Positions 1-64,000 of a stretch of DNA of 64,000 bases are shown one piece after another (position 1 is the stretch's first letter; each line of letters starts with the position of its first letter). Where the stretch lies: NCBI GenBank assembly GCA_023247055.1, contig JAHFHF010000006.1:600-64599 (forward strand), written 5' to 3'. The position numbers and the translations under genes were made by a program. This DNA comes from Candidatus Omnitrophota bacterium (GTDB lineage: Bacteria; Omnitrophota; Omnitrophia; Omnitrophales; Aquincolibacteriaceae). The notes below the pieces were generated by a model that worked only from the letters and a program-made list of their open reading frames with translations, did no database searches and had not been told where the DNA came from.

Positions 1-3000
1 CCGAACTCCGAAACGATTCCGGGCGAACTTGTGGTCAACGGCCGCTATTACCAATTTACTTCTTCGGGATACAATGACGAAGCGGCGGGCATGGAGGGCG
101 GATGGGCGCCCGATCCAAACTCCTACCGGTTTGTGGATGCCGCCGGCCAGCCGGATGAATATGGACAGCTGCCGGTCTATACTTCAAATCCGCAAACAGG
201 GCTGGTCACCCTGGCCGACGGCTTGACTTACCGCGTGGTTGCGCCGGATTCCGCCATCTCCGGCGGGGAACACGTGCTGCTGGTGGAAGTGCGCCAGGAC
301 AAACAAATCATCAATCCCTTCCAGCAAAGCGGCTGGAAGGCGCTCGAGATCGATGGCTTGTCTTATCTGGTTGAACTGCGCGATCAAAAACCTTATGCCC
401 TGCATCGCGAGGGCGTGACCGCGCTTTTTGATGAAGACGGCCGCATCGTGATCGACGGCAAGACTTACCGCATCGGCATGAACGACTATTATTACAATTC
501 AGTCAAAACGGGAGAGGATGGCCGGGTGCAGGCGGTTTATACCGATGAGCGCATCACCTACGGCAGTTATCCGAATATCCGCGTCTTTCCGCCCAATGCC
601 TTTACGGCCGCCGACCGCGAGTACTTCCTGGTGGAAGATTTGGGACAGGCGGAACTTTACCGCACCGAACATCATTGGCTCCCGGCGGGATATACCCAGA
701 TTTTTGGCAAAACCACGCTCAAGATTGATTACGAAGATTACGAAATTGCCAAAGTCACGCACCGCGGCTTGGAACTCGTGGCGTTTATCAAATTGGATGC
801 GCTTGGCAATCGCACGCAGATGGCCTATTACATGCGGCCCGACGATCAGGAAATCACGCTCTCCGGCGGACGCCGCTTCCGCATTGTGGGCGATGTGACC
901 GGTATTCAAAAATCGGCAACGCTGGTGGAGATCAGCCGCGCGGGCACGCTCGGCAGTGTGAGCGGTTTTGAAATCCTGAACGGTGAAAAACTGACGCCGG
1001 GTTACGGCTATACGCATGCAAGTCAGCCGCTGGCCGTCGTGCTGGACGGCGTGACCTATGAAGTCTTTCCGCGCAATGCCGCGGGCCGTATTTTTGCCAC
1101 CGACGGCCGCACGGTGTTGGCCAGCGATGCGGACGGTATTTTGAATATCAACGGCCGCCGTTTCCGTCTCGAAGAAGAAGCCGTCACGTATGAGATTTTC
1201 AACGATACGCGTGTTTCGCATTTGAACTACTACCTGACGGAAGACTCCTCGCGCCGCTACCGGTTGAATTCCGTGAGCGATGCGGCGGGCCTGCCGCAGG
1301 CTGAACTTCAGCCGCTGACAAGCGACGGAAAATATTTTGCCGCGGCGGACGAAGTCACGCTTTTTGACGGCCTGCGCTACCGCATGACGGTGAGCGCCAA
1401 AGGTGAGGTTTCCTTGACCGAAATCAATCCGCCGGCGCGGCGCGAAGCGCTGGTCAGCAAAGCTCCCGGTTTTCAATTGACGCGTCTGGCGCTGGAAGCG
1501 GGTGATGGTTCCGCCGGCCGCAATCAACTTGTGGCCAGCCGCCAGACGGGCGCCGTGACAACCGATACGCTGGGCCTGCGGCATACTCCGCTTGTGATTT
1601 TGGGCGAATCCTATGAAGTCGTGGAGCGCAGCGACGGCACGTTTGAATTTTATCCGGCCCGCAAAGTCAATGTGGATGAAATTCTGGCAGCTTCCGGCAT
1701 TCAAAATGCGGCGGAAGCCAATGCCTGGCGTGCGGCGGTGGAGAAGAGTTTCACGGCCCAAAGCGTTGCCAGCGATAAGATTTCGGGGACGGTTGTTCTG
1801 GACGGCATCCGCTACCGTATTTCCAAACATCCTGTGACCGGTGCGGTCGAACTTGCCGGCCGGGATACACGGGTCAAGCCGGACGCCGATCCCTTGGTGG
1901 CCGGCAGTATTGATTTGACGGTCTGGAAAAATACGGACGGGAGTTATTCGGTTTACTGGCCGCTGGACAAGACCGTTTACCGCGGCGACGGCGTCACCAA
2001 GACGGTGGTGCTGGGCAACTCGGTCAAATACGATATCGCTGAAGACGCGGCGGGACGCATCACGCTCAAGGAATCCACCCGGGTGATTGCCGCGCCGCCT
2101 TTGGCCCAGGTCATCGAAGTCTATGGCCGCAATTACGGTGTGGTCAAAAATACGGACGGCACGTACGCCTTCTATGACGGTTTGTATACGTATAAGTCGG
2201 ATGCCCAGGGCAAGACCGTGAAACTGGGCGAATTTATTCTGGCCAGCTATGACGACTACCTCAAACGCAGCGCCGAAGGGACGCTGGATGAAGTCCGCGG
2301 CGTGCTCTATGACATTGAGGCCGACGGACCGAACCATGTCCGCCTGGTTGATCATCGTGAGGCTGAAACCAAGATACAGCTTTTTGAATTGGGCGGGCGT
2401 TTCTATACCAGCGGCCGTGATACGGTTGGCCGTATCACGCTCAGTGACTATGCCACGGGGGAAATCGTCCTGCGTATTCCGCAGGGCACGAGCGAACTTG
2501 TCTTTGACCGCGAGACCTATACGTTGAGCGTTGACAGTGTGACCGGTTTTATCCGCCTGGTTTCGAGCCAAAGCCAGAATGCCTCGCGTGACGCGCAGGT
2601 TTTGCGCCTGGGCGAGCAAATCTATCTGGCTTCGGCCATGGGTGACGGCCGTTTCCAGTTTTATCTGGACGGGCAGCCGTTTATTTCCCAGGCGGCGGCC
2701 GGACGCGTGACGCTGGGCGACGGCCTTGAATATCATGTGACCGCCGGCGCTGACGGCCGCATTCAGCTTGAGCAAAAATATATTGACGCCTTTTCCGAGG
2801 AACGCATGTCCATTCTGCTGGACGGCCAGATCTATGACATCCTGCACACCGGCAGCCACCGCTGGCGCTTTACGGATGCCGCGGGATTGTCTTTCGACAG
2901 CGATGCCGTAACGATGAAAGTCACAATCGGCACGCTTATGTATGACTTGGTCGAACATGCGGACGGCAGCGTCACCGCGATTGCTCAAAACGATATTTCG

Positions 3001-6000
3001 ACCTCGCTCATCCGCAAGGTGGTCAATATTGGCGGCCTGCTTTATGTGGTCACGCGCCAGACGGACGGCCGCTTTGCCTTTACGGCCGGCAATGTCACGG
3101 CTTATGCCGCGCTCTCCGGCCGGCTGGATCTCGATAAGGTCTTTACGGTCACGTTCAACGAAACCACCGGCCAGGTGCGCGTCACGGAAACGGTCGTGCG
3201 CCGCAGTGCGCCGGTCGAACTCCTCGAAATCAAACAGCCGTCGCTGACGCGCCGCATGACAGTTGCCGGAAAAACCTATGACCTGAAGTATGACCGCGTG
3301 GACATGCTTGAAACCAGTCTGACCGGCGCGGAAATTCACAAACAGCGGCCGCTTTTCCAGTTTACGGATGCGGGTTCGGGGACGGTCTATGAAAACCGCA
3401 CTTATAAATTCGGCGGGTCGGTCGGGGCCTGCTCCAACGAAGAGTGCGAGAGCCAGGATATTTTAAGCACGGACCGTAATCAATTTGCCATGGATCTGCC
3501 GGAGGCCACGTTGAAACTCGAGGATTGGCCGCGGGTCTTTGCCTTTACCATCATGATCGACGGCAAATCCTACCTGATGTCCGAGACCGAGGCGCACAAG
3601 CATACGTTCTTCAGCGAGGACAAGTATTACCACTCGTGGATCCAGCCGTGCGGCGAAAAGTGTATTCAGGAGTTTGTCGAACTGCCCGACGGCAAAGGCG
3701 GTTTTGTTAAATTCGAACTTTATTACAGCAACAAGTACTACGACGAACCGGCTTCACAGGCGGATTTTGTGGGTGACCGGCTGCTGGTGAGAATTGACGA
3801 TGCGGCCGGGGCGGCCGACATCCGCGTCATTCCCAAGATGGAAATTCCGACCGAGCCGGTGGAAACGTCGCAGTATTATCTGGCGGAACGTTCGGCGCAG
3901 GACGGCCGTTTGACCCTGCGTGAGGAAGCGACCGGGCGTGCGTATGAGGTCAAACAGCGCATTTCGATCGACGGCCGCAATTACGAGGCGTCCGTGGATA
4001 GCGCAGCCGGCAAAGTTTCGCTGACCGAAGAACACGCGGCCAGCACGCGGGTGCCGGGGCGGCTGGCCGTGCGCGTGGGCCGGGATGCCGCCGGTTACAG
4101 TTATGAACTCAAGACCGACGGCCGGTTTGAATTTTCCGACGGCATTCATACCTATTACAGCACGCGCGAAACCGGCCGGCCGCAGGTCATCTTGTCGGAT
4201 GGAAACGTCTACACCATCGCTTACAACGCCGAAACCCAGGAATTGGCGTTGACCGAGCGCTATGAAATTTCCACGCCGGCCGGAGCGGGCCGTTTGAATG
4301 TCGGCGGTACGGTGTTTACGTATACGATCCGCGCCGATGGCAGCGTGCGTTTGACGGCCGGTACGAAAACCTATGACAGCCAGGGTGAGATGGACCTTGT
4401 CTCGGCGCTCAAACAGCCCATTCAGTACAAACTGCGCGAAGGACAAACACTGCCGGCCGGAGAAACGTCCACGGTGCCGGGTTATAGCGGCTTACGCTGG
4501 GAAGACGCGGGTATGGGCGTGACCAAGCCCTATCTGGTGAAGTTTGATCCGGCGGCAGGAACGTATACCGTGCGTGAAAAACCGCTGCCGGTGGACCCGC
4601 AGGACTATGTGGCCATCCGCGGTTTTGCCAAGACCTTGCAGGAAATCAAAGCTGCCTACGGCGCTTTCGGCGACACGAGTGATATTTATGATGCTGAAAA
4701 TCTGAGTTCACTCAATTACGACCGGCTCTATGACGCGGAGTATGAGCACAACAGCCTGAGCGGCTACAACAGCCAGTTCCTGTCTAACTTCAATGCCTAT
4801 GAACTGACGCTGCGCACAGGCCTTGCGCCCTGGCAGGACAGCCCGGTGGCCCTGGTGGATTACCGGGACGGCGTGCCGGACAGCAGCCTTGTCGGCTCTC
4901 AGGCGAAACTCGCGGGCGCTTATGACATTCTCTTTGATACGCCCAACCATACGCCGGGCAGCAGTTATCTGCCGGTGCGCGAATTGCAGGTCTATCAGGA
5001 TGAACTGCGCATCATGCACCCCTGGATTAACGGCGTGGAGCGTGTGTTTGAACCGGTCTACAACGACAATGCGGGCATTAGCCTGGAAACCGGTCCGTTT
5101 GCGGTTTTTGCCGGTGATACGTCAACCAACTACCGCAACCGCGGCGTGACGCTGAATGGCAAAGCCTATGACGTGGCCATGGATCCTGTGACCAAGGCGC
5201 CGGTCTTTACGGAACTTTCGTCCTACCGCGCGGCGAATGCGGATGAAGACGTTCTGCTGGTCTACCACCTCAAGGATGCGGAAGGCAACGAAACCGGCGT
5301 GGAGTACAATTTATTCGATGCCACATTTACCGCGCTGGATGTTTTCAAAGGGGTGATTCAGGCCCGCGCCAAACTTGGCGAGGCCTATGACTATAAGAAC
5401 CCGGCCAATACCTGGGAGAAGTTGTCCCTGGCGGACATCGAGGCCCAAGCGCAGACATTCCAGTACAATGCCCTGACGCGCAACTTTACCCTGCATGGCG
5501 TCAACTACCGCGTGTTTGAACAGCCGGTGAGCGGCGAAGTTTCAATTCTGCGCGCGGGCGGTACTCCGCCTGTGGTGCTGAACGCTCTGAATACGATCGA
5601 ACACAATGACCGGCTGTATGAAATCCGCAGGAATGAAGACGGCCGTATCATCCTGACCAGCGATACGGGGGAAGAGTTCCCGAGCGATCCGGACGGACAG
5701 ACGCTCAGTATCGACGATTACCATTTCGATATCAGCCGTGATCCGCTGACGCAGGCCTGGAAACTGAAGGAGCAGAGGGTTGAAAGCTACTACGGCGATT
5801 TGGCCGTTGTGGATGAAACTTCAGACGGCGGCGGCCGCATCTCTGCCCATTTTCATTCCGTCGCCAATCCGGGCGTACCCCTTGGGTTTGAAGTGCCGGG
5901 TGCCGGAACCCAGGTTGAATTTTTGAATCAAGCCGTGATTGCCGGGCCGGACGGGCAGGAACATGGTTTATTTGTGTTCCGGATTGGCAGCAGTTTTGTG

Positions 6001-7140
6001 CTTTCTGACGGGCTTAACGGCGGTATTACACAAGTGCCGGATCAATACCGTCAGATTACGATCGACGGCCAGCGCTACCAGGTTCAGGTGTTTACGAACT
6101 CTTCGGGCCAGACCCTGGCGCGCATTGAAAAAGTGCTGCGTACCCTGGATTCCAAGCCAGGCGTGCGCGCGGACGGCAAACTGTATCAGGTGCAGGACAC
6201 GCCCGGCAGTTATACCGTTCAGGTTGGCGGCAGTAAGCGCAAAATTACATGGGTGATGGCCGTCTGTGCCGGCGCCATGTGCCGTGATGTGGACCCCACG
6301 CCGTCTTACCTGCCGTTGGAATTAGAATCCAATCCGTCGCGCAATACCATTACGCTCAACGACGGCATTGAACGGACGCTGGTCATTGATCCCGATGAAC
6401 CCACGAATGTGGATATCCTGCCGGATCAGATCACGAGTTTTGATCTGCCGGATTTGAAACTGGGTAAACGTTTCTTCTACAGCACGGTCCATGCGAACGG
6501 GTCAGTCACGCTGACTGAAACCTATAGCGCCGATCCGCAGACTTACATCTCCGATCCGCTGACGCGCGAAGTGACGATCAACGGAAGAGTGTGGAGCGTT
6601 CAGGTGGCGGGCGGCAAGGCCGTGCTTACGGCGCGGAACATCAAGGAAAGCAGCGCGCTGCCGGGAACTTATGCGGAAGTGGACGGCCGTATTTACCAGA
6701 TTGAAGCGGATGCCCAAAACCGCTGGGTTTTCAGCGACGTGTATCTGTCCGGCGTGGCTTTCACGAGCACAGCCGACGGCAAGAGCGTGACGATTCATGA
6801 GCATGTTTACGATATCAGCGCTGCAGCGGGTAAGGTTTCTCTGAAGGAGCAGCCGCGCTCCTATCCGGTGAAGGAAGATCACGTCATTCTGAACAGCCGC
6901 ATTTACAAGGTGCAGATCGTGCGCGATATCCTGGGGCTGGAACGCGCCTGGCTGTCGGACGGCACGAACCTGATGGTCTCCGGCGAATTTAAAGATGCGG
7001 ATGCGGTCAGCGGCGAAAACAAACAGGCGCGCGCCGAAGTCGTCATTGACGGTAAAACCTTCCTGGTTTCGATTGAGCGCGATCCGTCTATTTACAGCAC
7101 TTTGTCGGATGAATTCCTGATTGTGAAACAGATTAAGCCC
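1..7140 (+). repeat. Array of degenerate beta-hairpin repeats with core h-x-h-x-G-x-x-Y-x-h, then 3-6 residues, then (D)G-x-h-x-h. The period is variable, about 25-60 aa.
   Basis: Translation shows tens of units. Examples are EVTLFDGLRYRMTVSAKGEVSLTE, TVVLDGIRYRISKHPVTGAVELAG, RVTLGDGLEYHVTAGADGRIQLEQ, MSILLDGQIYDILHTGSHRWRF, EVTINGRVWSVQVAGGKAVLTA and EVVIDGKTFLVSIERDPS. Similarity is at the protein level only. The nucleotide sequence is not repetitive. Confidence 0.6.
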
Positions 7141-10100
7141 GCGCCGGCGCAGGGCGGCGGCACGAGCGGTATGGAAGGCTATGAAAGCGGGGACGGCGAT
7201 CAGGACATTTTTGAGGAGTTAGGGCTGAACGACATGCCCGGCGGCGGAGGGTCCGAAATTCCCGATTGGCAGCAAGAACAACAATGGCAATTTGAAAATC
7301 CGGCGATTGCGCAAACGTCTACGCCGCAAATTACGGAAGTCCTCAAAACGGATGGCAACGAACGCTGGGTACGCATCCGCGCCCGGGTTTGGAAGTCGGG
7401 GGCTGCTGCGGTCAGTCTGGACGCGCCCCGTATTCAATCGAGCGCCGCTGAACGTCTAAGCGTCAACGGACAGGATGTTTTTGCAATTCAGGAACCGGCT
7501 GAAACCAGCGGCCGGCCAGACGGACAGCCGGGCGCCCAGGGCTATGTGCTCAATCCCAATGCGGGCATGCTGCGGTTTGTGACGCCCACGAAAGTTTTTT
7601 GGACGGAAGGGGCCACTTCAAGTGTTTCGTTTGGAGATGGGATTGTCTACCGCGTGAGCGGCGAGCCGGGAAGCCATGTCACTCTGCGTGAGACCGGTAC
7701 GGCTTCCATGGCTGTGCAAACCATGCAAATCGACGGGCGTTTCTATACGGCTTGGCAGGACCCGGATGATCCCAGCCATGGTTTCCGCTTTAACGACGGG
7801 TTTGGCGAATACGCCAGCGTCCGCGATACATTCGGTTTCTATGAACGCAACGGCGTGCTGACGTCCGCGCCTTCGCGGATGGGCGCGGGCCGTTCCAATC
7901 CCGAAGGCATGGCCGCAGCCGACATTCTGCCGCAAGCGGGCGCGCGCGAATTGGGAGAAAAGTATACGGCCAATGAAATGAATTACCGCATCAACCTGAC
8001 GGCCGACGGTTTCTACCAGGTGGGCTTGTCGGCCGCGCTCAGTGACGACATGACGGACGCCATCCGCCGTGCAGGCGCTCTGAAACTGGAACCGGAATAT
8101 GTTTTTCATGTGTTTCTGGACGGCCACTTCTACGGCGACTTCTATCTGCAGCCCGGCGAAGATTTCCGCCAGGCGGCCGTGAAACTGCGCCTGACCCCGG
8201 GCGAGCATGATTTGAAGATCGTCTGGGATGTGCCGGAATTTTATCAGCAGAATCAGCTCACGGGCGGTGCGGACCTGCGGGTGCGCCGCGTGTTCGTCAT
8301 GGCGGACCAGACTTACCAGGCGGATCTCAATGGGGACGGAGCGGTCAATGATGCGGACGAAGCCCTTTTGACGGCCCGGCTGACACCGGCCGGATTTCAG
8401 GCTGAGACTTCGCAGATCACCGGCGCGCCCGAACGCGAAGAAGTTGAAGGCGCGGTCAGCCGGCTGGTGGCGGACAATGTGCTGGAAGCCAACGGCATCC
8501 GTTACGAAGTTAGCCGCCAAAATGGCAAGTTCATGCTGGATAACGGCCGCAAAGTCTATGAGGTGGCGCCCGATGCCGCGCAGGTCAATTTGGATGGTTA
8601 CGTCTACACCTTGGTGATTGAAAACGGGCGGCTGACCGGCATGGTGGAAATCCTGCCGGATGTACGTCCGGTGGATTTGGATGTGATTGAAGCTGCCGGC
8701 CGCGTGCTTTCCGTTCAGCAGTCGGCGGACAATCCGCACGAATACCGCTTCAGCGACGGCACGAATCTATTCCTGAGTTCGGCGGCGAGCATGACGGTTT
8801 CACTGTATGGTTTGGTTTACGACATTGAAGAATTGGGCGGCGGCGGTGTTCATGTCAGCGAAGCGGCGGTTGAACTGGAACGCCCGAGCGATACGGAACT
8901 GAACCTCAATGGCACGCGCTATCTGGTGCAGCGCCTGGGTGATGGATCGTATGTGTTCTCCGAACCCGTGGAGTTTGAAGATTCTGCGATCCGTGACGGA
9001 CTGGAACAAGTCGAGATTGGCGATGTGAATTATTTTGTGGTGCGGGATCAAACAAACCGCATCCAACTGCTTAAAGAAGTCCCGGAAACCAGCCGGCTTC
9101 TAGCCCAGACGGTGGTTTTCATTGGCGGGACGAGCTATGCCGTCACGCCGGATGCGGATCATGCCGGCGAATGGATTTTCCGCAGCCCTGCGGCGCAGTC
9201 GGCCACACAGAATCGTGAAATCACTCTGAGCGGCAAGAAATACCGCGTTGATCTGGATCCGGCAAGCAGCGTCTTGACGGTCGCGCCGGTCAGCTTCGGC
9301 AGTCTGGATGTGGATAAGAACGGTCTTGCTGACGCGCAGGATTTTGCGGCCATTCAGAGCCGCTTTAATGCGCAAATTGTGACAAAAGATCCGCAGCAAG
9401 CGCAGCAGCTCGGGGCGCAGGTTGATTTTTGGTGGACCCGCATTGCCGCGGCCGCAGGCACGGAGTACGGGGACTATGGCTTTACGTATACGTTTGATGC
9501 GCCGTCGGCCGGTGATTTTATGCTGGGTCTGAAGACGGCCATGCTGCCGGTGTCCGGCGCGCCGGTTCAGTTTGATCATTTTGATTTCGACGTTTTTGTG
9601 GATGGGTCCGCCGTACGCGCTGGAATTCTGCGCGCCGATGCGTCCAGCGGTTATGTCACCCATGAAATGCCGGTAACCCTTGCGGCCGGCACGCATCAAT
9701 TCCGGTTTGTCTGGTCCAATCCCGTGCCGCGCGTCAGTTTTGGCGTGCAGTCCGCCAGCTTGCGTGACAGCGATTACCTGGCTGCAGCGGATCTGAATCA
9801 GGACCGGCGCATTGATGAAAAAGACCAGGCTCTGTTCCTGGATCAGACCGGCTCAAGCGCCTGGACCCAGGCCCTTGCGATTGGCGCCAAAACCTACACG
9901 CTTTACCGCCGTCCGTCCGGCGCCATGCGGCTGGTGGATGCGGCCGGTACGGTGATTCCGAGCGACGATCAGGGCCGGTTCTTTGTGGTGAGCGGCAAGA
10001 AATACTGGATTTCGGGCGCTAAAGATTCGGCGGTCACGCTGGTGGCCGATCATGCGGCAGATCTCAATAAAGACGGTTTGATCAATGAAGCCGATGATGC

Positions 10101-13100
10101 TTTTCTGGCCGCTGCTCTGGCCGCGCATCAAGTGGACACCTTTGCCGAATTGCAGGAATTTGAAGCCTATGAAAAAGCCTCGGATACCGGCGCCAGCATT
10201 CATGGCCTTGTTTCGAAAGGAACCAATGCCAGCGGCGAAGGCGCCATGGGCTTCATGATGGGCTTTGGCGGGGGCGAAGAAGGCAGCCTGATGGCCAACG
10301 GCCCCTCGATCAGCTTTGATGAGACTTTGGCGGAGGCGGGCGATTACCGTATCGGCCTCTCCGCCCGCAGTTTCAGCCACGAGTTTCTGCCGGCCTGGCA
10401 GGGCTGGCAGGTGACCGGCGGTTCCAGCAGCGCGTTTACGCCCGAAGGCGCAATTTCCGTGCAGCCGGGTAATCACTGGTCGAATATGCAAAGCTGGATT
10501 GAAATCAATGGTTTGAATTTTGCCGCGGACAACCGCACGGTCCTGCTGCTGAATATGTTGACCGATGCCGGCAGTTCGGGCCGCGTCTACTTCAAGCGCA
10601 CGGGCGATACCGCCTGGGATGAAGAACGCAGCGTCGACTTTGACTTAATCGCCGACGGGAACGCCCATGAATACATTCTGTCCATGAATGACAGCGAACT
10701 GTGGAATGGCACCATTACCGGCCTCAAGATCGTACCCTCGGATGAACCCTCGCACTATGAAATCCTCGGTGCGGCGTCGCGCCAGTCGGTCGATCTTCCG
10801 GCCGGGTCCGAATGGGGTCTTTACGGGCCGAAAGAAACCAGCAAGTTCCGCTATGCGGTCGTGGTTGATGGTGTTCAGAGGGGGACGTTCGATGTGCCCT
10901 GGAATAAGACGCAGGAGAAAGAAGGCTATGCGGAAATCCAGCTCAACGCTGGTGCTCATCACATTGATATCGTTGAGATGAATTTTTACGACTATCCCTA
11001 CGCTTCGATGGCGGCATTTAAATCCTATGTGTCCAAGACTCTTGTACGCCGGATTATGCCGGCGGCGGATCTCAACGCGGATAATTATGTGAATGAGGCG
11101 GATGCGCGGATTCTGGATACGCTGCGCTCGCGTTTCGAAGCGCCGAACGTTATCGGCCTGCAGGAAGAATTCTTCTCGATTTTGGATAACGGCGACCTGA
11201 CGCACCGCTTTGTGTCGCGCACGGCGCAGGGCCGCAGTTTTACAAGCGACCCGGCCACGGGGCAGGTCACCATTAATGGCGTCAAACTGCAACTCGGCTA
11301 TGATGAAGAGCGCGAGCTCTGGCAGGCGTCGCTCTTTGGCCGTGGCAGTGTCAACGTTTATGATCAGGTTCTGCAAATCGGCACTGAGAAAATAGGCGTT
11401 ACGCGCCGCAAAGACGGCAGTCTTCTTTTCACGGCCTTTGAGCGCACGGAGCCGGTGACTTTTGAATCCGATCCTGCGGCTGAACAAGTCACGATCGGCA
11501 CGCAGACTTACCGTATTGAACGGGATCCGGAGACCCTGCAGGTGCGTTTGTTTGAAAGCGCAGAAACAGCGGGGCCCAGCGGCTGGCAGTCAGCCGTGGC
11601 CGGCGGCGTTGCCGTGTGGGTGCGGCGCGAAGCGAGCGGGCTTGTTTTCCGCACCGGCGGCGAAGACCTGGAATTTAACCCGGAAACACGCCGGCTTTCG
11701 ATCCACGAGAAAAACTACACGCTTTTTGAAAACCGTCTGGGTCAGCTGACGCTGGTGGAAGTGGATCCGGCTGATCTGGACGGCGACGGCCTTGTGACTT
11801 TTGCCGATCAGGCCTTGATGAAAGCCTCGCTGGGCCGGCAGGCCGCATGGACGCTGGAAGCGATTCAGGCGCGCAATGTCGAAGGCTTTATCCGCGGCCA
11901 GCGCAGTGATCAACTGTTTGCGGTCTACGGCAGTTCGGAAAATTACCGCATGGATTTTGATCTTTTTGCCGACAGCGCCCAGCCGGCGGGGCTTGCTTAT
12001 TACAACATTATGCTGCGCGCGCAAAGCTATGACCAAAAAGCCCTGCCCGCCGATTATGAATGGCAGCTTGCCGTCGCTGTTGACGGCGATGACCGCGGCA
12101 TTGTGATCATTCCCGCGACGGCAGGAAGCGTCTCCGAGGAAAGCTTGCGCACGCTCATGGCCAACGGTGCGCATACGATCAGCCTGCGCTGGCTGAATCC
12201 GCGGCCGGGAACCAGCCTGGCCATCGACCGGTTGAGGGTCGCCGAAGAAGGCGTTGATCCGGAAGCCAACCTCGTGGTGCGTTCCGGAATTCCGGAGCAG
12301 GCGATTGGCGTGCAGACCGAACATTCGGGAGCCGGCGGACAACTCATCTTACGGACAGCGGCGGGGGAAACAGTTATAACAATTCCGGCGCAGATGCCCT
12401 GGCCCGGCCCGGATGATTTTTATTGGGCGGAAGTGGATGAAAATACGGGCGCCATTCTGCGCCAGGGTTCGCTGCGTTCCGAAGATGCAGACGAAACCGC
12501 GCAATTCCTGCTGGATGTGGAAACCCTGCCGGAAGGCCGCATCCTGGCCGCGGCTTCCTGGGACGGTTTGACGGTGACGCCGTCTTTAGCGCGCGCGCTG
12601 GAACGGCTGGGTTCAAAACTGATTCGCAGCATGGATGGCGCGCATGAATGGGCTTTTGCCGGCGTCAAAGGACTCCCTCCAGGCAGTGCTTCGGAACAGA
12701 TTCAGGCGTTAACTACGGGTGACAGCCGTTTGGATTTTGATCTGGCCATAACCGGCGGCAGCCTTGAAGACCGCCTGCGGATCAACGCGGCGGACTATGC
12801 CGTCTTCCGCCAAGGCATGAGCGACACGGCTGAGACTCAGGTCTTTACGCTGCAGGGCAAGGATTATTATGTCAGCGAAACTTCACCGGGAACTTTTGAA
12901 GTTTTTGACGGAATTTTGACGAGCGTGCAAAAAATCGTGGACGGCCGTCCGGCGCTGGATCTGGGCAGCCGGAGTTTCTTTGTGGAGCGCGGCGTGAACG
13001 GCGCTATCCGCCTTGAGGGCATTCTTACCGGCGATGTTTTTAGCGACGGTCAACTCGACGGCGCAGATCAGGACTTGCTTGCGGCCAGCCGCGGCCGGTT

Positions 13101-16100
13101 CAGTTTGGACCGCCGTGACGGCACCGTGATTTTCAACGAAAGCCAGCCGCTGGTTTATGCCGTCGAAGTGCCGGAAGACGGCCTGTATTCCGTGGGCCTG
13201 GCGGCGCGCAATTTCTTCAAGGCAGGCCTGGATTGGCAGATCGAAGTGGACGTCTATGTGGATGATGAGATTTATCCGCGGACTTCATTTGACGTGCCTG
13301 CCGGCCTCAAAGACACGGCAAATTATGTCAATGACCTCGATTTGACGGCCGGAGCGCATACGATCCATTTTTACGTGCGCGACCTATACGGCGAGGGCGA
13401 CCACATCACGCAGAATCCGCATCCTGATCTTGCGGACCAGCCGGCCGGAGTGGGTTCCGCGCTTCTAGCCGAAAATTTTATTTTCCGGGCGCAGGGTTAC
13501 CGCAGTGACATGGATCTTAACCACAATCAAAGCATTGACACAGGCGATGAAACGATTCTAGCGGGCTTGATTCTGGCCGGGCCGGTCAGCGTGCAGACGC
13601 TCGAGCCCCTGCCCGTGAAAGTCCTGCGTCTGGCCGGCAAGTTTTACCGGGTCGAAATTTCCGGCACTGCCGTGACGCTGGTCTCCGGCAGTGAAAGCAT
13701 CACTACGGCCGTGGATGAAGTGATTGAGAAGAACGGCGTGTATTACCGCCTGCTGCAAGATGCCGCCGGCGAACTGGCCTTGGCGCGGGAACCGTCCGTC
13801 TACGCGTTCCGCGATCCTGCGTTTGAATTCGGCGCGAGCCGGGCGCTAGACCGTCCTGTTGTTTACGTGCGCGGCCGTTATCTGGAAATCGATCGGGCAC
13901 CGGACGGCCGCTGGCGCTTTAGCGATGCGGTTGGCGAATTCCTGTCCAATAGCGAAAAAACCGAAGTTCTGATCATCGACAAGCTTTTCAAAATCCAGGG
14001 CGCTCAGGCCGGCGAATTGTCCCTTGAAGAAGTCCACGCCGAAAGCCTGAAAACGGTGGATTTGGTGATCAATCTAACGGGGGAAGACTACAAGGTCCAG
14101 CGTGAAGGCAGCCAGTGGCGTTTTATCCTCGCGACGAATGCGGCCGTGAGTTATCTCTCCGTCGACGGTGTGGTCACGATTCAAGACAGACCCTACGCCT
14201 TGCGCTGGGATGATCAGCTTCAAGAGTTAGTTGCGGGCAATCACCCTGTTATTTCCAGTGATCTGGCCGGCCAGTCGGTGGTGCTCGACGGAGTGCTCTA
14301 TACGATTCGCATGGATACGGCCGATTCGATCAGCCTGCTGGGTGAAGGTCCGGATGCGCTCGCGGGCGGGACTGTCCCCGGAAACCTTACGCTGGCAGGG
14401 GCGGTTTATGCGGTCGAAAAACTCATCGACGGCCGTTATGTTTTCTCCGGTCAGGTGCAGAGCCGGCCGGCGGAAGAACCCATCCGGTTGTTTGACGGCA
14501 AGTTTTACAGCGTGGCGCATGACGGCGAGTATTTTACGCTCAGCCAAGGCGGAAAGAATTATTCCAATCGTCCGCGTTTAGCGAATTTGCCGGAAGTCGC
14601 ATCGACCGGTGATTTAACCGCGTTTGAATACTTGAAAGACGGTACGGTGCGGCCGGAGATCAGCGATGTCTATGACTCTCAATCCGGCACGCTGACGTCC
14701 GGCGTTTTTACGGTTCCGGGGGATCAAAACTATACGTGGACCTGGGAAATGGCCGCGGGCGGCGAGAGCGGTACCCTGAAAATTCTCAATGCATCCGGAA
14801 CCGCTGCCCTGCAAGAAACCATCAGTGAATCCATGATGTCGATGCCGGGCGGCTGGACTTTAAATTTTCTCAACCCGTTTATTTCGGGCAAGCATGCCGG
14901 CTATAAAGTCAGCTACAACACCGGAACGAATACGCTTACTCTCACGCCCGCCGGCATCACCGGCAATTTTACCGCGCCGGATGGAACGGCTTATCTTTGG
15001 GGCCTGACGCGGCATGAGCGCAAAGACTCCGGAGGGCAGCCGGATACGCTCAATGACGGTTATGTTTTCCGCCTGAGTCAAGCCGGCGGGACGGGCCTTT
15101 ATGAAAAAACCGGTATCGTTGCGAAGTCTCAAGAACTGAATGCGGATTTCACGGGTCTTGTTCAAATGGCCGGCTCGGGCTGGATGGTGCATCTGGATGA
15201 AAACAGCGGCAAACTGCGTTTTGATCCCAAGCATTCGAGCGGGAGTTTCATTTCGGCTGTGGACGATGAGCGCTACATCTGGTCGATCGATTGGACCCAG
15301 ACCGGAGAATTTATGAAGGGGTGGACCTTTACGCTGGAGGATGAGGCCGGCGTCAATACGTTTACGCGTTCCGGTACGCTGAACAGTGATCCGACTTTGG
15401 CGATGCCTGAGACGTTTCCACAGCCGTTTGAGGGTGTTTACGCGCTCGCGAATGCCGTGGAATATCAAATCAGCTTTGATCCGCAGACGAACCGTATGAC
15501 CCTGGCGCCGCAGCGCGTGCTGGTGGAAGAAAGTTCTGACCGGATTTTGATTGACGGGCGCTGGTTTGCGATCAGCGGGACGGATACCGGCAGTCTTGTG
15601 CTGACGAATGAAATTTTGGAAGAGGCCGGTCAATACCGTTTAGCCGGCGAGCGTTATGCCCAGCAGGTTGAAACGAGCATGAACGAGATGGGTTTCCCCG
15701 GGCCGCAGGTGCTGGTGCTGACGGATGAAAACGGCCGGCGCTTTGAAAGCGTTTTGAATACCACATCCGCCGCGACCGGCCAATACGGGTATAACGCCTA
15801 TGGTTACTGGGGGCCGATGTATCAATACACCCATACGTACACGGTCACGATCAAAAACATGACGTTTGAAGTGCGCCTGCCGCCCTATGATCCCTACGAC
15901 TCCAATCCGCCGCCGCTTGAAAATTATACGCTCGTGCCGTATCAGGCCGCGGCCGTAACGGCGGTTGTGCCGGCGGGGACGCTGGTGAAAATCGGCGGCG
16001 CAATTTATGCGATTACCCCCAAGCCGGGCGTTGAAAATGTCTACCTGATTAGCGACGGCCAAACGCTGACGGAAGCTGGGCTTGGCGAGCCGGTGCGTTT

Positions 16101-19100
16101 GAATGGCATCGAATACGTCATCCGCCGCGCGCCTTCCGGAGCGCTCAGTATGATCCAGCAGGTGCAAACGCTGTCCGGGCACCAGGTGATTTTGGAAGGT
16201 GTCCGGTATTCGGTCGAAGAGCAGACGGGCCGGGTCATTCTCTCCGATGGTGTTCAGTCGTTTGAGTCCGATGACGCCAAAGCGAAGATTACGGTCAAAG
16301 ACCGCCTTTATGATCTTGTGCGCACGGAAGCCGGCGCCCTGGTGCTGGTCGAATCCGGCGTGGTCCGCTCGTACCAAACCCTGGTTTTCCAAAATAAAAC
16401 CTACGATGTCCTGCGCAATAGCGACGGTTCGATTTCGCTGCTCTATCACAAGGCAACGCATGGCACGTTGGCGCCAAAAGAATCCGTCCAGATGCCTGCG
16501 CAATTGCGCTATAAAGGCGGAAATTACACCGTGAGCACGCTGGAAGACGGCCGGCTTCAGATCGAAGGTCCCGAAGGTGTTTCCACCAGCGCGGCGGAAA
16601 CGGGCCTGATTGATTTTGACGGGAAACTCTGGCAGGCCGTGCGGCTTGCGGACGGCCGCTGGACGATTGAGGGAACATTCGAAAGCGCTCCGGCCTCCGG
16701 CCAACCGCTGTTTTTTGACGGAAAGATTTACACGCTTGCCATGCAAGCCAATCAATTCGTGCTTTCCGACGGACGCGCTCACTATACGGCGGATGTCTCG
16801 GGTTTTGTGAATTTGAACGGCCGCACGTTCTTCTGGAGCGGGACCGGGCTGGAGGATTTCCAGATGTTCAACCGGCCGTATCTTGGCAGAACCGATACGG
16901 AAATCCAGCTTGAAGGTTTGAACCTGGCCTATCAGATTGAATATTCCATGATGACGGGCCCGGTCCTTAAAATCACGGATTCTGAACGCAATGCGGTTTA
17001 TACCAGCTTTACGGATCAAACCAGGGCCTTCATGGATATCCGGGGCGTTCGCTACGAGATTACGGGCAGCTTGTATGACAGCTTCGGCGAGGGGTTTGGC
17101 CTGCGGCCGGCCGCCGGAAACGTGCCGGCTTCTGCGCCCGCCGAGGAAGGAACCCGGCTTGTGGTGGAAAACCGCATTCTCAGCGTAAGCCTCAAAGCGG
17201 GCACCGGCGATATCTATCTGGCGTCCGACGGTACGGAGACGCTGGAAGTCCGGCTCGGTGAGACGCTCAACGTCAACGGCCTTCCTTATATGCTTAGTCT
17301 GCCAGCCTCCGGCGAACTCAAATTCAGCCTGAGCAGCCGCCAGATCAGTCTGGCGCAGTTGGGGCTGGATTCGACGTCCTATCTGGCTTTTGAAACCGCG
17401 GCCGGCGAATGGGCCTTCCAGGGAACTTACGATCCCACGGGTGAATTGAGCACAAGCACGGGCGGCGGCACGCTGGTCCAAATCGGCGATCTGAAATATC
17501 ACATCGAACGCCTCCCTGACGGCGGCCTCAAACTGACCGAAACCGAAGACAGCGCGCCGGTGGTTTATGAAGATCAACTCTTCCGCAGCGACTTGCAGGC
17601 CCGCACGATCCGCATTTCCGGCAAGATCTACCGGCTCGCACTTGCGGCGGACGGGGACTGGGTCTTGAGTGAAGATTACGAAACTTCGCAGGCCCTGCAG
17701 CCGGCGGTGGAAATCGGCGGCCGCAAACTGCAGTACCGTTTAGAAGACGCGCAGGTGATCTTGACGGACGGGAAAAACAGCTTCCGCAGCAGCCGCGACG
17801 GCTCAAACGTGACGATCGACCATCGCCGCTATGCGATCCAGCGCAGCGGCAGCGCGATTACGCTTTCCGAGCCGTCTCTGCCGTACAGCCAGACGATCGA
17901 TGCGCTTGGCGCAATTTGGCTGATCCGCCGCGACGCGTCCGGAAAAATCATGGCCGACAATCCCGAAACCCAGGAAACGTTTGCCGGCGATACGGCTGGT
18001 CTCGTGATTACGATTCGCGGCGTGCAGTTTGATATCACGGGCGAGGAAGGCCGGCGGATTTTCACGCCGCGTATTTCAGCCGAACCCACCCTAGCCGACG
18101 GCGCTTTCTTGCTGGCCGGCCGGATGTTCTTTTACAAGACCGAAGACGGGCAATTGACCGTGACGTATGCGGACAGCGGGGCCGCGGCCGGCGCAGCGGA
18201 CGAAAATGCCGGACTGATCGAAATCGCCGGTACCGTTTATCAAGTGCAGCGCACGAGCGGCCGGCTTGAATTCCATAAGCAAGCCTTTGAAGAAGCTCAG
18301 GAAATTTCAGGAGCGGTGTTTTACATCAACGGAACGATTTATGAGGTTCAGTATGATGAGACTGCCGGGTCTTTCGAAGTACGCAGCGGCCAGAAAACTT
18401 ACACCAGCGATCCGGCCACGGGGCATATTTTGATCGGCGAAATTGCGGCTGAAATCCGCCGCGATACCGCGAGCGGCGAAATTACGATCACGGTGCCCAC
18501 AGCAGCCAGCGTCAAGCGCGCCGACCAGGCGGTTGAACTCAAGGGCCAGATTTATTGGCTGACGCGCCTGGAAGCCGGCCGGTACGAAGTTTATGATCCG
18601 GCTGCGAAAACGCCGCATGCGTCCCGCCTTGAACAAATTGACGGCGTCTGGCTACCGGTGGTGGATCTGGCCGGCAGTGTTTACCGCGTGGTCGAAGACC
18701 GCGGTGAACGCATGCGTCTGGAAGAGGTGACAGAGGAATTTATTTCCGACGACCGCTTCAAGGTGCTGGCCGGCGGTAAGGAATACACGATCGGCCAGGA
18801 TTCCGTGGATCAACGTTTCTATCTCGATGACGGCACGCACCGTTTCTATGAAACCGGGGTGGATGGCATTATCAAGATCGGCGCTGATTCCTTTAGCGTG
18901 CGTGAACTGGCCGGCCGGCGCTTGTTTAATCCGGAGGTGGTCAAGCGCGCCGATCTGGATCAAAACGGCGAATTCAACGCCGAGGATGCGCGCATCTTGA
19001 CGCGCCTGGCCAGCCACTACAAAGACATCAACGGCGACGGTCTGGTCGATCAGCAGGATATTGACGCGTTAAATAAAATTATTGATCTCACGCCTGAGAT

Positions 19101-22100
19101 CCGTGATGCGGTGCCGGATGGTCAGATTACATCCGATGATTTTACTTCGCTTGACGTCAACCATGACCGCAAGATTGATTACCGCGATGCCAACGCGCTC
19201 AACCAGGTGGTGCAGAACCGCTTTGACATCAACCGCGACGGCCTCACCTCGAGCGGCTCCGGCGTTCCGGCGACGGATGACCTGGCATTTTTCAACGCCC
19301 TGTTTAGCCAGATCCGCCAGCTGCAGGCTCAGGGCATTGTGGTCGAGCCGGCCAAACTAAAAGCGCTGGATGTCAACAATGACGGGCTGGTGACGCATGA
19401 GGACGTGACGGCGCTTGGAAAAGTGATCGGCAAGAATTTCGATATCAATGGCGACGGCAAACTCGATGACCTGGCCAATCGCAAGGATGAAAAACGGCTC
19501 GACGATGTGATCAGCGCGCTCGCTTTGAAGATCAAACAGAACGAATTGACGCTGGCCGATGTGAACCGCAACGGCAAGGTCGATGACAAGGACCGCTCCG
19601 ACCTTTCGGAATCGATCCGCAAGTATACCCAGCTCGCGGTTGCCGCGGATTATGACGCCAGCGGCCTTTTTGATTACGGCGACCTCGTAGCCCTGCAGCG
19701 GGATGTCGGCGAAATCCGCCGCGGCAGCCTGCTCAGCCCGCAGCTGCTCTCGCGCGCGGACATCAATAATGACGGGCGCGTGGATGACCGTGACTGGAGA
19801 ACGCTGGAGCAGGGCCTGGCTTCGCACCGGGATGTCAATGAAGACGGCCGCATCGACAGCAAAGACAGCGAGGTGCTGGAACGCTATCTGAATTTCACAG
19901 CCGGCGAAATTATTCCGGCCCGCGAAATCCGGCTCGAGACGCCGGAGGGGCTCGAGAGCCAAATTACGGGCAGTCAGTCCATTGTGCTGGATGACGAGCG
20001 CTATGTTGTCTCAAAGAACACCGAAGGCGCTTATGTGTTGACGTCCCGCGACGAGACGTTTAACGCCTATGGCGGAATCAATATCGTGGAAATCGGTGAG
20101 CACATTTACGACATCTACGAAGATCCGGACGGCAAGATCCGTCTGGTGGATCAGGAAGCGCGCACGCATCAGAGCATGCACCGGGCGGATTTCGTCATCC
20201 GGCTGGGTGAGCGGGAATATGACGCTTATTTCAAAGATTACGGCCGTTTTGAATTTAAATCCGCCGAGTGCTTTGACGGAACCGAAAACTGCGAAACGGC
20301 GCTGAGCGGTTTTGACGACAAAGTAACACTGCAAAATCAGGTGTTTATCGTTGAAACCGACTCGCTGACGCGTCAGGCCGCGCTCAAAGCGGCCTCGATG
20401 CGCAGCCTGAAACGCGCGGACCAGGTCATTGAACTGGAAGGCAAACGCTACGAAGTGGTCAATCATTTTGACGGCAGCTATACGTTCAAAACGGATGAGT
20501 TTGAACAGCGCTCCGACCGCGATCAGAAACGCGTCAAACTGGACGGAATTTATTATGACATCCACGAAGATCCGCTGACGGGCCATGTGCAGCTGGCTGA
20601 ACAGCATGCGATCAGCCGGGTGCTGGCTGACCAGGTCATCCGCATTCAGCGCAAAGATTCGCTTTCCTTGTCCGAAATTTATGCCGGGGCGGATACGCGG
20701 GCGCTTTTCCTGGCCAGCCAGGGCGGACAGAAAATCGGCAGTCCGGTCGTTTATGACGATTCTTACCTAGTAAATTTCAACCTTGACGGCACGACGACCT
20801 TTACGCATGAGAAGACCGGCACGAAATACACAAGCGGCCGCTCCCAGGAAGACGGCACTTCCGTTGTGACGATTGACCGGATGGCTTTCCGTATTTTCTC
20901 CGATTACGAAAACGGCGGGATCTATATCGAGCAGGATCATGAAAAACTGGGCTCCGATGCGGGCGCCGGTGCGGGCCGCGGCCAAGTCACGTTCTTGAAA
21001 GCCGGCGAGCCGGTGACTTACGAATGGATTTATGATGATGCGACCGGCAAGCTCAAGATCAACGGTGAATGGGTCAACCCCGAAACCAATACAGCCTTGC
21101 TCGACGGCCAGCAATTCCTGATTAATTTTGATCCGGAAAAAGGCCGCCTGGCCATGGAACAGGCCTACCTGCGCTCAAGCCGCGTGGCCGATCAGCGTTT
21201 GATTCTGGAAGACACGTTGTTTAATGTTTCGCACAACAAGGACGGCTCTTTCTCGCTCTTTGACGGCGAGACCAGCTTCCGCACCAACCCGGTGTCCCGC
21301 AAGGTGACGATCCGCGGCCGGGTTTACGATGTGATTGAAAACAGCTACAGCGGATCGATCACGCTGGCCGAAGAGTACAGCCGTGAAAGCAAGCCGGTCT
21401 ATGATCAGGTCATTGAACTCAACGGCAAAAATTATTTTGTGCGTGAAAATACGCAGGATGGCATCACGGAGTTCATCCACGCTGACGAGACGATCCGCTC
21501 CACGGCCAGCCGGACCTGGCAGGACGCATCCATTGATTTTACCAAGGATAAGATGCCGCAGGGCTGGGCGCCGGAGACGGGCAGCTGGCGCATCATGGCC
21601 GGCCGCGCCGAATCGCTGGTGCAAGGCCAGCAGGCCTCGTTTGCCCGCACCGGGCTTGTGACCGAAACTGATTTTACATTGTCGGTCGATCTCTCCTTTG
21701 AAATCCTCAGCGATGAACCCGCCGCGCCTGCCGGCACAGCCGATGAGCGTCTCTGGGAAGGCTCAGTCCTCTTTAATGTGATGGATCGCGATAACGCTTA
21801 CGCGGCCCGCCTGTTTGAGCGGGGCGGCAGCCGGTTTGTGGGGTTATACAAGCTGGTTCACGGGATTGAGTATCCGCTGGCCTTGGAGCGCGAACTGCCG
21901 TTTGAGTTCAGCACGGAGACGGATTACCGCATGCAGATCCGTGTGGAGTCCGGCAAAATCACGCTGGCCATGAATGATCAGCCTCTGCTGGAGGCCCAGG
22001 ACCATTATTTCACCGGCGGCGCCGTGGCGCTCGCTGGCAAGGGCCGCGATGTTCAGTTTGACAACATCGTTCTGCATCACGCGCACGAACTGGATCAGCC

Positions 22101-25100
22101 GCGGCAAGTCACGATAGATGACCATCTTTACACGATTTCACGGCGTGATTTTACCGAGACGTATGATCTGGATATCAACCGGGACGAGGCGTTCAGTCAA
22201 GGCGACAGCGGCGCCCTGCTGGAAGCTTTGCTCAGTAACGGGCTTGTCAGCGAAGAAGACTTGGCTCGTTACCGCGCGCAGGGCGGAACCGCGGGATTGG
22301 GCGCTAGCGGCGGCGAGGGCGAGGGATCGTTTGCGGGCGGAGAGAGTGCCGGAGGGGGCGCAGGCATGCCGGCCGGCGGGGAAACTGGCGCAGGTTCAGG
22401 CACGTCCTATCAGGTTTCGGAAGACGAAGGCGTGGATTTGAGCGGCCTGCATGTCAGCATTCCGGGCCGCCTGCCGCGTTCGACCGTGGACATTACCGGC
22501 GACGGCCGCGGTGATATTGCGGACATCAAACGTATCCAAGAAATTCTGTTTGCCGTGCGCCGCGGTGAAATTGTCCAGCCGCGTGATTACGAGAAGGCGG
22601 ATGTTACCGGGGATGGAAAAGTTACGGATGCCGACTGGAAAGCGATTGAAACCGCGCGGCTCAAAGCGGCGCGCAGTGACGTGACCCAAGATGGCGTTAC
22701 GGATTACCGCGATGTTGAAGCGATCCGCCACATTGACCGCGAAGAAGTCATCCGGGCCACGGCGTCTGAAATCGCGAAAGCGGACCTGAACCACAACGGC
22801 GCGCTGGACGCTGCGGATGTGGCGCAGCTTGAGCAGACCATGAAGCATATGCATGAGCTGGATCTTGATTTCGACGGCAAGATTGTTTTGGCGGACGAAC
22901 TGGCGGCTTTTGACAAAGCCAAAGAATTTTACGATCTGGGCTTGAGCCTGAGCGCCGAACAGTTTGCGCGGGCGGATATCGATCAGGACGGTTTGATCAC
23001 GCCGGCGGATCTGCGCATTTATGAAAAACTGACCCAGCAGTGGGATGCTGCCGGCACGCCGCGCAATGTTTTTGATCTGACCAACGACGGCGTGGTGGAT
23101 GGCAGCGATGAGCAGCGCATGGTTGATCTTTTGATGGCCGAGGGCCTCAAAATCACTGAAGAAGAAAAAGTCCTCGGCGATATCAACCGCGACGGCATAA
23201 CGGACAGCCGTGATTTGGATCTCTATACGCTGATTTATCAAAATGAAAACCGGCTGAATATTGATGGGGTGGCGGGCATCAATGCGCAGGATGTTAATAA
23301 AGCCGCCTCGATCCGCAGCTGGCTGGCCGCGCGTAATGCGCCGGTGCGCGGGCTGACTCGGTTGAAAGATCTTCAAGATGCGGGCGTGGACACCGCCAAT
23401 CCGGATGCGGTTGCCGCGCATCTCAACCAGCTGATTTCAACCACGCAGGCCAAGATTGCCGACGTCAACGGCGATGGTCTGATCGATGAAAAAGATTTGG
23501 CCCGCGCCCGCGAAGTCGAGGAAATCGTCAGTTACGGTATGGACCGCGGCTTTGCGCTGGACATGCGTTTCGATCTTAACCAGGACGGCAAAGTCGATGA
23601 CAGTGATCTGGCGGCGCTGATGACCGCCATTTCCAACCAGATTGTGCATGATGTGAATGCGGACGGCGCGGTCAACCAGACGGATGTGGATCTTTTTGAC
23701 CGCATGATCCGCTATCAACGCACGGGCTATACGGTGATGCCGGATGATCTGGAGAATGCCGACATTGACCATAGCGGCGCTTTTGATGCGGGCGATGTGA
23801 CGAATTTCACAAACGCGCTGCCATTCTACCGCGATGTGACCGGCGATAAACGCCTGGATAGTGCGGATCTGCTCGCGGTCCGTAAAGCCAAGGCCTTGCA
23901 GGAAGCCGGTTACACGGACCGCTCCTCCGGCGAGCCGGTTTACCGGCCGCTGACGCTGGATCTGCTGCGCCGTGCGGATCTGACCCGCGATAACGTGATC
24001 GACAGCGCGGATAGCGCTTTTCTGGCGCAGGCCATTCAAGGCAATCTGGATCTGACCGGTGATTTTGCCGTGACGATCGAGGACCAGCTGCGGCTCGGCC
24101 AGTATTCGCCGTGGGGGCTGGGCGTGAAGCAAGTCGAACGTGCAGACATTGATCAGGACAATCTTATCGGCGCGCGTGATTATGCCGGCCTGCTGGCGGC
24201 GCTCGGCGGCATTGACCGCGCGGATGTCACCGGTGACGGCAAGGTCGATGCCAATGATCTCAAAGATTTACGCCGGCTGGTCGAAGCGGCCAAGCTGAAA
24301 GTGACCGGCCGCGATGTGGTGCTGGCGGATGTGACCCGGGACCGCAAGGTCGATGTGGCGGACGTGACGAAAGTCATTGAAAGCGTACGGGCTTTGCAGG
24401 CCTTTGACATCACCGGCGACCGCATGGTCAATGCGCTGGATGAACAGGCGCTTTTCTTCCTGTGGGGCGTCGAGCCGCTGGATCTGTTAAACCAAAGCGA
24501 AGCCGCTTTGGCTGAGCTGGAAGCGCGTGCGGCCGCTGCGGTCGACGCCGGGGAAGCCCGCGCCATCGAACGCGCGGCCCAAGGTATTTTTAATCAGGCC
24601 CTGACCATGGAAGAAACCGGCAAAGCGATTGCGCGCATGCTGCTCAGCCCCAGCGAATCGCAACAGATGCTGCAGGAAATTGCGCAGATCATGGCGCGTC
24701 TTTCCGGACACCGCAGCGCCATCCAAGCCGTGCTCGCTGCGCTCACCGGACAAGCAGCGCTGGCCCCCAGCCTCGCAAGCCAGCTGGAAGATGCCCTCAA
24801 AGTCCTCAAAGAAACTTTGGTTGAAGCGCGCGCGGCTGAAAGTTCGGATGCGGTGGATTCATTGGTGCTTTCGGTCGAGCCCGTGATTCAAAATATGCGT
24901 ACACTGGCCGGGACGCAGGGACAGGTCCAGCCAGGAACTCAGCCGGACCTGTCCCTGGCTGCCTATCTGGATCAGGGCGAGGCTGTTTTTGCTGAACTCT
25001 CCGCGTTGGCGCAGTCCGTGCGGCAGGCGGAAGAGACGATGGCAGGCCTTGCCGAACAAACCCGCAATGCGCTGGCGCTGGCGGATTGGATGAGCCGGCA

Positions 25101-28100
25101 GTTTGAAGCCGGGGCAGATACCAGCCCTGCTTTTGTGTCGCTGCTGGCTTTTGGCCGGAATGCCCTTGCCGAGTCGCAGCGTGCGGCCCAGGCTGCGCGC
25201 GCCCGGGCGTCGGGTCTTCTGGCACAGATGCCGGCGAATACCGCGGCCCTGCAGGCCCAGGAAACTTTGCGGGGCGCCCAGAGCCGTTTGGATCAAGCGC
25301 TGGAAACCCTCACGCAAAGTTTGCATGAGGCCCAGGCTGCCGAGAACGGTGCCATGCCTCTGGTGAAGGAAGCTCAGAGCAAACTCGACCACATGCGGAT
25401 TTTGGCGGCGCAGTCCGTGACCACGGCCCTCGCAGGCACGGCCGCAGCGCTCGTGACCCAGCTGGCCCGGTCCAATCTCGGCCGCGAACCGACACCGGAT
25501 GAAATCAGAGCCGCCGTGGCGGGCCTCGCGGCAGGAGAAACACTGGAACAGACGGCGGGCCGCTTGCTGGCAATTTCCGATGCGGCCCTGATCAAAGCCG
25601 CGCTGGATCCGCTGCGGGATAAAACCTCCCTGGATGAAAGTGCTCTGGGCGCGCGCTACCAGGCCATGACCGCAGGCCTCTGGCCATTGGAAAGTGCGAC
25701 TCAGTCCGTGATGAATTATTTTGGACCGGCCATGGATTGGCCGGCCGAATTGGCACGCTTGCAGCGGGGGGCCGACGAAATTCTCGCAGATTTAGAGGCG
25801 GCTCTCGCTGAAATGGACCGCTTGCTTTATTTGAATCCCGGCCATGCGGAACTGAACGCCAATGCTCTGCTCATGACCGATGTTCTGAATCAGGCGGCCG
25901 GCCTGGCTGAAGACCTGCGGGAATTCCCGCAGGTGCTGACGCCGGAAATCGAAAATTTCAACCTTGCCAAAGCCACGGCCGAAGCCAGCCTCGCGTCTGA
26001 CGAAAATCTGCAGGTCCATCTGGCCGCTGCCGAGCTTTTGACCGGACGCATCGACGCCATGACTGAAACTGCGGATAGGGCGCAAGCGCTCCGCTGGCTG
26101 GAAACTTTTGAAACCACGGCCGCCGGTCCTGTGCCTCAGCAGATCAACGCACTTGTGGCGGCCGCCAGAACCAAAGTGGAGAGCGCGCAGCAGGTGGAGG
26201 CCGGCATCCGTCTGCTTGAAGCTGCGGCCGAACAAACAGACGCAACCGCCGAATTTATCCGCGCGCAAGCCGGCACGATGAACCGTGAAATGCTGATCGG
26301 CGTCGTGGATCAGCTTCTGGGGCAGTTGGAGGCGGCCGCGGCACAGGCTTCAGGCGTGATCAGTCAGTATCCGGACACGGCGGCGTTCAGCCGTTTGAGC
26401 GGCCGTCCGGAAGCGCTGATGGCCCAGATTAAAGCCGCTCACGAAGCCATGCTGGCTGAATTATTCCATGAGCGGGTGGTCACAAATCGCGGGGCCGATT
26501 CCGTTGAAACCGCCGCGCTTTTGGCCGGTGCTGTGAACCGGTTGGGCGCAATCGCTGCGGACAATGGAGTGGCAATTCATGAATTGCCACTACGGATGCT
26601 TTATACGCTGATAAATAACACACGATCCAAAGTCGCTGTGCTGGAAAGTGAACTGGCTACGGCCGTCAATGCCGGCGTGGATGCCGGGGCTAATTTGGCC
26701 TCAATTCGCGACTACCTGGCCCGTATTGACCAAACTGCGGCGGCCTTGAACGCCCGCGCTGCGGCTTTGGGCGCGGATGTGAATGCGCCGCTGACGGCGG
26801 CTGACAAGAATACCGCTTTAATTTCGATTCTCAGCGGACTTGAAACGCAATCCCAGGCTGCGAATGCGACGGCCTTGACCCTCAAACAAATCCAGCAGGC
26901 TGTGCGCGAGATCCAGGGACAAGTCCAGTTAGCCGCTCAAGTGCCGGGGACTCAGGGAGAGGTCCAGTTAGCGGCTCAGATGGACCTGTCCCTGCTCACG
27001 GTTAAAAATGCACTGCTGCGTGCCACCGGCGGCGCGTCTCTGGTGGAAGAAACGGTTTATCTGGCCGCGGCCGGGCGCTTGTCGCTGGTGCTTGCCAACA
27101 ACACGAATGATTTGACCTTATTGAACCGGCTCGAAGTCTTTGCCGGTGATTTTGCGGTTCAAGCCGCCGCGGCCCGCGCAAAATTGGCTCAGCTTGCTGC
27201 CGCAGACAGCACGGGCGTCTATGGCTTCAGCGCCAATCTGCCTTCACTCGCCGCGCTCGAAGCCGATACCGGCAAAACCAAGGCGCTTGTGACCGAAAGA
27301 CTGGCGCATTTGGCCGGACAGCCGCAGGCTTGGTCCACGGATCCGCTGGTGCGCGCGCTGCATGAAGCCGAAGCCCTGCAAAAAGCCATCATGGTCCAAC
27401 AGGGACAGGTCCAAACAACTCAACAGGACCTGTCCCTTAAGACTTCGCTCGCGATCCTGGAAGCGATTGGGGAGGCCGTGACCAGCACGATCGCGGCTTT
27501 GACGGAATCCGCCCGTCAGGATGCGGCCGCTTTTGAAGACCGCCAGCGGCTGCTTGAGAATTACCGCGGTCGTTTTGATTTCTCCGAACAAGCCGCTCTG
27601 CTTCAAAGTGAAGAAACCATAGCGGCGGCGGAGCAGGCGCGTGCAGCCGAGCAAGCCGCATTCGAGCGTCACCTCGCCCTGCTGCAGGACCTTGAAACCC
27701 AGGATGAAACCCTGGCCCGGGCTTTGGCGGATATGGCGATTGACGATGCTCAAGAATTGCGCGATTTGGGCGCTGAGCCGGATCTTGCGATCGTGGAACG
27801 CCTGGAAATGCAGGCTGAATCCGCGGAAGCGCGGCAGGATTCCGGAGCGCAGATTGAAGAACTGGCCGAGGGCCTCGCCGCCTGGATCGAACGGCTGGAG
27901 ACCATGACGGCCGGTCTGAATACCAACGAGGAGTTGGCGGTGCGTGAAGGCTTGCTTGATCTGGCGGATGCCGTTACGGCGCATTGGCAGGAACTGCTGA
28001 CCGAGCCGTCTGCGGCCGAGGTGCGCCAAAAAGTCGATGCGCTGCGCAGCGTTGTGACGCAAGACCTGCAGGCGCTTGAGACCACAAAAGGGGCTGCGGA

Positions 28101-31100
28101 TGCGGCCGCCGATTGGCTGAAAGAAAACGGCGCGCATCTGACCGAACTGGACCGTCTGATTGGCGAGGCCATGGCCGCATTTGAGACTGCTGCGAAGACC
28201 ACCGGTGTAGGGGCGGGTTCTAAAACCGCCCAGGATGCCGCTGCTTCCGCGCGCCGGCTCTATGAAGAACTCGAAACGCTTCAGGATGAATTTATCGCGC
28301 TTACAGCCGAAGTCGAAAATGCCTCAGCCTATGAAGACGACATCAAGGCCATGATGACCGCGCGTGAGGAGTTCCGCGCGGAACTGGACGGCCTGGCGGA
28401 AACACAAATCCTGACGCAGATCCAAACCTCGCAGGGCGCGGATGTCACCCAACTCCTGAATACGATTGAAGCGCAGATGACGGCCAATCTCAATGCCCTG
28501 CGCAATCTGGACCCCGAAGAATTCAAAAAATCCACGGCCGAACTTTTGGCGGGTCATCCGGAATTGGGCGGCCTCAAACTCGAACTGCCGGATGCCGGAG
28601 CCCTGGATGAAAACTCTCAGCCCGACCTCTTGCGGGCCTTGCTTGAGGGCGCCCGGACGCCGGCGGCCGGCGGCACGCCGCTGCGCGGTTATTATCTGGG
28701 TTATCCGGCCACAGCGACGCTGATGAACCTTGAAAATCTGATCAGCGTTCTCGCGGCCCAGCAAGGCTCCGGAACCATTTTCGCGGAAACTTGGCTGACG
28801 AGCATGCGTGAGCGCATGAACGCCTGGTTCAACCGCATGTTCGGGATGGAGGCTGAACTTGAACAGTACCGCGTCCGCATGATCGTTGACAATTCCGCTG
28901 CGGGCATCGAATGGTCACGCGTACTCGATGGAAATATTAGCGCGGTCAATCAGCTGATCAGCGAAGCGTCAGGCGCTGCCTCAGGCGCGGATGCGGTCAA
29001 TAAACTCCGCCAGGCGGAGCGTATGATCGCGCTGGTCGATGCCCAGCAGCGAGCCGTGCAGGCGCTCTGGGACGATGTGCGCGCGCGCGGTGAGATGAAC
29101 AGCATCTGGTATAAGACGCGTACGATTTGGCAAAGCCTGCCGCCGCTGGATGTTTACGGGAAGTATCTGGACCAAATGGAAATCCTAAACGAGGGCGGTG
29201 AAATTTTACCGGGTGAAATCGTCGCCTATGGAAAACATGTGAGTGATTTTGCCGCGGAACTGGCGAAAAAAGTCAAAGACCTGAATCTGGCCGCCGACTC
29301 GGCGCGCCAGGCCGCGGCCGGCAAACTGATAGGCTCGCTCAAATCGAGCCTGCAGGCGGACCAGCGCGTGATGGATAGTCTGTTGACGGAGATTCGCGGA
29401 ACCTCTGATGCCTGGGTGCGCGAGGCGGCCCGGCGCGAGATCCACACCCTGCTGGAAAAGGCCGGCCAGCGCCTGGCGGATGCCAGCGTGCAGGCCGACG
29501 AGTGGCTGGATGCCACGACCTTTACAGTGTGGACCCGGTCCATTCTGCGGGAAAACGGCATCGACCCCGATCTGCCCGAAAATCAGAAGATCTTTGAAGA
29601 GAAGAGGGCGAATGTGCGCCGGAACGAAAAACTGAAACTGGATGGCGAGCGCCGCGCGGCGGCTGCCATGTTGAACGGCTTGCGCGTGCTGGCGGAACAA
29701 GCCGGGGCCGCAGTCATGGACAGCCTGATTTTTGAAGGCGGCAGCAAACTGCTGACCGCTGAATTGAGTGAAATCAGAACACTGCTCGGCGTCTTTGCCG
29801 CGCGCAGCGAATCTGAGCGCGATGCCGTCAAGACCGAGGCCTATCTTGAAACTGCACGCATTCTGCGTGATAAAGCGCTGGTTTTGATGAATAAGGTGCG
29901 TGAGCAAGCGGCGGCCGAGGACGCCACGCTGGAAGACCGCAATGAAGTCGCCAAAGCGGAGGCCCAATGGGATCTGATCAACACTGCCGCCGGCTATCTG
30001 GAAAATAACCGTTCAGTTCAAACAACTCAGGCGACCGGCGGTGATTCCCTGACGAACGAGGCGCAGCGATTCTTTGAGGCCGGCAATGCTCTTTATGGGG
30101 TGCTTGATGATATGCTGGCTCGCCGGCAAGTGCAGCTGGCGGGGCCCTATGACGATCTCAGTAACGATTCCGCGTTTACCATTTTACTCGCATACGGGGA
30201 TCAAATCACAGCCGACCTGACGGCCCTGCGGGATCGTATTCAGGCCACGAGCGGTATTCTCTCAAACGCGTTTGTGAATACAAACATCTGGCTGCAGCAC
30301 CTCAGCGGCATCATGGAAAATGCGCGGACCCGCGCCGCAGCGTTTTTCACCATCGGCGACCCTTCCTCGATCCGGCCCCTGGACGCCATGCGGACACTCA
30401 ACAGACTGTCCGGCAGTATGACAGCGGTCATCAAGGAAAGCTTAGAATCGCACGAATTCGCTGCGTACCGGGCGGAGAACTATCGCGCGTTTGAAAGTCT
30501 GGCTCAGGGACTGCGCCGGACGCTGGATCAAAAATACCAGCAGCTGGATACGATCTACCGGGCGGATCGCACGGCGGCAGCCCTGGCCGAACTGAAAGAC
30601 GCCGCGCTGGAAGTCTTCAAACCCGCGGCCCGCTTAAATGAACTGCGCATGGCTTTCGGTGAAATGGCCGAGGTGGCGCTGGCGGATTTAACCCAGGCTA
30701 GCGTCGTCGAATTTTTACGGACAGAGATCGAACGCTCCCTGTCTGCGAATGAAGCGGCCCTTATCACGCGCGCGGCCGAAGAAGTCCAGCAAGGGTTGAT
30801 CCGCGCCGCGTCCGTCTCGGCCGTGGGCATCGCGCGAAACCATACGAAGTACGAAGTGGTCTTTAATAATACGACACAGCGGCGCGAACGGACGGTGATC
30901 GATTATGCGCTCAGTGCCGGCGGTACAGCTGCCTTCCGCCAGACGCTGGCGCAGGCCTCAGATTTGCAAAAGCCACTTTCTGAAATGAACGAGCTTGCCA
31001 TTCTCGAAAAAATCCGCGAAACCAACGGCGTTTTTGCCACGGACTATGTCAAACGGCAGGCGCAAATGTTTGAACGCTGGCGCCTCAAATTTATTCCGCA

Positions 31101-34100
31101 GGACAATGCCTTGAGCGTCACGTGGAGTATGCTGATTTCGCGTGAACTCGAGGAAGAGTTTAACCGCTATACGAATATTCGCGATACGCTGGGCACTTCG
31201 GCCCTGGACGGCTATGCCGATGAGTTCTCTTATCATCTCAGCATGCTCAACTGGGCGGGGAGCGTGATTGCACGGGAAGGCACGAATACGTTCAGGAACA
31301 AGAGCGTTGAAATCGACGGCACAAACTGGGCGGTGCGGGTGGATGCAGTCGATGTTCTCGCCAAAGCAGTGGATAAGGAAACTTCGCCGGAAAAACTTGA
31401 AATGCTGGTGCCGATGCTCAAGGAACAGCTGGACGCGTTGGAAATTTTAAATGGCTCGGGGATGTCTCTTGGGAAAGACAATTACCACATCGGCGAAGCG
31501 GCGTATTTTGCCGTGCAATCCTTCAGCTCTGAAGTTAAGACCCGGGCCTATGACATTTATCTGGAGGCGCTCAAGCGCCTGGAGTTTTTCCGCATGCTGG
31601 AATTGGGCGGGGAGCAGTCCGTGGCCGATATCCGCGCTCAGGTCTATACCGCCGTCGAGATGCGCCGCAAGGCTCAGGCGTCCAATGATCTGGAACTGCT
31701 GATGACGCTTGCCGAGGATGCCCGCAACCGGCGCAAACAGGCGCAGAAAATTTATAAGTCTATGCTCACGCTGCTTGCAAAAGCCCTGACCGGCGACTTC
31801 AAAAATCTCGACAAGGTGCTGCCGGCGTTCAAAAAACGCGTGACGGCGGCTAAAGAGCTTTTAAACCGGCTGGCCGATGAATGGGCGCTGATTGACGCGG
31901 CGCGCATGGAATTGGCGGCCAAGGCGGACCGGGGCGCGCTCCTCGCCGGAGAAATCACCTCCCTGGCGAGTCAGGCGGCAAAATTGCGCGCTGAAATTCT
32001 GGGCCGCGAAGAGGCGGCCGGCGAACCTTCGGGCGCGGCGGCTTTAAAAGATATTCCGCTTGAGAAAATGGCCAAACTGCTCGGAATCACGGAGGAGGAA
32101 GCGGAAAAGGTCGTGGATGTGCTTTCGAATAAAACGCTCACGCACCAGAATTCAGCCGCCGTCCTGCAGTCCATGGAGGCAGTGCGCAAAATGTTCGACA
32201 GCGGCAAACTACGCCTCGAACGTTTGACGGCGCTGATTGAAGTGCCCTATGCCGACATTGCCGGCGGAGTCCAGAAGACGGCCGCGGCGATTAACGCCAT
32301 CATCGACAAGCCGGCCGCAGCCCAGGCAGCGGCGGATATTTTAGCGCAATTCGGCACGGGCATTTCCGCGGTTCCGGGAAGCGATGCGGCTATTTTAGCA
32401 GCCCTGGTGCTGGGCCTGTTGGCCGCCAGCGTGGAAGAGCCCGCAGCTTCCGCAGCTCTGAAAGCCATAATCCGCGAAGCGGCGGCCAAGGCGGCAGCGG
32501 AAGCGGAAATGCTCGGAGGCACCAGCGTCAGTCTGTCCGCGGCGGCCGCATCCGCCCAGGGTTCAGCGGCGATGGCCACGCGCATTGTGAACCAAATTCA
32601 AACCGAAAGCGGTACGGCGAGCGGCAGCGTGACAACCGCGGCCGCGTTAGCGGTGCTGGCTGCGGCATATTCCGCTCACACGGCACAGCCGGCGTATTCC
32701 GAAACCACGGCGTCTGTGCTAGCCTCGAATATCAATGCGTTTACGGCTTACCGGGCATACCTTGAACCGCTGCCTCTCGTGTCGCGGGCCGATGCGGCGG
32801 CGACAACAGCGCTCATTGCCGACGGACTCGCGGCCGGAAGCGACGTCAGCGCGGAGGCCGTCCGCGCGGCGGAAAAAGCTTCGGGCCTGGCGCTCATGCT
32901 GACGTCGCTGATGTCGCAGGATCGCGGTATTCCGGGTTATGCGCCTCAGGCGGCTGCGTCGTCTGCGGCCCTGTCGCTGGCGGCACTGTCCCATGCGATT
33001 GTAACATCGGGAGTCACCGGTGCGATTCGCAGTGCTGCGCTTAATGCAGCGGCCAGCGCCCGGGATTTGGCCGCGCAGGTTGCGGGAATTTCATCGCCGG
33101 CTCAGGGTGCCCAGGCGGCACGTGATGCTCAGGCCATTTCCGCAAATCTTGTCCAGATGTTTGCGGAAAATGAGTTAGCTATGCCGGCGGCCATGCAGAA
33201 CTTTGTGACGGCAATTGCCGTTGCGGCAGAACTGGCCGGCGGAGCGGCCGCCGGAACGTTGAATCTGCCGGAGGCCGTCTCTATGGCCTCGGGCCTTGCG
33301 GTGACCTTTCTCCGCAATAGTCAAAGCTACCTGCTTACTGCAAGAACGCGCGAGCAGACGGCGGCGCTGACGGCTCAACTTTCAACCGCTTCATCCTGGA
33401 GCTCATCCGCACCGCAGGAAGTCGCCGGCTCGATCCATGGATTAGGCGTATCACTTACAGCCGGACAGGCTGCTTCCGATGCGCAGGTCATGGATGCGGT
33501 GGTAGCTGCGACGGCTGCTTTTAATCTTTTTGCGAATGCGATTACGACCGATTTTAACATTCCAGAGGAGATTCGAACTGCGGCGCGGCAGAAAGCTCAG
33601 AACCTCGTTTTTTACGCGCAGCACCTGGCGCCGGCCACGACCGTGGATTGGGCGGTGGCTGAGGCGCTCACCCTGATGCAGAATGATCTTTCGGATCTGC
33701 AGGGAATGTTCCTTGCGGCTGGAATTGGGATGCCTCCGCGGGTATCGGCAGCTATGAATGCGGCGGCCGCGGCGCGGATGCTCAGCAGTTCGCTGGTTCA
33801 ATCTACGCCGGTATCGATTTCGACACAGGCGTTGACGCAGAGTTTGACGACGGCGCTGCTGATACTTCCAAGCACGGCTGCGCCCCAGCCCTTGGAGCAA
33901 GGCGCAGCTTCTCAGGGCGCGCTGGCGCTCCAAGCAGCGAGCCGTCTTGCCGTAAGTCTGACGGCCGAGGCGGATATTACCCGGCTGGGCGATACCAGCG
34001 CCTTGAATTCCTCAGCTCTTGCCGCAGGCCTTGCCGCCGCGGCGTCCGCCGGATCCGCCATGCCGCAAGGCTTGACGTCTCAGGCGGCGCAAATGGCGGC

Positions 34101-37100
34101 GACCGCCTTGTCCATGATTGCGGCCGCGGCCATGATTCCGCAGTCAACGGACGATTTGAAGCAGCAGGCCGCTCTCGCCGCCGCCCAGGCCCAGACGCTC
34201 GTCGAAAGATCGGGATCCTCGGAGGCGGTCAGTGCCGCAGAAATCAAGGAAGTTTCGCTTGCGGCGGCGCAGTTAGCCGATACCGTGAAAGCCTTCATGA
34301 CTTCGCTCAATCTGACGGTACCGGCCAAAATTGACCAGATGACGAATGCGGCTCAGCAAGCGGCCGCACTGGCGGGTGCGATTGAAAAGGGCCGTTCGGG
34401 CGCTTCGATCGTCCAGGCTTTTGGAGTCAGCGGCGCGGGCGTGATTCAATATGCGCTCCACAGCCCCGAAGGCAAGGCTGTTTATGAAGCTTATCGCGAT
34501 GTGCTAGGCCGTGATCCCAAGGGCGAAGAACTGGCCGTGGATTTGGCCGACGTGCTGGCCGGCAAACTGACGACCGCCGATTTGAAAGTGCGCCTGCTCG
34601 GTTCTGAAGAGTACCGCCAGACCCGTGCCTTGATGGAACGCGTCATTCTGTCGGTGGGTGCGGTGCTTGAAAATTATACGGGCTTAAAACGCAGCGAACA
34701 GATCATATTCGCTGCCGGCTTTGGTATTCCCGCTTCCATGGCGGCCTCACTGAATAAAGATTCTGCCACAGCTATTCTTAAATACCTGTCGGAACAAAGC
34801 CTGCACTTCGGCATCAGCGCCTTCACGGCTCTCAGCTTCATGCTCTCTCAAGACTCACGACTCAAGACTCTCGACTACGAAGAACTCGCGCGCCAGACGA
34901 TTCTCTCCGACATTCTCTCCGGCGTGCTGCGTGCCGATACGCGCGGCGAACTGGTCCTCTCGGCTTTTGCGCTTCAAAATACGGCGGCGCACGCGGGGCT
35001 CGAACTTTACGGCCGGCGCATGACGGCCGAGGAATTGCCGGCGCTTAAATTGCCGGCCATTATTCACCTGGACGGCGATCATTTTGCCGTGCTTGAAAAG
35101 GCCGACGCTGAAAACGTGACCGTGCGTGAATATACGGGCGATTCTTTTGCGCTGAGCGTGGCGGAATTTGTGAAACATTGGGACGGCTTCGTGATGAGCG
35201 CCGATCAACCGGACCGCCGCACGCTTGACAGCGCGAGCCTGCAGCTCATCCGCGGTTCGGATGCGGCGCTGGGATCAAGCCCTGCCGATATTGCGGCATT
35301 GTCCGTCCAGCTTGGCAATTTGTTTGCCGCCATGGCTTCCGGTTCCGTGGATGCGACGCTGGCTCAGGCCGCCTTGGCCGCGGCAGGGGATTTGGTTTCC
35401 GTGCTGGCCATTTTTGAAGAATTAAGCGCCAAGGGCGCTTATCTCAAGAGTGCCGAAAATCTGGAAGAGCGCCTGCGCCAGCAGTCGCTGGCCTTCTTTG
35501 AGGAAATCGACCGGCTGGACCTGACCGTGCGCCGCGCTTCGCGTGTGTCGCAAGGCAAAGCTTTTATGGATCAGATCACCGCGCGCAACAAGGACATCCA
35601 GAATTTGCTCATTATTGCCCAGTCTACGGCTATGCAGTATCCTTCGAACTCGGCGATTGCCGCGGATCTTGCCGAAGTACAGACCATCGCGGCCCAGGCG
35701 GCGAACAAAGCCGCGCAGACCGCGATTTATCTGAATGAATTGACGGCCGCCGAAGCCAATGCGGCCTCGCTGGCGTCCGCCATGCGCCAGGATCTTGCGC
35801 TCATGCAATCCCTGAACCTGCGCGCGCTGGCCAGCCGCAGCAGCGCGGAAGTGGCGTCGATTTTCTCGCAGGCGGATGAGATGGAAGACCAGATGCGCTT
35901 GCTGCGTGAAGACATCAACGACGTCTACGATGCCTTTCTCAGCAGTCAAGCCATTCTGGACCGTGCCACGGAAGCCAACGAACTGCTGCTGGAAGCGGCG
36001 CGCATCCTGGCCGAGTTGACCGTGCGCGCGCGTGCCGTGGCCCGTTATAACCAGATGAGCCCGCTGCTGTTGGACCGCGCGGATGTCAACCGCGACGGCA
36101 GCGTGACTGCCGCTGACGTGACAGCGCTCAATCTGGCCATGGCCACGGTGGATGACATCAATCTCGACGGCGTGGTCGACCTGCTCGATAAGGCCATCTG
36201 GCAGCAGCTCCTGCCGCTGATTCCGACGCTGGATTTCCTGAATGGAACCTTAGCCGGGCTGGGCGATGTGGATGCGGACAGCCAGCTTGACAGCGACGAC
36301 GTCTCCTTGTTCCGTTCGTACTTGTCGGCTTACGTCAACGTGGATCAAGACCCAGCCGGGCTGGTGGATTCGAGCGATGTCCTGGCCGTGAGCAATTATG
36401 TGAATTCAGGCTACACCTTCAAATACGGCACGCCGGACACCGTGACGCTGTACCGCTACTTCGGTGAAACCCAGCCCAAAGTCGTGCACGTGGCCGATCC
36501 GAACCAGACCATCTATGTCAATTCGATCTTTGATGTACTCGATTCCACGAGCAATGAGACATTGGATGCCCTGACGGATGTGGAGTTTCCTGAGAATCAG
36601 GGCTTTTATGCCGGCCAGATGCAGGGAATTGAGCGCTCAGCACTGGCTTCCGATGATGAAAGCGCCGTGGCGCTCTTGGCCAGCCGCGCCCGCGACTTAC
36701 TGGATCAGGCGCTCTTGGGCCGCGATCTTTTGACCCTCATCAATACGCCCGCCAGCCGTCAAGTGGCACAGACTGCGGATGGAACGCTTGAAACTTTGGC
36801 TGATCTTTACACGGCCCTGCAGGATTGGACCAAGTTTGCCGCTCAAAAAGAAGACGTCGTGCGTTTGGATCGCGAAGCGCTCGTCAGTGCGGAAGCGGCG
36901 TTGGCCCAAGCGCGTGCCGCATTGGCCGGGCTTGTCGCTCAAGTCAATGCCGGCACGCTTTCATCGGCGGATCCTGCCTTCGCCGCGGCGCTGGCCAATG
37001 TCAGTGCCAGGGAAAGCGCATACACAGCGGCAAAAAACACCTTGAGCGCATCGGCGCAGGACTCCGGCCGCGTGCGGCGCGAGAAAATCCTGCTGGACTA

Positions 37101-40100
37101 TCTCTACAAGTCGGCCAAGAACGATTTGGAATCCCTGCGGCGCTCGTACGAAAAAATTCGCGCTCAAGCCGAGGCGTTGCGTTACAAGAGTTACGCGGCC
37201 GTTACAAGTTCGTTTGTCCGCTATCTTGGAGATGCCGCCTATGCCGCGGGGCAAAAACTTGACCCCAATAAACCGGAGGACAAACCGCTGATCCGCGCGC
37301 TTCAGGAAGTCCAGGCCTTCCAGTACCGTCTGGCGGAAACAACCGGCAATGATTTGATGGACTTGTATAACGGCCTTAGCTTTGCGCGTGACAATGGGTG
37401 GGAAACCGGTCTTCAGCCGCCGGCGGACCCGATGCCTTTGACGATGGGCGCCTGGAATGATGATACCAACCCGCTGCAATTGATTGACTTTGATCATTCC
37501 AGCGCCCGGGAATTCCGCGCGAACGTCGACCGGCTCAAAATTATTTTCGAGCATTGGGGCGAACCGCTGCCTGGAACCGGCACGGGTGGTCTTGACCTAA
37601 TGCTTGATGCCAGCCAGGTTACGTTCATCGAGCAGTTACGGGCCAAGATGGATACCATGACGCGTCTGATGCATCAAAACTATCCGTATTGGCAGCTGAA
37701 GCTGGGCGACGTGCTCTCAGGCGTGCCGCATTTCTTTACCGAGGCGCGCATGCTGATCGAAGGCGCTAAAGTGTATTACCAGGAACTCAAGATCCGGGCC
37801 GCGCTTGTGCGAAGCGCGCATCAGGCCTATGCCTCCCGTCAAACCGAATTTAATGCGGCCGCTGCTCGCGCTCTCGGTGTGGACCTGAAGGACCTGGATA
37901 CGGATGGCGATGTGGATTATGACGATTTGAATGTTCTTAAAACCCGTGTGGATACGGAAGAGCAGGAGTATACCGGCACGCTGGGCTTAATGAGTGAACT
38001 GACCGCGCCCGATGTCGGCCTCGAAGCCGTGTTGAATAAACTCGAAGGCTTCTACGGCAATATGAAACCCGTGGACCGGCTTGAAAATCTGCGCCGTGAA
38101 TTCTCGGCTTTTGAAGAACGCGTGCGCATGGCCCCAACGGCTGAAGCGGCGGCGGCTGAATACGAAGCGGCTGCGCTGGTGCTGCGTGACATCACCATGC
38201 CCAATGAAGAACACTCCGTGCGTATTTCCGGTGAGCTTGACCGCGCCGCCGCGCCGGGGACTTATAATCAGGTGGCCGTGTCTTTTGCCGCACCCATGCC
38301 TGAATTCAGAGTCGGGACAACAACCTTCAAATTTCCATTCCATCTGCGTATTGGCAATGAAATCTTTGGCATGCGTGCCGGCGACCACACCGTGACGCCC
38401 GAAATCATGAACCAGGCGTTTACGTTCTATAAACTTTATGACGTGGTCGATGTGACTCTGCCGGATGGGTCGATCATCGGTTACAACCAGCCGGTCACCA
38501 CGCTGGCCGCCATGAATCCCTTTGTTTCGTATTACGATATTCCGACGGGAGAACACCGGGTCAACGTGGGACCGATCACTTACCGGCTGGATGAAGGTTT
38601 GACCGGTCTTTGGCTGCGGCTTGAAACCGAAAAAGATCAATATGTGGAAATCGCCGAAGAACAATACAGCCTCTTCATGAGCGGCAATCCCGTTTATATG
38701 GCCGTGCGCCGTGCCTATGAAGATGCGGCGGCCGCCTACGAAAGTGCCGCCAACGCCGTCACCGCCGAAGAGGAACGTGTGGCGGATGAGGAAGAGGATC
38801 GCGCGGCAGCTATCCGCCGGAGCGTTGACGCACTGATGCAAAATCAAATCACACCGCTTGGGCTGGGGATTTTCGGCACATCCGGCAGCGTTCTTTTAGA
38901 TGCGGCCGAGATCGAGCGCCGTTTGGATGAGTTCGCGAATTATGAAGCCGAGTTTGATCAATTGCAGAATGAAATCGTCCGCCTGCAAGCCATGGCTTTG
39001 GCGCCGGCCCTGACCGAGGTCAATGCCAAGGCCGCACTGGTTGCCGCCCAAGCGGCGCCGCGTAATGCTGTCAAGGCTGATCTTGAGACAGCCCACGCCC
39101 AGGCGCAATTTGCCGCGGAATTGGCCGCGGCCTTTAACGCCGCGCGCGCGGCGTTGGGAAGGGGCCAGCTTTCGTCATCCGGACTTGCTGGGCTAAGCGA
39201 GAGTGTGTTGAATGCGCGCTACAGCGGACTTTTGGCCGAGAGACTTGCTTCTGAACTGGCGCTGGCGCGCTACATGCAAATCTATGAGCGCATGAATGGT
39301 GCGGCGCGCGCGCGTCTGGATTCCATCTACGACCGCACGGCTTTGGCCGCGGATTGGCAAGCCGCATTCAGCAATTTGAACACGGCGCTGCAAACTGCGG
39401 AAGCGGCGCGGATCGCGGATGAGATTACGGCCGGAACAACGAATTTATCCGCGATTGCTGGCAATCTCAATAGCACGATTACCGCAGCGGATACGAATTT
39501 TGACAACCGTAAACTGGTGCTTGATACCGCGGCCGGAGCGGCCACGGATAACGCCACGCTCAAACCGCTGGTCGAAGGCGCGGACGGCTATATCGAAATG
39601 CGCAACAAAATCCAAGGCATGAAAGATCTTTTGGAACGCGCCCTGAATTGGTCGACGGACGCTTCTTTCGTGGCCTCCGTCACCGCCATGCTGTCGACGA
39701 TCAATGCGGATGCGGGCGCCTACGACACTGCGATCGCGATGCAAAATGTCCGCTTGGCGCATTTTGCCCTGCGTGACGGTCCGGTCACGGGCCAGCGCAA
39801 CCGGGTCGTGACGCTCAAGAACCAGGCGCAGACGATTGACACCGGCCTGCCGCCCAATCCCACGATCCAGGATGCGCGCGCGATCAATGCCGTGCTGGCA
39901 CGGGTTGCGGCCGCTGCCGGACAAATCGAAAAAATGCGCGATGAAGCGCGCGAACTTTTCCGCCGCACGGATGCGTATTATGCGGCGGTCGCGGCTTCGG
40001 GGCAGATCATTTTGGCGCCCTTGCGCGCGGATGAAATCAATGCGCTGAACGACATGAACAACCTCCTTCTCAATTTGAACACACGGCTTGCCGCGCTTGA

Positions 40101-43100
40101 AAATGACGCCTATCTGGTCGAACGCGACCGGTTGAACGGGATTAAGGCCGATCGCTTGACGGACAAAAACAACCGTTGGACGGACCTGACGGCAGCCGGC
40201 GGCCTGACGCCGATGAGCGGCAGCTATGAGAATTACTACGCCAACCATGATCTGGTGCGCGCCCTGCGTGAGGAGACCGACGCAGAAGCCGTGGCCGGTG
40301 AGAAAGTTAAGGAACAACGCGACATCGTGACAGTTCAGCTTGTTGCTCGCGCCGACGCTCTGCGCGCTTCGATGCAGGCTGTTATTCAAAGCCAGCTTGA
40401 GCCGCTGCTTGCGGGCCTTCTCGATGTCAACGGCGTGCCCGTGCTTTCCGAAGCGGAGTTGACTCTGCGCATGGGGCAAGCTCGCACCAAACGCGCTGAC
40501 TTTGAGGCCCTGCGCGATGAGTTGAACCGGATTAAAACCTATCTGCCTGACGATGCCCGGGAAGATTTTCAGGTTTATCTGAATGCCGCTTCGACTTTTG
40601 GCCTGCGGGTCGATGAGATTTTGACTCAGCTGGCGGATGCGCTCAACTATGAAGTGCATGCGGATGGTGCGCGCGCAGCGATGAGCGCCGCTGCGGCCGC
40701 TGCGGCCAGCGCTTCAGTGCGGATCGGCGGCCTGAATTTGACTGCGCTTTCGGATGCGGCTTTGGGCAATCTGCGCTCGGGGCTTTTGAGCGACCGCGCC
40801 AATCTTGAAGCCGCCCTGCTCAACTATGAGCGCCTATTCGCCACAGCCACGGGCGCCAGCCAGAACCGTCTGGCCAGCATCTATAACACCGCGTCCCTGC
40901 GGGCGGCCTTTAACAGCATGTTTAATGCACTTGATGCCGAACTGGCACGCCGCGAACAGATTTTGATTCAAGCGGCGCTGACAAGTATGCCGCCTGCGCT
41001 CACGGCAGCCACATTGGCTGCCAATACGGCCGCCACGATTGCCAATTGGAAAGCTGATTTTACAACTCGCCTAGGCCTGTTGGAAAGCGCCTTCCAGACG
41101 GCCTCTACGGGTGCGGCCATGAATCTAGTCATTCTGAATGCGGCGGCAGATGATTTGACGGACCTTCTGCTGGATGCCGAAGAAGCGCGCCGCGCCGTCA
41201 CGCGCATGCCAGCCTGGGTGGCCGAAAGACCGCTGACGGAAACAGCGGCATTCCGCAATGAAGTCACAGCCGGTGCAGAAGAGATCGGCTTCCTGCTTCA
41301 GCGCATCACGGCCAAAATGCTGGGCATGAACAAAATTGCCGGTTATCAGACCATGAAGGAAGGCGAACTCAGCGCGAATCTTACGGTCGTTCAGGCCGCT
41401 AAAGCCGAGGTTGATGCGCTTGAGGCGGCCTTGTTAGCAGTGCCTGCTGCGGATGCGCCCGTCACGGACCTGGATCGCGCGCGCGTGGAAGGGGAGATTG
41501 CCTTGAAGGCCATGCATCTGCAATGGTCACTGGCCGAAGAGCGCCTGCGCGCCTCGCGCGAATTGCAGCTTGGCGCCGGCGCCGCCGCCGCGGGCTATAC
41601 GGCCCCGTCGGTTTCTGACCAGGATACGGCCTTGCTTGGCATCATGCAGGCTGCCGGCCGCCTGTCCACGCGCCTGGCCGACCTAGATAAACGCCGCGAA
41701 CTCAAAGCGCTGGAAGAAGCCCGGCGCAAACAGTATGAGGCTGCGCTCAAAGTCCAGGAAGCCAAAGACCGGGTCAATGGCGACTCGGTACTCTACTGGT
41801 TCCAGACGGTCCATGACATGGCCTATCAATCCCTGCAGGAAACCCGCGATCTCAAGCGTGCCTTTGAAAATGCCTTTGCCGCCATGCGCGTCTCGTTTGA
41901 AAACATGCGCGCCAAAGTGCAGGCTGAAAACGAAATTCAGAAAAAAGCCAAAGATCTGTCCGAGGAACTCAAGGCGCATGCACAAATTGTCAACCAACTT
42001 GTCTTTGACTTGTCACTCTTGGAAAATTTCGGTGAGATCGTGACCGATCCCGACAACGCCAACTTCTCCCATGTGGATTTGGCGGATAACGCCCAAATCC
42101 TGCTGCGTCAGATCAACGAATATACGGGCGGGCTGGGCGACGGCAAGAAGGGCCTGATCGATGACTATCAAGACATCAAGGCCATGGCCGAGTCTCAGCC
42201 GGAAAATATCGAATTGCAGCGAATTTTGAAAGACGTGGAACCGACCGCGCTTGACGCCATGGCCATTCAGCGCGTACTCAGCGACCTCTTTGGCGTGATG
42301 AGCGCCTACAGCCGTTCGGTCCAGCATCAGGAACTAGCGCGCGCAGCCATCGAAGCCGAGAAACAGTTGATGGCGCTTTTTGAAAATGAAACCGACGACG
42401 GCGCCAAGGCGGCTTACTTTGACCTCTTCCAGCAGGCGGAAGGCAAACGCCAGGAAGCGATGAATCTGTCCATGTCAGAAGCGCGCGGCATTCTGGGGAA
42501 CCTGGACCAATTGCGCGAGTACGTCGATAACTCCGACCCGTTCCTGAAAGAAAACTATCCGTCGCTTCTGACGGCCGACAAGCTGCGCATCGTCAGCCTG
42601 CTTGAAAAAATCATCGGCAGTGCAAACCTGTTGTCTCTCTCCAACGGCACGGGCGTTGAGACACCATTGGGCTCAGTCGTCGATGTGGAACACCGTCTTG
42701 ATCTGGTGACGCGCCTGCGCAATAACCGGGGTTTGAGCAACGCGCCGCAGACGGAATCCGGCAGCGCGATGACGAATGTTGAAAATTTTAAATTTAATTT
42801 TAAAAATGACGTCATTCCAGCCGGATTCCCGATTCAGAACAATACTGTCTATGAATGGTTCCCGGCACCCGCAACGCCGCCGGCCGTCACGCCCAAGTGG
42901 TACGACCTTCAAGCCGGTTCAATTAATTTCTCGGCTCCGGCTTCAAATTTTGTACCTGGCCAGGCGTATGTGATTATGCGCTATGTCAAGCATCCGACCC
43001 GCTATAGACCGTGGAACGGTGTGGGTCCGGAACCGATTCATGAAGACGAGGAATTCCTCTACCGTGTCGTCACATTCTTGCGTGAGCCGTCGGACGACAA

Positions 43101-46100
43101 ACCGGGTGAGATGGTGACGATTCTGCAGCAGCCTGAGAGAAAGCTGATTCCCGATCCCTCTAACCCAGCGGAAAAAATTGTCGGCACGAAGTGGGGGACG
43201 GTCGGTACGCCGCGCACTGACGCTATCAACAAATATGTGCCGGGTGTGATTCTTGAGGGTTCATCCACGACCACGCCGCCGGTCGCAGAGCCGCAATGGA
43301 CCGGTAAGTCAGCGGATGTGGCCAAGGATGAAAATAATCAATTTGTCGTGGTCGTTGACGGCAAGATTTATCGTCAATCGGCCGCTCAGGTGACGTTGAT
43401 CAGCGACAACCGCTATACACCCGGCGGAGATGGCAAACTGACGCTTCAAATTTTAGTGACCGAGGGCACGGCCATTTCCTGGAAACAGCTTGTGATTATG
43501 CCCGAGGCTTTCCGTGGTGAATTTAAAGGCGACATCAAAACCATTTTAGGAGCCAAGGACGCGCATGACCGTCTGCTCAAGGCCATGTTCGGCGCCACGG
43601 GTACGGCGGCCAATCCGGCCACGCCCGACGGCATCGGCGGACTACGCGGGGATGCTTTCCGGCGCACGGGCGGCGTCGAGTTTTTTGAGACACAAAAATT
43701 TATCCTGGATACGCCGCGTGAGATTTTCAAAAATACAAAGCTTATTGAGAATCCGCCTAACACTACGCCCAATCTGGTCACAAGCCTGCAGCTTGCGTCC
43801 GTACCGGTGACAATCAACGGGATTAATTCAATGGTTATCCAGCCCGCGCTTACGAGCGCTCTGCATCAATTTTTCCCGGTTCCCACCGGCTATGCGGTGC
43901 GCGAAGATTTGGATATCAGTTTGTTGGACAACGGCAATTTTAAAACGACCGCGTTGTTTGACCCTGACCTCAACGATTTAGAGGTTACGGTGGAGCGTGA
44001 TCCGCTCACATTAGACCCGCGGCGCGTCTCTGTTCCAGGGCTGGGAACTTTCGACGTCAAAGTGGTGCCAGGTTATGCGAATACGAACGAAATCGACAAT
44101 AGCAATTTCCACCAGTTCCAGGCGATCTACGATGTCGGTACCTTGAGCGCACCCGGCGGCAGCGGCAAACTCTATCTCTACCTGCCGGTTCATGTGGGCG
44201 AAATCTTCGCCGATGTCAATGGCGACGGCTATCTGGGGCTCGAGACCGATCCGGAACTGATGGTCTGGCAGGACGGCCAGCTTGTGGACATCAAGGCCAG
44301 AGACACGGCGTCGACAACCGCCACGCCTCCCGGCTTGGGGACACCGATTTCGCAGTACAAATTTGGGATTGGGGTTGCTCCGGATAAAGTAACGCTTAGT
44401 TCTTACCTGCCGTGGATGAATGTGGCGGCGACGACCCTAAGGTCGGTTCAGCCGGGAACTTCAGCGATGGTGACGAACTTGGTGGAAATTCAGGGGCGCT
44501 TGTTTAGCTTCTCCGACGGGACGTTGCGGAGTGAAGTGGCGCTTAACAGCACGGATACGCAGTATGTTCTGCTTATGCCAACACTTGCGGATCCCCAGCA
44601 TACAGAAACGGTGGTGATTCAGCATAACGCGGTCAATACCGCAGCGGTTAATTTTGCAGCCGCGGTAACGCGCGATGGCACCGGCATTGAAGACTTTACG
44701 TACAAGGGCGTGCAGGATGCCTGGGATCCAACATTCCTGCATCGCAAAGTGACGTCTGCCATGGCCGCGGATTATCGGTTGGCGGTGCCAGGAACGGTCA
44801 CGTTTGAAGGCGACACGGTCAATTATAACGTTCTCAAGCACGTTGAAGTGACATATGAACTGGAAAATGGCGAAACATTCACGAGCCGGGGAGAAACTAC
44901 CGGGTTTGTGAGTGATGCGAGCAGCAACATCCTCGTGGGAACGGCCGCGAATCCCGTGACCTATACGGCACTTTCAACCACCCAAGTCCAGCTTTGCCAG
45001 GGACCGACCGTTCCGCCGGTTTGCCAGACGTTCAATGCGCGGGTTTTAAATCGCACCTACTTCGTCGAAAGCCAGTCCGGCCACAAGGCCGGTATGATGA
45101 CGTTCGGTGCCGTGACCTTGAAAAATTTGAATAGCGATGCAGCGGTGGTTATGGGCGGCATCCTGGCCAACATGGCTAATTCCGGCGGCAATGAAATGGA
45201 TCGCGAGACCGATATTGCCGAATTGATTGCGAATTCCCAGCATGTCAGTTCCTTGCGTGCATCCATGACCCAGGCTGAAACAGAGTACCAACAGGCGGCG
45301 GACCGCTACGAAGCAGCCTTTAAAATGTGGAAAGAGTATGAACGGCAAACAGGTTTGCCCGCAGCTTGGGGCGGAATTCAACAAACCGAAGAACAGGCCC
45401 TTCTGATCGACCCTGTAACCGGGCTGCCGACGACAGGGCTTATCCGTTTTGGCACGTACGAATATCTGCAGCAGACCAAGCGCGATTATCTGCTGGCCAA
45501 ACAAGAAAAAGAATTGCTCGAGCAGGAGCAAGCTTCGCTCTTGCGCCTAATCAAGACCAAAATAGATGAGTTCAAACGCGCAGACGAGCGTTATCAAGCC
45601 ATGCAAAACCTGCTCAATGAAGCCAAGGCCGTGGAACAGCTTTTGCGCTACTACATCGGCAATGACGATATGCAGTCGTCGACGTATGACCCCAATTACC
45701 TGGTGCCACCTCTGGGACCGGCCCTGCTGCCGACACAGGACTATGTTTCAACGGATGTGGAGTTTCAGTCTTTCATCGACGCGCGCAATTTGAATACGTT
45801 GACGGGCACGAACACGGGTCAGGAGTTTCAGGGCTGGATTGCCCAGGAAACCATCCGCGCGGCCATGAAGATCTGGCCCAAGAGCACCTGGGACACATCG
45901 GTGTTTACTCCCAATCCATTTCCCGGGGGCGGCTTAGAGGCGTATCTCATCCCGCAAATGATTCCGGATTCGCAGCAGCGTTATATGTACGGCAATTACA
46001 CAACGGCTGACGATGCTGCCCATGATTTTAACAACGCGGGCTTCTTTGCGCGCACGGGCGTCAATACGATTGATTACCACTATAGACCGGGGCTGGTGGA

Positions 46101-49100
46101 TCTGTTGGATGAAGTGGTGGGTATGGGGCCGCTCAATCCAGTGGCTGGCACGGCCTTGCCGCCCAGCGTATCCGATGTCAATCTTAAAAAATTGGATCTT
46201 AATTTGATTCCTTATGGAGAGTTAGACATGCTCATGTTTGACGAAAGTGTGCGCGAGCAAGTCCGGCTTGAGGGCGGCATTACCCAAAACGGAACGCGTT
46301 CCAACAATAGCTTAATCGAGGGGGTGGATGTCACGGCGAATAGGGGCACGCAAGCGGTGCTGGAACGCGTGGTCTACGGAGGGATTGCTGATTTGAGAAG
46401 CATCTACAAAGAATACCTGGATCTGCTCGTGGCCGGCAGCCTGCGTCTGGCTTCCGATGGGCGCCAAGACAAAACCGGCCACGGCGCCAGCGCGCTGGCG
46501 CTTTTGGAAAATATGTTCCGGGTCTTTAATAACCGGACCAGTCTCGGTCAATTTCCCTCCAGCATGGCGCCGTTGGCGGTTTATCAGAACCCGCCGGCAA
46601 ATTCGGAATTTTTGACAGGCGATCCCTCGGATGGTCCGGAAAAGGGCGGCAAAATGATCATCAGCCTGCCTAAGGAATTTACGGGCGATTTCAACAACTC
46701 CGCGGACAAAACGCATAACGGCACCTTAGACAGCAACGAATACATAAATTTGCCCGGAGAAATAACGGATAGGGACAAAGTCGTCATTGATTTGGAATGG
46801 ACGGGCTATCGCACAGAAACCATGGCGGGTACCAGCGCCGATGAAGCCGCTACGGGGCAAAATAAAGTGGATTTGGTTGATCGATTTTTTATCAAGCATA
46901 TCAGCTGGCATTCGGCGGACAATAAGCTATACGATTATTACTTTCTTCCGAAAGACGATCCGTTCCGCGGTACCGACCTCCCGGATGGTACGCTTCGCTT
47001 TTTTGACCCGCTCGGCGTCGAGCCCGGCAAGCCGGTCACGTTTAACATTTACATCCCCGATCCCTCTGCTGTGGCCGGTGCGGATAGGGCCAAAGACATC
47101 AAGCGTGCGTATTCGGTCTATGTGGACATCAAAAAAATGGATACGCATCCGGTCACGAGCCAACCCTTGCCTTCGGCTACAAAATTTTACGATGTCCAAT
47201 TCCGCCACGCTGACGGGCTGGTCCAGCAGATTCAGAACCTTATCGACAATCCCACGGCTCCCTCGGTGATCGAAAAAGACCGGGTCATGATCTTTGACGA
47301 AAATGATCCGACGATCTACCGGCTGGATGAAAACAATCCCGCGCATAGCCCGGTGAAAATGGAATTGGCCGAGCGCCGCACCCAGCTTGCGGACGAGATC
47401 AGCGGGCTTCTTGAAAAATACCGCGGTCTCTACGGCGGCAGCGACCTAAACGCCGAGGATACGGCTTTTAGCGACCAGGAAAATGCTGCTTTGGTAGCGA
47501 TCATCGGAAGCTTGGATTTGACGGCCCCGGTAGTCGGCGGCAATACGGTGCCCTCACGATTGATGGACGCGCAGACTAGCTATGCTGCCAAGCAGGATGA
47601 GTTTCTAAAAGCTGTTGCGATTGAATCTAAAACCCGTGTCCAGCTTGAAGATCAAGATGCCAAGTTCAAAGCCGCCAAAGATAAATACGAGGACATGCTC
47701 AAGCAATACCGTGCCGCGCAGGAAGATGCAGCCATGATTGCGGCCCGTCAGTTCGCAGATCCGGTCAAAGAAGCCCTGCGCGCGGATTGGAAGAGCAAAG
47801 AAACGACGGCGCTGGATCTGGAAAGGCAGTTACGCCTGGCTCAATCGAATCCCGATGTGCAGTCCGAGGACGTGCAGGCACTGGAGCAGCAGGCCATTAC
47901 GGCGCGTACGTCTGCGGATACGGCTCATAGCGCTTTTAATGACTACGTCAATGTTTACCTGGCCAAGGCCGAAGAGTTTAATAAGCGCGTGACTCTGCGC
48001 GCGCAGGAAGATATGGAGACCGCGCGCGATGCCTACCGTGACCTGGAAGAGGAATTTTTGAAAGGCCGCCAGGCGCTTGAGACGATGCGAGTCAGCCAAT
48101 ACAGCAATGAAGCCCTGCAAGACAAATACCGCAATGGCTTTGAACAGGCCCAGTACATGATTTCCAATCGCGATGAAGAACAGTTTACGCTGAAGTACGG
48201 GGCGCGTCAGGCGGAGAGCGCGGCATCTTTCGGCCGCAATCAAATTGAAACCGCGATTCAGGGCGCTGTCGATCAGATCGACCGCGTGCGCGATGCCGTG
48301 CAGGGCATCACCGCTGATTTTGAAAAATTGGCCGATGCTTCCGAAAAACAAACCTTGATGCAAACCCGGCTGCAGCCTGCGCTGGATAAGGCTGAACAGA
48401 CGGCTGACATTTATGAAGCCGCCGCGCAAGTGGAGTATGACGAGGCGCTCTACTGGATGGGCGCCAATAACAGTTTGCGATCCATTCTGGCGTATTCGGA
48501 AACAACGGTTTTTCCGCCTACGGGGGTGGGGACGGTCATCCGCATTCCAGGCTCCAATCCGCCGGTGAATGTAGCAGTCCGGTACGATGAACAGCTCAAG
48601 GTTTTCTGTTTTGAAAATCTTTGCAATGCCGGCGGCCAGCTCATGCTGGATGGCGGTAGTGTGCAATACGGCGGCAAGTCTTACAAAGTCAATTTGAACG
48701 GCAGTAAAGCTAAAGGCGGTTATATTGAACTGACCGCGCCTGATCCGGACATGATCCGCGGCGTTTTTGATATCGGCGACAGCAAACGCCAGGATTATTT
48801 CAGCCTCCAGAACCGGGAGATTGCATTGACCCGTGAAAAGATGATGCTCGAGGAAGAGGCCGCCATCCGCGATGCGGAAATCGCCGGGAATCTTGCCAAA
48901 GTGCAGGCACTGCTTGCGGCTTATAACACGGCCAATGCCAATAGTGATCTCTCGCAGGCCGACAAAGACCGGGCCTATCAGCTCTGGAAATCAGCCCGGG
49001 AGCAGCTCAATGAACTCTACATCCAGCGCTTCGGCGTCTTTGATCAGTCGCCTGCGCCGCCAACGGCAGCCTATCAAGATCCTCGAACATTAACAGCCGT

Positions 49101-52100
49101 TCTGTGCTCTGACGCCGAGTGGATTGGCCGCTGCAACAGTCTTGCGCAGAGTATTTACCGCCGTTTGGACGACGTCACCACGCAGCTTACAAGCGTCGCA
49201 ACCCTCAAGACCCAGGCGACGAACAATTACAATACGGCGCTGACCCAATTGGGCGGGTTGAGCGATGCTCCGACAGTGCTCAGTACGCGCGATCAACTAT
49301 TCGATGTTTTGGTTAATCTTCCGGATAGTCTCGCGCGGCGGCAAGCTGAGTCCATGGCCGCGAGTTTTGCCTATGGCATGGACAGTGCCGGTTGGGACGA
49401 TAGCATTGTCGCGCTATGTCCGGCGGGCTCTACGGATGATGAAATTGACATCGATTGCGTGCGCCGGGATTCCAAAGGCAAGATTATGACGGATATCCAT
49501 GGAAATGTGATGTACATTCCGTTTGAAAAGAATGCTGTCGGGTATGTGGAGGGTGCCCGCAAAACTGCCTGGTACAATTTTTACAAAGAAGAAGCGGCCA
49601 TGCGCGATTTTGAACTGCGCAAGTCGTTTGTCGAAGAAGCCCTGAAAGGCGTCAATGCGCAGCTTGAAGAAATCATCAAAGCCAAGTTGACGGTGGAACA
49701 GGAGATTCAGGATGTTCTGAAGGGTTCGAATCAAAAGACTTCGACCACTCCGGCCCAGGCGATTAATTTCTATTTTAATCCAGCAGATCCGCTTGCCTTT
49801 GTGGGCCCGGTGCAGCCTTGGGAAGTGGTCTCGCCCTATTTCTATGAGAGTGCCAATGCCAAGACGTACTATGAAGCCGAACTTGATCCGCGGGTCCAAA
49901 AATTAATGCGGTTGATCAAACCGGACACCGGAGTGGCGCTGGGAACTCCATCGCTTGACGCCGCAGGCGTTATTTTTCAAGCGCTTACGGATTTGCGTCA
50001 AAGACAGCAAAATTTACAGAACGAACTTAAAACACTTTATAACGGCTGGAATTATCAGGTGCCGGTTTTGGCCAACCGGGACCCCGGCGCGTCGACCGGA
50101 GTTGAACTTTACCGGGAATGGAATATGGCCGCGCCGAATGGCTCTGCCGGATGGTCCACGGCCTGGGATGCGGCGGCGACCTGGACGGAGTGGGAGCACC
50201 GCAATCAGGCTGAAGACACGGCGCGCATTGCAGCGTTAGAGTCGCAATATGTGGGGAGTCATCCGGATGTGATAGCGGCCCGAAACAGCGCCGGTGGGAC
50301 TGAAGGTTTTGCCGCCATTGCTAAACAAAACGAACGCAAATCCATGGTCCGATCCGAAATCGAAGAGACCCTCTTGGCCGGCGTTGAGACCGACCAGCGG
50401 CGTCTGGAAGCCGCGCTGGATAAACTTACGGTGGTGCGCGACACCATGACCGACGAAATGAAAGTGCTGAACCTTGAATTGATTCAGCAGAGAGAAAAAC
50501 TCAAAGAGAAAACTAATCTGTATAACCCGGCCTATGGGGTCGGAACGGCACCGGCCGGCGTTCTGCAAAACAACTGGGAAACCACGGCTAAGAATCTTGG
50601 GTTTGATTTTGAAAAAGATCAAAGCGATTACGTGGCGGCGCGGCTGGCGCTGATGACGGCGTTCTGCGGCGGGGTGAACTGTCCGGATACGCTCAGCGCG
50701 TTTACGGGCGCCCCTAAACTTTCGGTTCTTAAAAGTGTTTTGGACGGCTTGGCCTCGACAAACCGGCCGCTCTGGAACCAGCTCAAGGGTAATTTTGAAG
50801 CGTTGAAAAACTATTTTATGAGCGTGATTATGATTACGTCGCCGGCTGTCAGCGCAACGGTCAGCAGCGCCGACCTGGCTCTGAATGGGCTCACTTACGA
50901 TTGGACGGCGATCCTGCCGGCGCGCGGCAAACTGGAACTTGCCAATTTTGCCGTGCTCTATCTGCGCAGCTATCTGGATACGGCTCCCGACCGTACCACG
51001 AATGAATATGCCCAAGCGCAGCTTGAAATCACCAGCTTGCTTTCCGCGCGCGCTGCCGCTGCAGCAGAAGTGGACCGGCTAACGGATGATTTGGCGGCTT
51101 TGCGCTCTCAGATGTCAGAAACGGACTCTCAGATTTCGGGAATCAATCTCAAAATCAGCGAATTGGAAGAAACCTACAAACGCATCGGCGGTAAGCCGTC
51201 GCCGGTGGGCGGTGTCATACCGGCCGCCGACATGCATTTCTATAAACGAGCCTTTGTGGAAGCCTTGATCAAGGAAAACAGAGTCCGTATCGACGCAGTC
51301 AAGACGGCCTATGTCATGCCCCAGCAGGCGGCTTTGACTGCGGCCCAGACCGCGCATGCCGCGGATCAGGATACGCGCGATGAGTGGGTTGCTGAATCGG
51401 ATGTTTTATCCGCCTTCCTGATAGCGGACAGCGACAAACAGAAATTACTGCTGGATGCAGGCCAAATGCGCAAATTCAATACGCGCCTGGGACGTGATGC
51501 GGCTAAAGGCGAGAGCCATTTAATTAAAACCGAACAAGAAGTCCAGAAGCTGATCAGCCAGGCCGGCCTGGCCCGCAACCTTTATGCGGCTGCAGGCGAG
51601 GGCCTGCAGCAGGCATTCGCGTTCCGCAATATCGGCGGCATCAATCCCGAAGCTTTGCGCAAATTCTTCAACCGCTTGTCGACGCCGCAGATGAACATCG
51701 AATACTTGTTTGACCGTTCCAAAGCCATGGCCGCGGCCGCCAATAAACTACTCGAACTTGCGCTCAACAAGCAGGTGGTCAAAGATTCATTGGCGATGCG
51801 CATGTTCGCAGATTTGATCCGTTATGCTGCGCGCGAAACCGCCGGTGCTGGCATTTTCCTCGATCAGATGATCGCTTCCGAAGGCTCGATTAGTCTGTCT
51901 TTTGCCTTGCTGGATGCGATTGCCCAGCGCTTTGATCCTAATTTTCTGCACATCCTTGATATTCAAGAAAAATATTTCCAGGCCTTGGAAGAAGAAAAAC
52001 AGCGCCGGCGCCTTGAAAAAGAAGCTGAGGTGCGTTTGCGCAATCAGCTTAAAGACCTGGCTAAAAAACCGGCCGAAATTAAATTCCAAATGGAAAAATT

Positions 52101-55100
52101 CGGCCTGCAGTACGACCGCGCCGAAATTAAAGTCAATGAATATACCGCCCTGCTGACCGCCATTGCGGCTAAACGCGGCCAGCTTGAGACCGATCTGACG
52201 GCGGCGCTGGCGCTGGAAGTCACGACGCGTGCGATTTTGCAAACGGCTAGCATCGATTACGATACGGCTCTGGGCGACTATCAGACCGCCCGGGCGGTTT
52301 ACGAAACCACGGCCAATGACATCAACCGCAATGCCCTGCAGGCCAAGTGGATCAATCTGGTGTCCAAAGGCTCTGCGCTTGAAAATATCCGGCTGACCAT
52401 GAGCGATTTACAGGCCAAAATTCAGCGTTTGCGGGATGAACTTTTTATCTATATCCGCGACAGCGGTGAATCTGAATTGCAAGCGAAGCTGACGCAGGCG
52501 CTCGATGAAAAGAACCGCGCGCAGGAGCTCTACGACAAGTCACTGATCGATTGGACGGCTGCGGATGAGCAGGCGGCGGTTTATGATACGTTCGCAAACC
52601 GCGTCTCAGCCGCCGCAGCCGGCGTGGATGACCTTCTGCGCGCCAATCCTAAAGCTGAATTGGAGCAGGTGGGCGTGACGCCTGAGACCATCACGGTGGG
52701 CGGCGTAACGCAGATTATTTACAAGCCTGTCTATGCCAAAACACGGCGTGCTGTTCTGCGCGACGAGCTTTTACAAGCGCAAAAAGAAACGCTGGCGGCA
52801 ACGCAGGAGCGTACCGGTCTTGAAAAACGCTATAACGCCTTGCAGCAAAGTTTCAATGTTGTTGTCCAGCCCATGGGTGCCGTCGCGCATGTCCAGGATT
52901 TGGCCCAAAGCTATGTCAATTACACCGAAGGGTTGGAAGCGCTCAGCCGGCTCAAACAGGAGTCTGAACGGACTATGGCTCTTTCAAAGAGCCTGGCGTC
53001 TCTGTCCCAGAGCGCCTCGCCGGCCATCAAGAATGAAATGGATAAAATCCAGACCGGTTTCAAAACGCGGCTTGAGGCGATTTCCGGGGAAATAAAGGTT
53101 TACTTGAATCCTTACACCAGTGCGTGCACGAGCCCAAATAACTGCGAACCCGGTCTGCTTCAGGTCGTTCTGGCGCGCATCCTCCGCACCGTGGAAGGAG
53201 AGCCCGTACACAGCGCTGCGACTCCCTATGACTTCACCAGTGTGACCACAGCGGGAGTCATTACGCCCATGATGCAGATTAAAACTGCCAATGAGAACGC
53301 CATCAGCCGGGTCAAACTCTCGACACAGTACGACCGTTTGGCCAAGGAACCGCTTGAAGATAACAAGAAGATTATTGGAGATTCCACGAAGGTGCTGCAA
53401 GCCCTGGCCAAACGGGCGCGTGAGGAATTCCACTATGCGGCGACGCAAACCCTGGTGACCAAGACTGAAAATGCGGCTGCCGCGATCACGCTCTACAACA
53501 TTTCACCAGCCCAGCTTGAGACGGGTTTTGACGTGCGCCTCGATGCGGAAGCGCTGACCGAAGGCGATTTTGAAAATATGCAGGCCCAGCTTGCCCTGCT
53601 TAAATCCGATACGCCGTTTATGCAGGTGACGGCGATTCTTGCGGACATCCAGCATATTTTGCCGGCCGCGGTGCGCATGGCCTCTTTGGCGCGCGACCGC
53701 CGTGCGGCGGAACTTGATCAATTGACCAATACGGCGATTCCGGGTGCCGCTGATGAACGCGTCAAGGAATTGCTGCGTGTCAAAGCCAAGTTTGTGACTG
53801 AGCGCCTGACCCGCCTGAATGACCTGGTGGATTTTTACCGCGGCTTTAACTCTCTAAGCCAAACGCTCTATAACGCTTACAACGAAATGGATAAATTGCG
53901 GAAACTAACCGGAGCGATTAACGAACTGCGCAATCAGTTGACTTCAGCCTCGCTGGCCAATGATGCGGATCTGGCCTTGGCGTCGCGGGTCAGCCAGATG
54001 CAGACGGCGGCTCAAACGCCATTCCAGAATTTGAGCCGTGTTTTGGCGAATTATCAAGGCTGGTTGACAGGTGATATCCAGTTTGATGCGTCTCTTTTCG
54101 CCAGCCTGCGTCTTTCCGCCAATGCATTGATGTCGCGCATGATCGACAATATGAATTTTTCCAACTACCTGCTGCAGCAAACCACGCAGTTCGGCGCACG
54201 GCAATTCGGCAGTCTTTCGATGACGGAAACTTATCAATTGACCGGCACGCGCGAAACCGGCTGGGCCAATGAACTTTTGAGCCAGACCGGATTTTTTAAT
54301 ACAACCTCCGGCCCGCAGATTTCCAGAATCGTACGCTATCACGACGGCAAGGCCCAAGACGCTTCGTTCTATTGGTATCATCCCGAAGCCAAGACCCAGC
54401 ACCATGTGGATTCTCTGGATGGCACCAGCCTCAATATCACTGGCCGCATTTACTATCAAGACCCGGCCGTGCCGCCTGATCCGCGCAAGCCGATTGGTCA
54501 AGACGTGCGCATTGACCGCTATCTCAATCCGGTGACGCCCGCGCCGTACAATTGGTCTGGAGTGACGCCGGCGGATGCGCGCAATTTCGCGCAGCTGCAA
54601 TACTCATATTACGACAAAGACCGCCAGGCGCGCACACAAGGCCAATCGCTGACCTATGAAGAAGTCAGCACACCTACAGGGATTACGGGGTTGACGCGCC
54701 TGACCGATACGCGTTATTCAGGCCAGCAAAATTTTGAGCGCGTGCAGATGAACCGCCGCTACCGCCTGCTGGATGCTACGCTTGATCTTTCGGCCTCGAC
54801 GCCCATCGGCATTCCGGGTCTGGATTCGGCCCCGGCCGCAGCCATGGAAAATGCATTTCTGGAGATTGAACAACGCTATTACTATCAAGCCTTGGCATCG
54901 GACAATGATCTGCAGGTGAGCGGCCGCAAAGACCCGTTTGCCGCATTCCTGAATCCGGCCAATGCCGGCGCGCTCTATCCAGATTATGACGCGGATGAAC
55001 TGGGCGGGGATTCGCGCGATCTGGACGTTTTGGGCGAAGTCCAATATTTTGAAGATGGGACCGTACAGAAGTCAATTACCCTTCAGCGCGGCCAAGACCA

Positions 55101-58100
55101 GATCGAAACGCCCTTTGCGCGTGTCACGCTGCGGCGCCATAATCCAGCCTGCGGCCTGGCGACGTGCCCTGAAGAAATGCGCGTTGATTCCGTCACGCTC
55201 TTTGCCACGGATGAAACCGGGGCCGTACGCGAGCAGGTGCTGATCCGGCCGCTCGATCCATCGGCTCTGCCGCTTTACGATTCTGTCGTCAATCTCATCA
55301 CGACTGAAAAAGGCGATTTGAGCGGCATTCTTACCAATGGTGCTTTTACATTGGCATCGCGGACCCTGTTTGACGGAGCGCGCCAATCCGAGCGTGTGAC
55401 GCAGGTCTGGCAGTTTGAGCCGCGCGAGACCCAACAGATCCAGAACCTGGCCGATCTGGTTCAAGCCGGCACAAGTCCGTTTAATTCATCGCTGGTCGGG
55501 CTGGATATTCTGCGGAATTTCTCTCTGGCCTCGCTGACCAGCTATTTTTATCACCCGGATAACAGCCTGGATTACACGGTGGGTACGCGTTTTCTGCGTC
55601 AGAACACCGGACCGGCTGAGACGATACGCACCGAATATGCCAAGGTCCGCGGCCAGAGCAAGATCGCCCGGACGATTGAAAATGATGGTGTTGAACACCG
55701 CTTTACCGAAGCCCTGTATTCCGAAACCGCCAATTTCACCTGGGGCCAGGATTTCGTTTTCACGGTGCGCGGTAAAAACAATAAAGATACCGCCTTTAAA
55801 TGCCATATCAATGCCGCTGGCGGCTGTGACGTTTCCGATCCTGTGACGGGCGCCATGATCGGCGTGATCAGTGACGGAGGCTTCTTTATCGCCTATACCG
55901 AAGACCGGGACGGCGACGGCCTGCTGGATGGCAGCGAAGATGCCAACGGCAACAACGTGCTGGATCCCGGCGAAGATACGCTGCCGTTCAACGGCGTCCT
56001 TGATCCGTCGGAAGATACCAACGGCAATGCGGCCCTCGATCAAAAGCGCTATCGCGTGCGCATCATTCATAACGGCAATCACGGAACACTGGTGCTGGAG
56101 GGGGATGAGGTCATCTCCGTGGCCCAGGCCGGCAGCCGCCTTGAAAGCCTGCAGGAAGAGCAGAGTTTCTACTTCACCTGGGGCCAGGACTTCGAGTTCA
56201 GTTATCTGTGGGAAAACGGAGTGCAGTCGCGTTTTAAATGCCATATCAACGTGGCCGGCGGCTGCGATGTGACCGATTTGCGCACCGGCGAATTCATGGG
56301 TAGTGTTGTCAATCTCGGCACTTTTACCTACGACGAAGACCGGCCGGCGCTTTTATTCCCGAACGGTAACGACCTGCTCGACCCAAGTGAAGATATCAAC
56401 AACAACGGCATCCTGGATCTTGGAGAAGACATCTTCGCGCCCATTGGCGTGCTGAACCTGGCGGAAGATATCAACCAAAACGGCCGCATCGATGTGCGCA
56501 ACTATACGCTCGATTTGCGCCAAGACGGCACGCGTGGCACGCTGATTTTACGCCGCAATGAAATCGTGCCGCGCATTTTTGAATCGGAGAACGTGACCAA
56601 TCAACTTCTACGCACGCGCAATAATACCAATTTCACGGCCACTTCCGAAGGCACGACCAGCTATACCGACTCTGAAGGCCGGCGTCTCAAGGCCGTCGAT
56701 GCTTTTGGCAATGTAACGCGTTACTTCTACCGCCGCGACCCGCTCAGCGGTGCGGTCTTGACCGACGTGCGCACGGGCCAGCCGCTCGAAACCTATGTCC
56801 TGGACGCCAATAACAATATTACTATTTTAGGTGCGGAAGGGGAGCGTCTGGCCTTCATCGATTTCTCGGCCCACATGGAAAAAGGCAGCCCGGTGCTCAA
56901 GACCGGCATTTACCAGGACATCCGGGTTTGGAACGAAACGACCATGACGCTGGATGTGGTCACGATCGATCAGAACATGCAGGGCCGGACCGATCTGCGT
57001 TATCTGGCGCGGCCCGATATTCTGACGAACCCAGCACTATGGTGGTTTAGTGATCCCGACCTGGACAGCACACTCCTCACTGCCGCGGAGCGGGCCGAAA
57101 CCATCAGCCCAGCCATACACTGGTTCGATTATGACCGCGATCCGGCCACGGGCCGCATCCGGCGCGGGGTGAACGGCGAACCCATGAAGATGATCGAACT
57201 TTTCTCCGAACGCCAAATGCCGCAGTACAAGACCGAGTACGGAGCCACGCATCGCGATGTGACTCAGCGTATGTACTATGAAGATGGCCGGTTAGTAGGC
57301 AACGACACCAAGATCCGTGACCCACAGGCGGAATTGGATACCACTCTGCAGAACACCTATCAAAAATACACGCATGTGCGGATGCGTATTGACGGCGTCT
57401 TTGAAATCGTGCGCAACAGCGAGCAGCAGGAGCAGGAGGACATGCTGGCCTGCGCGTCGTCACCGGCAGGGCCGTGTGATGTCACGTTCCGGCGCAATCA
57501 TGCAATCCGGCTGGCTTTTGACTCAGACACGGGTGCCTTATCTGGCCAGGGACTCAACAACAAGGCCAACCAGCAGTCGCTGGATCTAGGCAGTTTTGAT
57601 TTTGAATCTACGTATCTCGATCCGGACACACTCTATGTGAAACGCATGCGCCGCAGTAACATGGCCGCAAGCTTCCAGCCCGAAGTTTCCATGCTCTATA
57701 AACGCAATTGGCACGATGATGCGAACCATAATGGCCGGCAGGATCCCGGCGAAGGCGGCTCTTCAGGCTGGCGCGGGGCCGTTTGGGAACTCAAACAAAT
57801 TATCAATCCAAAAACGGGACCGGTTATGGTGAACATGCCTAACTCTGCTTATTCGTCCGGCGGCCAGGCGTATAACCGGCTTGTCCAACAAGGACCCACG
57901 GCATACAACCTCATAGGGGCTGCGCCGATAACTCTTGCTCCTCTTGCGGATGGTACGCCGGTTTATGCCCCGCCGACAGGGTGGGATATTGCCCCGTGGG
58001 GAGTGAACGCCTTAGAAGCAAACCGCACACTTCCGTTCTATCAGTATGTGCGAGCGCCGGTTTCTCTCTATGAAAAATACTACACTGAACAGACCAGCCG

Positions 58101-61100
58101 CATTTCCAGCATGCTGGCAGGAGGCTCCAACCTGCAAATGCTTTATCGCGGCAGCCTCGATTTGTATGCGGGGCTTGGTGCGGCCGGCGAAGATCAGCCC
58201 AATACGAATGCGGCCATCGCTGCTGGGAAGTTCCAATCTGGATTCGATTGGGACACGACCGGTTCCAATAGGCACGCGGGAACGGAGCGTAACCGCCTGA
58301 CCGGTGAAATCTTCCAGCGCCTGATCGGCGTCAATCCGGCGGCAAAAGACTATCAGCCGACTCTAAACCTGTACTTTACGGGTGAACAGACTATCGGCGC
58401 GCTCAATTTTGACATACCGTCTTACGAATATATCTGGAACCCGGTGACACTGCAGGTGGACCGCCTGCCACTCTCAATCAACGCCAATCTGAAAGTGATC
58501 GAAAAAGCCGACGTGGCTAGAGTCGACGGCGGTTTGTCCGACCGCGCTTTTGATACGCTCGACCAAAAAGACAATGCGCCGCCGCTGGAAGTCACCACCG
58601 AAATTATTAACCGCGAAGTCAACCTTCTGACCGAAACGCTCACCCGGTCGCTGGATGCAAAAAACCAAGCGATACGTTTTGCCGTCAACGCCCTGCTGAA
58701 AGGCGCGGATGGCTTAGGGACAACCACCGGCTTGCAGTTTTATGAAAACATGGAAGACCGCGGCGGCTACTATCAGGTTTACGAATTTCTCTTCACCGAC
58801 CAAATGCCGCCGGCCGCGGCTATCGACGAAGTCGCAGCGGCCTATAAAAAACTGGCATTGTCCAAAGGATTGTCGTCCGCCGGTCTGGCTGGTTTCCTGA
58901 AAAACCTTACGAATGCGGGCAGTGTGCGGACGGATAATCTGTCCGGCGGCGCGCAAAATGCGCGTCAGCAGGGCTATTCCAAGAGTTTGGCTGACAATAT
59001 CGTGAACACGATTGTGTATTCAGCGGCTGTCATGGCGACCAATATTTGGGGTGGTGGGGGCCTGGGCGCCGCTTCGATGGATGGCGCGCTGATCGCGCCG
59101 GAGGGCGATCTCATCACGCCGCGTTTCGACTCCTCTGACCAGACCAACCGGGGCATCGTCAACCCAATGATCGAAGACGGTGAACACCGCTACACGCTGA
59201 AACTTCTGAAGGCCTATTCCACCAGCTTGACGGAATTCGCCACGCAGTTTGATCCGCCGGTGGAAGCCGACGATTACCGCGCCAATCAGGAAGCCAAAGA
59301 AACGGGCCAGACCCCGGATCAGACGATTGACGAACTCATCCGCAACGACGTCGGGCTGACGCATACGATTGAGAATTACGTAGCAACCCGCATCCAGTCC
59401 GGACAAATTGCTGCCGTCAGTGCGCGCGACTTCCTTGAAGAGTATCTTTGGGAACTTGCTCCGACGACCGGGACGCAGCCCAAGAATCTGCACGTTGGCC
59501 GCGAAAAAGCGCGCGAGATGTTCTTTGAATTGCCTGAGCTCCTGCGGAAGTTCTACAGCGAGTCGCACGGGGCCAAGGCCGACAGCGAAGCGCTCGGATA
59601 TCTTGAAAGCCTGGTCAATTACCTTGTGCTGCAAAACGGAAATCCCGTGGGCAGTGACTTTAGCGGCTTGGAAATGAAAGACAAAATCAAGAAACTGGCC
59701 GAAGACCCCACGTACAGCATTGATTACGTTTACGATTCCTGGCTCTTTAAGGCGGTTGAGAAAATCATTGCGGCGACGCTGAATTACCAAAACGAGAAAC
59801 AGGAAGCCTTTAAGGATTTTTATAAGGAAGTGCTTTATACCAATCAATCGACGACCAGCCTTGGCGATGTCATGGGGCTTCTGACGCACAACATCGTCAC
59901 GACCGCCGCGATTGGCGGCACGGATACCCGCGTCGATGTACGGCCGCTTTTGGATGAAGTTAAAATGGAATACCGTGCTTTTATCACGGAGCGCCAGGAA
60001 GAAGCGAAGCGCACGGCCACCGAACTTTCGCTGCAGAGCCAGCAGCGGCATGTCTCGCTGGCCGGCGGCGACCGCGGCGCGCTTGAGGGTGATCTGGATG
60101 TCCTGGCTTATGATAAACGCGAAAAAGAACTGAAAGACTTGCGCGAATTTTTGGGTTGGAAGCCGGTGGCTAGCGGCGGTTACGAATTGCCGCTTCCCAC
60201 GGCCACGGCACCGGCTGACGACTGGGAAGATTACTGGGACCGTAAAAAGTTCACGGAAGGCTGGACCGAAGCTCCCAGCGCATTTCAAGAAGCCGCTCCG
60301 GCTGGCGAACTTTACATCCTTCCCACCAAAGCCGACAAGGCCCTGCCTGCGAGCCAATATGCCGCAGGCACGCTGGATAACTATGACTTCGGCCTTGAAA
60401 AACTTTTCCACAATACGCTTGATTCGATCCAGCTCTTGTCGGAACAGACCGTAGCCGGCCTCGAGCAGCTCAGCGCCGCCGAACCGCCCATTCCGATGAA
60501 GGACCTTGTGGGGATTGAGCCTGGCGCCGAAACGCCGCTCAATCAGCTTTTCGCCAAATACTTTACACCGGTTTGGGATAAGGGGCGTTTGGAATATAGC
60601 GGCAATATGACAGGCGATATGACGATCCGGCTTTCCAACATGGACAGCCTGACTAAAGACGTCCTGGCCTACGCCGAAAAAATCCTTAAAGACCCGAAGT
60701 CGGCGATTAACGATCTCGATTCTGGCCTGCTGGATTTTGAAGACATCTTTTCAAAATTGCGCGAGTTGGATAACTCCCTGGCCCTTTTCCACGAAACCGA
60801 GTTCAAACGTGTCTATGACAATAGCGTGCTGGTCTCAAGCGCCAACCCATTCGATCCGGCAGGCCTTGGCGATATCTATGATTTTGCCCATGCGCGCACC
60901 GTGCCCGTGGCGCAGGTCGATCATATGCTTGATTTTGTCAGTCAGCAGATGAACCGCTATTTGGATGTGACGCGCGTCTTTTTGGCCGGTTATAACCAGC
61001 TGCGTCAGTCATTTGGCCTGAACCAGGCTGCGGAAGAGCTGCGCTTTGATCTTGAGACCATGGATCTTGACAAAGGTTTGGACGAAATCCGCAAAGTGGA

Positions 61101-63999
61101 TCCGGGCCGCGCACGCGCGATTGAACAGTTGCGCAAAACGGCGGTGGAAATGCTCAGTTCCAATCAAGTTGTGTCCAAAGCCATGGCTTACGCCTCCGCC
61201 GCGCGGCATGTGATGCTGTCGGCGATGGCGCGCAATGATTTTTACAAACTGGCAAAAGAAAAAGACCAGAAGCTCTCCGACCTGGACCCGGCCAGCTATA
61301 TTACGCGCGATGCCCAGGGAAATCCGGTGTTAGGGACGCCGCCTTCAGGGCCTGTCTTTCTGCGGCCGGAGTTGAAATTCGATGAAGACGGCGAATACAT
61401 CCGCGATTTCAAGGAATTTATCCGCACGGAAGTGGCGCCGCTTGAGGCGGTGGTCAAACAGCATGTCGTGGAAGAAGCCGCGGCAGGCACGCCCACAAAT
61501 AACGCGGCGGCAGATACCCGGCTTGGTGATGTTACCAGCGACTATGCGCAAAAGGCCATTCTGACGAATGTGACTGAATCCAAAAACGTTTTCGAGGAAT
61601 ACGAACACAAGATTTATCTCGAGACCTATGCCACCAAGATCGGCACCGGCGGCATGCTGCTGGCGGATAAATTCACTGAATTGGAGCAAAAAGCCGCGGA
61701 ATGGCTGAATGCGGCGGCCATGTTGCGCGCCGAGGAAGGCGCGGCCGGCGAAGAGCGATTCCAACAGGCCGTACGTGCCATTCATGATTACAAGAATGCT
61801 TACCGCGATTATCTGGTGCGTTTCCTGCGCGGCGATACGTCAGAAATCTGGGGCAGTCCGTTTGCTCTGCCCTCGGGCGAGCCGGTCGAGATCCTTCAGC
61901 AAGGCAATTTCGGCATCCTGCACAATTTGAGCATGTACTTATCGAAGGACAAGATCTATCAAATTGCCGTCAGCCCGGCTAAAAAGGATGCGAATGGCTA
62001 TTTGTATTATCTCAAAAAAGATCCCATCACCGGATTGGATTTACCCGATGTGATGACCACAACGACGAACAACCGTCAATACGTCCTTGATACAACCGTG
62101 CTGGCGTTAACGGATGATCCGGCGACGCTGGGGTGGGATGAGACGCGCGGCTTTGGCGTCAAGGATGATAAGTTCTTGCCCTTTACCAAAGAACAAATAC
62201 TCAAGGGCGATGAGTCCGAGATGGTGATCGGCGAAGAAATGCGCCGCATGATGCAGGAGTATGACAAATGGTTTGACGAGGCCGTCGACGCCTACCGCGG
62301 CAGCATGTCGTATTACGAACTTAGTGTGGCGGATTTATCCGGCACTGTCACGGCGACGCCGGGTCTTGATCCTTCGGTCATTGCCATGCAAAACACGTTT
62401 AGCGATATCCTCAAAATGCATCTTGGAACGAACCCGCCGACGGCGACATTTGCAGGTATCACGTCGATCAAAAAGGAGTTTAACGACATCCATGATGAAG
62501 CGTGGGGTGTTTACGAGCAATTCCTTTTCGGCAGCGCGGCTGAAACCGACGGAGACGGCGCTCTGGAAAAATACAGAACTGAAGTGCAGGACGTGTATGA
62601 GGCCGTCAAGGGGCTGGATAAGAAAATTTCAAGTATCCGCCAGCTTGCCAAGGCTGAACCGGTGGCGCGCGAACTGGGCCGCAATATTTTTGAAACAGCC
62701 TTCAGTGTGATTCAGGATTTGGCTTCTGAAATGCAGCGTGAGATTTATAACTACAACCGTTCGGCGATTCTCAAGATTGGCGCGCAAGATAGCTTGAATG
62801 AGTTTTACGTTAAAAAAGTTCGCGCCATGACCGGCATGCTCAACCAACTCACTAATAATCAGTTTTCAAAATACTTTGGCCTGCCCCGGGATTGGAATAA
62901 GGCCATTTATGGCGGCTATTTTGGCCACGACTTTTTAGGGGCCCGGGATAACTGGCTGCGGGATGTGTTTGCCGTGCCGCTAGGGATTACGTACACAGGC
63001 ACCCAGGCCGATCAGGACGAAATTTTTACCGAAATCGGCATGCTTGTGCTTGATTCGCTGACCAATCATGTCTTTGAGCAGGGGACGACCGAGCAGGAAA
63101 TGACGCTCTTTGCCATGATGTCGTCGGTTTTTGGCGAAAGCATGGGGCCGATCAAATATTTTGATACGGAACTCGAGTTTGACAAGAAGATGAATTATCT
63201 GCGCCAGGGCGGCGACCCGGCGTCCGGTAAGCGCCTGACACCGCTGGAAGTTTTAAGTGAATGGTTTGAAGAAGGCTTCCTGACCGACTCTGAGTTTCTG
63301 CAGTTTACGGATGCGAAGTCAGCTTCCAAGACCCAGCCCCTGGAAAAAATCATCGCCACGCTCAAAAGCCAGACCGTTTTCGGTGAACCGCGTTTCAATC
63401 ATGTGATTGCGCCCAACGGTGCTGTGACGCCTGTCAATGGAACCTATGCGAAAAAGATGGAAGAAATCCGGCGCAAATATATTCTCGCCGGAAAAGTCCC
63501 GGCTAATGCGTGGCGTAACGCCGTGATGGGCGATCTGCATTATGCGCTCGGGACGCCTTCGGCGCCGGCGCCCACGGAAATCCGCAAAGACGGTACGCTG
63601 ATCAATAAATACCATTACACGGGTTTTAGCAGCGGAGAATATGGTTTGCTGGCCCTGGGCAGCCAGCTTTGTGAAGACGCTGTGAATCTGGCTTGCAACG
63701 ATTCAGCTCCGATTACCGGAGATTTAAACAATATATTCCAGGGGTTGGGACTTATTTTTAGCACGTTTGATGAGGCGTCGGGAAAATGGAATGCGCCCGC
63801 TTTCTTTGCGATGAATGCGAATACCGATTTTCTAGACTTAGTCGGGGGTTCAACGGGACTCTCGAATGGGGTCAAACATGGTTTGTTCGATATTAACCAT
63901 GCTCTTATGGATGGCGATTATCAATATTCTGCGACCGCCGATGTATCGGACAATAAAGTTCTCTCAAAGTTCCTCTATGGCGGTGGCGGCGGAGGCCTT
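1..63999 (+). CDS. Internal fragment of a single giant multidomain protein gene, at least 21,333 codons inside the window, with both the 5' and 3' ends outside it. The domain content suggests a secreted or cell-surface Ca-binding fibre/adhesin-like protein of unknown function.
   Basis: The frame starting at nt 1 contains no TAA, TAG or TGA. I translated it codon by codon from the start through about nt 24,500 and again across the helical region. I then spot-checked codons at about 25 sites through 63781-63999. The last codons read ...LSKFLYGGGGGGL and run off the window. The supplied M-to-stop ORF track contains no + strand ORF in this frame, as expected for a frame with no stop in the window. 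Codon usage shows strong GC3 bias (GCC/GCG, GGC, CTG, CGC, ACG, GTG). The translation contains several recognisable protein motifs: dockerin/EF-hand Ca-loops, DUF4214-like, C39-like, DUF1080-like and TSP3-like. Confidence 0.92.
7141..7300 (+). other. Gly/Asp/Glu/Gln-rich flexible linker (QGGGTSGMEGYESGDGDQDIFEELGLNDMPGGGGSEIPDWQQEQQWQFENP).
   Basis: Direct translation. This low-complexity stretch separates the first repeat block from the first beta-sandwich module. Confidence 0.5.
7981..8382 (+). other. Copy 1 of a roughly 100-aa beta-sandwich-like module, with a candidate carbohydrate-binding or jelly-roll fold. It is followed by a dockerin-like Ca-binding loop (ADLNGDGAVNDADEALLTARL, nt 8320-8382).
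   Basis: Translation reads NYRINLTADGFYQVGLSAAL...YVFHVFLDGHFYGDFY...LTPGEHDLKIVWDVPEFY, then D-L-N-G-D-G-A-V-N-D-A-D. The motif set G-x-Y-x-h-G-L-x-A, h-x-h-x-h-D-G and AG-x-H-x-h-x-h-x-W recurs in the other copies. Confidence 0.45.
9304..9366 (+). other. Isolated dockerin/EF-hand-like Ca-binding loop (LDVDKNGLADAQDFAAIQSRF).
   Basis: A 12-residue D-x-D-x-N-G-x-h-D-x-x-D loop followed by an amphipathic helix. Direct translation. Confidence 0.45.
9421..9846 (+). other. Copy 2 of the beta-sandwich-like module, followed by a Ca-loop (ADLNQDRRIDEKDQALFLDQ).
   Basis: Translation reads GFTYTFDAPSAGDFMLGLKTAML...FDFDVFVDGSAVRAGIL...LAAGTHQFRFVWSNPVP, then DLNQDRRIDEKD. Confidence 0.45.
10056..10120 (+). 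other. Dockerin/EF-hand-like Ca-binding loop (ADLNKDGLINEADDAFLAAALA).
   Basis: Direct translation. The loop matches the canonical D-h-N-x-D-G-x-h-N-x-x-D pattern. Confidence 0.5.
10201..11140 (+). other. Two divergent copies (3 and 4) of the beta-sandwich-like module, followed by a Ca-loop (ADLNADNYVNEADARILDTLRSRF).
   Basis: Translation shows AGDYRIGLSARSF...GRVYFKRTGDTAWDEERSVDFDLIADGNAHEYILSM, then KFRYAVVVDGVQRGTFDVPW...LNAGAHHIDIVEMNFYDYPY, then DLNADNYVNEAD. Confidence 0.4.
11761..11835 (+). other. Dockerin/EF-hand-like Ca-binding loop (VDPADLDGDGLVTFADQALMKASLG).
   Basis: Direct translation. Confidence 0.5.
11941..12260 (+). other. Copy 5 of the beta-sandwich-like module.
   Basis: Translation reads NYRMDFDLFADSAQPAGLAYYNIMLRA...WQLAVAVDGDDRGIVIIPA...LMANGAHTISLRWLNPRPG. 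It begins with the same NYR-h-x-h start as copy 1 and carries the same G-A-H-x-h-x-h-x-W motif. Confidence 0.45.
13150..13580 (+). other. Copy 6 of the beta-sandwich-like module, followed by a Ca-loop (DMDLNHNQSIDTGDETILAGLILAG).
   Basis: Translation reads YAVEVPEDGLYSVGLAARNFF...WQIEVDVYVDDEIYPRTSF...LTAGAHTIHFYVRDLYGEGDH, then DLNHNQSIDTGD. Confidence 0.45.
13581..18940 (+). repeat. Second and largest block of G-x-x-Y beta-hairpin repeats. It is interrupted by a Trp/Tyr/Thr/Asn-rich island of unknown fold at about 14,560-15,950.
   Basis: Many units by direct translation, for example VKVLRLAGKFYRVEISGTAVTLVS, SVVLDGVLYTIRMDTADSISLLG, QVILEGVRYSVEEQTGRVILSD, TIRISGKIYRLALAADGDWVLSE and AVFYINGTIYEVQYDETAGSFEV. 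The island contains GDQNYTWTWEMAAGG...YIWSIDWTQTGEFMKGWTFTLEDE...GYNAYGYWGPMYQYTHTYTVTIKNMTFEV. Confidence 0.55.
18946..19895 (+). repeat. Tandem array 1 of about 11 dockerin/EF-hand-type Ca-binding loops.
   Basis: Translation gives ADLDQNGEFNAEDARIL, KDINGDGLVDQQDIDAL, LDVNHDRKIDYRDANAL, FDINRDGL, LDVNNDGLVTHEDVTAL, FDINGDGKLDDL, ADVNRNGKVDDKDRSDL, ADINNDGRVDDRDWRTL and RDVNEDGRIDSKDSEVL. Each loop is followed by a short hydrophobic helix, as in dockerin segments. Confidence 0.6.
19900..21480 (+). repeat. Third block of G-x-x-Y beta-hairpin repeats.
   Basis: Examples are IVLDDERYVVSKNTEGAYVLTS, IVEIGEHIYDIYEDPDGKIRLVD, VIELEGKRYEVVNHFDGSYTFKT, RVKLDGIYYDIHEDPLTGHVQLAE, KVTIRGRVYDVIENSYSGSITLAE and VIELNGKNYFVRENTQDGITEFI. 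Confidence 0.55.
21514..22080 (+). other. Concanavalin A-like jelly-roll domain resembling DUF1080 / 3-keto-disaccharide hydrolase-like (PF06439-type) modules.
   Basis: Translation reads TWQDASIDF...GSWRIMAGRAESLVQ...GLVTETDFTLSVDLSFEI...YRMQIRVESGKITLAMNDQPLLEAQDHYFTGGAVALAGKGRDVQFDNIVLHH. The W-x-x-x-x-G, L-x-T-x-x-DF-x-L-x-h-x-h-x-F and terminal G-x-h-x-L-x-x-x-G-x-x-V-x-F-x-N-I-x-L motifs match the DUF1080 signature as I recall it. Confidence 0.5.
22165..24480 (+). repeat. Tandem array 2 of about 20 dockerin/EF-hand-type Ca-binding loops. It contains a Gly-rich linker at about 22,270-22,400.
   Basis: Translation gives DLDINRDEAFSQGD, VDITGDGRGDIADIKRI, ADVTGDGKVTDADWKAI, SDVTQDGVTDYRDVEAI, ADLNHNGALDAADVAQL, ADIDQDGLITPADLRIY, FDLTNDGVVDGSDEQRM, GDINRDGITDSRDLDLY, ADVNGDGLIDEKDLARA, FDLNQDGKVDDSDLAAL, HDVNADGAVNQTDVDLF, ADIDHSGAFDAGDVTNF, ADLTRDNVIDSADSAFL, ADIDQDNLIGARDYAGL, ADVTGDGKVDANDLKDL, ADVTRDRKVDVADVTKV and FDITGDRMVNALDEQAL. 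The linker reads GGTAGLGASGGEGEGSFAGGESAGGGAGMPAGGETGAGSG. Confidence 0.6.
24916..24957. repeat. Perfect 13-bp inverted repeat. The arms are cagggacaggtcc (24916-24928) and ggacctgtccctg (24945-24957), with a 16-nt loop. It lies in frame inside the CDS and encodes QGQVQPGTQPDLSL.
   Basis: Read directly. The two arms are exact reverse complements. Confidence 0.7.
26914..26994. repeat. Second copy of the same inverted repeat. The arms are cagggacaagtcc (26914-26926) and ggacctgtccctg (26982-26994), with one mismatch and a 55-nt loop. The loop contains a nested direct and inverted sub-repeat (gtccagttagccgctca / gtccagttagcggctca). It encodes QGQVQLAAQVPGTQGEVQLAAQMDLSL.
   Basis: Read directly. 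Confidence 0.65.
27400..27438. repeat. Third copy of the inverted repeat. The arms are agggacaggtcc (27401-27412) and ggacctgtccct (27426-27437), with a 13-nt loop. It encodes QGQVQTTQQDLSL.
   Basis: Read directly. A half-copy (gttcaaacaactcaggcg, encoding SVQTTQA) also occurs at about 30,014. Confidence 0.65.
32240..34440 (+). other. Extremely Ala-rich (with Ser/Thr/Leu/Gln) sub-region inside the helical domain. It includes short hydrophobic runs such as AAILAALVLGLLAASV.
   Basis: Translation reads ...AAAINAIIDKPAAAQAAADILAQFGTGISAVPGSDAAILAALVLGLLAASVEEPAASAALKAIIREAAAKAAAEAEMLGG...AAALAVLAAAYSAHTAQPAYSETTASVLASNINAFTAYRAY... Confidence 0.5.
34465..34650 (+). other. DUF4214-like segment.
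   Basis: Translation reads GKAVYEAYRDVLGRDPKGEELAVDLADVLAGKLTTADLKVRLLGSEEYRQTRALMERV. The x-x-Y-x-x-h-L-G-R-x-P-[DK]-x-x-G...L-x-x-G...h...h-x-x-S-x-E-Y pattern is characteristic of DUF4214 (PF13946), which is common in bacterial S-layer and Ca-binding exoproteins. Confidence 0.45.
34790..35215 (+). other. C39 peptidase-like domain, the papain-like fold of bacteriocin-processing peptidases. The catalytic Cys position is occupied by Phe (HFG instead of DCG), so it is probably non-proteolytic.
   Basis: Translation reads SLHFGISAFTALSFMLSQDSRLKTLDYEELARQTILSDILSGVLRADTRGELVLSAFALQNTAAHAGLELYGRRMTAEELPALKLPAIIHLDGDHFAVLEKADAENVTVREYTGDSFALSVAEFVKHWDGFVMSA. It aligns with the C39 consensus: Q-x-x-x-DCG-x-A-[CS]-L-x-M-h, then G-x-s-L, then L-P-x-I-x-h-x-x-x-HF-V-V-L, then I-x-D-P, then s-x-x-E-F-x-x-x-W-x-G-x-x-L. 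The His motif (GDHFAVL) is retained. The Cys is absent. Confidence 0.45.
36081..36402 (+). other. Cluster of 3-4 dockerin/EF-hand-like Ca-binding loops embedded in the helical region.
   Basis: Translation gives ADVNRDGSVTAADVTALNLA, DDINLDGVVDLLDKAIW, GDVDADSQLDSDDVSLFRSYL and NVDQDPAGLVDSSDVLAVSNYV. A further loop sits at 37,884-37,950 (DLDTDGDVDYDDLNVLKTRV). Confidence 0.45.
38260..38660 (+). other. Beta-rich island of unknown fold inside the helical region.
   Basis: Translation reads VAVSFAAPMPEFRVGTTTFKFPFHLRIGNEIFGMRAGDHTVTPEIMNQAFTFYKLYDVVDVTLPDGSIIGYNQPVTTLAAMNPFVSYYDIPTGEHRVNVGPITYRLDEGLTGLWLRLETEKDQ. Confidence 0.3.
42641..63999 (+). other. C-terminal-ward region of about 7,100 aa. 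It is non-repetitive, mixed alpha/beta, and rich in Trp, Tyr, Asn and Pro. It has sparse Cys residues that occur as closely spaced pairs. No recognised catalytic motif was found.
   Basis: Direct translation. Examples are NFKFNFKNDVIPAGFPIQNNTVYEWFPAPATPPAVTPKWYDLQAG and YHYRPGLVDLLDEVVGMGPLNP. Cys pairs include CQGPTVPPVC (~45,000), CFENLCNAGG (~48,615), CSDAEWIGRC (~49,105), CPAGSTDDEIDIDC (~49,420), CGGVNCPD (~50,665), CTSPNNCEP (~53,125), CGLATCPEE (~55,150) and CASSPAGPCD (~57,455). An EF-hand-like loop ADVNGDGYLGLETDPELMVW lies at 44,209-44,268. Confidence 0.5.
55720..56595 (+). repeat. Tandem duplication of a 146-codon module (copy 1 at 55,720-56,157, copy 2 at 56,158-56,595). The copies are 438 nt apart. 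Each has a FTWGQDF/KCHINxAGGCDV core followed by thrombospondin-type-3-like Asp/Asn-rich Ca-binding repeats.
   Basis: Nucleotide-level direct repeats: ttcacctggggccaggatttc at 55,735 matches ttcacctggggccaggacttc at 56,173, and tttaaatgccatatcaatgccgctggcggctgtgacgtttccgat at 55,795 matches tttaaatgccatatcaacgtggccggcggctgcgatgtgaccgat at 56,233. Protein copy 1 reads TANFTWGQDFVFTVRGKNNKDTAFKCHINAAGGCDVSDPVTGAMIGVISDGGFFIAYTEDRDGDGLLDGSEDANGNNVLDPGEDTLPFNGVLDPSEDTNGNAALDQKRYRVRIIHNGNHGTLVLEGDEVI. Copy 2 reads FYFTWGQDFEFSYLWENGVQSRFKCHINVAGGCDVTDLRTGEFMGSVVNLGTFTYDEDRPALLFPNGNDLLDPSEDINNNGILDLGEDIFAPIGVLNLAEDINQNGRIDVRNYTLDLRQDGTRGTLILRRNEIV. Confidence 0.6.
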
Positions 64000-64000
64000 G

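Follow-up and report, generated by a model that had tools for sequence, protein, structure and literature searches.

Three palindromic units with nearly identical arms lie in one reading frame of a giant gene, and we consider it probable (roughly 0.75) that they are in-frame REPIN-like insertions that were mobilized by a REP-associated tyrosine transposase (RAYT) and tolerated as extra peptide. The gene fills the whole stretch of DNA that we analyzed (64 kb, hereafter the window): positions 1-63999 of the forward strand form one frame of 21,333 codons that contains no stop and is open at both ends, and this frame is a piece of a giant gene (>64 kb) of the Omnitrophota type. In the explanation that we favor, each unit would be a pair of 12-13-nt REPs, (C)AGGGACAGGTCC, in inverted orientation around a spacer that is free to vary, and a REP-associated tyrosine (HUH/Y1) transposase would move the family by acting on the single-stranded hairpin. 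Copies within genes would survive only if their length is a multiple of three, they contain no stop codon, and they sit at a tolerant position of the protein. The three copies in the window may have inserted into a helical stretch of the gene that is under little constraint, each adding 13-27 residues, and one of them would then have been partially duplicated in tandem. The arms would have stayed nearly identical because only intact arms are recognized and copied, while the loops drift. The first-pass annotation, made from the sequence alone, had listed an in-frame palindromic insertion element of the REP or MITE type among its options, and this is the one that the evidence favors; its other two, a regulatory hairpin and chance coupled with a peptide motif, gained no support.

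Structure and codon usage of the units

The first unit (c1, 24916-24957, forward strand) is 42 nt long, with perfect 13-bp arms at 24916-24928 and 24945-24957 around a 16-nt loop, and encodes QGQVQPGTQPDLSL. The second is composite. A complete 42-nt unit (c2b, 26953-26994, forward strand), with left arm CAGGGAGAGGTCC, a 16-nt loop, and right arm GGACCTGTCCCTG, is preceded by its own 39-nt partial tandem duplicate (c2a, 26914-26952, forward strand), which comprises the left arm CAGGGACAAGTCC and a loop; together they form an 81-nt hairpin whose 55-nt loop holds a nested 7-bp stem (AGCCGCT/AGCGGCT). TRF left this 39-nt duplication unscored. The third unit (c3, 27400-27438, forward strand) is 39 nt long and encodes QGQVQTTQQDLSL; its arms pair perfectly over 12 bp and enclose a 13-nt loop. 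The first-pass annotation had the coordinates, the loop sizes of 16, 55, and 13 nt, the lengths divisible by three (42, 81, and 39 nt), and the shared peptide ends QGQVQ...DLSL right. Its description of the arms as exact reverse complements holds for the perfect 13 bp of copy 1, while copies 2 and 3 match at 12/13 positions, the left arm of copy 2 being CAGGGACAAGTCC and the right arm of copy 3 ending in CTT. The sub-duplication that it placed inside copy 2 is present, in the form of the partial copy ahead of the complete unit.

Matches to CAGGGACAGGTCC with at most one mismatch on either strand numbered 7 in the window, against 0.04 expected from shuffled sequences. All seven fall at the three unit sites, within 2.5 kb, and no further arm with up to one mismatch occurs in the 64 kb. 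The shared frame and proximity of the copies would also fit a single insertion followed by local duplication or conversion.

The units are nucleotide-level rather than peptide-level entities, because they reuse rare codons, because their arms are far better conserved than their loops, and because other genes read the same DNA in different frames. The glycine of the arm peptide QG[QE]V is encoded by GGA in 4/4 cases and the arm serine by TCC in 3/3, codons that account for 12% of Gly and 21% of Ser codons, respectively. Given the encoded peptides, the probability that a unit would be palindromic is 4.4e-4. Differences among the copies occupy 2 of 52 arm positions and 14 of 32 loop positions (Fisher P = 1e-5), a divergence of about 4% versus about 44%. 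The first-pass annotation had reached the same conclusion from the premise that the two arms fall in different codon phases, which is mistaken: the codons of the left and right arms are reverse complements of each other (CAG/CTG, GGA/TCC, CAG/CTG, and GTC/GAC) because the length of the palindrome is a multiple of three.

The host protein and its only homologue

Few Pfam domains were matched in the host protein (dockerin/EF-hand repeats, ILEI, and Peptidase_C39), and none in the repeat-bearing region, for which a word-indexed protein search also returned zero matches. An exhaustive protein search with residues 8200-9300 recovered a single homologue, P0001, a partial 5,283-aa Candidatus Omnitrophica protein that aligns collinearly over 1,043 residues at 25% identity. 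The alignment shows the units to be extra relative to this sole homologue: it is gapped at all three unit sites, and 22 of the 39 residues that are extra in the query fall inside the units (permutation P = 5e-5). The gap at c1 is clean and spans 10 residues, while those at the edges of c2 (4 + 6 residues) and at c3 (2 + 4 residues) are only partial, at 25% identity. For the giant gene there is no clean empty site at high identity. Single-sequence AlphaFold2 modeling of residues 8901-9200 gave a pLDDT of 41, which is unusable for placing the units in loops.

Copies in other genes and genomes

Essential Omnitrophota genes contain in-frame insertions with these same arms, which are read in differing frames. 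In one Omnitrophota MAG (L066/L197), CAGGGACAGGTCC-N10-GGACCTGTCCCTG is present twice in gatB, reading as QGQVLKKEDLSL at one site and TGTGPEKRGPVPE at the other, and gatA contains a 75-nt variant of the element. These three elements use two reading frames, and all of them coincide with gaps relative to solved GatA and GatB structures. At the second gatB site the insert is missing from 27 of 30 Omnitrophota orthologues, which are 79-84% identical to the query, and is present in the other three, in one of them decayed. Filled gatB exceeds empty gatB by a net 9 residues, not 12, so the comparison is not clean and leaves the insertion boundaries undefined. The two gatB copies of identical sequence are not bordered by direct repeats. 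Both gatB sites are also filled in a second assembly; conservation of the elements between the two MAGs is uninformative, as the flanking codons are equally conserved. Clustering recurs in L197, with three copies in 1.26 kb of 21.5 kb, compared with three in 2.5 kb of the 64-kb window.

Beyond these genes, in-frame copies were found inside the Pfam domains HemB, Aconitase_C, Glyco_transf_9, VitK2_biosynth, and Flavoprotein on metagenome contigs, and in other genes the element is read as GTGP...GPVP or RDRS...TCP. The element was found at a minimum of about 200 loci from many projects. The first-pass annotation had held that abundance of the motif elsewhere would count against its proposal. This logic is inverted, since a mobile repeat predicts abundance, and abundance is what we found. 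Copies are dispersed and identical: one 32-nt element is repeated on at least nine contigs of a single sample, with unrelated flanks. Spacers range from 5 to >50 nt across the family. Among the genome-collection matches listed, 126 of 131 elements lie outside long ORFs, and in 65 of the 131 perfect pairing extends 0-1 nt past the 11-nt core used for the search. For ORF-internal elements, the length from arm to arm is a multiple of three in 7/25, which is no enrichment, so the ends of the arms are often not the exact boundaries of insertion. A scan of a viral collection gave one match, too few for a control with scrambled palindromes. In Bacillaceae, ordinary metabolic genes and no transposases lie between paired elements.

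Association with RAYT genes

Copies of the repeat also flank RAYT genes on both sides. An ORF on metagenome contig L162 scores 82.4 bits against the cut-off of 80 for NCBIfam NF047646 (REP-associated tyrosine transposase, REP_Tyr_transpos), matches Pfam Y1_Tnp (E 1e-13), and lies between AGGGACAGGTCC hairpins at 1202-1244 and 1962-2006. A phmmer search with the L162 protein retrieved three RAYT-like genes. On L174, a RAYT-like ORF whose product is 36% identical to that of L162 and below the NCBIfam cut-off is flanked by the element at 1629-1684 and 2130-2186, and in L056 (Syntrophomonas) a third RAYT-like gene adjoins a related element. Repeat-flanked RAYTs (REPtrons) are thus found for this family on L162 and L174, metagenome contigs other than the source that are tied to the window by their identical 12-nt arms only. 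This core does not flank the RAYT homologues of about 54% identity that other lineages carry. No DDE parent insertion sequence was seen in 1.26 Mb of loci, and the associated transposases are all of the Y1 type. The source genome probably carries such a RAYT, which presumably moved the three copies in the window.

Relation to known repeat systems

The family is probably a further repeat of the REP/REPIN-RAYT type, a type that is already known. In such systems, inverted pairs of REPs with a variable spacer form hairpins and occur as dispersed identical copies (Bertels & Rainey 2011, PMC3116915; PMC3337134; PMC5581495). The present repeats resemble them in their inverted palindromic pairs with a spacer, hairpins, identical copies dispersed among the contigs of one sample, and local clusters, in having arms that are far better conserved than the spacers, and in the two RAYT-like genes that are flanked by the repeat on both sides (L162 above the family cut-off, L174 below it). 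They differ in several respects: the window copies are genic and in frame whereas REPs are extragenic, the arms are 12-13 nt and whole units 32-42 nt, the hosts belong to Omnitrophota and further lineages outside Proteobacteria, and the GTAG/CGTC tag reported for most REP families is missing. No consistent tag of this kind was seen at the arm ends in the window, where the flanking bases are GACG, GATC, and CCAA, or in L162, where they are TATT and AAAG.

REPs located wholly within ORFs have been described by Di Nocera, De Gregorio & Rocco (2013, PMC3733652), who inferred the insertions from shorter homologues. Like the present units, these lie inside ORFs, add few residues, and can occur in several copies per gene, but they carry the GTAG/CGTC tag and are found mainly in Proteobacteria. 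The string GGGAC/GTCCC is absent from that study, which does not cover the present sequence family. Our searches for published descriptions, by core sequence or by Omnitrophota palindromes, found none, and Rfam returned nothing relevant for the region and 18 related loci.

Rickettsia palindromic elements (RPEs) are restricted to Rickettsia and about 100-150 bp long, and the 30-50 residues that they encode include a conserved peptide (PMC10969869; PMC3733652). They too are in-frame palindromes in many unrelated and often essential genes, at tolerant positions of intact proteins; here, in-frame insertion into intact, unrelated genes is seen in the giant gene, GatA, GatB, HemB, and other enzymes. 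In contrast to RPEs, the present units measure 32-81 nt, share no sequence similarity with them, have non-Rickettsia hosts, and encode a peptide that depends on the frame (QGQV/DLSL, GTGP/GPVP, or RDRS/TCP). Bacterial MITEs such as Correia/NEMIS, ERIC, and Nezha are 70-300 bp long, derive from DDE insertion sequences, and generate target-site duplications (PMC10969869). They share with the present repeats a non-autonomous nature, terminal inverted repeats (here the arms at the ends of the unit), and occasional in-frame fusions. In the present family, by contrast, the units are 32-81 nt long and are associated with a Y1 HUH transposase, and no duplication was seen, with no direct repeats beside the window copies.

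These repeats suggest that selfish hairpins of the REPIN type are active beyond Proteobacteria, in uncultivated lineages such as Omnitrophota, and that ORF-internal units are tolerated in genes ranging from those of housekeeping enzymes to one of >64 kb. The resulting indels of 12-27 residues can mislead alignment and phylogeny, and the units form strong mRNA and DNA hairpins and are hot spots for more insertion and duplication. The units could also serve as natural presence/absence markers for tracking strains in metagenomes. A wider reading, which we put forward as doubtful, is that the 11-nt core GGGACAGGTCC marks one REPIN lineage across Omnitrophota, Bacillota, Acidobacteriota, Planctomycetota, Thermotogota, and others, constant although the associated RAYTs share only about 36% identity. 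Within Omnitrophota the lineage would regularly invade coding regions in each of the three frames, those of essential enzymes and of giant genes among them, and together with insertions nested in loops and tandem duplications it would be a source of new coding sequence and of the growth of giant genes. If the conservation of the core across phyla is true, it would imply that REP-RAYT recognition is constrained in a way still to be understood.

Alternative explanations

Among the competing accounts, an improbable one is that a single ancient insertion, or a hairpin that arose de novo by template switching, spread by local duplication or gene conversion with no transposase in this genome. The tight clustering in one frame, the loop core AACTCA/GCTCAG common to the copies, and the 11 nt of upstream flank shared by c1 and c2b would fit such a history, and copy 2 shows that local tandem duplication occurs. 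However, elements in unrelated genomes, among them those that flank RAYT genes, have identical arms, so the sequence did not originate locally, and neutral decay after simple duplication does not yield loops that are about 44% diverged next to arms that are about 4% diverged.

It is also improbable that the hairpin, perhaps a co-opted mobile repeat, is selected for a role in the giant gene, such as RNA polymerase or ribosome pausing, an RNase site, or an antisense RNA structure. All three units fold into very stable RNA hairpins, with energies of -27 to -45 kcal/mol and z of -3.0 to -5.8, and the minus strand folds better in every case, with the mismatch of copy 2 becoming a G-U pair there; moreover, the nested stem of copy 2 hinges on one C/G difference between c2a and c2b. 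Against this, Rfam offers no match, identical elements are found between genes and in loops of unrelated enzymes, where their placement is arbitrary, and the gene has only three copies in at least 64 kb, all within one 2.5-kb stretch. The window copies are more probably neutral passengers than functional.

A functional peptide motif, QGQVQ-x-DLSL, belonging to a diverged protein repeat and only incidentally palindromic, is very unlikely and has been largely refuted. All three copies do use one frame with the same end peptides, and both substitutions in the outer arms are synonymous. Yet the flanks of the units have no protein similarity to one another, the codons that are reused are rare, the same DNA encodes GTGP...GPVP or RDRS...TCP in other genes, and the element is also intergenic and found around transposase genes. 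Orthologues that keep the peptide with other codons, which the first-pass annotation had expected if the symmetry were incidental, did not emerge, as P0001 lacks the peptides altogether and is gapped in their place.

We give almost no credence to the units being lox/FRT-like targets of a site-specific recombinase, with 13-bp inverted arms and a short spacer, that rearrange the giant gene in a programmed manner. The commonest metagenome variant (13+8+13 = 34 bp) does have the loxP/FRT layout, but spacer length varies widely in the family, the unlike spacers of the window copies rule out strand exchange between them, and the neighboring genes encode Y1 HUH transposases and no recombinases. Inversion would cut the protein short, since the antisense frame between the copies is not open. 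Nothing specific points to an assembly or sequencing artefact, which is hardly conceivable, as the reading frame is kept, the element recurs at orthologous gatB sites in two independent assemblies, and its many loci come from many projects.

Translational bypassing of the "byp" type was dropped, as elements spanned by a domain keep one frame on both sides and the different-frame cases that we examined were gene boundaries. It was one such boundary that brought the L162 RAYT to light.

Hairpin units inside a giant open reading frame

Frame +1 is stop-free across all 64 kb of the window (21,333 codons) and open at both window ends, so the three hairpin units at 24916-24957, 26914-26994 and 27400-27438 lie inside a giant gene. 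The only Pfam matches in this plus-strand frame were dockerin/EF-hand repeats near 8.3 kb, near 19 kb and over about 21-24.9 kb, together with an ILEI domain near 12.4 kb and a Peptidase_C39 domain near 35 kb. Long open frames of up to 987 codons without a stop also occur on the minus strand, in the codon-aligned frame (for example, 499-3339, 15640-17577 and 59020-60411); these are probably a side effect of plus-strand gene composition, not genes.

The sequences at the three sites agree with the first-pass annotation, which had described units of 42, 81 and 39 nt whose loops are 16, 55 and 13 nt long. Its description of the arms as perfect holds for copy 1 (13 bp), but the left arm of copy 2 has CAA for CAG and copy 3 ends in CTT rather than CTG. 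The canonical unit is 42 nt (13+16+13); the loops have an AACTCA/GCTCAG core in common, and that of copy 3 is 3 nt shorter than canonical. A sub-duplication had also been reported within copy 2, and we found it to be present, although its precise form is a 39-nt partial tandem duplicate (copy 2a, 26914-26952) followed by a full unit (copy 2b, 26953-26994). The two duplicates differ by one C/G, at the centre of AGCSGCT, and are thus perfectly complementary to one another, with a 7-bp nested stem. Searching the window on both strands with at most one mismatch, we found CAGGGACAGGTCC seven times (0.04 expected from shuffled sequence), each time at one of the three sites; with up to three mismatches the extra matches were weak and scattered, and no decayed pairs were found.

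Every unit is predicted to fold into a strong hairpin (z -3.0 to -5.8). The minus-strand RNA folds better than the plus-strand RNA at 24906-24967, 26904-27004 and 27390-27448 (-39, -52.4 and -29.1 vs -34, -45.4 and -26.7 kcal/mol), and on this strand copy 2 has a G-U pair in place of its A-C mismatch and the stem of copy 1 extends to 18 bp. A regulatory hairpin kept by selection may be a secondary use of the units, the slightly better minus-strand folding being the one observation in its favor.

The same element in other genomes

We scanned one genome per species with the pattern GGGACARGTCC-N4-34-GGACYTGTCCC and obtained at least 116 loci, against about 4 expected in random sequence, a null that would rise, perhaps to tens, if the abundance of perfect hairpins were allowed for. 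The matches listed belong to many phyla and to multi-copy families peculiar to each genome, and 126 of the 131 elements among them lie outside long ORFs. In these listed matches the positions around the core have a non-random base composition (G/A at -1, A at -3, C at +1), which suggests a relatedness reaching past the searched core. The 11-nt core itself, GGGACAGGTCC / GGACCTGTCCC, is central to genome-specific palindromic families in many phyla (loci L001-L116; e.g., L061 1050-4548, L053, L063, L086 and L095). Within the Bacillaceae (Fredinandcohnia and Sutcliffiella), the arms are nested palindromes in their own right (TGGGACA-NN-GGGACAGGTCCC-NN-TGTCCCA), and ordinary metabolic genes are flanked by the doublets. 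Their repeated GGGAC motifs resemble an additional GGGAC found directly 5' of the left arm in copy 1 (24905-24915, CCGGGACG), in copy 2b (26942-26952, CGGGGACT) and in a copy within HemB at another locus (L160 3575-3590, CAGGGACAGGAC); this motif may be part of the recognized sequence.

Scanning metagenomes with the 13/12-mer arms, we obtained 79 loci. One sample held an identical 32-nt element on nine contigs, in both orientations and with unrelated flanks, a pattern indicating that this dispersed repeat has been active recently. These contigs also show the constant arm to be 12 nt (AGGGACAGGTCC), and the thirteenth arm base is C in all six copies of the window and L197, a locus from an Omnitrophota MAG. 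A viral collection yielded a single match, a palindrome with the same core at L198 10192-10246 (IMGVR_UViG_3300034024_000023). Two or three left arms preceding one right arm, as in copy 2 of the window, were also seen in L133 (1000-1058) and L008 (7291-7346), so the arm (the REP) seems to be the duplicating unit. Local duplication clearly contributed to copy 2, but a purely local origin of the units is contradicted by the identical arms in unrelated genomes.

In-frame insertions within coding sequences

The L066/L197 MAG, which groups with Omnitrophota by GatB, carries the exact 13-mer arms of the window with a 10-nt loop in two copies within gatB, read as QGQVLKKEDLSL at one site and, in a different frame, as TGTGPEKRGPVPE at the other. 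Its gatA gene contains a 75-nt variant of the element. All three of these elements coincide with gaps relative to solved GatA and GatB structures, and L197 has only these three copies in 21.5 kb, all inside 1.26 kb, a local clustering like that of the window. When 30 Omnitrophota GatB proteins were aligned, three had the site-2 insert, in one case decayed, and the other 27 (79-84% identical to the query) lacked it. An independent assembly with a GatB 87% identical has the element at both gatB sites, and its site-2 loop holds an additional 36-nt module similar to the gatA-copy loop. This GC-rich module of 36-39 nt (CCACCGC..TTGGCGGGGTCCCGTCCA..GGCGGGAAAA), nested in the element loop (L196 1485-1552; L197 9811-9885), occurs in the gatA copy and at gatB site 2 of one MAG and is missing at gatB site 2 of its relative, so element loops seem to be hot spots of further insertion or conversion. 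Across Omnitrophota, inserts of varying length concentrate in the GatB beta-hairpin loop at site 1 (about residues 108-125 of P0002, in the alignment P0002-P0031), a hot spot, with GatB lengths running from 480 to 539 aa. Several of these inserts resemble translated palindromes of other families, and the one in L199 (10001-11503) folds as an imperfect hairpin (-35 kcal/mol) lacking perfect arms.

Ten ORFs that span an element in the metagenome loci were scanned with Pfam. A single domain match crosses the element in four (HemB, Aconitase_C, Glyco_transf_9 and Flavoprotein), the VitK2_biosynth match of a fifth is broken into two stretches at the element, and in the other five either no family matched or the element is placed between or outside domains. 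Relative to solved structures, the HemB copy corresponds to a gap of 14-15 residues.

For residues 8200-9300 of the giant protein, a word-indexed search among 5.8 billion proteins found no relative, and an exhaustive HMMER search covering 1.84 billion representatives gave a single homologue, a partial protein of 5,283 residues from a Candidatus Omnitrophica MAG (P0001) that is collinear over 1,043 residues at 25% identity. Each of the three sites is gapped in it (copy 1, 10 residues; copy 2, 4+6; copy 3, 2+4), and the units, 54 residues in all, account for 22 of the 39 query-extra residues of the full alignment (permutation P = 5e-5). The arm peptides do not occur in the homologue, except for a lone GPVP at residue 342, distant from the aligned stretch. 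As the gaps at copies 2 and 3 are partial at 25% identity, we regard this alignment as supportive but not clean.

The first-pass annotation had held that the palindrome is a property of the nucleotide sequence, arguing that the arms fall in different codon phases. The argument was mistaken, as the codons are mutually reverse-complementary (CAG/CTG, GGA/TCC, CAG/CTG, GTC/GAC), so that left-hand QGQV is mirrored by right-hand DLSL, but the conclusion is upheld by codon odds and by the conservation of arms relative to loops. For each unit, the peptides would be encoded by mutually complementary codons with a probability of 4.4e-4. Every unit reuses GGA (12% of Gly) and TCC (21% of Ser) in its arms, and other rare codons, such as ACT (8%), TTA (4%) and CCA (6%), occur in the loops. 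The units differ from one another at two of 52 arm positions and at 14 of 32 loop positions (Fisher P = 1e-5), and no similarity was detectable among the protein flanks of the three. Arms are stop-free in all frames on both strands, and among the metagenome ORFs they are read in all three frames. A functional peptide motif is excluded, both by this codon evidence and because the same DNA is read independent of frame. The spacers vary and the antisense frame is closed, which excludes recombinase sites; an artefact is excluded by the independent assemblies that carry the element.

Association with RAYT transposases

Among the elements that separate ORFs in different frames, one (L162) adjoins the ORF of a Y1 HUH transposase with the motifs HVH and YIERNPV (Pfam Y1_Tnp, E 1.2e-13; NCBIfam REP-associated tyrosine transposase, 82.4 bits against a curated cut-off of 80). 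The gene is bracketed on both sides by hairpins with AGGGACAGGTCC arms. Using this protein as a phmmer query against every ORF of 199 loci (195 of them retrieved via the palindrome), we found two further RAYT-like genes. That of L174 is 36% identical, scores 65 bits with NF047646 (below the cut-off) and has the same arms on both sides; that of L056, from a Syntrophomonas MAG, is broken and ends just before a GGGAC-rich doublet. The flanking of L162 and L174 matches the REPtron arrangement, in which a RAYT is flanked by repeats and which is defining for REPIN-RAYT systems (PMC3116915, PMC3337134, PMC5581495). The core does not flank RAYT homologues of ~54% identity from other lineages, so the association is limited to certain RAYTs and is not family-wide. 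Judging from these loci in other organisms, a RAYT of the L162 type acting on single-stranded hairpins would have spread the units of the window as REPIN-like insertions, and inside genes their persistence would be limited to in-frame, stop-free copies at tolerant sites.

In the literature we found neither the core sequence in a bacterial context nor a report tying Omnitrophota to palindromic repeats other than CRISPR. REPs inside ORFs and in-frame Rickettsia RPEs have already been documented (PMC3733652, PMC10969869), and REPIN-RAYT systems are well described in Proteobacteria. The family found here differs from the known systems in that its units are very short (32-42 nt) and have no GTAG or CGTC tag, its hosts are Omnitrophota and other non-proteobacterial lineages, and its CAGGGACAGGTCC subfamily is often intragenic.
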